Shown here piece after piece: positions 1 to 64,000 of a DNA stretch of 64,000 nt. This DNA comes from Podarcis cretensis (Eukaryota). A program made the position numbers and the translations under genes. Where the stretch lies: the NCBI GenBank assembly GCA_951804945.1, contig OX638158.1, positions 43,586,001 through 43,650,000 of the forward strand, written 5' to 3'. How positions within the stretch are numbered: the first letter of the stretch is position 1; every line of letters begins with the position of its first letter. Below the pieces are notes generated by a model. It worked only from the letters and a program-made list of their open reading frames with translations, ran no database searches and was not told the origin of the DNA.

Positions 1-245
1 TACACTGGCAGGTAACTGAGAAACAACTAAGGCACCTATTAATAACATAGAGCACTATTCATTAGGTGCCCATAACACCACTGCAGTCATCTTCCTGATA
101 GTCACGCTTATGAGAGTAGAAAAGAAATTGGTGTTTCCCAGCAACTGATTGCCTGGTTTGTAACTAATGCAACTTCCAGAAACTCTGTTAATCTGTCAGA
201 GAGAAAAACATAACTTTGCAACACCTTTAAAAACTAACAAATATA

Positions 246-325
246 CAGGGTGAGTCCTTTAAAAGAGGCACCGTGCATACAGAGTACACATGTTCCATGG
301 GGCCTCTTTTAAAACACTCACCATG
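246..325. mobile_element. 80-bp Tc1/mariner-type MITE in ZDHHC17 intron 1
   Basis: About 24-bp imperfect terminal inverted repeats (CAGGGTGAGTCCTTTAAAAGAGGC ... GCCTCTTTTAAAACACTCACCATG), flanked by TA on both sides (244-245, 326-327). Confidence 0.75.
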
Positions 326-879
326 TATTATGTCCTAAAAACCAACAAATACATTACGCCTGTACAAAATTAACAAAAGTTTATCCCATAATAAATATGC
401 CCATCTTCAGAGAGCTACCACACTCTTTGTTGTTCCCCTAATTTATAGGATCAAGCTGTAAGCCACAATAGGCCCCAAACTCTACAGCGAAAAGGGGGAA
501 AGGAGATCAATGACCTCACAAGACCAGAAAGTGTATCGCTCTTGTTTAAATCTAGCTCTGAATCCTTTTACCCAAACCAGAAAGCTGCCCTGTGGGCCCC
601 TAAATTGTGCAATTGCGCGCTTGGGCCATTAGCAGGTTCAAAAGCCTTTTTCAGCGTTTAACTAGAGGAGTGTGATACTTCTCTCTTGAGGTTTTTGAGT
701 CTCAGGACCCCCCCCTTTTTTTTCCCCTTCTTTTTTCAAGTAAACTCAAGGCACCTGCAGTTCCTCGCTCCTTTATGTGTGATTAAGGGAAAGCGGTTCA
801 TTGGTTACGGATTGTCCAGGAGGACACCCCCTCCCCATCCAGTTTCCAGCCCAAATATCCTTGTGAGGGAATCAGAATT

Positions 880-1660
880 AACGAGGGGGACAGGGCAAAG
901 CCTCGTCCTCTACCTACCCACCCCTGCGGGCACTGGGGAGCTTGCCTGCCCAGCCTGTTCCCTTCCCCTCCCCGCAGCCCAGCCAAGGCGCACCCGCCGC
1001 CGCCGCTTCTCCCTCCCAGACAATCCTGCCCGCGCCTCCGGGCCAACCTCCGCCCCCGCCTGGGAAAGGAGTGCCAAGAGGAGGGCGGAGGCCTCCGCTG
1101 CCGCCGCCACTTTCCGCTCCTCCTCCTCCCTCTCGCCGCCACCCAGCTTCTTCTCCAGGCTGACGGGGTTGCGAGGGAGGCCTTAAAGCCAGCAGGGCCT
1201 CACCTCAGGGTGCAGGATAGGGACGCAGCCCGCTTCTTTCTCGTACTCCTCCAGAGGCGCCGCCATCTTGGTGCGAACGCGCCTCCCGCTGCATGCCGGG
1301 TAACGCGCTCCCTCGCGACCTCGCTCCTGCTCTCTCGCGCTCTGCGCCGGTGGGAGGGGGGGGCGCGAGAGGGAGAGCGGATGGGCCGCCAGACGGGGAG
1401 AGCCGAGGCGCGAGAGGGGAAGCGAACGCTCTCCAGTAGTAGCCGCTGGGTCCCGCCGCTCACGCCTGTGCTTTTGCTGCGCGCGGATTCCAGATAGGGC
1501 CTTAGTTTTTTTGGGGGGGGGAGGCCGCCTGGGTCCACCCACGTCACCCAAAGCATATGACAGAGGCCCATAAGTAGAGGGGGGAAAGGTAGACTTCAGA
1601 AAAGTACCTTGCGTGGGCCGGTACCCGCGAAGCCAGGATGTCCCACGCACAGGTCATGCA
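880..1660. promoter_or_regulatory. ZDHHC17: CpG island / promoter of ZDHHC17
   Basis: Very GC- and CpG-rich block spanning exon 1. YY1-type AAGATGGCGGC motif at the start codon (minus strand); TGACGTGG (CRE/UPRE-like) at 1539-1546 on the minus strand. Confidence 0.85.
1204..1266 (-). CDS. ZDHHC17: ZDHHC17 (palmitoyltransferase HIP14) coding exon 1; the gene continues off the left edge of the window
   Basis: Translates to MAAPLEEYEKEAGCVPILHPE, matching the recalled human MADGPDEYDTEAGCVPLLHPE. Strong Kozak context (ACCAAG ATG G), phase-0 donor GAG|GTGAGG at 1204/1203, and head-to-head synteny with OSBPL8 as in mammals. Confidence 0.93.
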
Positions 1661-2389
1661 AGCGAGTCAAGCCATGTCAGTGGCAGCAAAGAGTCGGGGC
1701 TTCTTCCATCATGCTGTTGACCCGACAGGAAGTTTTTGCACTTTTTAAGGTGTTTAAAAATGTCCGGCCTTACGTTTTAATTCTGTATTTAAAGAATGTG
1801 TGCATTTCAGTGTCAGTGACTACTGACACAAGTGCTGTTACAGTCAATCACGATCGCGTACTGCCTAGGAGTTAATAAGTGTTATCCCGATATCAGATGA
1901 TACCCACTCCTTCCATTAAAACCTCTACTCACAGTTCCATTTACTTGGCAGTCTCACTTGGCAGCTGTAATATGCAGACCTGCTCTGCCACTTTTCTTTT
2001 CTGCATCCGGCACGTTCTCTGTGGGCCATCTCTAGACTTAGCGCTGTAAGGCTTTGCCCCCAGCTGCCTTCTTTTTCTGCTTGCCCCCCCCCCCCGACCT
2101 AGGGCTAGGCAAAATCCTTTATGTAAAACTCCCCTGCTTCTATAGCCTACTGGTAGTTTATTCACTGGACAAACCAGATCTGGAACATTTCATTGCCTTG
2201 TCTTCTGTCCTCATACACAGCTGTGTTCCTGAATAGGCTTTTGCCCATAAATGCTTCTGTCAGGAGGATAGCCAGGCCATTTCTAGTGCACAAGAGAAAC
2301 TCTGCCTCGGATTCAAGACATAGGGGGAAAGAAAACACTTGTCACATATATGAGAGCAATGCATCACACAACCATTGTGTTATATGCTT

Positions 2390-2545
2390 CAAGTGCCATG
2401 GGAGTTGCTGCTCCCTACAGACCAAGGGAAGCTAAGCGTTGCTCTCTGGGTGTTGGGCTAGAACACCCATCATCTACAACCATGCTGGCTGCGGCTGATG
2501 GGAATTGGAGTCGAACAACACCTGAAGGATTACAGGAAGGTTCCC
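2390..2545. mobile_element. Degenerate copy of a common squamate short non-autonomous element (GATGGGAGTTGTAGTCC..ACATCTGGAGG family); other copies at about 20470-20585, 36225-36345, 37960-38040, 42245-42355, 46085-46160 and 46915-47035
   Basis: The same internally palindromic motif (ACTACAACTCCCA / TGGGAGTTGTAGT) recurs at all these sites. Confidence 0.6.
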
Positions 2546-2686
2546 TAAGAACATATAACAACATAATAAGAGCCTGCTGAATCAGACCTATGCATCTCAA
2601 TTCTAGCATCCTGTTCTCACAGTGGCCACTCAGATGCCTGTGGGAAACCAGCAAACAGGACCTAGAGTACTCTCCCCTCCTGTGGC
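2546..2686 (-). mobile_element. CR1 LINE 3' end (or CR1-tailed SINE) fragment
   Basis: Reverse complement of the 3' sequence seen at 52190-52284 (ctgtgagaacag..tccagcaggctcttcttatgttctta). A further plus-strand copy lies at about 53725-53835. Confidence 0.7.
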
Positions 2687-2807
2687 CCAATTGCCTTCTA
2701 AATCCAGCCTGTGGACGGTCCAGGAATAAGCGTGTTCTTACATGAGTAGAATGTGTGCTTTTATTTAAAATGCATCTCTGGGTTATTTGTGGGGCATAGG
2801 AATGCAT

Positions 2808-2894
2808 TCATTCCCCCCCAAATATAGTCCAGTCCCCCACAAGGTCTGAAGGACAGTGGGCCGGCTCCCTGCTGAAAAAGTTTGCTGACCCTTG
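2808..2894. mobile_element. hAT (Charlie-like) DNA transposon terminal fragment
   Basis: Ends in ...ccctgctgaaaaagtttgctgaccc(t/c)tg, a typical hAT-Charlie terminus; the matching other end is not seen. Confidence 0.5.
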
Positions 2895-3064
2895 GCTTTG
2901 TCTCACATGTTGGATAAGATGCAAAATTCTAATGACAAACTTGTGTCTGTCCTTGGATGAAATTTCTTCTAGGTGCCCAGTATGCTTTAAGTTTATTATT
3001 GAAAACTTGGGACTCCTCCAGATGACCTGTTCATTGAGCATTCATCCTGATTTGCTTGCCAGAT

Positions 3065-3394
3065 TGAAATATACTCAGAGTCGCAAAGTGATTTCATGCT
3101 CTTTATTCAGCTCATAGTGGTGAGGAGGAATGAATGAAAGTCCCCTCAAAGTATCTGCTTTATATACATTATTTACACAATGGGCTGCACATGATTGGCT
3201 AATTCTGGAATTCTACTGTAAGCCAATCAGGTTGTGGATTCACTTATATCTGGAGCATGATTGGGTGGTTCCTGTCAACCAATCATACTGCTGCATTGTT
3301 CTAGGACCAACCAGACTGCTGCAATTTGGATCCTATTGTTCTAGGACCAATCAGACTGCTGCAGTTTGGATCCTATTCAACTCAGTACATAACA
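3065..3394 (-). mobile_element. Solo LTR (330 bp) of an LTR retrotransposon
   Basis: TG...CA termini and a perfect 5-bp TSD CAGAT (3060-3064 and 3395-3399). On the minus strand it reads as tandem CCAAT-containing repeats, then TATATAAA (3159-3166), then AATAAA (3102-3107). Confidence 0.88.
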
Positions 3395-4984
3395 CAGATA
3401 TACAGCAATGCACATTTATCCCAAATTCATCCTGATTTATATGTCCTACTTGCGCATCCTACCCTTTTCAGTGCAGTTCACCAACACTTTCCTAACTCCA
3501 ACTAAGCGTTTGGAAGTGGTGATGGGCTGGATGTGGGCAAATAAATTGATGCTGAATTCAGAAAAGGCAGAGAGGCAAGGTGGAGTCCAGAAAACTCCAG
3601 GAGAAGGAGGAGGAACTGGAAGAACCTGGGTGCCCAATGAACTGCAGTCTTTGTGTGAAGAAAGGAGCCATCCAGAGTCTCTGAAGGAGATAAGTGTAGA
3701 CAGGGAAGCGGATTTCATTATGTAGACCCTTTTACCTCATTATTTACTTACGTAGAAATGTGGGGGAAATCTGGAATGAGAAAAAAAAGAAAGATTTTCC
3801 CTTCTTCGTGCCTGTTCCAGAAAAATGCTGAGTCTGAGCTGCCAGGAGAAAAAACTACCTTGCTTAAATATAGTAAGGCTTACTGCTTACAGGACAGCTC
3901 TTGAATGTGATCAGTGGTATGACTGAGGTATTTAGAGTGTGCTGCAATACCTAATGCCTAAAAGCTTTTGAGTTCTATATACTTTGTGGCTGTGTCTACT
4001 TGTATAAGGAAGATGACAGCAGTAGAAATGCAACTGCCCAGAGATGCCCAATAGGACAGTACAATTTTGTACTTTTTATTTTGCGCCTGGGACCCACAAC
4101 ATGGAACCTATGGGCACCATTACACTCTCAGACACTGCCCTCGGCATCTACCAAGACTGCCTATCCCTCACAATTATTTTTTTAAAATAGTTTTGTGCCC
4201 CCCAAAAGTTGGAAGCCTTTGCTTTCTACCCTGCCATCGCTATAGGGAATCTGCCTTACCTGCAGCTTAATATTGCAAGCTCACCTATAGGACAAATTGA
4301 GCATTTATCCAAGGTACTGCCTGTGGTGGGATGCTGACTGAACATCCATATTTAGAGCCTCTATGCCGACTGAATAACTGGAGGTTTTTACAGCTGCAAT
4401 TTTGATTTGTAAAACCAGGTGGGATGTGAGAAGATATTCTGGGACAGAGAAACAGTTCCAGGGATCAGCACTTGTCCAGTGTCCCAAGGACCACCAGAAC
4501 TGTCACATTTACAGTATGCTGTTCTAGTGTAGTAAGACTGTGATGGAATTAAGTAATGGAGAGCTGCATTGTTCTGACAGACTTGTTCAGTTTAAGCCGC
4601 TGCTTAGCTAAGTGGTCTAAAACACATTTTCGAAATAATAATAATCACAATGCTTTTTCATTAATTGCATTGGAGTTTGGTGGGCCTTCTCATTTTCTAT
4701 GCTGTTTTCCTCCACATTTCTGAAGAGTAGGCTCTTACATAATTTGTATTATGCTATAATGCATTATGCTTATGAGCTTAAAAAGTAACCCGGATGATCC
4801 ACCTCTTTATTACTCACTGCTTATCTCACATTGAATCTATCGTAAGAGCACGGGGGTGGGGTGGGGGAGAGAGAGATATAGAATGCCAAAGCTGTAGGTG
4901 TAAAAAAAAATTTTTTTTTGTAACTATAATGACATTCAAGAAATTGTTAAGCAGAAGTAGGCAACTGTATTTGCTAATAGATTA

Positions 4985-5215
4985 CAGTGGTACCTCGGGT
5001 TACAGATGCTTCAAGTTACAGACGCTTCGGTTTACAGACTCCGCTAACCCATAAATAGTACCTCAGGTTAAGAACTTTGCTTCAGGATGAGAACAGAAAT
5101 TGTGTGGCGGCAGCAGGAGGCCCCATTAGCTAAAGTGGTACCTCAGGTTAAGAACAGTTTCAGGTTAAGAATGGACCTCCAGAACGAATTAAGTTCTTAA
5201 CCTGAGGTACCACTG
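4985..5215. mobile_element. Tc1/mariner (Tigger/pogo-type) MITE
   Basis: TIRs CAGTGGTACCTCGGGTTA / TAACCTGAGGTACCACTG, TA TSDs, internal CAGGTTAAGAAC repeats. A closely similar copy lies at 16731-16940. Confidence 0.9.
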
Positions 5216-6935
5216 TACTTGTGAACAAAGGCAGCAGGCCAAGCCTCACCATCCCTGCCTCTGAAGTGCAAACATTCCCCTATAATTCATATTGATTTGG
5301 TGAAAGCACAGCAGCTACCCAAAACTCTCTGCGTCTTCCCCTTTTGGGGCAATCGGCAATCAAAGACCTGCATGCACACACTACAGCCACTGGGATGTTA
5401 CTCGTTCAAGAAATTCTGAGCTGCTGGACCATTCTCTGTTTTGTGAGGAGTGAGGTGGTGGTGATAGGCTGGGCATGACTTGTTGTAAACTTCCCGTAGG
5501 CCAAAGGTGTGGAACAGAATCTGTCCACCCCACCCACAAGAGCCATTTTGATAAGTCGGTGGGGCTATGGACCTGTCAATCACAAAGAAATATTTCCTTT
5601 GTGGATGCAGCTCCAGATCCTTTGCATCGCAGGCTTGAATTAAAGTAGGTGATTCCAAGGACATCTTCCTTTGCATTGTGACTGTGGGGATGGGAAGGAG
5701 GTGCCAGTACAGATGTCTTGGGATCTCTGTTAACTTCAAGGGAATGTTTTAACTTGCACCACTTCGTTTGAAGGTGTAACATGATGCCAGGTGGAGAGGG
5801 ATGCATGGGACCAACCTCTAAATAAGCCTAGGGTTTAAAGCCAGGCTTGTTCCTTCCCCACCAAGCCCCAGCCACCTTCAGATTTTCCTGTTGAACCACT
5901 AACGTAACAGTGGAGTTTACAGTCATGCTGGCATTATGTAATGCCTACACAAAAGAATTGCAACAGCAGTCTACATCTACAACCCCATTATATCTGTGTG
6001 TTGCATCCAGCAAGAGGATTTCCCTCCCACAATCCTGTTCTCTTTTAGTAAGTGTAACTCGAAGAAAGGATTGCACTATTAGGTTTTTAGAGATCTCATA
6101 TTTAACAATGTTATTTGATATGTCGGTTGCCATTGTATTTTAGCTGCGGTGTTCAGTTGTAATCTTATTATGATTATGTTAACAACTTGGTGCATTTTAT
6201 GTGTCTGGGAAACATATATATTTAAGAAACTATAAATCTTGAAAGTAGAATCTGTGTCTTTTTCTTGGTGGAGTTCCTTTGTCAATTTCGCTCCAAATGG
6301 TATCTGACAAGCCCCATACTAGTCCTATGGGATTTGAATAATGTTTTAAACTCTTTTTACCCATCTCTTTCATCCAATGGGAGGAAGATCTGTCTAACAG
6401 CCAGCTTTGTTTCAGCACCCTCCATAGCAGATCATATCAAATATATGTTAAAGCCTTTGCTGAAGACATGACAGCTGAAAGCTCCCTTCTCATATGTCTG
6501 CATTTTACAGCTGTGATTTCCATTATTTGAATTGGAAACTGTCTTCATAACCTGGGTACTACAGGCTGTAAAATTATAAGAGAGTCCTTAAAATTAAAAA
6601 ATGAATATATTGCATCTCTGGCTAAACATTTTCTGTCTATATAGGAAGGCTGATAGGTATTTACTTTTAATGTTTTTGTTAGTGTCTGGATGCTTTGCTA
6701 ACAAACAGTATACATGCAATCAACATTTTCTCACTTTGCTTGTGACGATTACAGGTGTCAAGATGTACAGGCAAATTTAGATTTTAAATCAGGGTTTCCA
6801 CAATGTATACCAAGGGCATTTTTAGAAGTAGCACCAAGAACTTTCTGTTTCCAGAGCATCACTCCTATCAATAATATGAAATTGAAAATGGAAAGATTAT
6901 TTTAAAATGGAAAGTCATTTTAAAAGGTTGTTTGT

Positions 6936-6957
6936 TTGCTTGCTTGCTTGCTTGCTT
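6936..6957. repeat. (TTGC)n microsatellite, probably the tail of an adjacent old L2-type element
   Basis: Direct read of tgcttgcttgcttgcttgctt, followed by an L2-like 3' sequence. Confidence 0.6.
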
Positions 6958-7468
6958 AGGAGAGTTATATCCTGCTTTTTTACTTGAGTCCTCAAAGTGA
7001 CTAACAGCATTTATAAAACATAGCAGATACATTAAACTCCACTGAAGCAGTGTTCAAAAATATAAAACAAACAAAACAAAAAAGCCAGGACTCTCAGTCA
7101 CCTTCCCCTGGCCAAAGGAACTGAGTACCACCCATCCTACTACACTAGTCCAATGGAACAGAGAGCAGAGCAGGTAGAAGGCTGAGGAACACAGACATGC
7201 CCATCTAGGGTTGGCCCTTAAGGATTGCAGTTCTCATAAAGTGGGTGGAGCCCAAGAGATGGACTGGAGGCAGAAGGCCTTGGTCCACCTCTGTTAAGTT
7301 GCTCACTCAGACATCTTCATGGTGCTACTGCCTTGCCCAAACCACTCACCACACCACCAGTCTGCTATGTAATGGAAGAGTTCCAAGGAGTAGATGCCAG
7401 ATTTCCATATTGTGTATATTCCATATTGTGTGGAATCGGCCTCTTGATAAGATGGTATCTGGAATATG

Positions 7469-7610
7469 CTCTATCCTGCAGAGTTGGAAGGGACCATGAA
7501 GGACATCTAGTCCAAGCCCCTGCAATACAGGAATCTTTTGCCCAAAATGGGGCTCAGACCCACAACCCTGAGATTATGAGTCTCATGCTCTTACCAGCTG
7601 AGCTATCCCA
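7469..7610 (-). mobile_element. tRNA-derived SINE with CR1-like tail (Squam3-like)
   Basis: Minus strand reads GGGATAGCTCAGCTGGTAAGAGCATGAGACTCATAATCTCAGGGTTGTGGGTCTGAGCCCC (A and B boxes, tRNA-like head), then GGACTAGATGTCCTTCATGGTCCCTTCCAACTCT (CR1 3' tail). Confidence 0.8.
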
Positions 7611-8559
7611 CTGCCCTCAAGTTGAGTATCAGTTGAGTGTATAAGGGATAAGAGCATCTTTCAGGTATTCTGGTCTCAAGTTGTATAGTTTTGTACACTT
7701 TGAATGTAGCCTGATTGCTGACTGGCTGCCAATGCAAATTGTGGATTATATCACTTAAATTGTATGCATTTCAGTAGCTTACCATATTCAGAGAAGGCCA
7801 GTTTGTAGCACATCAGTAAATAAAGACAACAGAGTTGACACAAGACAATTTGTTGCCTGTGGCACATCAAGCAATGAAGCCCACCTACCTCAAGTCAAGG
7901 TGCAGTATCCAAAGCTGGTCAAGTAATTTTGGCACCCGAGGCAGAAAAGTGTCTGTAACAATAATATTACAGATAGCAATTTGCTATCCTTTTTGACACC
8001 CAAAAACAGCTACCTGAGGCGACTGTCTCATTCTGCCTAATGGTAGGAGCATCCCTTTTAATCTTTTAAAAAATGTCACTTTACAACCTTTACGATCTGC
8101 TTCTTTTCCATTCCCAGTAATTAGGCCAGCATCACTACAGCCGCTCCAGGCAATGACAGGCAGGGGCTAGCCAGTGTGCTGTGGTCCAGCCCATGCTCTA
8201 TTCAGGCACAAAGCCTCATTGTTAGCCAGAAAGTGGTAATTCATTTAAATAAATGAAATGTAAGGTGTTATTTTTCTTTGGACAGGGTACAATCTCCTGT
8301 TGAGCAGGAGGCTCTGTTTACTGTTTGCCATCTAAAGATTATACTTGCAACACCATGTTTCGATATCCATTTCTTCCTGTTCTCTGTTGAAGGAAATCCT
8401 GTGTTTGTAAAGGAAGCTTGTCGCAATCCATCACAGCTATGAATGCAAGGAGTGAGGTTTGCTTCACACAAGAAATTTTGTTTGCCACAGCTACACAGGT
8501 GCTGCACCAGCATCTCCTCGCAGTAAATGTGTGTAGTGTGAAAGGCAGACATTTCCAAA

Positions 8560-8615
8560 ATAAATAATAATAATAATATTTATTATTATTATTATTTTTA
8601 CCCCACCCATCTGGC
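8560..8615 (-). repeat. (AAT)n/(ATT)n inverted microsatellite with a short L2-type 3' remnant
   Basis: aataataataataatatttattattattattattttta followed by ccccacccatctggc, similar to the L2 end at 57086-57130. Confidence 0.55.
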
Positions 8616-11600
8616 ATGCATCAAGAATCCTGGCATGTCTTCTTGAATATTTAAGGAGATGGATTCAAGGTTCAAAGCAATGTAAGGAAAGATTATACCC
8701 TCCATAAATTATTAAGAGAATCCTTCATTGTGTCTGTCAATGTTACTGAGAATAGCCTGCCACCTGCTGGACTGTGGAATAGAGAAATAGTTTCTCTCTG
8801 AAACTTCTGGACAATAGCAGAGATGAGGAACTGGATGAAGCGAGTTTCATGGCTGAGTAGAGAACTCCCCTCACCCCCAAACACAGGTCACACTGGTCCT
8901 AGTCTGAACCAGGATCAAGTTGCTGTCCTGACTTATCAACAAATTGTGACTTCAACAAACCACCACTTAAATCTTTAGCTTTAGATCTCTTCCTCCTGCA
9001 CATGATGGACAAGGAACAGCGTGCAAGTCCAAGGCTCATACTGGCTTGTTCTTATAACAGCAAAACCACAATTACTTGTTAAGTCTCTCTTACTACTCAA
9101 TAAGCCCTATACTATAAGCTAATTGCTTATAGCCCTATATGATAAGCTAAAAGCTATAGGCTGCGATCCTATAGTGTGTAGAAACCTACCTGGGAGTAAA
9201 TCCCATTGAAGTCAATGGAACTTCTGACTGTGCTGTTGAACAATTTAATGGTCTCACTCCTTTTTTCACTCTTCTTACCCCGGTTTTCATCCCTCCATTG
9301 GGCATTGGGTTTTTCCAAACCCTGATTCAAATTCCAGCTGTCTCATTGCAGTGATACTGCTAGCTACTTAAATGGGTTAGAGATTCTCCTTTTTGTTGAA
9401 GTGATAATGTCCCAAACAATTTAATTGGTTAAACACCATGGCTAACTGAAAAATAAAATATTCTTCTGAACAAAATGAATTACTAATATAGCCCATTATA
9501 TTTGTAGAAATTATTATAGATTCTGACAGACACTGGTGCCAACAATATTGGAAATGCATCGAGCATAGTGGGGGAAAACCTCACTACTAAAAACATCGAA
9601 TCAATAGAGATGCACCTTCTGTACCTAGCAATATTTTGTTTATGTAAGCAAGTACTACAGATAGTATGCCCCAAAGGGGGGGGTGGGAGAGCTGTAAGTG
9701 AAAAAGACTGTCAGAGGCTGCTTGTTATCATCTCCATCCAGCTGCAAAGAGAAGATTAATTCTTCCACATGGCTGAAACATGCAAAATGCAGAGGGCAAC
9801 AACAACAAATATATCCTTCCCTCTGTAGTGAAAAAAGAAGCAGAATGCTGATGCAAGCAACACACTGATAATTGGAGTAGTGACAGTTGCTTGAAATCTG
9901 GGTTGGGTTTCCCTGCTGCTTTATAACACATAGAAAGCATGCTCAAGAGAACATCATACTAGAGACAGCCTGCAAAAAATTCAAACAATTTTCTTTCCAG
10001 TAGTGATGTAAACATAATAGTCAACTGAATCACTGGCAGTTTCAGTGTCTCTTGGAAGACCTTTTGATACCCACAGGCCAATGCTGCTTCTTACTTTTGT
10101 TTTATTAGCCAGTCACTTTAATGATTCTCTGTATTGTTTTTAATGGTGTTTTCTGTTGTACACCACCCCAATCTTTTATGAAATGACAATACATTCATAT
10201 CTTTATAAATAACTTTATATAAAAGGGTCATGGGTCATTTGCAAAGTTCTGCAGATCATCAGCAGAAAATCTAAATAGTAAAACAAGAAAAGAGACGTCA
10301 CTGCCTTAATTGAACCAACAATATGGCCATCAATTGTTACCTGGTCCAGAGATGTGAATAAATGCAGTAATGCAACAAATAATGGAATACTCCCTCTTAA
10401 AAGCAGCAGCAAATGAAGGGGCTTTGAACAGTCATGAAAAATGAGTGCGAACAGCAGCACTTACTTTTGTTGACCTTTTCACCATGTTGAATTGGCAACT
10501 TTCAGATTGAAAATCAAATCTCACACAACTGCAGCACAACAGTCAAAAGAATGAAGCAGCAGCTGCCAATTCATAGCATCAATAAAGGGTGTTGTTGAGA
10601 TAAACCACAAAGGGACATCATTTAAAGTAAACAACGTTTAAAGGTGAGTTGCTGAGCTCTGCGATAGCAGCAACATGGTTGACTACCCTTTTGTGAAAAC
10701 CCACACCATTTTTAAAATGGAAAGTTATCAGCAAATTACTTTGTGAACCTGCATGAAAACGTAGCAGTCTCCAAGCAGATGTTCTGCAGTGCTGATGGGC
10801 TATTTTCTAATTGACTTCTACTAATTCCTATCAGATTGCTGTAAGGTTCCTGTTGGATAAAATCTGAAAGAGAAAGTCTGGGCTTAGTGACGCCAAGTTG
10901 TAAAAAAACCCCTCATCCACTCACTCGCATTATCAGGAAAGCTGATATATGCATTGGCACAAACTTAATTGCAAACTTAGAGAGCAAGGGGGAACAGAGC
11001 ATTGTGCCTTGGGATTTAGCAGGGAAAGCATAATATCTTATCTCTATTCCAAATTTTCTTACTTTACTCCTCTTGCAGAACCCAAAACAATCACAGACAC
11101 GTGGATTGTATTGGAGAATATGTTTTCATTTACAATGTCAATGATATGAATGTGGGGTGGAGAGAAATCAAGTCTTCCTATTGCTACTCCAGAATACTAT
11201 TTATCTAAATGGATAGCCTGACCTATCCAGATGACTCATGGCAGGTACCCAAAGCATAAGCTTTCTAGTAAAAAATAATGCACCATGAGCTGGCATGATG
11301 ACTGATAAGAAGCAATCAAAATAAGGGAATTAAAGGGGACTAGGAAAAATCCAGGTGGGCTTTCAGGATGGAAAACCCTAGTAATGTAATGGGGAAGGTT
11401 CTGATAAGTGGTGGACTGTGGCATATAAACAAGCAAGGATGGCTCATCTGGAAGGTTTTACCTTTACCTCCTGAATGGATTTACCTATCAAGAACAATGA
11501 TTATGGCAAGTGACTTCTTGTTGCCTTGCACATGCTACTGTTTTATCTGGTCTACATTTCTACGGAATTTCTGTGTGGTAGAGGAAGCTTGCGCCTTGCA

Positions 11601-14600
11601 TATGAAAGTGATCTTTAGTTCACCAGTACCTTTATTACCATTATTGCAACATAGCTTTCTAGTGAGTCAAATGAACTTTCTGGATCCTCATGATCTTACT
11701 GGCAAGAAGGTCAAGCACAGATAAATCAATGGCAAGATTATAAATAAGGTCAAACCCATCTTTGGTTCACCCCTGAGCACAAAATGGAGGCTAACAGTGA
11801 AATACTCATAACAGTTTCCATGTTTATCCCATACGAGATGAGGCAAAAATAGCAGTACTCTGAGGCCAATGTCACTGATTAATTGGCTTTTGAAATATGT
11901 AATTTCACTGACACAGCTACAGCTCTAATAGTGATTGTGCTTGGCATCCCAACAAGCTTAATCCATTATCAAACAAATGTAACACAGAATATTACTAACT
12001 CAAAGCCACAGCTCTTTGCTATCAAGATGAGTATGCTACAGGTAAGTAAGGATACAAATATTTAATATGTGAAAACATCACAAACCCATTTTCCAACACA
12101 GCTAAATTATGATAAAACAGGTTTAAAAAAACAGATACTGGAGTCCAGCAGTTGGAACAGGAGGAGAAGCAGGCGTACTCTGCGTCTTTGCTGCCAAGCA
12201 ATTCATCTCATCAAGACTCTCAAATTAATAATCTGCTGCAACAGCTAAATATAATATGATGGAAATGTCATGTGCTATGAGCAAGTAAGTCTTTGTGCAA
12301 GCAGAGGTGACTGTATTTGACTGGGGAAACAGTCAAAATGTGGGAAACAGGGAATGTGGCATGATAAATGTTGGTGAGAAAAAAATGTTTTGTTTTAGCT
12401 ACAGCTAAAATAGATTGTTTTGGAGGAAAGGACCTCCTTTTGGGACTGGATAATGGAAAACTAGAATTATCTTGCCGAATTGTCAGAAATGATAACTGTG
12501 CCGAAATCAGATAATGTCCATCATAGAATTCAGTTGAGAACCACGGAGCTCCTTTTTTAAAAAAATCAATGTAATAATCTTATATTCAGCTTTCAGAAGC
12601 AGATAGAATTAAAACAATGTTCTATAATATTTTTTTTTATTATGAAAAGAGGTTGTGTTTATAGCAGCTAAACAGAAAAAAGACCTAATATAGGATATGT
12701 TAAAGGTCAAGGATATTTAGATATTTAGCATCTACTGGTGAGGTTAATCACTCAATCAAAACACAGCTAAACAATTATGAATTTGTATCCATTTTCTTAG
12801 CCATGTGAAATTGTTTCAGAAATTTTTGTATAGTACCAAGCCAGCATACAAAAGACCTTAGTAATGAGATATATTGTGTATTTAATGGTGGAAATATCAA
12901 GGTCCCGTGTCAACAAAAACAAAAGATTTGTGTTCCTGCATAAGCCTTCTCCATAAGGCATGCTCACACAGAATCTTTTTCGAGTTCCTTTTCCATTCTC
13001 TAGAATGGAACATAATGAAGTGTCCAGAAAAACACTATGACCTAGATATTGCAGCTCCATGCCCTGTGTGGCCCTAACTGTGCTGTTCATTATTTTCTGG
13101 CCTGGTTCAGACGTAATGTTAAGCCATAGTTGAGTGATCTGGGAATGAACGTGCCTGAGCCTTGAGCATAACCCCATGTTCATCTCCTTTGGTGAGACAA
13201 GAAAGAGGTTGGAAACATCTGCTTCCTGGTTCAAACTAACTGCAGATTGTCATTATGTTGAACTCTGAAACTGAGGTTAGTTTAAACAAGGGATGGGAAA
13301 TCTTACCACTAAGGTCTGCATTTCCCTAAGAGGAAATAGGTTGGGGAAGATATGATAGCTATTGTCAGGGCTAAGGACGGAGCCAGTGGAAGTTGAGGCC
13401 AGACCCCCCAACCCTCTTTTTCTCTTGAGATCATCACAACCTCACACCATCTCTTTCCCTCTTTTAAAAGTATCTTGAAAAAGAGAAATACTGTAAACTA
13501 AATATTGTGGGATGGTGATAATACCAAATCAAATAATTATTTAGATCCCTGTAAGGACCGCTGACCCTTGATACAATCCAGAAAAATTATTTAAGTCAAA
13601 TATGCTTAAATGACATTACAGTAAATATTGTGGGTGGTATTCAACTAAGTTTTACTCAAGAGTAGACTCACTTAAATTAATGGACCTAAATCATGTTCAT
13701 TAATTTCAGTGGGTCTGCTCTATGACTCTGGCTTAATTCATTCTGGAAGCAATTCTTTAAATGCCTTGTAGAGGTCAACTGGAAACTTCAGAGCGTATGT
13801 GTTCTGTATCAAAACTACTGGAACATAACCACAGCTTTTAAATCCAGCACTGTTTTAAGTCAAAACAAGAACTAGAGTCTAGCTCAGAAAAGATGCAACC
13901 TGGGACCATGCCCTATTCTTATTTAGAGCATCCGATTCACTCATAAATAGATTGAAGGAAGCCTAACCGAAAGGAAGCCAGGACCATCCTGTGTGAGTAA
14001 TGAGACAAAAGTAATTCTAGTGTAGCCATATGTCCTAGTTCATAGATGACAGTTCCCTGTTAAGTCTGAGTGCAGTATACAGACAAAGTACCATTGAAAA
14101 GGGGCTTGTCATTACTCATCATCACTTAAGCACTTGGACAACACACTGAGAAGGCATTCAGTCATCTGTTCGGTGTCTTCCCCATGGTGGTGAGGTTGTT
14201 GCATTTCTATTTAAATTACAGTAATTATTTCTAAATTTCCATCAATACATATACATTGGCCCTTGCAGATATTTTGCAAATCTGTGTCCTCTATTTTTGG
14301 CCAGGGGGAGGGGTTTGATGCATTTCCTCTCTTTTTCTTTGGTGATGCTTAAGTAGCTATCCGAAGTGTGTTAACTGGGGCTTACCCCAAAGTGTGCATA
14401 GAACTGCAGCCTGGCTCACACATACTTTAGCTAATAATTGGCTTTTTATGCTGGAGAAATAGCATGGTTGTGTCTCCAATCTCCCACACAAATAATATCA
14501 CTTGCAACCTGGATGCTCCAAGCACTGACCATGTAGAGAACCTATTCATGTGGTTTTTCACCCCTCTCTCAAAAAAGAGACCTTTTCAATAAATGTAAGG

Positions 14601-16377
14601 TGGGGAGAAGAATCACACAATTAGGACTTTCATGCAATCAGTCTTTCACATGAGTGCCCAGCTCCCAGGTGACATTATCTGCTTATGGGAGGGTTGGTGT
14701 GCCTATGCTTCTCCTCCATGGCATGAAGCTGTTTACCAACCTGGGTACGTATAAAATCAGGTTTATGAGAAAAGACACTGGATTCAGTCAAATGATAGTT
14801 ACTTAAAACACACCTGTGTTTGCCAATGGGTGTAAGCTAATCAGACACCCAAGCCGAGGCTTTTGACAGGTGTATTTGTATAATACACAAGTTCAAACAA
14901 GCTTGTCATGTTTATCCTTTACATTTTCACATGTACATGCAAAATGGTTTTACCTTACAAATGCAGTATATGAAGCAGACCTGAGAGAGCTCACTGCTGC
15001 CAACCTCTTCCAATTTTTTTGTCCAGAAAAAGGCAGTGGTTAAAGTAAGTACTATTATTATATTTGTCCTAGGCAGAAGTCTTTCCCAGTAGAGCTTCTT
15101 AATTTACCTCTCTTCTTCAGCAATTCTTGTGTCAGGGATGATAGAAGAGATTGCCTGCGGAATACAAAATGGAAATTTAAAAAAATGGCTCAGATAGAGC
15201 TACTTCTTAGCTAGGAAGTAATTTTTCATTCATGTTATCATTCATTCTCATCTTTTTAATTTGTTCAATCCTTCACGGTCCCTCACCCCTAGTGTAAAGA
15301 TGTCCATTTTCATCATACATCTGATGCAGTAGACTTGAGTATATAAAAGATCATGTCCCAGTAAACAAGGGCTGAGGAATCTCAGATCTGCTCTACATTC
15401 TTCTCAAGTATTTTTGCCTGGCTCTAATGTGTCCTTGAACTGCAATAATGCTTCTTGCTTGCCTGGGTGAAAGATGTGCACGTGAGCGGTGAGTGTATAG
15501 AAACTGCTAACACTTGCATAACTGGAATGTAGTTTTCTGCACAAAGGTAGGAGTTACTCTGCCCACTTTTTGCTTCTGACCCTGCCTACCTGTGGCATGC
15601 AGTCTCCACAATGTAATAAAAACCTTGGGCTGAAAAAGTTTCCCCACTCCTGTCACAAACCACTTCATATCTGAAGTGTTCCAAGATTCATTTGTGTGCT
15701 TGCTTCATCAAAAACACAGTACAATAATAAATGGCCTCCATGTTTCCTGGTTACAGCTGAGAAGCCAGCAATCTCAGCTTTTCAGTGCCTTCACTTTTGG
15801 AATTTGTCTTTTCCTCTTGTGTATGAAATATCCCGAAGGAATTCTACTGAATTCAGAAAGGCAAGGACAAGTAGAAGCATTCAGAAGTGAGCTTATTCCA
15901 GTGCAGTAAGACTAAATATCCATGACTGGAGAAAGGTAAGCAGGACTTTCATAGTGGCAAATTAGTACAACAAGGGAGATAAAAAAACACAAAAGCACAA
16001 CAGAGAATGAAGCTTGAGCCCAAGAAGTATTAATTTACAATTTTTTCCTACTTTGTCACTAGACCTCATGATGGTTTGGGGTCCATCAATCCCTGTTTTA
16101 TTAGTACAGTACAAAGAGTTTCAACACATTGCCAAGTTAATCACGGAATCTAAAGGGATTTGAGTGTGGTTGTCCCACATCAAAGAGTATGCTGCTGTAT
16201 TAGTGCCAATTCTGGATTTTGTAAAATTTCAGGGTTAGCTAGCAAATATTAACTACCACATTGGAAGTGCCTAAATAATGTATTTTCCTTCAGTGAGCTA
16301 CTGAAATCTTTACGGAAGGAAGCATTAAGTCTTAACGAGGAAGACTGTGCACTCAAGGGCTTTCTCCCTTTCCTGTG

Positions 16378-16467
16378 GCTGCAATCCAATGAAACTGACC
16401 TGGGAATAGGCCTAGTTGAACATAGTGGAACTTGTTTCTGAGTAAGCATACACAGAATTGGGTTGTA
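16378..16467. mobile_element. Short palindromic squamate repeat (GCTGCAATCC..CTGGGAGTAAG..TTGAA..TTCTGAGTAAG..GGATTG family); other copies at about 9158-9225, 35801-35880, 46230-46318 and 55361-55450
   Basis: A recurrent, roughly 90-bp self-complementary unit found at multiple dispersed sites. Confidence 0.6.
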
Positions 16468-16730
16468 AAAGCTGTGTCCACTCACCACTGGGATATTCCT
16501 GGAATGAGGGCAGCCAGCACCCTTCCCTCTGTCTTTATTAGCCACACCAAACCAAAATTAGAGCAGGCAAAGGTTTTACTAGTGTAAAAATGAAGTGGGG
16601 ACAAAAACTCACTTGTTATATTCTGCTTGGCTTGTGTTTTTCAAAGTCACAGGAGATTTCTCCTCCCCAGAGGCAACTTTAGCATATAGCCTTTTCAGTG
16701 GGAAAGGCAAACAGGGGGATTATGTATGTA

Positions 16731-16940
16731 CAGTGATACCTCAGGTTACATACTCCGCTAACCCAGAAATAGTGCTTCAGGTTAAGAACTTTGCTTCAGG
16801 TTGAGAACAGAAATTGTGCTCCGGCGGCACGGCAGCAGCAGGAGGCCCCATTAGCTAAAGTGGTGCTTCAGGTTAAGAACAGTTTCAGGTTAAGTACGGA
16901 CCTCCAGAATGAATTAAGTACTTAACCCGAGGTACCACTG
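16731..16940. mobile_element. Tc1/mariner (Tigger/pogo-type) MITE, second copy
   Basis: TIRs CAGTGATACCTCAGGTTA / TAACCCGAGGTACCACTG, TA flanks, high similarity to 4985-5215. Confidence 0.9.
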
Positions 16941-18808
16941 TATTTGTTGCCAGTCCAAAGCATACTTCCCCCACTTTTAAGGAAATTTGTTATTTATATT
17001 GTGTAGGTCTATTTGTTTCATGGATTGACTAGTAGGGTGGTTTCCAGATGTATTTCTAAGTAGTTGTGGCTGCTGGTTGTCTTCTTCCCACTGATCCTCT
17101 CCACACAATCTAACTACGTACTTTGAAAAATTCTATGTATTAGACTTTGACATTTCAGGATCTGAAAGGTTGAGGCTCTTGGCTTCTCAGTTCTGTGTTG
17201 CCAGGGACTATAAATGAATTAATTATATTGTGCTTTTGTTAGAAGTGTAACTCATGCTAAATGAAATAGAGAGATGAAATCACACCACTCAGGTCTAATG
17301 TGATTTCTTTATTAAGTCATGTGAACTAAATTTTGCTCTTCCTTCATTATGAGTAATTATTTTAACAGTTGCTCTAAGACTCATGTTTTTTAATCCACAC
17401 AACCCAGCAATGTTAAGAGAATGGAATCTACTGTGTAATAGAATTAATGAATGTGCCCAACTCAGCAACAGTCCCTTCTACTTTCGTGAATCAATCTTAT
17501 ACAGTACTGAAGATCTGTTGGCTGAGGGATTACAGCTGGAACACTCAGGTGGCAGAAAATGGAGTCATGAGTGTGTCATGATGAAGTAGCAGGCCTCTTA
17601 AACACAACTGTCATTTAGTGCTATAAAATGAGACTGCAAAAAGGCCTTGCCTTGCAGCTCTGAGGCTTGCAAAGCACAGGAGCTAAAGAGGTTCAAAAAG
17701 CATTACAATGAAACACAGGATCCCCTGGCATACACAACACCAAGTGGCACAAGGGGGGAGTACACTTACATGGGACCCACAAATGTTCAGTCTTCAGCCA
17801 CACCCTCCTCAAAGGTATGACTTTACACTAGCCCCAGACCCAGGAGAAAAAAATTCAATTCCAAATCAGTGCATTCAGTGCAACGGGAGATATTCCTCTC
17901 TTATTCTCTTTTGCTACAAAGTTGTGGTTGTGAGAAGCGTGAAGAAGACTGGAATGCTTGTAAGGGTGCTTTGGAATTGAAAGCAGTATTGTTGGCATTG
18001 CCACTAGGGTTGATGAATTGTAGGTGCTCTGGCAATATTTGCTTGCTGTGTGTTATGACACTGGGGACATATTCCCACTGTTAAGAGTTCATTTCAGTGT
18101 TGCATGTGGGTTATGTTGCTGGAACAGTCCCTGACTGGTGGGCTGTGGAAATGTTTGATTTTCTGGTTGTGTGTTTTCATCCTCCTCTCCCAGACTTAGC
18201 ATGCATTGAATGTAAGAGCTGCTCATCTGGCATTGTGCTTAGTGTATGTCTGGTTCTGGTGCAATGTGAGAAGAGAATTGCTCTGTCCGGTTTCCTGCTT
18301 GCTTTTGTTCTGATCAGTTTCACTTAAGTAGTATGCTTAAGTATTTAGGTCTCTAATGAAGTTTCATAAACATTATTATTCTCAATTAGAAGATTAGCAT
18401 TGCATCACTTGAGCTACTAGATGAGAGCAGAACACCCATGCAGATGTTTCTCAGCAACTCCTCTACAACTTACTTAAATGTAAATAGGTTAGCCAAAGCT
18501 AAACATCATGGAACTATTTCTAACAGCCTTTTAATTTCAAAATATTATGTACAATTTATTTTAAAACTTGCTTGTAGTGTCTCCTAAGGAACAGGATCTG
18601 AATGAATTCCAAATATCAATGGTTGCTGGGCTGTCCAATTTTCTCCTTAGGTTGAACTGATACAGTATAAACATCTAAATGGCATCCAGAACAATGCCAA
18701 CTATTTTCTCAAAAGCCTTTTAAAAGCTCACAAGTGAATATATTTAGCAATTTCCACTTGTGCATCTAATAGTCCATCCTTGTCTCACACCCTCTTCAGA
18801 AAACAGTA

Positions 18809-19945
18809 CAGTGGCACCTTGGTTCTTGAACTAAATCCGTTCCGGATGTCCGTTCAATTTCCAAAAAGTTTGACAACCAAAGTGTGTTTCCGAAAGAAAG
18901 TAATGCAAATTGGATTAATCCGTTCCAGCCGATTAAAAACAACCCCTAAAACAGCAATTTAACATGAATTTTACTATCTAACGAGACCAATGATCCATAA
19001 AATAAAAGCAATAAACAATGTATTGTACCGTAAAATAAATAAAACGGTATTGTACATGATAAAAATGAAAATGTAATTTTTTCTTTCCTGCACTGATGAT
19101 AGTTGTTGTTTGGATGGGGGGTCGGGGTCCTCTTCCAGAATCACAATCGGTGACTCCTCTCCTACCATTCCTTCCCTTGCTTTTTTTAAACCACTGACAT
19201 CTGTTTCAGACCCGCTAATTCTTTTCCTCACTAAAAAAATTTCAATTGAGAGTTGCTTTTTCCAATGTTTTAAAAATTGTCTAAAGTGAGACATAACATT
19301 TTCATTGAAAGTGTAAGTGGCATGAATTACAGCAGTTTTATCAGGGTGATATTTTTCAACAAAAGTTTGCATGTCAGCACATTTTGCAAGCATTTCTTGG
19401 ATCACTGCAGTGGATACACTTTCTCTGCTCTCCTCCTGCTCTGAAGATATTTCCTCAGTTGCCGCCTGTTGCTGTTCTGTCAGAATGTTTCGAAGTTCTT
19501 CTGTGGTGAGCTCAGTCTTGTGGTCCTTCACTAACCCCTGCACATCATCACTACTCACATGCAAACCCATGGACTTGTTGTTCTGTTAATGGTTCTCTTG
19601 GCTTTGCAGCTTTTATCCATTTCCACACAGTCACACAATCAAATTGCAAGAGTGCTTCTGAAAATACCGTAGCTGAACTGGGTTCCACACAGTCACAAAA
19701 ACAAATAAACCGAAAAAGTCGCAAAAACAAAATCACCAAATATAAGCTCCAAATATCACCTCTGTGTTGCGTGGGTGCTCAGGAATCGCCAGCCGGCAGA
19801 CTTCAGCAGAAGCACTCAGAACAGAAGCATAGCACGTTTGGCTTCCGAAAATAGTTTGCAAACCAAAGCATCTCCTTCTGGGTTTGCGGCATTTGGGTTA
19901 CGATTTGTTCATCAACTAAGCCATTTGAGAACCAAGGTTCCACTG
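18809..19945 (-). mobile_element. Internally deleted Tigger/pogo DNA transposon
   Basis: TIRs CAGTGGCACCTTGGTTCT / AGAACCAAGGTTCCACTG with TA TSDs (18807-18808, 19946-19947); it encloses a transposase C-terminal remnant. Confidence 0.88.
18974..19570 (-). pseudogene. C-terminal remnant of a Tigger/pogo transposase (no HTH or DDE domain)
   Basis: MGLHVSSDDVQGLVKDHKTELTTEEL...VEKYHPDK...SHFRQFLK..KKQLSIEIFL resembles the Tigger1/TIGD-type C-terminus, including a degenerate PIP-box-like Q-x-x-I-x-x-F-L. Confidence 0.75.
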
Positions 19946-21619
19946 TATTCCACTTCCATCTAGAAGACAAGATAACTGGGACAGCGAAGGTAGATTCATT
20001 GACCATCTTCTCCCCCTCCATAGCTCACAAACCGAAGCCGTTTAAAGATAGGGAGTTAGCAAATCTATTGAAATCTTACACTTGGAGAGCATTTAATGTC
20101 TGACTCTTGGGAATATTTCTTTTATGTAGGAGTTTTATTTATAGAGGTTTGCTCTAAGGGAAGAATTATTAATAAAATACACCAAAGACAGCAAAACCTG
20201 TCTTCAAGGAACAGAACTGTGATGTAAACAAACATTAGAATCAGATAATGAAGCTTTTGTGCTGCAGTCGTATCACAAAGGAAAAACGGAAAAATGCTTA
20301 CTGAAAAGGTTGCTGAGCTGAAAAGCTTGTTATAAAGGCCAAAAATGCAGAACAGTTTTCTGAGTTATGAGTCTATAGGTGTCAAGCAACATTTTAGTTC
20401 ACAGTAAAAGCTGTGACAACCCATCCTATTATGCTGTCCAGGATGTAATTTTCTATCTCAGCCTTATTCAACAGGGACCCTCCAGATGTTTTGGACAATT
20501 TCCATTGCCTTGACCATTGGCCATGCTGGCTGGGGCTGATACCAGTTGTAGTCCAAAACATCTGGAGGGTACCTGGTTGGGGATGCTGCTCTAACTGCAG
20601 CCTGGCATGGTAGTTCATTTTACCACCCCCTACTACTGCGTTTAGATCCAGCCTCTCTTCTACATGTTATGTAAAGCCAAACTCACTTAAGCAAGTGCTC
20701 GTGAGCAGGGAAGGAGCAGTTTCTTAATTCTTTCCCTTCGCATATTAGTGGAAACACTAAAAACACCCACTCACCTTATATGCTTTACAATCAGCTGGCA
20801 CTTCCTTGTCTCTATATTTCAATTCTGTATAGTGCTCTCAGCAGTATATGTTAGCCCAATAAAAGTGGTAAGAAAGCAAATTTTCTTGGAGCTCTCCCCA
20901 CCCCTTTCTGGAAGCCTTCTACAAAAACTCAACTTGGTAGCCCATCTCGAAGAAGGAAAGCTTTGTGAAACTTTATTTCTACAAACTGCACCACAGTAGG
21001 TGGGTGTCCAGTAACTAACAACCATCAGTCAGTCAGTCACCAACTATGGTGTACAATCCAAGCCTATCTTATCAAGAGAGGCGTGCCTAAACCCGCTGAA
21101 CTCAATAGGCTTAAGCACACATAACTCTTCTCAAGCTTTTAGTCTTAAGCAGCCATCACTAAGCCATCCATGTCCATTACACAAGTATATTTAGCTATTA
21201 AGCTACATATAAAAGTAGGCGTGGGAGGCAGTGTAGGGAATCACGCATCCAAAGAGTATGCTTCCAAATTAGTGCGGCTTGTCCGAAAGATGCACAGTGT
21301 TTTAAGAAGTTTCTAGGGTGGGGGCTGCAATATCAAACACGAAGAACTCCGATAATGATTTCAGCTATGTATAGGAAGCAGCAACTAGCTGGATAGTTGC
21401 AGAACCAGACGTTTAAGTTGTTAACGTAATTTCAGGTCCCGGATGAATGAGCTAAAATTTGCTTTTAGCAACAGTTCAGATCTTACATAAAACATTGTTT
21501 TAATGGAAGAAAACTAATGGAAAAGATTACGATTATTCGAGCTTATTCCACATCTTCCCTAGTAATGCAGTTCCAGAGGTTGCAACCCTGATGGGAGGGA
21601 TACGGGGGTGTGATGATCT

Positions 21620-22720
21620 GGGCTAAATATCCTGCTGCGACGACTGCAGCAAAAGCTCAAAAAATTGCCTTTTCTGTCTATGGGGTGGCGCCCTGAACGC
21701 GCACCGCCCCCCCGAAGTCCTGAGCTGCTTGGCCCTGGGGAAAGAAGAGAGCGCGTGTGTTTATATGCGTGCGTGTGAACTGGAGCCAAGCACGTATTCT
21801 CTCGCCAGGCTGTTCTGCGCAGGGACTTCGGGAGACAAAAAGGGCGGGCCCACAGCGCGAGGCCTGCCTGTAGCTCTGCAGAACCAGCGGATTAAAAAAA
21901 TAATAAAAACCCAGAGGGCGGCGTCTCCGCCTGTTACCTCAGCGCCGTGCCCAGGATCCCCTATCACGTGATCCCCGAGAAGGGCGTGGTTGCGCGCGAA
22001 AGGCTCTCCCGCCCGCCGGTCCCCTTCCACAGCAAGGTCTGTGCGCAGGAGGCGATAGAGAGGTAGCGCGGCGGCCGTTGATGAGAGCATCAAGCGGCGA
22101 CTCCGAACCTGCAACGGCAGCGAGTCCGCGAGGGAGAGTGAGGAGGGGAGGGGGAGAAGAGCGAGCAGGCGGGCGCGCGGCCGACCGGCTTCAGTCAGCG
22201 CGAGCGGCGGCGTGAGGGGGGGGGGGGGGCGGCGGAGGCAGCGCTTCCCTCAGCGGCGTTCCGCTTTTCTCCTCCTCAAGCCATCTCTGGTCGCTCTGGC
22301 CCGGCCCCTCTCTCCGGGGGTGGCGGGTCCGGGGGACGGAGGGGGTCACTCCGCCCCTTCGCCCGGGGACCCCTGGGAACCGAGGTAAGAAGGCCGGGCG
22401 TGGCGTGGGGTGGGGGGCGTTGCCCTAGCGAGCTGTGGGGCGCCCTTGTCCCACTGGGCGTTTGCTGGCCCAGAGTGAGGATGCGCGGCGGTGGGGAAGA
22501 CGCGGGGCGGGGGGCTGCGCATTCAGACGAGCGTCTGTGGGAGGGGGGGGTCCCGGGTTGGGCGCTGGCGCGGCGTGACCTTGGGCACGTCTCCCAGCCC
22601 TGGCGGTTTTGACAGCAGCCACGGAGGCGAGAGGGAACTCCGGTGCTGCTGTCATAAAAAAAAGTTAAAGAGCTGTTGTGGCCCAAGGGAGCGGGGATGG
22701 AAGCGATGGAAACTGGCAAC
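21620..22720 (+). promoter_or_regulatory. OSBPL8: CpG island / main promoter of OSBPL8
   Basis: Dense CpG/GC block with GC boxes (GGGCGG), a palindromic ATCACGTGAT E-box at 21963-21972, and a plus-strand splice donor at 22385. Confidence 0.85.
22140..22384 (+). other. OSBPL8: OSBPL8 non-coding exon 1 (5' end approximate)
   Basis: ATG-free GC-rich segment ending at the consensus donor GAG|GTAAGA. It lies in the only CpG island upstream of OSBPL8 exon 2. Confidence 0.7.
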
Positions 22721-23399
22721 TACTGGGAGTGAGTCCTAATTCTCATATCTGCTCTCTGGTCTTGCCCACGTGGGTTTTATCTCTGTAACAATAGGTCAGG
22801 TGGATAAAGGTTCCTGAAAATCCACATTTTAATGTGCCGTACTCTACTTGAATTCATCATATTTATATATTAGGTTTATAACACGTGTTTTCAGTAACTT
22901 CCTGTAAATAGAGGGCAATCAGGCAATTTTTCTCTGCTTTCCTCCACCTATAACTAAAAGTGCCAGTTACCCTGCCCCTCTGCAGAGCTGCTAAGGGATA
23001 GATATATAACCAATTTGCCGGTGGAGGGGAATTGAAAGGTGCTGCAAGAGGCTTAAGCAAGAAAACCAGGCAGTAGGGTGGTGCCATATAAGTTGCAAAG
23101 TAATCACACCCTACCTTGTTGTTGTCATTGCCAATAATTGGCAGGTCCCACAACTTGACACGGAATTTTCAGTACTTGCTTTCCTTCCTCCAATTAGTCA
23201 ACCCTGTGCAAGTGGGTTGGTCAGTTGTTTACTAGGAGTCTGAGTGTATGACAGCAGCGGGGTTATTTATTCTGAGGATAGGTATGTATTATGTGCTCCT
23301 AAATAATTATGAATGCAATTTCTAGTTGGTTCTATGCAAATTTACCTGCCAGCCACCCCTCTAATTTATATAGTGCTTGTTTCTGAAGGGGTATATGGG

Positions 23400-24110
23400 G
23401 TGTTGTGGTGGGAAATACTACCTCTAGTGGGACATGTTGTGCCCTTTGTCCCCACCCTGCACTCAGTTCTCACCTGTGGCTCCTAGAAGCTGTCAGCATG
23501 TGACAGTGGCCACACCCAGGGAACATCTTCAACTGGCCTGCTAAACTAGGTGAGTATAACTGATGTGTCTCAAACCCTCAGTGAGTTAGGGACTTCCCCT
23601 GCATTCAAAGACAGGCTCCAGCAGATTAAGAGGATGAGACCAATAACGGGTCCAGTGGTCAAGAAAGCGGTTTCTTCATGTGCTGCAGAGGGAAGTGAGT
23701 GACAAATGGGGCTTGTCAAGGGAAGGTAACCCATCTAGGAGAAGGAAAACTATGATTCTAAACTTCTGCTGCTTTGCAGGATATCTTTGGGAGATGAAAA
23801 GGCTAAGGAGTAAATCCTACACAAATCTGGAGTCCCTAAGACAATTGGATGGCGCCTTGTACGCCTCCGTCTGTCAACTGCAGCCAAGCTGGTGACAAAC
23901 ATATTGCTTTTCTTTCCTTTGGACCACATCATCAAGGCCAAGAGGAGGGATATTTTCTTCTGGACAGCCCAGGACCTCCATACACACTGTTCAGGCTTGC
24001 ATCCCAGGGAGGTCACTCGGGTGCTGCTAACGCAGCGGTTTGACTTAAACCCCGGAGGTGCACTTTTTTGTCTCTGGAGACAGACAGATGCCAACAACAT
24101 GTTTCTAAAT
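23400..24110 (+). mobile_element. Probable non-autonomous non-LTR retroelement (RTE/Vingi-like)
   Basis: Compositionally distinct block of about 700 bp ending in gacagacagatgccaacaac. The family assignment rests on general resemblance only. Confidence 0.35.
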
Positions 24111-25004
24111 AGGCCATGATTCTGTTCACACTTTAGATTTTGTGATTGGTGTTATAACATAGAAACAGAGTTGAATCAATAGAAGCTCTCCCTCAGTTCT
24201 GTGGTGCATCCTTGCACCATTCAGAAATTCTGCAGCTACAGAAAATAATGGAAAAAATGAGTTGTAAAACATCTGAAGAAAGGATGAGTTGTTGCAAGGT
24301 CAGAGGACCAGCTAGACTTTCTGGATATGGCCTGCAGTTGTGTTTGGCAAAATTGGGCAATTTTTAGTACCAAGCCAGGTTTAAGAATACTCTATAGTTG
24401 GTTTGACTGTTTAAAATAACCTCCCCTGTGCTGATGCCGCCTCTATCCTAACAAACATCAACATGTCTTTTGCACTCACTGCAGGTGCAGGAGGATATAT
24501 TTTTGTGGTGAATCCAGCATGATGCATGCATACATAATTTGCCAGTTGTTGTGGCAATGAACAGGTCTCTGTTTGCATGAATCTGTAGAGGCAGGGCTGT
24601 TTTTACTGGCAGTGTCACCAACTTGAGGTAGGTTGCAAGTGCAAGAGTTTTACAGCCTTTTATTTTGGGAACCTCACCAGAATCTAGCTTCTGGATACTT
24701 TGCTGTTAAAAAATAACATTAAAAATGCAGTGGGGCATATGAAAGGAAAAAGACAAAAGGAAATTTAATAGGGGTGGGGAAAAGAGAATTATCAGCAGTG
24801 ACGATAGCAGGTAAGGTGTATTGGGGTCTTTTAAATCCCATTTTCCACATCGCCGACTGCTCGTGCTTGACTCTGGAAATGAGGCTAGCTCCAGTTTCTG
24901 GTGGTTCATTGCCACTGGCTCACCTTTTATAAATTAAATAGCATTGATTACTGTATTGTGTCCATGATCCAGTGAATTCTTATCTAGGATGTATATAACA
25001 CCAA

Positions 25005-25470
25005 ACATTTATTTATTTGTGGATATATCACCTTTCTTCCCTAATAATGGCTCCAAGACAGGTTACAAAAGTTAAAATGAAATAAAAACCAATTTAAACA
25101 ATATCAGGATTAGAATATCAAAAACCAAAAAGAGCAGAGTTAAACTTTCAGTCTCAAATTAAAAAAAACAAAAGGCAAGTAGAATAAAAAATACATAGCC
25201 CACCCTAATGTCATGGGGGCCAGTGATGGAGACTGTCTATCTTCCCTAGTAAGAGAATTCCATAGCAATGTGCTGCCACAGAAAAGGCCCTGTCCCATAT
25301 TTCTGCTAACTAACCCTTTGTTGGTGGTAGGGTATACAGCAGTGTCTTGGATTATTATTTTATCCAACAGGCAGGTTCATATGGAAGAAGGGAGTGTTTC
25401 AAATATCTTGGCCCTGTTTAGGGTTTCAGTGGTAAATACCAGCACCTTGAATTGGGCTGTAAAAAATGGA
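25005..25470 (-). mobile_element. Old L2-type LINE 3' fragment
   Basis: TTTA tail; the minus-strand translation GLFCGSTLLWNSLTRE resembles the L2 ORF2 C-terminal RAFSVAAPxLWNSLP motif. Confidence 0.6.
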
Positions 25471-27633
25471 GCTTATTTACATACACAAATCTCTTTAGTC
25501 TGGTCAACTAATACTGTTTTGTGAAGAGGCCAGTTTAAAGTGATTAAAACCTTAATCCTGATTTTTGTGAACTTGTGATCTAGATCACTTCTGCTTCATG
25601 GTTCTGTGTAACTAAAAAACTTGCACATTTCCATGCCAACACAAGTTTATTGAATTTAATAAGGAGACTGCTTTGTCTGTTTTGTTTTTTGTAACTACAG
25701 AGACCATACAGCTGTGGAAGAATACTTCAGCATAGACATTTATAATATATGTGGTTGTCTTCAAAATCATTGTACAAGAGACAGGATTTTGAGTGCGTGC
25801 ATGCAAGTGTATAGTTCTGTTTCTGTGATTGCCCAGGTGCTTGAGGGCTGACTGTTGGACAGAGCTATGCGTCCTTCAGTAATATGTGCATTTATCTCCT
25901 TTGCCCCGCGTTTACTGTATTCCTTCTAGTCTCCCTGCTGCCTCATTTCTTTAGTAACAGTTATTGCAGTAAAGATTTTTTCATCCTTTATTGGATGTCT
26001 TTCTTAGGTATATCTTTTCCCACTGGGCTGCCTTTCTCAGAAATCTCAGTGATTTTGCTCCCATATAGCAAAAAACGTTTTTCTTTCCCATCTGAGAGCA
26101 GACAGGATTTCCTTGTGCAAATTCAGTTTGAGTATGATTTAATCTGTGACTCTACCTCCAGTATCCTTTTTCCAAGTTCTACTTTTTCAAGTATGTCGGA
26201 ATCAGTTTATGATTGGAAAGTTTGTCTGCTGACATTTGCTTTTCTATTGCACACTACCTTTAATATATCTGGGAGTCTTGACAGATGCAGGGCTTTTAAA
26301 AATTATTTTTCACTGTAAAATGATTCTAATTTCATTAGAAATTTTGCAAACATTATTTTTGTTTCCTGTGGAGTAATTATACTTTTACATTTTTTCAAGG
26401 GCCCCCAGTCCTAAAAAATCTCATGAAAACTAGTCATTTCACATATGTTTCACATATACTACAAGTGATTTGTTTTCTTTATTTACCTTGCTGGCATTTT
26501 TGTGAATCCCCAAAAGGATGCAACTGGATCTTGGCTCTCTGAAGAACAGAACTCTAAACCAAAAACAAATATTGGTTGGTTTCACTGCTGTGCAAATATC
26601 TGTAGCAGCCAACAGAACAATATACTAGTTTAATTTTAGACTGCAGCTCAGTCGTCTAGAGTGTGCAATTCAAATAAGCATTAAAAAAAACCCTTTCACT
26701 GAATTACATAGATCAGATTACTATCTGATATAAAATGTAACATTTCATTAAAAAATATGTAGTTACCCAGATTTGTTCCTGATTCCCTAAATATGATGGT
26801 TTTCAGATAATATATTTGCATAATAGTTTTCTCTAGTGGACAGAGATAAATTAGTGTGCCACATATAGCACCACTGTTCTATTGTTTACTCTTTTTCATA
26901 TGCAGAGTTACCAGGCAAATTTTCTTCAAACTAGAGTGTATGAATGCCTTTGGAACCATGCATTCCTTGTCTTAGTATTATTTTGTATTCCTCTACTTTC
27001 CTCCCATCCTTTAAAGTGTTGATTTAGTTTCAAATTTCTCAGTGTATGCTTACAATTCTCAAGTGGCTTTTCCTTTGGGGATTCTATCTGTACAAGTGCT
27101 TTGAGGACTGTCTGTAAACTTACTTTATTTATCAGGTCTTCAAGATCTTATTCTGCTTTTGCCGCCTTTGGAAATAATTTGGGAAATGGTTGCCTTGGCT
27201 GACTTGCATAGATTACTTAGAAAAATTTACACTTGTTATGATATGTTATCAAAGATTCTGCAGCACTGTTGCTCAAACTGCAGATTCATATAGCAGTAAG
27301 GAGGTTTGTTGCCAGTTTAAAAACATTAGTTTTAAGTGTGGAAAGCGGAAAAATGGCGTGTGACGGTTTGCAAACTGAGCTGCATGTGCTGCAATATACA
27401 CAGATAATTTTATGTTATGCTAATAGACTCATCCTATTTATTATGTTAACTAACATGGAATATTATTGCAGTGGTTTACAAAAATAGTGAAATGCTTATA
27501 CAAATAAACAAATAAAAATAGAGTAACTCTAAATTAAATCACTTACAAGTAAAAATGAACTAGCCGTCTATAAAACTCATTAAAATTTAGCAGCTGACAG
27601 CCCTCTTGATTTTTTATTTTGCTTTATCAACTT

Positions 27634-28385
27634 TGTGAGAGGTAAGAGAAGTAAGGCAAGTGGATCTCACGATTGGGTAAGCTACCACAAAGAAGGCCCA
27701 AGTCCATATGGTGTTGTGAGTCACCTGGAGAATTCCTGGAGAGGGTGGTATCATTCAAAGGAGGAATGGGAGGAGCTCAGAGACCTGGAGGAATCCAATC
27801 TAGACCAGGGCTCTAGTGGGTTGGGGATTGATGATTCAGGAACCCAAGAAGTGGGCGGTCCATGGGAAGTTGAAGGATGAAGAGGTTCAGATCCACAGGA
27901 GGGCTCAAGTGAATTGCCTGTGAGCCTCCTGAAGACTTCAGTATTTGCAAGTGAGCTGGCTTGAGATTCTTTTCCTGTTAGGGAGTAGCTGTCTGCTTTG
28001 AGAGAGGCACCAGGGTAGAAAATGGATAGTGAGCCAGCTTTGATGCCTTCATCTTCAAGGGCACCAGCACCAGCTCATGCCAGTGCTGCATGCCCAGTCT
28101 GCTCAGAGGCATGCCCATTTGCTTGGCCAGTCTTCAGACTTGGGCTGCTTGCTGCACAAATAGTCATGCCCATGCATTCATAAGCAGAGTCTAGGATATG
28201 TGTCACTTGTTGGATAAACGTCTTAGCAATACCTAGTCATGCACCTTAGAGGTCTTCTGTGCTTAATGCTTTGTAACCTGTAGGCTCAAGTTTGTGCGCT
28301 GTACTGAATTGCTAAATAAAACCTTTAAACAACCTGCTTGTGGTGACAGTGTGAGTTCCTAGTCCAATGATGAGGATCAGGATAT
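27634..28385 (+). mobile_element. Possible degenerate solo LTR
   Basis: Starts with TGTGAG, has a purine-rich body similar in style to 51292-52116, and has AATAAA near 28316. The right terminus and TSD are not resolvable. Confidence 0.35.
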
Positions 28386-29512
28386 ATAGCTGCACTCCAG
28401 AAAAAGTGCTCCAAAGCAAGTAGCTTTTAGACAATCTTAAAAGTATGTCTTGGAGGTTCTCCTTCTAGTGAAGTCATTGTTATGTGGTTCTGTTCCTCTG
28501 TTTAAAATTGTATAAAGCTAGTTGTTGACTAAGGATTTGTAAAGTTGAAGGCAGTGGTGACTACCTTTGGCTTCCTCCTATCCTGTTTCTGCTGATGGTG
28601 TCTTGTTCTGCATATGTTAGCTGCTCTTGTTTCATTTCCATTCTCTCGTTTTCATCTTGACTCTGCTTTTATTTTACTGTCTTTGCCCACTTGTTAGAGA
28701 AGTGAAAGAAAGTGGTTACTGGCCATTTAAAGGATCTTGGTGTGTATTATTGGAGGCAGAGTAGAATAAATCTATAATTTGTAGCATTTGTGGTAATAGT
28801 GATCTTCTAATCCTACACATTAATTCCCCCTTCTTTTCCCCAGCTGCCCTTTATCTGAAGGCTTTTGCAGCAGAGGTGCTGTGTGGGGCATTCTCTCCCT
28901 GGATATGCTAATCTGATGTCAAATTTAATGACCTTTTGGTACTAAAGATCTTTTATTTATCTTGATCTTTAAAAATCTTTAATTCTTACAATTCTGCTAT
29001 CTGCTGATGGTTTTATTTATCTATTATTAAAATCCTCAATGGCTAAGAGAAAGGCTGTGTCAAGACCTCACTAACATAGTGCAATATTTTGTCAGTGGTA
29101 TTCAGTTTCTGCTAGGAAAGACTTTGTGAGTTGCTCACTAGTTTGCCCACAGCTATGTATTTTCAGGAACAAGCAGGATCAAAGGTTATACAGATTATTG
29201 AATTTGTCTAAAATGTTCGCAGGTTGCTCAAGAAACTGCCTAGAGGTATGGTTGGTTCTTCTTTGCAGAAAGTCTCCAGTTCATTGCAAGAGACTTCCAT
29301 GTTCTTTTTTGTTGTTAGTGAAACTTTTCAGCATAATAGATAATAATAATAATAAACCTTTAATGTCACTACACCACCTGTGTGCAGTGAAATTAAACAA
29401 TACAATAAAAAAATGGAGACTCATTTAGGCAGTTCTTGTGCTGTCTTGTTGCCATTATATCTCTTGTAGCCTGCTCATCATGTCCACAGCTTGGACTTTA
29501 CTCCATAGTAAG

Positions 29513-30073
29513 TTAAAGGTAAATGACCCCTGGGCAGTTAAGTCCACCCAAAGGCGACTATGGGATGCAGCACTAATCTCCGCTATCAGGCCAAGGGAGC
29601 CAGCGTTTGTCCACAGACAGCTTTCCGGGTCATGTGGCCAGCATGACTAAACTGCTTCTGGTGCAACGGAACACCGCAACGGAAGCTAGAGTATGCGGAA
29701 ATGCCATTTACTTAATTTTTATACCGCTTTATATTTTTAATAAAAATCTCAAAGCGGTTTACAGCATACTAAATCAATAAATCAATAGCTGGGTGATGTT
29801 CCTCTGGCCTCATGAGGAGCATCTTTTGTGGGGCTGGTAGGTATGGGCCCTGCCCCCTAGGCCAGGTGGAAAGGGCCTTGCAGGGAGCGGCCTTCCTGCC
29901 GCAGTGGTACCTGTTTATCTACTTGCACTGGTGTGCTTTCAAACTGCTAGGTTGGCAGAAGCTGGGACATAGCAACGGGAGCTCACCCCCTCGCATGGAT
30001 TCGAACTGCCGACTTTCCGATCAGCAAGCCCAAGAGGCTCAGTGGTTTAAATCACAGCACCACCCACATCCCT
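29513..30073 (-). mobile_element. Full-length Sauria SINE interrupted by a nested insertion of about 180 bp (about 29712-29890)
   Basis: AAAGGTAAA tail at the left, core ttccgggtcatgtggccagcatgac and tatctacttgcac..gctaggttggcag, and tRNA-like head ggattcgaac..gtggtttaaatcacagc at the right. Confidence 0.85.
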
Positions 30074-33000
30074 TACTCCTTCATAATATCTCTGTATGGT
30101 GAAGAGTAAATAGCAGTGTGATTTGTCCTGAACTCTGAAATATGAGAGGAACTCATTTTTGTTTAACCCAAGCAAAATGGCTGCTTAATGGGGTAAAACC
30201 TATTTATCTGGTTCACAAACATTATATACTGCTTGATTGTATTTTTTTTTTTTTAAAAAAACGACCCCTCAAAGTGTATGATTATGAGCTATGTGATTCA
30301 AAGCAGTGTGCTTTGCAGCTGAGCAATCCTGAGACATTAAGTTTGGCATTGTCTCTTTTTTGTTCAAACATTTATCTGCTAAATGATTTGGCCTGAAAAT
30401 AGAAGTTGCATATTGCTACAAGCCTCCTGGTGTCTCAGCTTATTGTGGGAGCTGCCGCATGCCATGCTGGAGTTGTTATGAAGAGTCAGTTTACTGTTTG
30501 GCAAAGGGGATGTAAATGTCCTCCTGAAATTTCCCTTTGCCACTTGGTTGCTAAGTGATCATCTTTATGGGCATAGGAATTCTTCTCCCCACCTTCATGA
30601 CAGGGTAGTGGAGCTCCTAGAAATGGGATATCGTGAATGTGTGACATATATACAAAGTACTTCCTTGCACATAGCATATGGGATGCCTTTTTGGAATGAC
30701 TGCTTAACATTGTTGTCACAAAGGATCTCTGTGATTTGGTACTCTGATTCATTGCCCAATTAACACATGACAGCCTCTCATTCTTACCTTTCTATTTGTC
30801 TTGATAAACTGGAAAGCTTGATTTTCAGTAATTCCAAAGAAGCCCAAGGCTGTAACAGGGCTACCTTCATTAGTAGCCTTTCCAGTAGTTTATCCAAAGG
30901 GGTGATATTGTTTATTGGTAATATTATCTTCCTTAAAGCTAGTTCCTGTTTATAGTCTTATCTTCTGCTTTTTATCAGTAATATTTTTTCATTAATTACA
31001 GTAATAAATTGAATTGCTCATTTATGAAGCATTGCTGACTTTCATCTGTGATAGTGTGAAAGCTTTAACATCTAATATTTCAGCAGTTATTTGTGTTGAA
31101 AATGCAGTGGAAGCTATGCTGCATACTATAGCCACAATGTAGGCGTTTTGTCAGAAATAACTACTTTCTGACTTTCCCACATTTACTCACATTGTTACTG
31201 CTTCCATTATAACAGTTTGAATGGATTTGTGGGGTATGACTCCAAAGACACCATGTTTAATCATGTATTTAACTTGTTTGCGGCACTCAGATCAAGCTTG
31301 GCTCCTTGGGTCATTTTGAAGCCCATGAGGGACTGACTTTAAATAAACTATAGTAGTGAGAAAAACAAGCAGCCATGTCTTCTTTACTGAAATTATTTGA
31401 CCACTAGGGCTGCTTATTTCTGAATTATCTATATCAGGTTGGCCCAACTTTTCATACCAAGTGGACTGCAAGAGTACTTTGACACAGAATTTGTGATTTT
31501 TAAGGAAAGGGAAGTAACATTATTGCCAGGTAGCAGGGAAGGTTATATTATGATAACTTTCCTTCGTGTGAGACTGTTGGATATCATTTTTAGAGTTCTG
31601 TTTTCCGTATGTGTTGTTTAAAAGCTCAGTAAAAAACATTTTAAAAATGGAAGATTGTGAATAGAGAAGCAACTTTTGCTTGAAAACTACTCTGAGTAAA
31701 TGAGCTTATACGTCTCATCTGAGTGAATGAGAAACATTGTAATTCTGCAGACTTCCATAGTACTAAATGGATAAGATGATCATGCAAGTTTCATAAATGT
31801 GGTAAGCCATGGGATTCACAGTAAATACATATTGCTACATATTGCAACCTCTGGTTGACAAAAGGTGTTTTTACTATGGTGTTAGGAATTTGCCTAATGG
31901 TTAGGTATGGGCCGAATAGGGAAAGAATTCAAATATCTGTTCCTCTGCTTCTGAAGATACAATATGACAATTTGCATTTTCATGTTTTGGACTGAATGAT
32001 TATGCAGGTTAATTATAAACAGTATATAGAAATAGGTGGCAGTTGCATGTTGAAAGCGTTGGAGGTGTTACTTCATTTTCTTCTCACTTAAGCCTTAATT
32101 GCTGAATGAGGAAAATACTTGTAAATGCCCATCTGTTGGATGAGTGAGTGTAGTATTCCCCCCCCCCCCCATTTATAAATTTGAATTTTACATTTCTATC
32201 TAAGTGAAGTTAAGCATAAATATATTTGGCTAAGAGAACATGTATCATTGTTTAGAATTGTCTTTATTTTTAGAATGTACAGCCAAAATTTTTGCCTGCA
32301 GAATCTTCTCTCTGTAATTGATTGGAGAAGAAATATGTGTTACATGACCAAGCAGTGACTATTTTGAAGTCCTTTGCTGGGGATGGTGGAGACTTCATTT
32401 GACACACATTTTAAGCAAATTGACTTAAATCACAGCCCCTGGAATAATACACTGATTGGAATATAAGTATCTTCAGGTTTTGCACTTATTTAAATTTTGT
32501 GATACAGTTCTCAGCTTTATAAAGTGTAAACATATTTTATAAATGCATGTTTTAGGATAAAATATGTTTAGAATGCATACATTGAGATTAAATACATTTT
32601 AAAATACATATTTTGGTATAGCTTTTGTGGTTTAAATGTGAGGCTGGAATAAACCAATGAATCCCTACCCTTTGCTGTCCCCAAATGTGTAAGTCTTGTG
32701 TCCTAAGCAAATGACTAAACTTAAAACTTTGAAATAACATGAAATTTGGCCATTCTATTTTAGTATGTATATTTTAATTCAAATTTCATTTTGGTGGCCA
32801 TGTAGATTTGGTATATTCCAGAAGACAATATCAAATTCACATCCCCCCCCCTTTCTTCTTTTACATAGATAACCTATGGGGGTAGATCCTGCGATTGAAC
32901 TGTGGTGATTACAGCAAAATGCATGGATGCATGAACTTGTAGCCTTACACATTGCTGGGTGGGGTGGGGGAGTTGCTAACATTACCATGGCTTCCACTGC

Positions 33001-34850
33001 TGTTTGGAACAAAATAATCAGGGCTATGCCTGTTCTGTGCAATACGTATGAGGCTTTACCTCTAAAAGTTAAATTCAGCTGAAGTTTTCTTTAGGCCCAG
33101 TGCAGACATTAGTATCTTCATCTGATAATGATAGTGTTCACATGTTTTTCCTAACGCTTCCCTCTCCCTTTGTGTGTCCACCTTTGATGGAATTTTCCTG
33201 GTTTCTTTAATCCACAGTTTTCTAGGAAGTTTGAACAACAACAAAAACTCATTTCAGACCAGGATCTGATTCTACTTTCAGGTCTTGATTTGGGGGAAGC
33301 CTTAAAACTACTGTTTCATGGTTCAGATAACACAAGAAACTGTGGCTTCACAAACCAGGTATCTTAATCAATGTTGAGTGTATGATGGAAGGTGGGAAGG
33401 AATAACTAGAAAGGTACAAGGCTTGTTCCTGAATTGATAAACAGTGGTTCATTGGAGTGGGATCTTTATACTTCAACTGGACCTCAATCTGCAATGCTAT
33501 GTGCACTGGCACCTCAGAAGTAAATTACTTCAGAGTAAATATGCACATGATTGGGTTGTTAGTTGCGTAGATTTTTATTGATTTGTTTTTGTCCTGGCAT
33601 TGCTCAAATACATTGATGCAAACAAGCTTTTGATATCTCTCTCTATCTAGAAGTTTGTGTGTTATTAGAGAGAATGAAAGAAACATTTCCTGCTGGGATG
33701 TGTTTCTTTCACCATCTTGCTGCTTTGATCTTAAGGATTTAAAGACTCTTCTTTCTGTTATGGCATTTCTGTTGTTGCTAACATCAATAACAAAATTATT
33801 TTGGCTTCTTTTATAGGGGAAGGGTGGATTTATAAACTTTTTCCAGCACTAGTCACTGTCAGTAGTTCTTGTACAACGGCAAAAAAATTCTGTGTGTTGT
33901 GCTTTCAGTACTATTGGATAGTACTGTTTATATTCAATACAGAAAATTTAGTGGAAACCACAATTTCTGCGAGCAGTTCACATCATGGCTGCAGATACTG
34001 TAGACCAGTTGTTGAGGATGGTATACACAGGATTGTGGGAATTTAATTGGCATTGATAATGATGATGAAATGGTACTTCAAAACTTCTTAAACAGAAGTG
34101 ATTTATATGCAAATTGGTTACAGTAGGTATGGGAAACCTTTTTCAGCCTGAGGGCCACATCCCCTTATAGCTAACCTTATGGGGGCCACATGCCTGTTTT
34201 AGATGCACCCAATGCAAAAAGTCGATGGGGTCATTCCCTCTCTTGTACACACACACACACACATTCATACAACCCCACACATAGCACCCACTCACCCCTC
34301 CTCTCTTTCACTTACCACACCACATGGAACTTTAGCTTTTTTAAAAAAAACATAATTGCTGGAGGACTGTGTTATTTTCATGGAGATTGCATCAGATGAA
34401 AAAGTGTTGACCTTTCCTTCCTCAGTTGTAACCCCCAACTTCCCAGTGCACCAATTATGCTTAAAACAGCTTTCTATGTTTTCCCCTGTTTTGCTTGTAT
34501 AACGTCTTGAGGGGAAGTCCTTTCATGATTTCCCAAAAGCTAATAACATCAACTACAATAGTGGTTTTCAACTTTTTTCTCTGGGCCGCACTTTCAGAAA
34601 AAAAAATTGCTCTTGCAACACCAACTTTTTTATGGATAAGAAATACATTGGAAAGCAAAAAGAAAGAGCTCCTAATAGTGCTTGATTTATAACACGGGAC
34701 ACAATTACTTTGTAATATGATCCTGGGACACCCAGAAAGTATAAAACATGAATCATTCCCAAAATATAATTGTAAATGAGCCTCTTACATATGTACCTTA
34801 AGTATTTATACAAACTCAATGAGAGATGTGAGCTTGTAGTATCACTTGGT

Positions 34851-35045
34851 TAGGGTTGCCATATTTCAAAAGTTTAAATCCAGACACAAAAGTTGCTGAG
34901 GTTTTTTTCAGTTATTTTTTAGGAAATTCACCCCCCAAAAAGGGCTGCCATATGCCCAGATTTTCCTGGACATTTTAATCGCTTTCTGAGAAATCTGCCC
35001 GGACGCTATTTTCGGAGGATGAATCCCAAATGTATGGCAGCCCTA
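34851..35045. mobile_element. hAT-family MITE
   Basis: TIRs TAGGGTTGCCATA / TATGGCAGCCCTA with an imperfect 8-bp TSD CACTTGGT / CACTTGAC. Confidence 0.8.
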
Positions 35046-35665
35046 CACTTGACGTTCTTGCTCTCATTTTGAAAAGATATCTATGCATATTCTGCAAATT
35101 AAAAAACAACAACTATTTTGATACTATATGCTATATTACACTGAAATGTTTAAATATTTCTTTGACTGTCCTTGAAATTTCCTGCCACACTTGCCATCCC
35201 CTCCTGCCACACCAGTGTGGCTTGCCACACTCTTTGACAACCACTGAACTGCAAAGAACTATGAAATCGATTCTAGCTTGTTCATTGTATCATCAGCTTA
35301 TTTTCATCAATTTACTGATTTAAATTGAGAGTCAAGTAATCCTCACATAGCCTATTACTGAATAGCGATCTGTATCCAGTTAACTATCGTGTAAATACTT
35401 TGGAGAACAAAATTTGCTCACCTATCTACCTTTTCTTTATTTTCTAACAAAGTCAGCAGTATATCATCTACAAATACTGCTTTCTTGTTTATTTTTAGAA
35501 ATAAATAGTATTGGTGGTGAACAATGTGTCCTGCTGTGTTACTCATCAAACGTAATTCGTTCAGTTGCAATATGTTACCTATATTCACAGTTAATTTTAG
35601 GTGTGTTTTTTCTTGATAGATACAGAATGGAAGGACTTTAAGTGAAAGACAAGTTCTGCTTCATT

Positions 35666-35707
35666 ATGGAGACAACTAGCTTTGAAGGGGAGCCGGATAG
35701 AACTTCG
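35666..35707 (+). CDS. OSBPL8: OSBPL8 (ORP8) exon 2 coding part, ORP8L start; the exon begins at 35620 or 35626
   Basis: METTSFEGEPDRTS versus recalled human MEGGLADGEPDRTS. Acceptor tttttcttgatag, phase-0 donor TCG|GTAAGT. Confidence 0.9.
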
Positions 35708-38700
35708 GTAAGTAATTTTGTACATAGTGACTGGCAATGGTTAAATCCTAAACAAAGGGCATTTCCTCAGACAGCCATCTAGCTTCACAACCAACTAATA
35801 CTGCAATCCTAAACATGTCTACTCAGAAGTAATTCCATTGAGTTCAGGAGGACTTAATCTCAGGTAAATGGGAATAGGGGCGCCCCTTCCCATTTACAAT
35901 AAACATCAACAATTTTCCCCACAGGGAAGGTGTGTAAAAGAGAGTTATTTGAGGTTTGAGCACATATCGTCAGAAGAATTCCCTACCCCCCAAAAAGAAA
36001 AAAAGAGGGAAATGCTTTGGTGGGTTTGTTCTTTTGGAAGCACCTAATTTAAACCACAAAAGCAGATGAATTTTAGTAGAAAGTGTAGAGTAGAACCTTG
36101 CAGTGTTTCATAACTTGCGTGTCTACAATGTAAAAACTTCCCAACAAATTGAATATCAAATATACTTTTTATAAACTCTTGTTTGCTTGCTTTTTCCCTT
36201 TTCACACTTCTGATTTAATTTAAACCAGCCGCCACCAACCTGGTGCCCTCCAGATCTCTTGGACTAAAACTCTCATCAGCATGGCTGGGCTGGCAAGAGC
36301 TGTAGTCCCAAACTTCTGGTGGGCCCCAGGTTGGTGACAGCTGGTTTAAACTGGTCCAGTAGAAAACTCATGTTGAACCTGGTAGGAAATAAGAAATAAC
36401 AGGGTTACACAAGAAGCAGAATATATAGCAACTGCAACAGGAAATGGTAGTGGTAGATAAAGAATTGTGAAAGCAACCACCTTCCATCATGTGGTAGTTT
36501 GCAAAGATTTGGAATATTGTTAGAACAGAAAAAGCATAGAAGCATAGAAGATCTCAGTGTTAAACAAAACGCCATTCTGAAAATTGGGCTGCTTTTCCTG
36601 AACTATGTGGAAGGTAAGAGTGTGAGATAACACAACCAAATTGGAATATACTTCTTAATTTAAAGCTTCAATTTAATGATATTGTGGCCAGGACAAAAAA
36701 AATCAAAGGCAAATAGATGCCATTGACTAGTGAAATTATTCATTTCTGAGGAAATGTCTCTAATGGATGTGCCTGTATTCTAGGCTCACCAGAATCAGCT
36801 TGAGATTTAGAAAAATGTTTAAATGAACAAGTGAAAGAAATAACTATATCTCTAATTAGGTAAGCAACATGATAGAAAATGTTGAATCCCAGTTTTTGAA
36901 AAAGTCATTTTCTTCTATATAAATTGTTATATTCAACAAGTAAACTGCTACATAGTAAGAGTTTGAAAAACTAAATTCTTGCTTATTTTCTACATAATAT
37001 GAGCTGTGATTTTTATATGTCAAATTGTAGTTTAGCTCTCTTAATTAGTTTGCGGCAGTACAGTATATATAGGGATTTTTTTCACGAGTACAATATAGCA
37101 GTAGCAGATCTCAGTAGACGTGTGTTAGCCTGTTGCTTAGGAGCTCCTTGAAAGTAATTAGCTATGCAGTGCTGAAATATTTACATACTGGCCATTACAA
37201 TAATCTTGGACGATCAGCTTTTATCTGCTTCACTCAGCTTTCCCATTTCAGTGCTTCTCTTGTTGGCATTTGCTCAGTTGTACAGGCTTGTGGAGGTCTT
37301 AGTGGCTAGACTATCCTCTGCTCTATTTTATCATGTAAGTACTGATAATATAGTTGCTCCATTGTAAGACTCATCTGAGCCATTTATGCTTAAGATGCTA
37401 TTTCTGCCTTTTCCTCCTCTTTTCTTCAAAGCATTGCATGAGAGATGACATGTAGTTTTCACAATGAGCTTGGAAGACATTCATTTAGCTAGTTGATTTG
37501 CAACACTTGATCTATTGTTTCATGACAGTTTGACTTACCATTATTATTATTTAAATCTATAACTAAAATAAAAGTCCGTTAAAATGTGTAGCATTGCTCT
37601 CAGATGTGTTATGCTAACTTCAAACAGTCCCAAAGTGCCTCCATAACATTATCAGTGCAAACATATTCCATAATCTTGAACATTATTTAATTATGTTACT
37701 GCCAAAAAGTTCTCTTGTAGCGAGTTGTTTTTCAAACTTTTCACATACTGAACTTGCTTATAACCTTTTATCTGCAATACGGGACACAGTCCTGATTCTT
37801 ATTTTTATTTTTGACTGTGTGCAGATCTTCCTACTTTTCTTAGCAAAAGTGTTGCTAGTTTAACCCACTTCAGAGTGTGTCATGATCCACTCTCCATGTT
37901 TTTGAAACATTGGGAGCTGCCTTATACAGCCTGACTAAGAACCATATAGCTCAGAAGTAACCAGTGTGGTGTCCTTTAGATGTTGAACTACAACTCCCCA
38001 CTCCCCCAAGCCCTCACCAAAAACTGGAAGGCTACCCCTGATCTAGCCCACTATTGTCTGCACTGACTGCCAATAGCTTTCTAGGATTCCAGACAGAGAT
38101 GTTTCTCATCCCTCTCTGGAGGTTTTAGGGATTGATCCTGAGACCACATAGTCTACCACTGAGCTATGCTAGCCCCCCCCCCCCAACTTGATTTAATATG
38201 GTACATTTTCTTTTCCTTTAGTAGAGATAACAGACAGGAATCTTTAAACAGAGAAGGAAGTATTTTAATAGATTTGAGGTAAGGTTTTTAGTTAACACCA
38301 TAGTTTAAGCATAATGAATTTCAGATGCATACTGAATATTATTATTATTATAGTAATGAACATGTAAATATTTAGCCATGCAACTATTTAGACAGTTGCT
38401 TATTAAGGTAGGTACGAATCAAGTTTAGACTACATAGCAGATCTTTCACTTTTAACAAAAGAACACCTCCAAAAGGATAGTATTTTTAAAATCATACATT
38501 TCTGATTTTATCATGATTTTTTTTTTTTTTCTCCACTAAAGTGCTGAATGACAAAGAACTGTTAGACACATGTGTTTCTGGCTTTCCCATATCTGTAAGG
38601 GCCAAAAGAGACGTGTGTGATGGTCTGTGTTTCTTTTTATATTAAAAGTAACCATGGAAGAAAGACTACACTACCCTCCCTTCAGAATGTATTGTTCAAA

Positions 38701-40060
38701 ATCCCCCACAGCTAATTTTCTTCCCTAAGGAAGAACTCCCCCTACCCCTGTACTCATCTCTACCCCCCCTCCCAGTGGAAAAGCAGCTGGGGGAGACATG
38801 TTTGAACAAGGGGAGGAGAGACGAAAATGAAGAAGGCCAAGCAGCTCTTCCTCTGCTTAGACTGACAGCCTTTTACAGCAACTCTTGCTAGTAGTTTTGA
38901 TGTACTATTAGTAGTGGTTTGTGCCTGTCAGGTTTTAAATAATTTAAATGCATGGTGCAATTTTAAAACAATGCCTAATAATAACAAAGAATATTGTATA
39001 ATTGTATCAGTATGTAATTTTATATCATTCAAGTGGGAACCCAAAGGGTTGTAGAATATCCCGTCTATGAGAGGAGTTCTATTCAGAGCTTTAGCTGAAT
39101 GGAAATGGGAATCTTCTCATGATGTTCAGGTTGCATTCTTCATCATGCTAAGAAAACATGCCAGTTTAGGGGTACTCAGGAGAGGTTGTGTAGCAACAAA
39201 TGGAAATGGGAGTTGCACAGAATGAACATTTGGTGGTGGTGGTGCTTCTGCTTCGAGCAGTTGCCTCACTTTGCCTAATGTTAGGGTTGACTTATCTCAC
39301 TGTAGTTGAAGGAAGGAAGTATTTTTAACCTTCATACTATTCATCAAACGTTTTTCTCACCCACTTCCCCAAGGCTGCCTATGGACTACCCCCCCTTCAC
39401 CCCCCATTTTTTGGGTTACCCTGTTTTGCTTCCAAATTGATATTCATTCAACTGCCACCGTTTGCTATTAGAAGAAATTATTATGCCTACTTGAAATCCA
39501 TATTTATAATAATATATTTGACAATATTGTATGCACCTCCCTCATTAGAGCAAGATTCCATTCTAACTCACTATATTTGATGTAGTATTATACAGTAGAA
39601 TTTAGTTAGCTTTTGTCAACTGAAGGTAAAGACTTGATTTTAAGTTCTGCAGCTACTTTCTACTAGTAATAGATTGAATGAAAGTTAAACTTCCTTTATT
39701 GTAAAAGGCATCCCTTTTACAGTGGAAGTTGGTGAGTTATAAATGAAAAATAATTTTGAAAAGTATTTGTACTTCTGAAGAAATTAGTCATTCATTAACT
39801 GTAGCAAAGCTAATAATGGCCTGTTGCTAAGCACACTTGTTTTGTTTTCTCTCTCTTTTTTTGTGTGCTGTGTTGTTCTTAAGAAAATTGATCAGGACTG
39901 ATGTGCATTTTTTATTTTTAGTTTCAAACTAACATGCTGTTTCCCTTTCTCTCTCTTGCCTTTAATTGTGGCTGCCTCCTCTGCTATATTCTCCCTCTCC
40001 ATTTTTGGCCTTGCTGCTTTTGTCTGCTGTTCTGCGTACTCAATTGCACGTCACCTCAAG

Positions 40061-40097
40061 CATCATGATGAGATCAAAGACTGCCAGGGATCCTCAA
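40061..40097 (+). CDS. OSBPL8: OSBPL8 exon 3 (37 nt, cassette)
   Basis: HHDEIKDCQGSS+A versus recalled human LLGDSKDVLGPS(T). Donor CAA|GTAAGT. The 37-nt length joins exon 2 (phase 0) to exon 4 (phase 1) in frame. Confidence 0.85.
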
Positions 40098-43000
40098 GTA
40101 AGTACATGATTTCTGCTACAACATGTAAAGAGCTATATTATCATATTCCCAGATCGTGACATGATTAGGTTCTTCCACTAGACACTGTCAAGTGCCGAGC
40201 TTTTAATGAATGATCAGACACAAAAGTAGCAGAGGGAGGTGGAATAGCTGAACTACAGAAACTGCGCATTTGTGTGCAAGCACATGTGTGTGTACATGCG
40301 CACAAGCTTAAGTCTGCTGTGACTTAAGAAAATAAACAAGAATGTGAAAATAGTAGGGGCCTTAGGTTTTTTTTAAAGTTGGAAAACTAAATTTAAATCA
40401 TTCTGAAAATGGAACACGTATATATGGCTCTGTTGATTAGAGTATAATTTAGTCTGTGCTATAGTGACTAGTAACCTTGTTCTGTTGGCGATAATCTCCC
40501 TGTTTTAATAGAAAAGTGGAAGCTAGTAGCCATCCATGTGATAGTAAACAAATAAAAGATCTTGCAAATAGATAAAGCACAGAATTGTGTTGTTTCTATA
40601 TTGACTTGCTGTCTTAAATATCTTTAACTATTTTTTAATTAATTAAATTTACTAAGGTTCTCTTGTGGGGTTATATCTCAGTATTTTGATTTTATTACAG
40701 CAGTGCTGTTGCTTGATGAAGGAAATCTTATTCAATTAATCATCTGAGTTTTGCTTTAAATCTGCCTAAGTTTGCATGTGAATAATGCAATAGTTCTGAA
40801 GAATATTTCATTGGCCTAGTTTGCATGACCCAGTAAGCCGAACTATGGCTGTGGGACTGCACAGGCTTTTGGAGAAGTCACAGATGCTTTGCTTCTTCAA
40901 GCTTTTTTTATTCCCATGTTTAGCATGCCACCGAAATCCAAGTGTGTGGTGAAGTTCTCTCTTAACTAGCCATGAGCTGTAGCCAGGGTTTATTCTTGTC
41001 TACAACTCAAAATTAACAAGATGAGAGCTTAACTGTGAGCCCAGGTTTGAACACCACACTTTGCCAAACCGTGGATTAGCTCAGTGCAATAAAGAAGGAG
41101 TAGAGAGAGAAGCAAAGAGGGATGAGCTCCTCTCCAGGAGCCTATGCATTCCTGGTAAGCTCTAATTAGCTTACTGTGTAATGCAAAGAATCATGGCGTT
41201 TTGGCAGGGGCTAAACAGTGTGTTACTTGATTTAAGCTTTTTTAAAAGTGTGCATAATGCTGCTGCTCCTATTTTGAAGAGAGAGCAGCTGAGAGGCCTT
41301 GATTCAGTACCATGTTCCTAATCCAGCCAGGGGTTCTTGCTAGAACCCAATATTGGAGAGATAAATGAAAAATATATAGGCAGCTATCAAATGTTTCTCT
41401 TGAGACTATAAATAAGCAATATTTAGCACTACTCCTGTTGGAATACAATTAAAAGGAACTGCCTGCTAAAGTCTTCTCAGATAGCTGACACCATTCTTTT
41501 GAAGAGCTCTTCTCTTAACTAATTGTAACACACTACTATAGTGAGCAAGGTTGACAAGCTCCTTTTTGTACTGGAAAAGTCTTGAGACATATGTAGAGAC
41601 TGCGATCCAAAGTTTCACACAAATAGTTCCATTGTGTGAATTTCTGTTTTGAATTTGTACTTCTTAAACAGTTTAGGCACTCTGTAGTCATTTAAAAAAA
41701 GAAAAATGTATAGTTGCGGCTATCAATATATCTGCTTTTAACTGAATTTCTGCTGTATGAATGTAGCATTTACTCAACATTCAAACACCAATATTTTGTC
41801 ACTTGTTCTCGCCCAATCCCAGCTTCTCAGTTGAGATTGCCAGGGAAGTGCTGAATGGAATCCAGTCATAAGTGCATTGTGGGGCTCCTGTTGGATAGTG
41901 TCTAGTCACAACCGGGTGGGGCAGTTACACAAATTTTAGCCTTGCACAGTGTGCCATATTTTCAAAGTGTGCCCTGCTCGGATATTGCTTCAGCAGCAGT
42001 TAGTCTTAGACTGAGCCCTATATAGGAGCAGCAGTTCTGTCTCACCTGGAAGTTCCACCGTCACTGAAAGGTGCCTCTTCAGTAAATCATGTTACTGGAA
42101 CTGAATGGTGAGAGTTTGGATTCCTGTTTTTCTGGTTTATGTTAGTGTCTGGGATCTCTTCTCAGTATCCACATTCAGTGTGTGTGACTGCAAGTTGAGA
42201 AGAGGATTTCCCTTCCTTGCCTAGCAGATTGTACCCCAAGGAATGGGGAACCTGTTAAACACCAACTCCCATCAACCCCAGCAAGCATAGCCAGTGGTCA
42301 GGTATGATGGCAGTTGTATAGTCTAGCAACATCTGAAGGCCACAGATTCCCTACCAATGCGGTAGCTCAGCTCACTTGTTCTTTGAACGCAAGTGGGCTT
42401 CAAGCAACTAAAAGCTTTTATGGTTGCTTAATAACATCTCCGAAGGAAATCCTATCCAAGACTTTACCTCATAACTAAATGCTTAATCCTTCTAGCGGGC
42501 TAAGCCTTCACCTTTTAAGTATGAGACTAAACTATGTGTATTTCTTATTATAATTACTGCCCACATTATGCTTATATTAAAGACCCATAGGCGTCATTCT
42601 GTAATTAAAGTGTGAGACAATCTATTAAAACCACAAATTCTGTTCCTTTATAAAAATCAATATGACTCATATTACCCATATGAAATTTGAAATGGAGGAT
42701 TCAGGGAGGGGGGTGGGCTGCAAGCCTTTCAAAATTCAGAATGAAAAATCGGGTATATATGTTAATTCATTTCCCTTCCCTAAAGTCTTGTGTGCTCAGT
42801 GTTATAATGTTTTTCACTTGCCACGTTGAATCAATGAAGAAAAGTGTAGTTTGTGTCATATATACAGAATGGCAACTGCCACTAGGGGATGCAGTGGGTT
42901 TATATTGCTGTGTTTATAACTGGGACAGGGTTTGCTAGTTCAGTAAGAAGAGAACAGCTATGCAAGACCAGCTCAAGTCAACCTAGGCAGATAAATCTCT

Positions 43001-44694
43001 ACTGACCCCCTGCTTTCCCAAAGGAAAGAGGTTGAACTGAGTGGGAAGCAAAGGATAGATGGTTGCTGTGTGTAAAAAGAGGCTGAGGAAAAGAGATTTT
43101 GCTCAATCTTCAGGAAGACTAGGAGGTTCTGGCAAAGGGAGCGCTGAGGATTCTTTTTTAAATTTTGCAGATAAATCAGTGGCTTAACCTGTCATGTCAG
43201 GATCTTCTCTACGGTAGAGTAGACTTGGTAATTACGCCCTAATTATCATTGAGGGGTTAAAATCTCTGAGATGTTCTGCTTCTAAGTGCATGTGGCGAAT
43301 TGCAGAATCAAATGTTCCTCCATCTGAAAAATATTTAAAAACCAATGCAACTTTCTCCCTGATACCTGCCTTTCTATGTGGATGGGATTTATTTGTATCC
43401 TAAAATATTCAACATCTGAGTTTCCACTTGGAAGTGGTACATCTCAGATATTCTACTAACGCTTTGAGAACTAGGATGCTTTCATGCTTATGTGTGTGTT
43501 GGACAGCTGTATGTTGGAGTAATTTAATTAGATATTTTGTACATACACAACCCTTTGGTGGGCTTGTGGAAGATCCAGCCTGTATGGTTGTATACCTATA
43601 TGGTTGAAGCCTTTGGGATTTTATATCCCAGCAAGTATTTTATATAAAATGGAGCTGACCTTCTAGGTCGTTCAGGGCAATCTTTTGCCAATAAGCTCCA
43701 GCATAAACATCACAAAAAGAAAAGGAACATGTTCCACAGATTCTACCTCTTGGTTATTATGAGTAAAAGCCACACTGTGTTTAAATACATGCATACTCCT
43801 AAAATACTCATAAAATGAGCAGCTAACTGAAAAGGAGCATAATAAAAAAAGTCTAAGGAACAAGATGAGCAGTTTGCGGATGAGTAAGTCAAAAGGTCTG
43901 GAAAATAAATATCCCTTAGAATTTGCTTTACCCAAGCTTTTGCTTTGCATTTTGCCCTATACTTAAGAGTATGGTACATTGTATGCCTTTATTTTTGGTC
44001 TTATCTCTGGTCTGTTAACCACAATAAATTTATGGTGAATATTTTAATATTGAGAGTGCAGTATTTTCCAAGAGCAGAACAGAATCACTACTGGTAGAAA
44101 AATTGAAGAAATTTGCACTTTCATTGTGAAGTCTCTAGAGGGCAATGTAGCAGTATTGAAAGATTTAAAAAATGGGGGCTTTGAAGCAACATGACATGAC
44201 ATCAGAATGTGCAATTCTTATTAACAAAAAGACAGCAGTACCTCAAAAATAAACAGGTATGTTTTATTAGATTGGAAGTTAATCCTCTATAAAAGCTATA
44301 CTCTTTTGGGATTGAATCTATGAATGGGTGTTATGATGTTTTGGGTATTACTTAAGCTGTTAATTAAAACGTGTACAACTCTAAGACATAACTTTTTCAT
44401 TTTTTGAACATGGAAGGATCTGTCCAATTTGTTGGTACCACTATTTGGTTAGCTTTAGAAATTTAATATTGGGAATGTTTGGTCTAAACAGATGTGATTA
44501 ATAGTATAGGTAGGACCAAAAATGCTGCACACAAAAAATTCTGAAATTGATATAGGAAGAAGTTTTATAGACCTCTGGATTGGGAAGCAGCTGTGTTCAT
44601 AGGCTTGTGCCTGAAATGCTATTTTAAAGTTATCAGAGTGGCATGGGATGACCACATGGGGCAGCAAATTCCTTTTTACTCTTAGTGACACTGG

Positions 44695-44960
44695 AAGACA
44701 TTCATATGTCTTTACTCATGTGTCCACCCTGATCTTCCCGTTCTTATATCCAGTACATCCCTGCCCATAATTTTACCTCGTCCAGCTCCAGCCCCTGAAG
44801 AAATCCTGCTTTCTCAAAAGATGCCACCCTTTCCTCCCATATTTGCAACCATTTCCCAGAACAACTGTGCGTTCTTACTTTCCTTTAAATCCTCCCTCAA
44901 ATCCCACCGTTTGTGTGAAGCCATTAGTGTAAGCCTCTCATTCCCATGCCATGCTGTAAC
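44695..44960 (+). mobile_element. Degenerate L2-type LINE 3' fragment
   Basis: Translation SFKSSLKSHRLCEA resembles the L2 ORF2 end (FKSxLKTHLFxxA). Confidence 0.45.
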
Positions 44961-45198
44961 TTGGCTTAAGCTCAACAACTCCGGGGCATCCTCCCCCAAA
45001 AAAACCTCAACTCTGGTAGACCACTGCCAGTTTTTTTTAATTGGAAGTAGATCACAGTCTCTTGGGAGCTGGATGGGCCTCCTATATACCCTGCCTTCGG
45101 TTTATCCCCCTCCTTTGCTTCTCCTTGTGCATGGACCTGTACTCTGTAAAACACCGTGTGCAGTGAATAATTAATTAATAATCCTCTTTGTTTTTCAG

Positions 45199-45336
45199 GT
45201 GTGGTAACAAACAACGATGAAGCTCATGTTCTGAGTCCAGGAAAGATGAGCCAGCGTCAAGGAAAAGAAGGCTATCTTACTCCAACCAAAGATCTGCAGC
45301 AGCCATCATTTAGTCCAGGAACAGTCCATGGCCATG
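45199..45336 (+). CDS. OSBPL8: OSBPL8 exon 4 (138 nt); contains Met43, the ORP8S start, at 45246
   Basis: SVVTNNDEAHVLSPGKMSQRQGKEGYLTPTKDLQQPSFSPGTVHGHG versus recalled human TVVANSDESQLLTPGKMSQRQGKEAYPTPTKDLHQPSLSPASPHSQG. Acceptor tttttcag, donor G|GTAAGA. Confidence 0.95.
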
Positions 45337-48300
45337 GTAAGAAGCATTTCATTAGTTGACTGGAATGTCAAACTGGATAAAGGGTGGAATTCAACCTAGC
45401 CCTAAATAGATTGTTTCATCAGCAGAAGCATTTCTGCTTGTCTGATTGAATAATCCCCTCCTCTCCCATCGTCCCACGCTATTCTGGGAGTTCTCCCAAC
45501 CTTCCAGAGCAGATCTGGGATAAGAGGAGGGAGGAAAGCTTCATTGTACCAATGGGAGCCCTTCCACAGGCTTCCACAGCCCATAATGTCTTCAATAGTT
45601 ACTGCAGCACTTGCAGCAAATGTGTTCATCTACATGTCAGTAAAAACTGTTTAAAAATGTGGAATCCTTTGGATGAGCTGAAAATTGTTCTCTGTTCTTT
45701 GCCTCTCATCTGGTTCAGAAAATAATTTCTTACCTTAATAAATGTGTAAGTTTATGTCTTCCCTTTTCAGTCTGCTGTTTAAGGTTGCATTTGTATGCAT
45801 GTTAAAAGCGTTTGTAAGACAGTTTTGTACACCATTAATGGCTATTAAGATTTCTGATTTTTAAAAATAGAATGAAGAGTAGAAAGGTTAAAAATTGGAA
45901 TTTGTGCTTTGTACTGCCTGAAATTCCTTGCAGTTTGTGAATAGTTTCCACTCTTGTGATTCAGATTTGAATTGATTAGAATGATTCTTAATAACAGAGA
46001 ACACCAATTGGTTGAATTAATACCCTCTACATAAATTAGGGGGTGGGACCAGATATTGGTGGATTACAAATATACTCATTCCTTACCATTGAACTACCAT
46101 TGACTGGGGTGATGGGAAATGTCATCCAGTAACATTTGGAGGCTTGCAGATTAGTCTGCCCTTTGCTAAATAGTGTTCTCCTGTTCCTGCTTGCATGATC
46201 TCTGTCAGAGTAAACATACTGTAGGCTGTAAGGCTGCTATTCTGTGCACACTTACCTAGGAACAAGCCTCACTGCCCAAAATAACACTTCTGAGAAAATG
46301 CTAAGGATTTGGGCTGTAAATGTTTAGCTGCTTCCAATTGCCTCAGAACTCTTCTTTGAATTGAGGAAGAGCAATTCTACTTTTGGGGAATCTTTTCAGC
46401 TTTCTGATGCACAGATTGATAAAGAGAGAAACCTTAACTTGTGCTGTTGTGCTGCTCATTTTTTGTAGCAGAGATTATGCTTGCCAGGTTTCCAGGCCAA
46501 ATGCAAGCTGAATAAACTACCAAGAAAATGGAAATATTTCAAATTTTCTAATTCCAATTACTATAGTTTTTGTTTCTTTTCAAAATCATAGTGAGATGGG
46601 TTGTAAAGCGGCATTATGACGATTTTAGAGAATATTTAGCTTGAATGTGTCTGTTTGGTGCCATTACTTGCCCTTTCTTCCTTTTATCAGTTGTCGCTAC
46701 TAGCCCCTATGGCTAGTTACCCATGGCTTTTTATGGCAAGTTGTCTGTAGAATAATGTTTGTGTGCATATTGTTGTAAACTTATGCAGCCTTTTTGGGCA
46801 AAAGTTGAAGAGAATGGGCAGGTAAAGCAAGCTGAATTTGGTATATAGAAAGTTGCAAGTTGTTTCTTTCTTCCTGTAACATTTCAGATTACTTAGAACA
46901 GCGATAGTCAACATTGTGCTCTCCAGAGATTGTTAGACTCCAACTCCCAAAAGCAGCAGCCAGCATGACCAGTAGACAGCGATGATGAGTGTTGTAGTCC
47001 AGCAACATCTGGAGGGTTCCATGTTGGCATCCCTGACCTGTATTATAATTTATTTGTAGCGTTCATCATGGTTCATTATTCTTAAATAACGACAACTGTT
47101 TCGTCCCAGCAACCTGGTCTGAAACTCATTGTGTTGCTTAAGCATTTCCTGAGTGAGGACACTTCCAGTCTGTTGCCATTTTCAAGTGACCCTTCCAAGT
47201 CTAAAATTCCATGATTCTTCTTTTCAAAGCTGTTTCTTTCTTCTTCACTCTGCCTTGGCACAGCCCCGTCCTCACAAAAACAGAGTATCAAACAAAAATG
47301 AAATGCCTGTGAGTGATAGGTCAAAGTAGGGCTTGATATTTACTGAGCAAACCAGAACAATTTGTTTTCATGAGATGAAAATGAAATGCCTGTGTAAATA
47401 TTAACATTTGAGAAGTGATCAAATTGGTTCATCACTTAAATACAGACGCCTCCTTAAACTATGTCTCTGGCAGAGGTATTGATCAGTTGAGATGTAAACT
47501 ATATAGTTAACATCCTTATACCATATGATACCAAAATTTAATATAACCATACTTAATTAAAGGAAATTTAGTATTCACAACATTTTGTGAAAATGTCATT
47601 CTGACATATTTTTTTTAAAAAATTCATTGAAAAAATACTAATCATTGATTTTTATTCCCCCTGCTTTTGGTCCCTGGATCCTCTGGGACTGACTTAGAGC
47701 CGTAGGAAGGACACACAGCCATGTACATATGGATACTCAAGTTCATATGGAGAAACGTGGTTGCTTTATTAACAGGCTCTCACAGCTTAGAGATGAAGTA
47801 AACATCTGCCAATTTTGCAGAATTGTATCCTCAATGTCATACAACTTTCCAAGTGGTACAGTCCAAGGGAAGATTACATCTATTTACCTTCCACTGCATT
47901 GTAACATTCCCAGACCCAGTGACATGTCTCATTTTTGTAACCACCCTCCCTGTGTTTCCCTCTTTAGATTGCAAATTCACTTGTGAGACCAATTACGTTC
48001 TCCTACCCAAAATGGCAGGGCCCCCCTTCCCCTCTATCCATGGTACTTTCATGGGCTATCCTATAAGCTTTTTATTTGCCACTGCTCTCAGAATAGGTCA
48101 TTTTTGGATCCATGCATTATGGAAGAACTAACTTTGCTCTTCCCCACAGTAGTGGTAGCCAAAGGGGCATGCTGTGTTCTCAGAGGGTAGTTTCATTTCA
48201 GTTCCTTCAACCATTGTAAGCTTATGCTTTGGTGAAATCCATGTTTACAGATAGCAGGACAACTGGGTTTACTGAGAACAGCTGTATTGATGTTTATGTG

Positions 48301-51046
48301 CTGGAAGTTTTCATTTTCTGTTACATTCCTCTCAAGAGGGTTTGGTATCTAGACACTCTACAAGTGTCATTTGTGCATAGGTATTTTTGATTTGTTAAGT
48401 ACAAGAAAGACTGATCAAGTCCTCCAGGATTGTTATAGACTCTGAGGTAAAAAAAATAGAGCTGATGTTCATGGGTTCTTGTTCTCAAGCTTTTTTTCCT
48501 CTGACTACTTTATTATTATTAATCAAATCAAAGCACATACCACATTTTAAGGGCACTTTTTCTTTAGCGCCAGCATAATCAATTCAGCACCATATTGTGA
48601 AAATCATGGATTTCCCTGTCTGATAATCCAGCTGAGTCAAAACAACCTTGATCTGCATCAGAAAAAATAATAATCAAGTGCAGGACCAAGCACTGTTCTG
48701 CAACCTTTTATGGATCACCTGAATTGAGTTTGTGATTTATAGGCCACAGTTTGAGGACATCTGCATCAACTCTTGCCACTATCTGCCTTTCAGCATTGGA
48801 CCTTTTGATTGCATTTAATACAACAAAAACTGATGTTTGGAACCGACTTGACACAATTCTCATTCTTCAGAACAATAAACAACTTGAAGTTAAAAGCTGG
48901 CAATGTGGATTCAACCCTGACTTATTGTTACACATGATGTGGCAATGCCAGTAGTGGCTTTCTTCTTAGAAGAGATGTGCTTTCAGATAAATCATGTGAA
49001 AATTGGTCTAAGATTCTCCTACATGAATCTCTCTCTAAAATATTGAGTGGTCTGAGGCCTTTCAGAAGCCCACAAGAGGTAGATGTTCATGCCCTGCTAT
49101 AGTTAAAATGGCTAGCACTCCAATGCTTGAAGAACAAATCCTCTGCATCTGCTTACCAAAGAGTAGAAGTCTTGAGTGCTGCATCCTTTGAGTGCATGGC
49201 ATACCACCACCCATTGTCTCATAGGTACCTCTTCAATTCTGTGAACAGTTTTTTTCTTGTTGTAACTATTTTTGGCTCCTTTCCCCTGATAAGTGAACTC
49301 TTACTCTTCTTTCTTCTTTCCTTCCTATTGGCTTTGTTTATTTGTGTCCTGTTTGTTTTATAAAAATATTGGAAATAAATATGACAATAAACTTAAATTC
49401 TAAAATATTAATTTCTGTTGGTCTCCTGTTTAAGTTTTTCTTAGAGATTGTGGCTGCTCAACTAACCATTTTGACCTTCTCTAATACATTAAGTAGGCAG
49501 GAACATTCATATTGCTACTGTACAGCTGATGTCCAACATTTTAGACAACTATGTTTGTAAAATGCCTGTGTATATATTGCTATTTTTAAATTGGTAAACA
49601 TTTATCAAGCTAGCAGAAAGCCAGCTCCATCTACTATATGGAAATTAAGAACAGTTTATAGTTGATTCACGTGTCTTTGAATGTAGTACAATGCCTTTGA
49701 GTCATTACATGTTGCTGCATTTTCAATCTCAACAACCTCTGTACATACATATCTGACTGGTCTATAATGTAACACAGCAACTCATTGACTAAAGTCTATT
49801 TTGCATTCTAAATGAAGAAAATGATTTTACTGTGAGTAGAATTGTGGGTGCCAAGGGATAAGGGAACAGTCCTTTAACTGGTAGGAACAACAGACCTAAG
49901 GAATTCTTACAGTATTGTAGTTTTGGGTCAATCTGTCTAACAGTACTATAGGGGAATGGAATGGAATGTGTTTTTTGTCAAATGTAGGTATTTGGGGAAA
50001 TTTTGTTTAAGGACTTTGTATGCCACCATTTCATTAAAAATATCAGGCTGTCTACACTCTAAAACATAGAAGATCAGAATTTAAAATACATATGCAGATA
50101 ATCATTCAGGTGACAGACTAATAAAAAGTAAACAACTGTAGGCACAAAACATCTCTGTTGGAACAGTGTTCCATGGACTAGCAACACTAAATGTTCTAAC
50201 CGTAGTCAGTCAGTCCTTTGTAACGTTGGGGACAATTAACAGTGCTCCTCCAGATGATTTCAGTGGTTCTGACGGTACACTGGACCCAATTCTTTAAGGG
50301 CTTTGTACAGGCAACTCGCAACTTACGTGGGGGGGGGGGTCATGTTCCAGGGATAGCACATAAAGCCAAAATCACATGCAACTCACTCAAAAATTTTCAC
50401 CAGTTCCTAGAAAAGTGTGAAAACTATTTTAAATACCTTCCTTTTTCCTTTCAACTTGATGTTTTATTTCCTCAAACCCCAGAACATTGGGGCAAAACAT
50501 TGGACTAGAATATTTTTCATTTTCCTTTCAAACCATTATATCTTACTTTGATTGGGGGAGGGGGACATCCGTGTATTGTACCAGTACATGTTTCTGTGCT
50601 TGCACAGTGTAAAATCCATTTACCACTAAAATATATGAAGGTGGTATCCACACGTAAGCTTTCTGCAGCTCTAACTATTCCATTCTTCTCAGATGGGATC
50701 CCTTTCATATACGGCTCTTTAAAAGATTGCCACCTTATGGGTTTTTTTGTTGATAATGACGGGGAGTGGAACCAAGTTACAGAGTAGTCATTTAGATGCT
50801 GTGCAATACAGAATCAAGCATTTCAGACACGGCACAGCAAGGATCGTGGATTTCAGCTTTTTCTTAATTTTGTAATTAAGGTTGCCAAGACCTGCACTTT
50901 AGTAGCAGTAGTACTATATATATATGAATCAAATCAAATCAGGCTGCAGTTTCCATTGCCTCACTGGGTGACAGGGCAACACAATGGTAGATGAGAAAAA
51001 ACAGTGTAAGCACATTGTAACAAAAGTCTAAACTGAGTCAAACACA

Positions 51047-52284
51047 AGTTTATAGAATTACACATGGTTTGGAGGAAGTAGATAGAGAAAAGTTTTTCTC
51101 ATTACTCTAGAACTCCTGGACATTCAGTGAAGCTGAATGTTGGAAGATTTGGGACAGACAAAGAAAGTACTGCATGCAGCACACTATGGAACTAGCCCCA
51201 ACAGGAGGCAGTGATGGACACCAACCTAAAAGAAGATTAGACAGATTCATTGAGGAGAGGGCTGTTAATAGCTGCTAGCTATGATGGCTACTGTCAGGGG
51301 TTCAGGAGCAGAGACACAGGGGAGAGAGGAAACGGAGAGCGAAGGGGAAGAATCTGAGGGCAGCGTAGGGGGGTATGACAGTGGCCCGAGAGATTCCATG
51401 AGCCTCTCCAGCGATTCAGAAGATTCCCAGAGGGGGGCGCCGATGGCCAGGGCAAGGGGGGTCCCAGGGGGGACACACCAGAAGCAAGGGGCCAGCGGGG
51501 ACTCCCAAAGCAGCAGCGGGAGATCAGGACCAGTTCCCCCACCAGAGCGGAGTGGGGGGGAAGAGTCTCATGAATCAGGGCCAGCGTCTCCTCCAGTAGG
51601 GAGAGAAGATGAGTCAGAGCTGGCCACGCCCCCATCGCAGAGTGAGGGAACGGAGGGGAAGTCAGGTCCAGCTAGCCCCCCCGAGGGGGGAAGCAGTGAC
51701 AGGAGCAGTGTAACGGTCAGGAGAAAGGTTGCTGGCTGGGCGCGCGCGCCAAGTTCAAATGTACAGGCGCGCGGGACAGCAGGAAGCACGGATTGGGAGC
51801 CAGGTCCTAAAGCACGCCGGAGGCAGGGGGAAGAATCCGGGGACTCAGCATCAGAAGAGTCCAGAAAGGGCAACACCCCAGCGGACAGGCGGACCCAGAG
51901 GAGGAAAGAGCAAAGGAAGAGGTGGAGCAAGGCTAGAGTCTTAAACTGGTGTCTGGGGGGTGGAGATTCAGACGGAGCTTCAGCGGTCTAGGGTTTAAGA
52001 CGTAGGGCTGCACACCGCGGCTTTGAAATCGAAACTGTGTTTCAATAAAGACTCTTGTATATAACAGCGGACTGGCGTTGGTCCTTTGTGAGCTGGGACC
52101 TCGGGCAGCCCTGACAGCTATGCTTTGCCTCCACAGTTGGAGGTAGTAATGTTACTAAATACCAGTTGCTTGGAAACCACTGGAGGGGAGAATCCTGCTT
52201 GCATGTTTCCCACAGGCATCCGGTTGGCTGCTGTGAGAACATAATGCCATTGGCCTAATCCAGCAGGCTCTTCTTACGTTCTTA
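51047..52284 (+). mobile_element. CR1 LINE 3' fragment (ORF2 end plus 3' UTR) split by a solo LTR
   Basis: Degenerate CR1 ORF2 C-terminus (HG.EEVDREKFF..GHSVKL..GRFGTDK..RLDRFIEE). The 3' UTR resumes at 52117 and ends in a cttcttacgttctta tail. Confidence 0.8.
51292..52116 (+). mobile_element. Solo LTR (825 bp), probably Gypsy-type, containing a long open reading frame
   Basis: Termini TGTCAGGG...CCCTGACA (8-bp inverted repeat), 5-bp TSD GCTAC/GCTAT, AATAAA at 52044-52049, and CpG retention suggesting a young insertion. Confidence 0.85.
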
Positions 52285-54229
52285 TACCATGCCTCATATT
52301 CTATCTAACCTCCCCTTCATGGTAAGCAAGCTCTCTGTGGGTTATTTGGGGATTGTCTGTTTTGCTGAAACTGTCTAAACTAGTTTTAAAGTATCTACCA
52401 GAATGCATTGAGCAGAATTGTGTGTGCTGTGACCAACCATTTTGATTGGGTATTAGCAGAGGAACCCTATGTGTTAAAGGGCATCTGAATATGCATAGAG
52501 CAGTGGCAAGGCTGCTGCTGAGATCCTGTTTTCCTCTCTATATGTATTTGTTCACCCTGGATATATAATTAGAATAGAGCTTTTTGTCTTGGCTTATTGT
52601 TCTCTTGTTGTAAAGAAAGGACTTGTCAACAAATCTTTCTTTAGGAATTTTTGGCCAGTTTGACCCATTTGAGCCTAAGCTGTTGTCCTTGTAATTCAGA
52701 GGTCTTGCTTGGGATAAAGTAACTGAAACCCGAGTAGTCAACAAGTGTGTGGGAGGAGCTGTGGAACAGAGCAGTTTGAGATGCAAGTCTATGGCCAAGC
52801 AAGCTGCTTTTATAAAAAGTGCCTGAGCTGTAACCCGGTGTACAGAGAGGAATTGCTTCAGGAGAAATTTAGATTGCATTGATTCTGTCAACCTTGGGGA
52901 TACTAGTTTTTGGGTTGTAAAACAGTTTGCCATTCTTGTAATATACAGTTGTTTTGTGTTTTGGATTTCCATTGATGTGAGTTGGAGACACATCTCTAAA
53001 GGCAAGTATATCTCTAAATATATTTTAAGTTGGATTGCATATTACACAGCAGTAGCTTGATAGCTACTAGCAGCTGACTTTGTTTTCCAAACAAACTCAT
53101 TGCATGAGGAAGGTCACATGTTGCACATAGATGTAGGTAATGCAGATTTAATTACAGGTTTCTTTCTTATGGTAGGTTTGTTGATGTAATGTGTGTTGTA
53201 GTGTTTAATCATATTAACCAGAAAAGTGGCTTGACAGTAGTGGGACTAATAAGCTGACTCTCCACAACACCACCACCTCAGGATGAACACAGAGTCACAA
53301 ATTGATTTTGTGAGCTGTCTTGGATATCTAACACATTCTAATATCTGTTGCTGTTACAGCAGCAAAAGGATTAATTTTGGGGGGCCGGTTTCAAAAAGCC
53401 CTTATATTTCAAGTTGAGCATATGTCAAGGTTATGTCCTATTTTGCTCTTATTTCAGCTTATGTTTATTATTTTGAAGTAGAAAATCTGCATTTTTAACA
53501 GGCAATTGAACTTTAATGTATTTCTAGATTAAAATTCATTGATAGCCAAATTAATGAGTGCGGCATATGTATAGCAATATGCCATGTTACAGTACAATTA
53601 GCGCTGTATGTTAAAATAACTAGTACTGATGGAATTCAAACCCATCTGAATAGCTGTCGGGAACAGAGCACCAAATATATTTTGAAAATGAGCAATGATG
53701 TTTAATTTCAATAGTTTAAAAGCATCAGTTATTGGGAAACAACTAGGAGGAAGAGTTGTTGTACTCACGACTTGTTTGTAGACTTCTGGTCAGCCGCTGT
53801 GAGAACAGAATACTGGATTAGGTAGACTTTTTATCTGTTCCAACAAGGCTCTTTAATTATTCCTGTAATAATAATAATGACTAAAATCATGCTGAATATC
53901 AAAACTGGTAATGTTCAGTAATGACCCCCTAGGGAATCATTTCTGGAAGCTGTTCTTTTAGATACGAATAAGCAATGAACCATAATATGTGAATGTTATT
54001 TCTGCGTAACTGAAAACCATAGGCATGTCATTGTTACAAAAAAGTATATAAATACATCAGAAACTCTCAACATTTTCAGCTACACTGATTTTTGTAATAC
54101 TTAAAGGGAGAAACAAAAGGACAAAGAAATATCAGTTACTTAAGCTTAGTGTTCTAGCCAAATGGTTAAAGTGATTTTTGTGGCAAAGCTTATGCCAAGA
54201 GAGTGACTTAGCAATGCTGAATACCTTTG

Positions 54230-54870
54230 TAATAACCTTACTTTGTATATGACACCAAAATGACTCTTCTTGTTAGGTATTCTGCATCAGTGTTGCTCAC
54301 CCCCATAGCCAAGACTCTTGTTCTTGATCTTGTTAGCTACAGTCTTGTAGCGAAGAATCTCCATCAGTTCAATTTTTGTGCAAGTACTAGGCAGTGTTGG
54401 GTTGGCATTCCCAAAGTAGGACTTGCAGACATCAGGGTCTGCAGTTCCATGCCCTGATTACCTGCAAAGGCTGTTTCCCAGTCACATAACTCCTCACCCA
54501 AGTGAGTGGTGGCACTTCTGTATGGGGGCTGCTTAGCTCCCAAATCCTTTCAAAGTGGGCATTATAGAATCCCCCAAATTCATTGTGGTTCCCATACAGA
54601 AATGCCACTTCCACCTGCTCTGGCAAGGACATGGGGGCAGCGGGTTAGGACATGGGGGTAGGGGGAGGTGAAAGTAATGAGAGGGAGGGGAGGGAAAGTT
54701 GGAGGAGGGAAAGGAGTGACCATGATTGGTACAGTCATGATAGAGTTGATGGGGAAGATTCTGAGAGGGGTTTTTTTTTGGGGGGGGGGAGTGAATCTGG
54801 AGAGGGTGATCTTAAGTGGGAGGCAGTCATTTTGTGAATGGTTATGCACCAATAGCAGTGATTTTGTGGT
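54230..54870 (-). mobile_element. Old, degraded LINE (L2-like) fragment
   Basis: G/A-rich plus-strand stretch typical of antisense L2 ORF remnants; no intact motif. Confidence 0.35.
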
Positions 54871-57085
54871 TGTACCCTTGTCAGTTTTTCAAAATTCTGA
54901 ATGTGTCCTCAGGCCCAAAAATGATTAGGGAACCCTGGTATAAGGCTTTGAAAGTAATGGCTAACACATTTTGATTATTTTCACTGATCGCCTTCTGTAT
55001 TCATAGTCTTAATGACCCTGCAATCCTTACAATTTCTTTGCTCTTTGGGCTTCATTAGAATCTTGTATGGTTTTGTCTCACTGGCTGAACAATACCATCT
55101 TAATAGTGAACCTGAATTTTCAAGGTAGTAGTCACCAGAGTGGTTGAAGGGTTCCCCCTCCCCTTTTTTCTTTTACCAACAACCACTGCAAATGTTTTTT
55201 ACTTGAAACAGATTATTTCTGTGCATACAATAATTGACACCCATTTGTTTTTTCCAGTATCCTGTGCAGAAACTATACTGTTAATTGTGTTTTCTGTGAA
55301 GTTTAACCATGCCTCAGTTGCATTTTAATGAGGTTTTGGAACAGTAGCCTATTTTCTTACAGCACAATCCTAACCATGTCTACTTAAAAGTACGTCCTAT
55401 TGAATTTAAGGGGGCTTACTCCCAGATAAGTGTAGTTAGGATTGCAGCCTTAAATGCTCCAATGGTAAGATAACTTGTTTTTTGGTTCCTGAAACTTTGC
55501 ATTGCTTAAGTCGCCATGTTTCAGTATTTAAATCTTGTACTTTTACTGGAGTAAACTGGTACACATATAAATGTAACAAATAAAATAATAATTGTTAAGT
55601 AGCTATCATTGTTGATTACCTTCTTGAATTTACCTTGGAGGAGCATCAATGATTATTTTTGCTGCTCTGCATGCATCTCTGTCTCAAATTGCTGTTCTTC
55701 TGCCTCTTTCTTCATTTTGTCCCCTGCCAGACCACAAGATGGAGGATGCTTTATCTTTACTATTTGTAATGAAGATTTTTCAAAATACTAACCCTTTCCC
55801 TATAACATTATATTTAATTGCATTGAATAGGCAGCATATAAATGTCAAAGAATGAAATAAGTTTTGTTGTGAAAGAGTGCTGAGCCCGTTTTCTCCTCTA
55901 GAATCTTATGACTGCTGTGAGGTTCTTATGCCTTTCAATGCACCATGCATGAGTAAGAAATATGAATTAACAGAGGAAGTAGCAAAAATAATAATCAAAA
56001 AATCCCAAGAATGGATGTTTGCCAAAAGCTGTTTGTTGTGGGTTATGGAAAAGAATAATAGAATATTGTTGGCACTGAAATGTATTTCCACAGTGTAAAA
56101 AAACAGTCTGCAAAGAGAACCATCATATTGACATAGGAATACGCAGTGGAAACAAATCACATTGCACTTTGTTCCTGCTGCCTTCCTGATGTAGAGAGTG
56201 CTCAGGAGGGTGGGGCAGCAAAAGAGGAAGGGGAGATAGAGATCAATAAAGAGATCAATAAAGATATCAGGAAGAAGAAAAAGATAGATAGTAAGGAAAT
56301 TAGGCCTGGGAATTTGGAGCAGGGATATAAGGAAAGGGAGAAAGATATGTAGGATTTAGAGGTAAAGCTGATATAAGGCTGATATAAAAAAGACTTGACA
56401 ATGGAAATTGATACAAGGAGGATATATGTAAAAGTTCACCACTTTATACCTGACAAATTTATTTATGCATTTAATAAATAAATAAAAACTAAGTTTGGGC
56501 AGTGGTGTTCCACTATCAGCTTTGGCCTGGAGATTTAAAAGCGGCAAATTTGTGTCTTTGTTGAACTGTTTCAGACTGCAAGTGAGAGCTCACATGATGG
56601 GAAGTTGCTCAAGTTTAAAAACAACACACACACCTTGCCTATAGAAAGTTAGATGTTGCAAAGAAGGATTACAGTGTAGCTTTGCCCCTGGTATGGTGCC
56701 TTTCTGTGTGTCAGAATTTTTTGTCATAATGGAACATTCCATCTTGCAAGTAAGTCTGTTTCTATAGCTAAAAGCAGAACATCACAGGCATGTATACATC
56801 TCTGCAAAACTAGGTCCGAGTGCGAACTGCCTTTCCAAGCAGGCATGCCAAATCACCAGGTGATTAGAGACCTCTTTAAGCAGAAATAAGCTCCAGTAAT
56901 AGGGATTAGTATGAGTGTTCAACATGTGATGCCTGGGGAAAAATCTGTAGAAAATATTGGTGCTGTAGCATAGATGTAAAAAAACACACCAAACCACAAC
57001 AACCCTCTGCTTCAGAATATTGAATCAAAATTACTTAATAATGATGATGCTTTCTCACTAGATGTCTTCTGATCCATGTTTATCT

Positions 57086-57418
57086 ATAATAATAATAATT
57101 TATTACTTGGACCCCACCCATCTTGACTCGGTTGCCCCAGCCACTCTGGGCAGCTTCCAATAGAATATAAAACATACACGATACACCAGACATGAAAAGC
57201 TTCCTGATAGAGGGCTGCCTTCAGGCTATCCATGGGAGGTTGTACAATTTGTTATCTCTTTGACATCTGATAGGAGGACATTCCATAGGTTGGGTGCCAA
57301 TACCAAGAAGGCCCTCTGCCTGGTTCCCTGTAACTTCACTTCTCGCAATGAGGGAACTGCCAGAAGGCCCTCGGAGCCTGGACCTAAGTGTCTGGGCTGA
57401 ACAATGGGGGTGGAGACC
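57086..57418 (-). mobile_element. L2-type LINE 3' end
   Basis: (AAT)n tail; the minus-strand translation GLLAVPSLREVKLQGTRQRAFLVLAPNLWNVL matches the L2 ORF2 C-terminal motif. Confidence 0.8.
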
Positions 57419-59918
57419 CTGTTTTTTTTTGAGTAGTTAAACCATATGACAGATTTGGGGTGCACTCCCTTTTGAATGTTTACCGTCCATTAGTGTTTTC
57501 ATGGCTAACAAGCATATTATAGGGTAAAAGGCACTTACCAAGGAGGATCAGTGGCAAGAGGGAGGGGAGGGGGGGTGCTTAATCCTCCCATGCAGGGTGA
57601 TTTATTTTCACAAATGTTCTTGGTTTTCTCTCCGTTGAGCTTATTTCCTGTTTCATGGCCTGGCTGGGGAGATACAAATTTTAAATAGCCAGTTGGGGTG
57701 TGTGTGTATGGATTTGTAGGATAGAACTGGTGGATAGAGAACGGATTAAATACTATTATTCCCCCACCCCACTGATTTTCTCCTTCAGGTGCCTCCCTTT
57801 CCCACTTTGGTGTTGCTAAGGAAACCATTGTTTCTCTTGTAACCTCAAGTTCCGTTCTTAGATCCCTACGCTCAAGAACAGGTTCTGTGGGTGTGTTAAT
57901 ATTATAATACGTATCATTATAATAAATACTGGAACTGCACTTTTTTTCTTTTTAAATAGCACGACATTTCCCATTATTAAAGTGAAAAAAATATAATGCG
58001 AGCCTTTGTGGTGCAAAGGTTATAACAGATTGTACCTGTGAGAACTAAGCTCTGTCATAGCTTTCAGTTAACAGTTTTCTAGCTGTTAAGGGGATCTAAG
58101 CTGTGTCCATATGTAGAGTTATATGGATTTCACATACAGCGTGAGAAATTGAGAGTGAGATGTATGAAAGGTATCCAAAGCAGAATATCTTACTGCAGAA
58201 TGTTGGCACTGTCTTGCTTCTATACTGGAAAAGCAGACAGGAGGGAAAGGAATCTAATAGGATGTGTGTGACCTTCTGTGTGAGCTCAGAGGATGAGGAT
58301 TCCCATCAGGTCAGGGAGGGATATATTAGTGGTTTGTGTTCTGTTAATGGGCCAGAACATTTGGTATCTAGTAATGAAAAGCATGAGATCCAAAAGAATA
58401 TGAATAGAATGATGGTGGGCCCTTCTTTTACATACACGCATACTCTCTCTCTCTTTGCCGTTTTGGGAGACAGTAATTGTCTGAAAAGCAGGATAAAAAT
58501 ATAGTAAATTAATGTATTTTTATTGTATCGCTTAAACCTGACAGTTGCCAGATTTATATGGTATAAATAGTTGGATCCAAGTCATTTCTGTTTTGTTAGT
58601 CATTGAGATAAAATAGTTTGAAATCTTAAGTATTTTCTTGATCATCATCTGATATAAGAAAAGTATTTTATTGGTTTAATCCCCCCCCCCCACTGTACAA
58701 GCTTTTAGATTTCTTGCTATATTTCATTTCATGAATTCAGGCAAAATGATGGCTTAATCTCAGCTGAGCTATAGAATATCTGTTGTTGTTTTTTAATGAC
58801 TCATCAAATTAAGGGGAAATTGACTAGGAAGGGTTTTTTTGATAAAAAATGTTGTGTAAAGTTAGACATTTCGAATGGAAAGCAGGCAAAACTGACCACC
58901 TAATTTGCATAATGAGCAAATGAAGCATTCAAATGCTTGCAAAATTTTGAATGAAATTTTAAGCTTAAATTCTGTTTCAGTTGTTTCCATTAAAAGAGTT
59001 AGCCTGTGGTTTCTAAAGATAACATTTTTACTTATATTTATTGAGTATTGTTGTATAGTGTTGAGCAAATACCATAGCTTGTATTTAAACACGTTGAAAA
59101 TATGTCAATTTAATGAAAAAGTGACCCCCTTTCTCTGGAGTTGTTAATTATGTTAAAAAGCAAAGTCATCAATAAAAACTTTACACTTTTTTGATACTTG
59201 TTACTCTGTGCTAAATTCTGGATATTGCTGACGGAAGTTCTGACTCCTGTATCAGAAATTATTTTGGCAAGGGTCTGTTTGGTGGTATTGTTTAAATGAT
59301 ATGAATTAGTGCCTGCCTTCTAAAATGTACCCTAATACTGCATTCAGAAGCAGTGCTTTTTCTTTCAGAGCCCTTTATGTGAGTCCTTGCTGGCAAATGC
59401 TATTTAATCCACAATAAAAAGTACTGAAAATAAATGGGTTTCCATTTAATGGAAATTCCTTCTCTGATTCTCAGTAGTACTCTTAATTTTCTTGAGTGAA
59501 TTTTAGAAGTATACTCATAATTGTTCTGTGTGCAATAAAATAGAACTTGAATGATTAGGCAGCAAAGGAATTTCTTTAATAACTCCTCCATTCTGATGTA
59601 CTTTGTCATGACAGTTGTCTGGTGCCTGCAAAACAATGAAGAGTAACACCTTGTCTCGGGGCATGCTGACTGAAATATGACATGTTATTGATGGAGGAAT
59701 GGTAGCAGCTTGGATTGAATTCATAAACATCTCTTAGCTTGGTTACAAAGTTCAACAGCCTCTGGCATCTCTCCTTGTTCAAAGTGTGCACATGGCACTT
59801 GATCTTTGTGGGTCTTGCATGCTGCTAATCTGAATGTGAAGGGAAAATACTTTCTGCAACGTTCTTATTCCCGTCATCCTTCTGAATGAAAATAATCATT
59901 ATACAGAGCATCTAACTC

Positions 59919-60054
59919 ATGAAGGCAGAAGGTCCACAGCGACGTAGGTTTTCTTCATGTGCTGGAGTTTCGCTGCCTCCACGGGCTGATGGTCGGAAAC
60001 TTGTCCGGAATGCTTCATTCGGAGGATACAATGCACTTTCACCAGTCTTCCGAG
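59919..60054 (+). CDS. OSBPL8: Alternative first coding exon of OSBPL8 encoding an ORP5-like basic N-terminus
   Basis: MKAEGPQRRRFSSCAGVSLPPRADGRKLVRNASFGGYNALSPVFR(G), an ungapped match to the recalled human ORP5 N-terminus. It is 136 nt with a phase-1 donor GAG|GTTTGT compatible with exon 5, and is locally CpG-rich. Confidence 0.85.
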
Positions 60055-60307
60055 GTTTGTTTTGTCTCACTTTTTAATGTTCTCATGAAAATATTTATTG
60101 TAAAAGCTTCTACAAATACTACTTTTTTTTTTTTTTTTTTTAAAAAGCAATTTTCTAAGCTGAAAAAGCACCTGGATTCACGTTGAATAAAATAAAATGA
60201 GATTTGGAAATAATGATTCATGGTTGGCATGTGTTCTCGGGCAGCGCTTTCTTTAAGTTCAGCATTAAGAACGAAGTGCTTCATTGTAGATTGCGTGTGA
60301 TTGTACA

Positions 60308-60332
60308 TGATGATGATGATGATGATGATGAT
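60308..60332. repeat. (GAT)n microsatellite
   Basis: Direct read of tgatgatgatgatgatgatgatgat. Confidence 0.9.
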
Positions 60333-62398
60333 ATTACATAATGAGAATGATACTTGACTGAATATGGGTGGTGTCTTTCTTACCTGCAATTTAAGAGAAT
60401 TTTCAACATACTGGAATCTACAACCAAATGATTTTCAAGTAAATGGAACATGGCTTCTAATTAGGTGCAGGTCCTTTTGAAATCTGGAGTAGACAACATA
60501 GCAGGACTTTTGACTGTTAGAAGTAATCTTAAAATGTAAAATTTGAGGCCATGTTAATCATTGTTGTGTCCTTTAATCCTTACATTCCTTAATAATGTAA
60601 ATAATAACTTGGAAATACTCATAATGTTGTATATCTAGTTTGCATTGGTTCTAATGGACTTGATCAGTCTTGAAAATGCACAATTGCAAGGTTACTGTAA
60701 ATGTGTGAGTTAGTACTACTGTAAAAATTGATTTATTTAAGACAATTGCAACCTTCAAGCTAATTGCATTTTAATGTACCTATTAGTTGTCTACCTCTTC
60801 TTTTGTGGTTAGTAGTTTCAACACAAACATGATGTGAATCCCCTGGAAACTAGAAATAATGCTCCCTCTTTTCATGTTTTTTTGTGTAAGTAATAAACGT
60901 TTATACAACAAAACAAAGGACAAGCAGATTTGCTGTACTTGTATAACTGCAGCTTCAATCACTTATTGCAGAGTTCTGAATGTAACCACAACATTGCATG
61001 TTTCCTTTTCATAGTTTGGTTTTCAGGATATCTGAACCAAGCCAGTAAGTTGCATAACAACTCTTGTAAGGAAGTATGTTGTTATTTTTACTGAGTTTTT
61101 GCCATATCTTACTAAAAGTCCAGTTTGACATTTAGAGTGGTTTAATACTCACAGATGACAAAGTGAGATGTATGTGTGCTAGATCTCAAATGCAAGACAG
61201 TGTAGTTAACTTAGGTACTGCAACCTTACCTTAATTATAGCCTTTTAGATGAATTATCTGGGCGAGGGAAACACAGTATCTGTTATTATGAATTTCATGC
61301 TGTTGAATATGTCAGTGGTTGGCATTTGATTCACATTCCTTCTTTCTTTTTTAAAACCAGTTTATGTGCGTGTAACTTGCTCACTGACTTTGTATGAAGA
61401 GTAGAGCACCCTAGACATTAATTGTGGTGTCATGAGCCCCATTCTCTAGACATATCACAAGGTACATGAATGCTTGGAGCAGTAAGATGTTGCGCACTGG
61501 CCCTTGCCCATACAAATGTCCAAAGAAAGGCTGTGCATGTAGAAGTTGCTGCCAAATCTCAGTTAATCCCAAATTGTTCTAGGGAATTTCCCAAGCTCCT
61601 GGTAAGTTTACCAGGAAGATAACATTTGCAGCTAATACTTTCCTGAGGAATTTCTGATTAAGATAAGTGAATTCACTTGCCGCTTTGTGGTTACTCCGAT
61701 CTGCGTTTATTAACACAAGGAGTAGAAATGGCTTGTTAGCACTACTCTCCTTACTTGGCTTTGCACAAGCTCTGCTTCATTCTGTTTTATGCTCCATTGA
61801 TTAGTTCACATCCGTGGATGTGTGTGGTGGTATATGGTGTGAATATGATAATGCCTAATCCTAGCGGCTTACTCGATCATGAATTTATTATTAGATTCCA
61901 CTTCCGTCTTATTTTTCTGATGCCTGATGAGAAGGCTTTGCATTGTTGGAACTGCTGTAACCTGGGGGTGGGCTGGCAAGCCAGTTCTCCTGTGGACTGA
62001 AACTCTCTGTGCTTATCTATGTTGTGCTACGTGCTACTAGTAGTTGGATATTTTCATATAACTGAGTAATTGAGATACCTCTGAATGCCTGGAAGGTAAA
62101 ATACAAAATACAATTGGGACAGGGTTGATAACTACCATTCATGCTTGGAACTTTGTAGGTTGGGAACATAACCACTTTTGGACCCTAGGTCTCACACGAC
62201 ATGGCTTTAATATTAAACAAAAAAAATCCTAGTTGTAAAGGAATTACAAAAACATTTGGTGAACAAATGGTGACATATACACCATGTCCCTAAGTATATT
62301 TGGTCAGAGTTTTAATAGCTTTGACTTATTTAGGATTTCAGCCTTAATGGCATATGGGATACACTGATTTTTTGAAACCATTTCGATTTCTCTTCAAG

Positions 62399-62469
62399 GT
62401 TTTGACAGAGGGAAGGATGATGCCTCACAAAGTAAAGATGATTCTACACAATCAATGTCAAAAAGCAAG
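62399..62469 (+). CDS. OSBPL8: OSBPL8 exon 5 (71 nt); the gene continues beyond the window
   Basis: (G)FDRGKDDASQSKDDSTQSMSKSK versus recalled human GFERGKEDISQNKDESSLSMSKSK. Acceptor tctcttcaag, donor AAG|GTGAGC. Confidence 0.95.
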
Positions 62470-62625
62470 GTGAGCACCTTAACCTTCAGACAGCATAGTT
62501 CAGTTTGATGCTTCTAAGTGAGCTTGGATACGTAGTTGCAATTAATTTAATCTTTTCCCTACCTATCTCATTTGTGGCTTATTTTAAATAGTAAGGTGAA
62601 TTATGTTTATGTGTAATCTTTGGTT

Positions 62626-62910
62626 TGGCGGGGTGCGCTCCCGCTGCTCGGTCCCAGCGCCTGCCAACCTAGCAATTCGAAAGCACCTCCGGGTGCAAGT
62701 AGATAAATAGGGACCGCTTACCAGCGGGAAGATAAACGGCGTTTCCGTGTGCGGCTCTGGCTCGCCAGAGCAGCGATGTCACGCTGGCCACGTGACCCGG
62801 AAGTGTCTCCGGACAGCGCTGGCCCCTGGCCTCTTAAGTGAGATGGGCGCACAACCCCAGAGTCTGTCAAGACTGGCCCGTACGGGCAGGGGTACCTTTA
62901 CCTTTACCTT
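62626..62910 (+). mobile_element. Young 5'-truncated Sauria SINE
   Basis: Core gccaacctagcaattcgaaagcac..gtgcaagtagataaatagg..ggccacgtgacccggaag, (ACCTTT)n tail, perfect 12-bp TSD TAATCTTTGGTT (62614-62625 and 62911-62922), many intact CpGs. Confidence 0.92.
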
Positions 62911-63278
62911 TAATCTTTGGTTATAGCACAAAAGCAAGCACTAATATTTGTTTTTAAAGCCAGTTTGTGAAAAAAAGTGAGGGCTGCTCAGGAGATGCAG
63001 TGGGCCTTTGGTGAATTCTATTAGCTACTTGGTTAAGTAGGAGGTATATTATTTTAGATGAACTAGCCATAGCTGGCAATAGGCATTGGAGCATCAAGTG
63101 ACAAGGTAGAATCCACAAGTAAACCTGCAACTTATGTGCATTTCACTTGTGCACATTCAGCTTTACATGCATGTCAATTAAAAATAGAAAGGGGGCGGGG
63201 TTCTGGGGGAAATGACTTTGGCAATCCTCTCTGCCGTTGAATCCAATGAATTTTGACTATACATGATTTTGGTTTTAG

Positions 63279-63305
63279 GCGCAATCCCCAGAACATAGCC
63301 CCCAG
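63279..63305 (+). CDS. OSBPL8: Candidate 27-nt in-frame OSBPL8 microexon (AQSPEHSPQ)
   Basis: Acceptor ttttggttttag, perfect donor CAG|GTAAGT, phase 0/0 after exon 5, no stop codon. Confidence 0.55.
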
Positions 63306-63519
63306 GTAAGTTGCGGGTTCTACTGTACTACATGCTATATGTTTTATGGTGAGTGCAACTCACACTTGAACAAGATACAAACTACCAAGCCATAGAACTC
63401 TTCTCAGGGTTCAGGCTTGGTTTTTGGCTCCCATCCAGACCACCCACTCGTCCCCACCCCAGGCACAACTTCAGCTTCTGAACAGCTTCATCTGCTTCTT
63501 TTGGAAAAGATATAGAGCA

Positions 63520-63868
63520 GAGTGCCTTGATGATGATTCATCCAAAATCCTTTGATGATGGCACCCAATGACTTCACTTAGGTGTTAAACAGCATGGAAG
63601 ACAGCATTGATCCCCACAATATAATTGCCATGGGAACAAACAGAAATCTCCCAGAGTGGTTCTCTAAACTTGGGCCATCAAATAGGGACAGAACCACAGT
63701 AATACACAGCCTCCAACTTCTGTTTAATGGAGCCAGTCCATGAGGATACCATGGTCAATGATATGAAAAGCCATTGAGAGCTTAAGGGCAATCAACAAGG
63801 TTGGAGTTCCTCTCCTCATACAAATAAAAAGCCAAGGTGACCAAAGCTTTCACTGTGCCAAATCCAGG
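63520..63868 (-). mobile_element. Degenerate L2-type reverse transcriptase fragment
   Basis: The minus strand gives PGFGTVKALVTL...LLIALKLSMAFHIIDHGIL, resembling the RT motifs RPGxGTETALV...LDLSAAFDTIDHGIL. Confidence 0.7.
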
Positions 63869-64000
63869 TTAAGAAAGTATGTACTTTCATATGTGTACAT
63901 GTGACTGGTGGATTAGAGCTTTTGTCTCATTTTCTTGAGATTGGTGGGTGTTTATGTGTGTGCTCTCTCTCTTTCCCTCCCTCCCTTCCTCTGTCTGTCT

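Follow-up and report, generated by a model that had tools for sequence, protein, structure and literature searches.

An ORP5-homologous exon spliced from intron 4 of OSBPL8 in Podarcis cretensis, a candidate alternative start of ORP8

Two variants of ORP8, namely ORP8L and ORP8S, have been described, with 'even three' bands reported on blots (PMC7356933). The acidic N-terminus of ORP8 lowers binding to liposomes and to the plasma membrane, and inhibits even ORP5 (PMC7356933, PMC5940310), whereas the very N-terminus of ORP5 is a cluster of arginines, and has been contrasted with the acidic N-terminus of ORP8 (PMC5940310). Mutagenesis of ORP5 mapped a critical determinant of membrane binding outside the first exon, beside the PH domain, and the polybasic segment that drives membrane binding, which adjoins the PH domain, is common to all isoforms (PMC5624964). 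Studies of the exchange of PS and PI4P between the ER and the plasma membrane take only ORP8L and ORP8S into account, and cast ORP8 as a partner of ORP5 that has an acidic head and binds weakly. Additional human OSBPL8 isoforms with alternative N-termini exist. No description of a third ORP8 isoform, of an alternative OSBPL8 promoter or of homology between an ORP8 exon and the start of ORP5 was found in the searchable literature.

Here we report an exon, termed exon B, in intron 4 of OSBPL8 from Podarcis cretensis, located within a stretch of 64,000 nucleotides (the window). Exon B is genuine: it occurs spliced in mRNA, it has been conserved between sharks and this animal, and it shares homology with the N-terminus of ORP5. 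OSBPL8 probably uses it as a true alternative 5' coding exon, for which we infer a promoter of its own, translation and an ORP5-like avidity for membranes.

The coding frame of exon B and its setting in OSBPL8

The canonical 5' coding exons of OSBPL8 and the common exon 5 were located in the window as follows.

35666 to 35707, + strand: coding part of canonical exon 2, with the start of ORP8L, METTSFEGEPDRTS
40061 to 40097, + strand: canonical exon 3, coding for a portion of the acidic leader
45199 to 45336, + strand: canonical exon 4, in which the acidic ORP8L leader ends and ORP8S begins (MSQRQ), closing with a phase-1 G (located by tblastn)
62399 to 62469, + strand: common exon 5, 71 nt, with its acceptor AG at 62397-98

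The start of exon 5 had been correctly placed in the original prediction, but its end had been set at 62470 and not at 62469. When rebuilt from exons 2, 3 and 4, the ORP8L leader was found to be 42 aa in length with 9 acidic and 3 basic residues, and the exon-4 segment specific to ORP8S was found to comprise 30 aa with 3 basic and 2 acidic residues. Between exons 4 and 5, the intron contains the coding part of exon B, which is delimited by the following features.

59913 to 59915, + strand: in-frame TAA, two codons 5' of the ATG at 59919
59919 to 60054, + strand: coding part of exon B, an ATG-led frame of 45 codons plus 1 nt (phase-1 end), encoding the ORP5-like N-terminal peptide
60055 to 60056, + strand: GT donor of exon B (GAG/GTTTGT), with its joint present in RNA

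The window sequence reads from the ATG at 59919 through 45 codons to 60053, followed by a single G at 60054, and since the in-frame TAA lies at 59913-15, this ATG is the earliest possible start of the frame. Exon 4 and exon B both terminate in a phase-1 G, hence exon 5 can accept either of them. Across the joint of exons B and 5, the split codon G/GT encodes Gly, after which the frame continues as FDRGKDD...SMSKSK up to the donor that follows 62469. The original prediction of an ATG-led 136-nt frame, with a phase-1 donor that joins exon 5 in frame, was thereby upheld by both the sequence and the joint seen in RNA.

The exon B peptide contains 9 basic and 2 acidic residues, and the charge counts that had been predicted for it and for the 42-aa ORP8L leader were exact. 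Retention of CpGs in an otherwise CpG-depleted intron, which had likewise been proposed, was evident from the 8 CpGs of the 136-nt exon, corresponding to an observed/expected ratio of 0.87 vs 0.25 for the whole window. A Pfam scan of the 45-aa peptide matched no family.

Several other features of the window were recorded. Blocks rich in CpG (observed/expected 0.53-0.63) occur at 1-2000, which probably belongs to the neighbouring gene, and at 20001-24000, which probably represents the main OSBPL8 promoter and exon 1. Two GC-rich stretches at 57226-57830 and 62620-62930 (GC 0.45-0.56 vs 0.3-0.4 in the rest of the intron) contain tRNA-like letters along with long ORFs judged spurious; they probably represent repeats of the SINE type, and the mapping of reads avoided them. 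Just 3' of exon B are a poly-T run (60125-60146) and an (ATG)n microsatellite (60299-60333), both of which were skipped as repeats in read mapping.

Relationship to ORP5 and conservation in ORP8

The gapless likeness to the ORP5 N-terminus that had been claimed for the exon B peptide was borne out by BLASTP, which produced gapless, Met-to-Met alignments with ORP5-like X3 of the crow Corvus kubaryi (21/43 identical, E 5e-11) and with a catfish ORP5 (19/43 identical, E 9e-10). Four ORP5 N-termini (Corvus kubaryi ORP5-like X3, Characodon, Ameiurus and Bagarius), retrieved through a search with the turbot fragment, scored 84-102 against the window peptide, vs a mean of ~20 (sd 4) for shuffled sequences; the observed score was reached by 0 of 5000 shuffles (z ~19).

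A joint alignment demonstrated that the alternative ORP8 N-termini and those of ORP5 share the columns MK.E, RR(F/L)S, D/E-x-R-x-L-x-R-N and a terminal Gly, and that the ORP8 copies also share a near-invariant RKL(V/I)RNASFGGYNEL. Either RRFS or RRLS was present in one column across all of the alternative ORP8 and ORP5 sequences, and the PKA-type RRFS site that had been predicted agrees with the R-R-x-S consensus in this conserved column, as a sequence match only.

Exon B thus resembles the first coding exon of ORP5 (OSBPL5) in its MK.E start, its RRRFS.C motif, a spacer of similar length, its D.RKL.RN motif and the aligned terminal Gly, as well as in its gapless identity of 44-49%, its extreme N-terminal position and its net basic charge. 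The two differ in that exon B is an alternative exon in OSBPL8 and not a constitutive start, and in that the near-invariant ORP8 core is more conserved than its ORP5 counterpart.

The 45-aa peptide was utilized in a phmmer search against 1.84 billion representatives (50% identity clusters, inside which full-length isoforms are hidden). This retrieved 18 matches at E <=0.001, comprising short ORFs and fragmentary gene models, with those named originating from sturgeon, tuna, turbot and arowana. The exon B peptide was contained in 17 of the 18; the other (P0017) gave repetitive matches of low identity and was rejected as a peptide carrier. Separate protein searches, that with the turbot fragment included, covered proteins of 0.55-1.75x the query length, a range that stops short of full-length ORP8 (~865 aa) in tetrapod annotation and in that of this genome; within it, no named tetrapod fragment was retrieved, which is uninformative.

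NCBI gene models that start with the exon B peptide were retrieved with the turbot fragment for an ORP8-like protein of Sinocyclocheilus rhinocerous (continuing ...LPG/FDRGKEE...), an ORP8-like protein of the whale shark, Rhincodon typus (continuing ...LPG/LDKGRDD...), and the ORP8 'isoform X5' of Tachysurus ichikawai, where the peptide is followed by the exon-5 homologue. The whale shark ORP8 was identical to the window peptide at 29/46 positions. Exon B had been regarded as hidden, which does not hold for annotation, given that these fish and shark models begin with its peptide; the accompanying suggestion that a predicted isoform may already be present in automated annotations proved correct. 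The models resemble the arrangement in P. cretensis in having exon B as the protein start and the same following exon, but they are automated predictions in other species, whereas here the junction was seen in RNA. The existence of the isoform is already known to gene-prediction pipelines (fishes and shark).

About a dozen further ORFs from run assemblies (P0001, P0004, P0005, P0019, P0020 and P0140-P0145) were intact and had 68-82% identity to the window or to each other, the collected orthologues being ORF calls, such that broken copies would escape detection (ascertainment bias). All of these ORFs read straight through the G/GTTTG donor (as G-L-F or similar) and, judged on that reading, are unspliced genomic or pre-mRNA copies. 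The intron codons directly after the donor (60057-60075) read GLFCLTF in the window, and the G-L-F pattern is found in most species, with GLLFLK, GLFV, GLFL and GLFS among the donor-proximal readings of other species' unspliced ORFs. This suggests that the intron sequence near the exon B donor is conserved, and the conserved letters are possibly a splicing-regulatory element. For P0005 and P0020, which come nearest to the window over the ...GVSLPPR...SPVF.G parts, the called ORF starts MRRRFS, at Q7 of the window peptide. The MK.EG start may have been lost or shifted in this relative, and the first six residues may be dispensable.

A hidden Markov model of the exon gave no match to ORP5/8-like N-terminal fragments of arthropods and nematodes. 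That the exon occurs in ORP5 and, in shark, sturgeon and teleosts, in ORP8 as well agrees with an origin that predates the duplication which gave rise to ORP5 and ORP8, and the term 'ancestral' would apply only as far as the vertebrate stem, since the exon is seen in both paralogues and in a cartilaginous fish. The original prediction that OSBPL8 has kept a first coding exon that predates the duplication is in keeping with the presence of the exon in both paralogues, shark ORP8 included; exon B is not the first exon of its transcript, however, as it is preceded by the non-coding exon A described below.

Exon B in RNA and competing explanations

RNA was mapped to a 4-kb region (58600-62600) from two raw RNA-seq runs bearing the same species label (X23 and X24) and from two contig sets, X6 and X1, the latter from a related organism. 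The predicted junction of exon B with exon 5 was detected, being reported as 60052>62397, which is equivalent to 60054>62399 (GT..AG, 6 nt ambiguous). It was present in two raw stranded reads of X23, which had differing start points and the same strand as the exon-5 reads, and, at a mean depth of 50, in an X1 contig of 553 nt, the canonical X1 contig having a depth of 82. The canonical junction of exon 4 with exon 5 was represented by 11 reads in X23 and 8 reads in X24, with loose-end letters that match 45306-45335. The exon B junction therefore accounted for 2/13 exon-5 junction reads in X23 and 0/8 in X24, and is a minority form in the raw-read runs. Its share in the X1 sample looks larger, contig depth being a poor measure of expression. 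A contig of X6 (59722-60109, depth 11.7) runs unspliced through the exon B donor, with adjoining intron pieces at a depth of 2-4, and represents either intron retention, pre-mRNA or DNA, the RNA label of this run being only guessed.

Downstream of exon 5, a 27-nt in-frame cassette micro-exon was observed at 63279-63305 (+ strand; peptide AQSPEHSPQ), with the acceptor ttttag/ and the donor CAG/gtaagt. It is located between exon 5 and the following exon, which is beyond the window. Exon 5 was joined to the micro-exon in 6 reads of X23, 3 reads of X24 and one X6 contig, and was joined directly to the SESKLYNG exon, with the micro-exon skipped, in 9 and 8 reads (X23 and X24, respectively).

The X1 contig also established the structure of the transcript upstream of the coding frame.

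58226 to 58309, + strand: exon A, non-coding, its 5' end being a minimum, with the donor CAG/GTCAGG at 58309/58310 (X1 contig)
59615 to 59918, + strand: 5' leader of exon B, 304 nt, with its acceptor AG at 59613-14 and 10 upstream ATGs (X1 contig)

The contig consists of a piece that covers 59612-60052 and 81 letters from 58226-58306 that are not adjacent to it in the genome, ending ...GATTCCCAT. The CAG at the joint of exons A and B is ambiguous between both sides, and the match was made from 58277 onward. The intron between the two exons extends from 58310 to 59614 (GT..AG), the full exon B is 59615-60054, and its upstream partner in the contig is exon A and not exon 4. No acceptor AG was found where the contig stops (~58226), and transcription may start near this position, as inferred from the end of one contig. 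The CpG/GC profile of the window revealed no CpG island at the exon A/exon B region. As exon B is preceded by a non-coding exon and not by exon 4, an intronic alternative promoter for the exon A-exon B transcript fits the data.

Each of the 10 upstream ATGs in the 304-nt leader opens an ORF of <=14 codons, exon A adds more ATGs, and the start context at 59919 (ctcATGa) is weak. The combination of a uORF-rich leader and a weak context suggests low or regulated translation, and translation of the exon B isoform, if any, is therefore likely to be inefficient or regulated. The same features would be expected if exons A and B made up a 5' variant that is unproductive or has a regulatory role ('poison' or uORF-laden) and in which the ATG at 59919 is rarely or never used, as would the low junction counts and the unspliced read-through contig of X6. 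We nonetheless regard such a variant as improbable, because conservation of the peptide extends from shark to this genome, the peptide has homology to the translated N-terminus of ORP5, CpGs have been retained in the exon, and the frame and phase-1 donor were intact in every orthologue seen (all ORF calls).

Exon B might otherwise be an internal cassette between exons 4 and 5 that adds to the N-termini of ORP8L and ORP8S, as depicted in the sturgeon (P0002) and tuna (P0007) models, where the MSQRQ exon runs into the peptide in one frame. These models are ab initio predictions, however, and in this window the ATG is preceded, at a distance of two codons, by a TAA, and the phase-1 end of exon 4, when read into 59615, encounters a stop within ~10 codons. 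Together, these stops exclude that exon B is used as an in-frame internal cassette in this genome. Only one RNA contig reaches further upstream, and in it the partner of exon B is exon A, joined at 58309. On account of these upstream stops and the exon A partner, the in-frame cassette was rejected in this species, and an internal cassette of any kind is considered very unlikely. Finally, a chance open frame in the intron, devoid of biological meaning, was rejected with near certainty, for although frames as short as 45 codons are common in introns, this one is spliced in RNA and has significant homology to ORP5 and to the ORP8 of distant vertebrates.

A candidate ORP5-like form of ORP8 and its implications

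With exon B taken as an alternative 5' coding exon, a course of events leading to a third form of ORP8 can be proposed. A dedicated promoter in intron 4 would start the exon A-exon B transcript, in which, as the RNA shows, exons 2-4 are bypassed and exon B is spliced in frame to exon 5. Translation would yield a third ORP8 isoform, in which a module of net charge +7 replaces the acidic 42-aa leader and the 30-aa ORP8S segment, and brings with it RRRFS, an arginine cluster as in ORP5, together with the near-invariant RKL(V/I)RNASFGGY. Through the loss of the inhibitory leader and the gain of basic charge, N-terminal binding to the anionic plasma membrane would be strengthened, as in ORP5. Two conserved serines of the basophilic-kinase type (RRxS and LxRxxS) could switch membrane binding off, and the uORF-rich leader would gate translation of the isoform.

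The candidate isoform resembles ORP8S, which is without residues 1-42, in that the acidic leader is removed (PMC7356933, PMC5940310) and everything from exon 5 onward is shared. It differs in that ORP8S starts at MSQRQ in exon 4 and keeps 30 exon-4 residues, whereas the exon B form drops exon 4 and gains 45 residues, 9 of which are basic and 2 acidic. With the inhibitory leader lost and this basic peptide gained, the candidate isoform should be closer to ORP5 in membrane avidity. The original prediction had drawn on the polybasic N-terminus of ORP5 as an aid to membrane binding; the polybasic segment proven in this role is that adjoining the PH domain, and what exon B does supply is the N-terminal arginine cluster. 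The proposal in its most complete form holds that OSBPL8 has retained an ancestral ORP5-type start exon for >400 million years, under a promoter of its own and gated by uORFs, in an isoform that binds the plasma membrane constitutively via its arginine cluster and has a two-serine off-switch. We put this forward tentatively, as it is unlikely to be right in all of its parts.

Were such an ORP5-like, gated isoform to exist, it could account for the 'third band' seen when ORP8 is blotted, and models of PI4P/PS exchange that are based on ORP8L and ORP8S would have to account for the exon B form. OSBPL8 has an exon encoding an arginine cluster that has been conserved since before the split of sharks and bony vertebrates, and as this exon is both spliced and conserved, an ORP5-like form of ORP8 can, in principle, be produced. 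If translated, exon B would change the interpretation of ORP8 knock-downs, antibodies and overexpression constructs, and would be a candidate means by which ORP8 could be recruited in a tissue-specific or kinase-controlled manner. Its translation would also suggest that, of the two leaders of ORP8, it is the acidic one that is derived and not the basic one.
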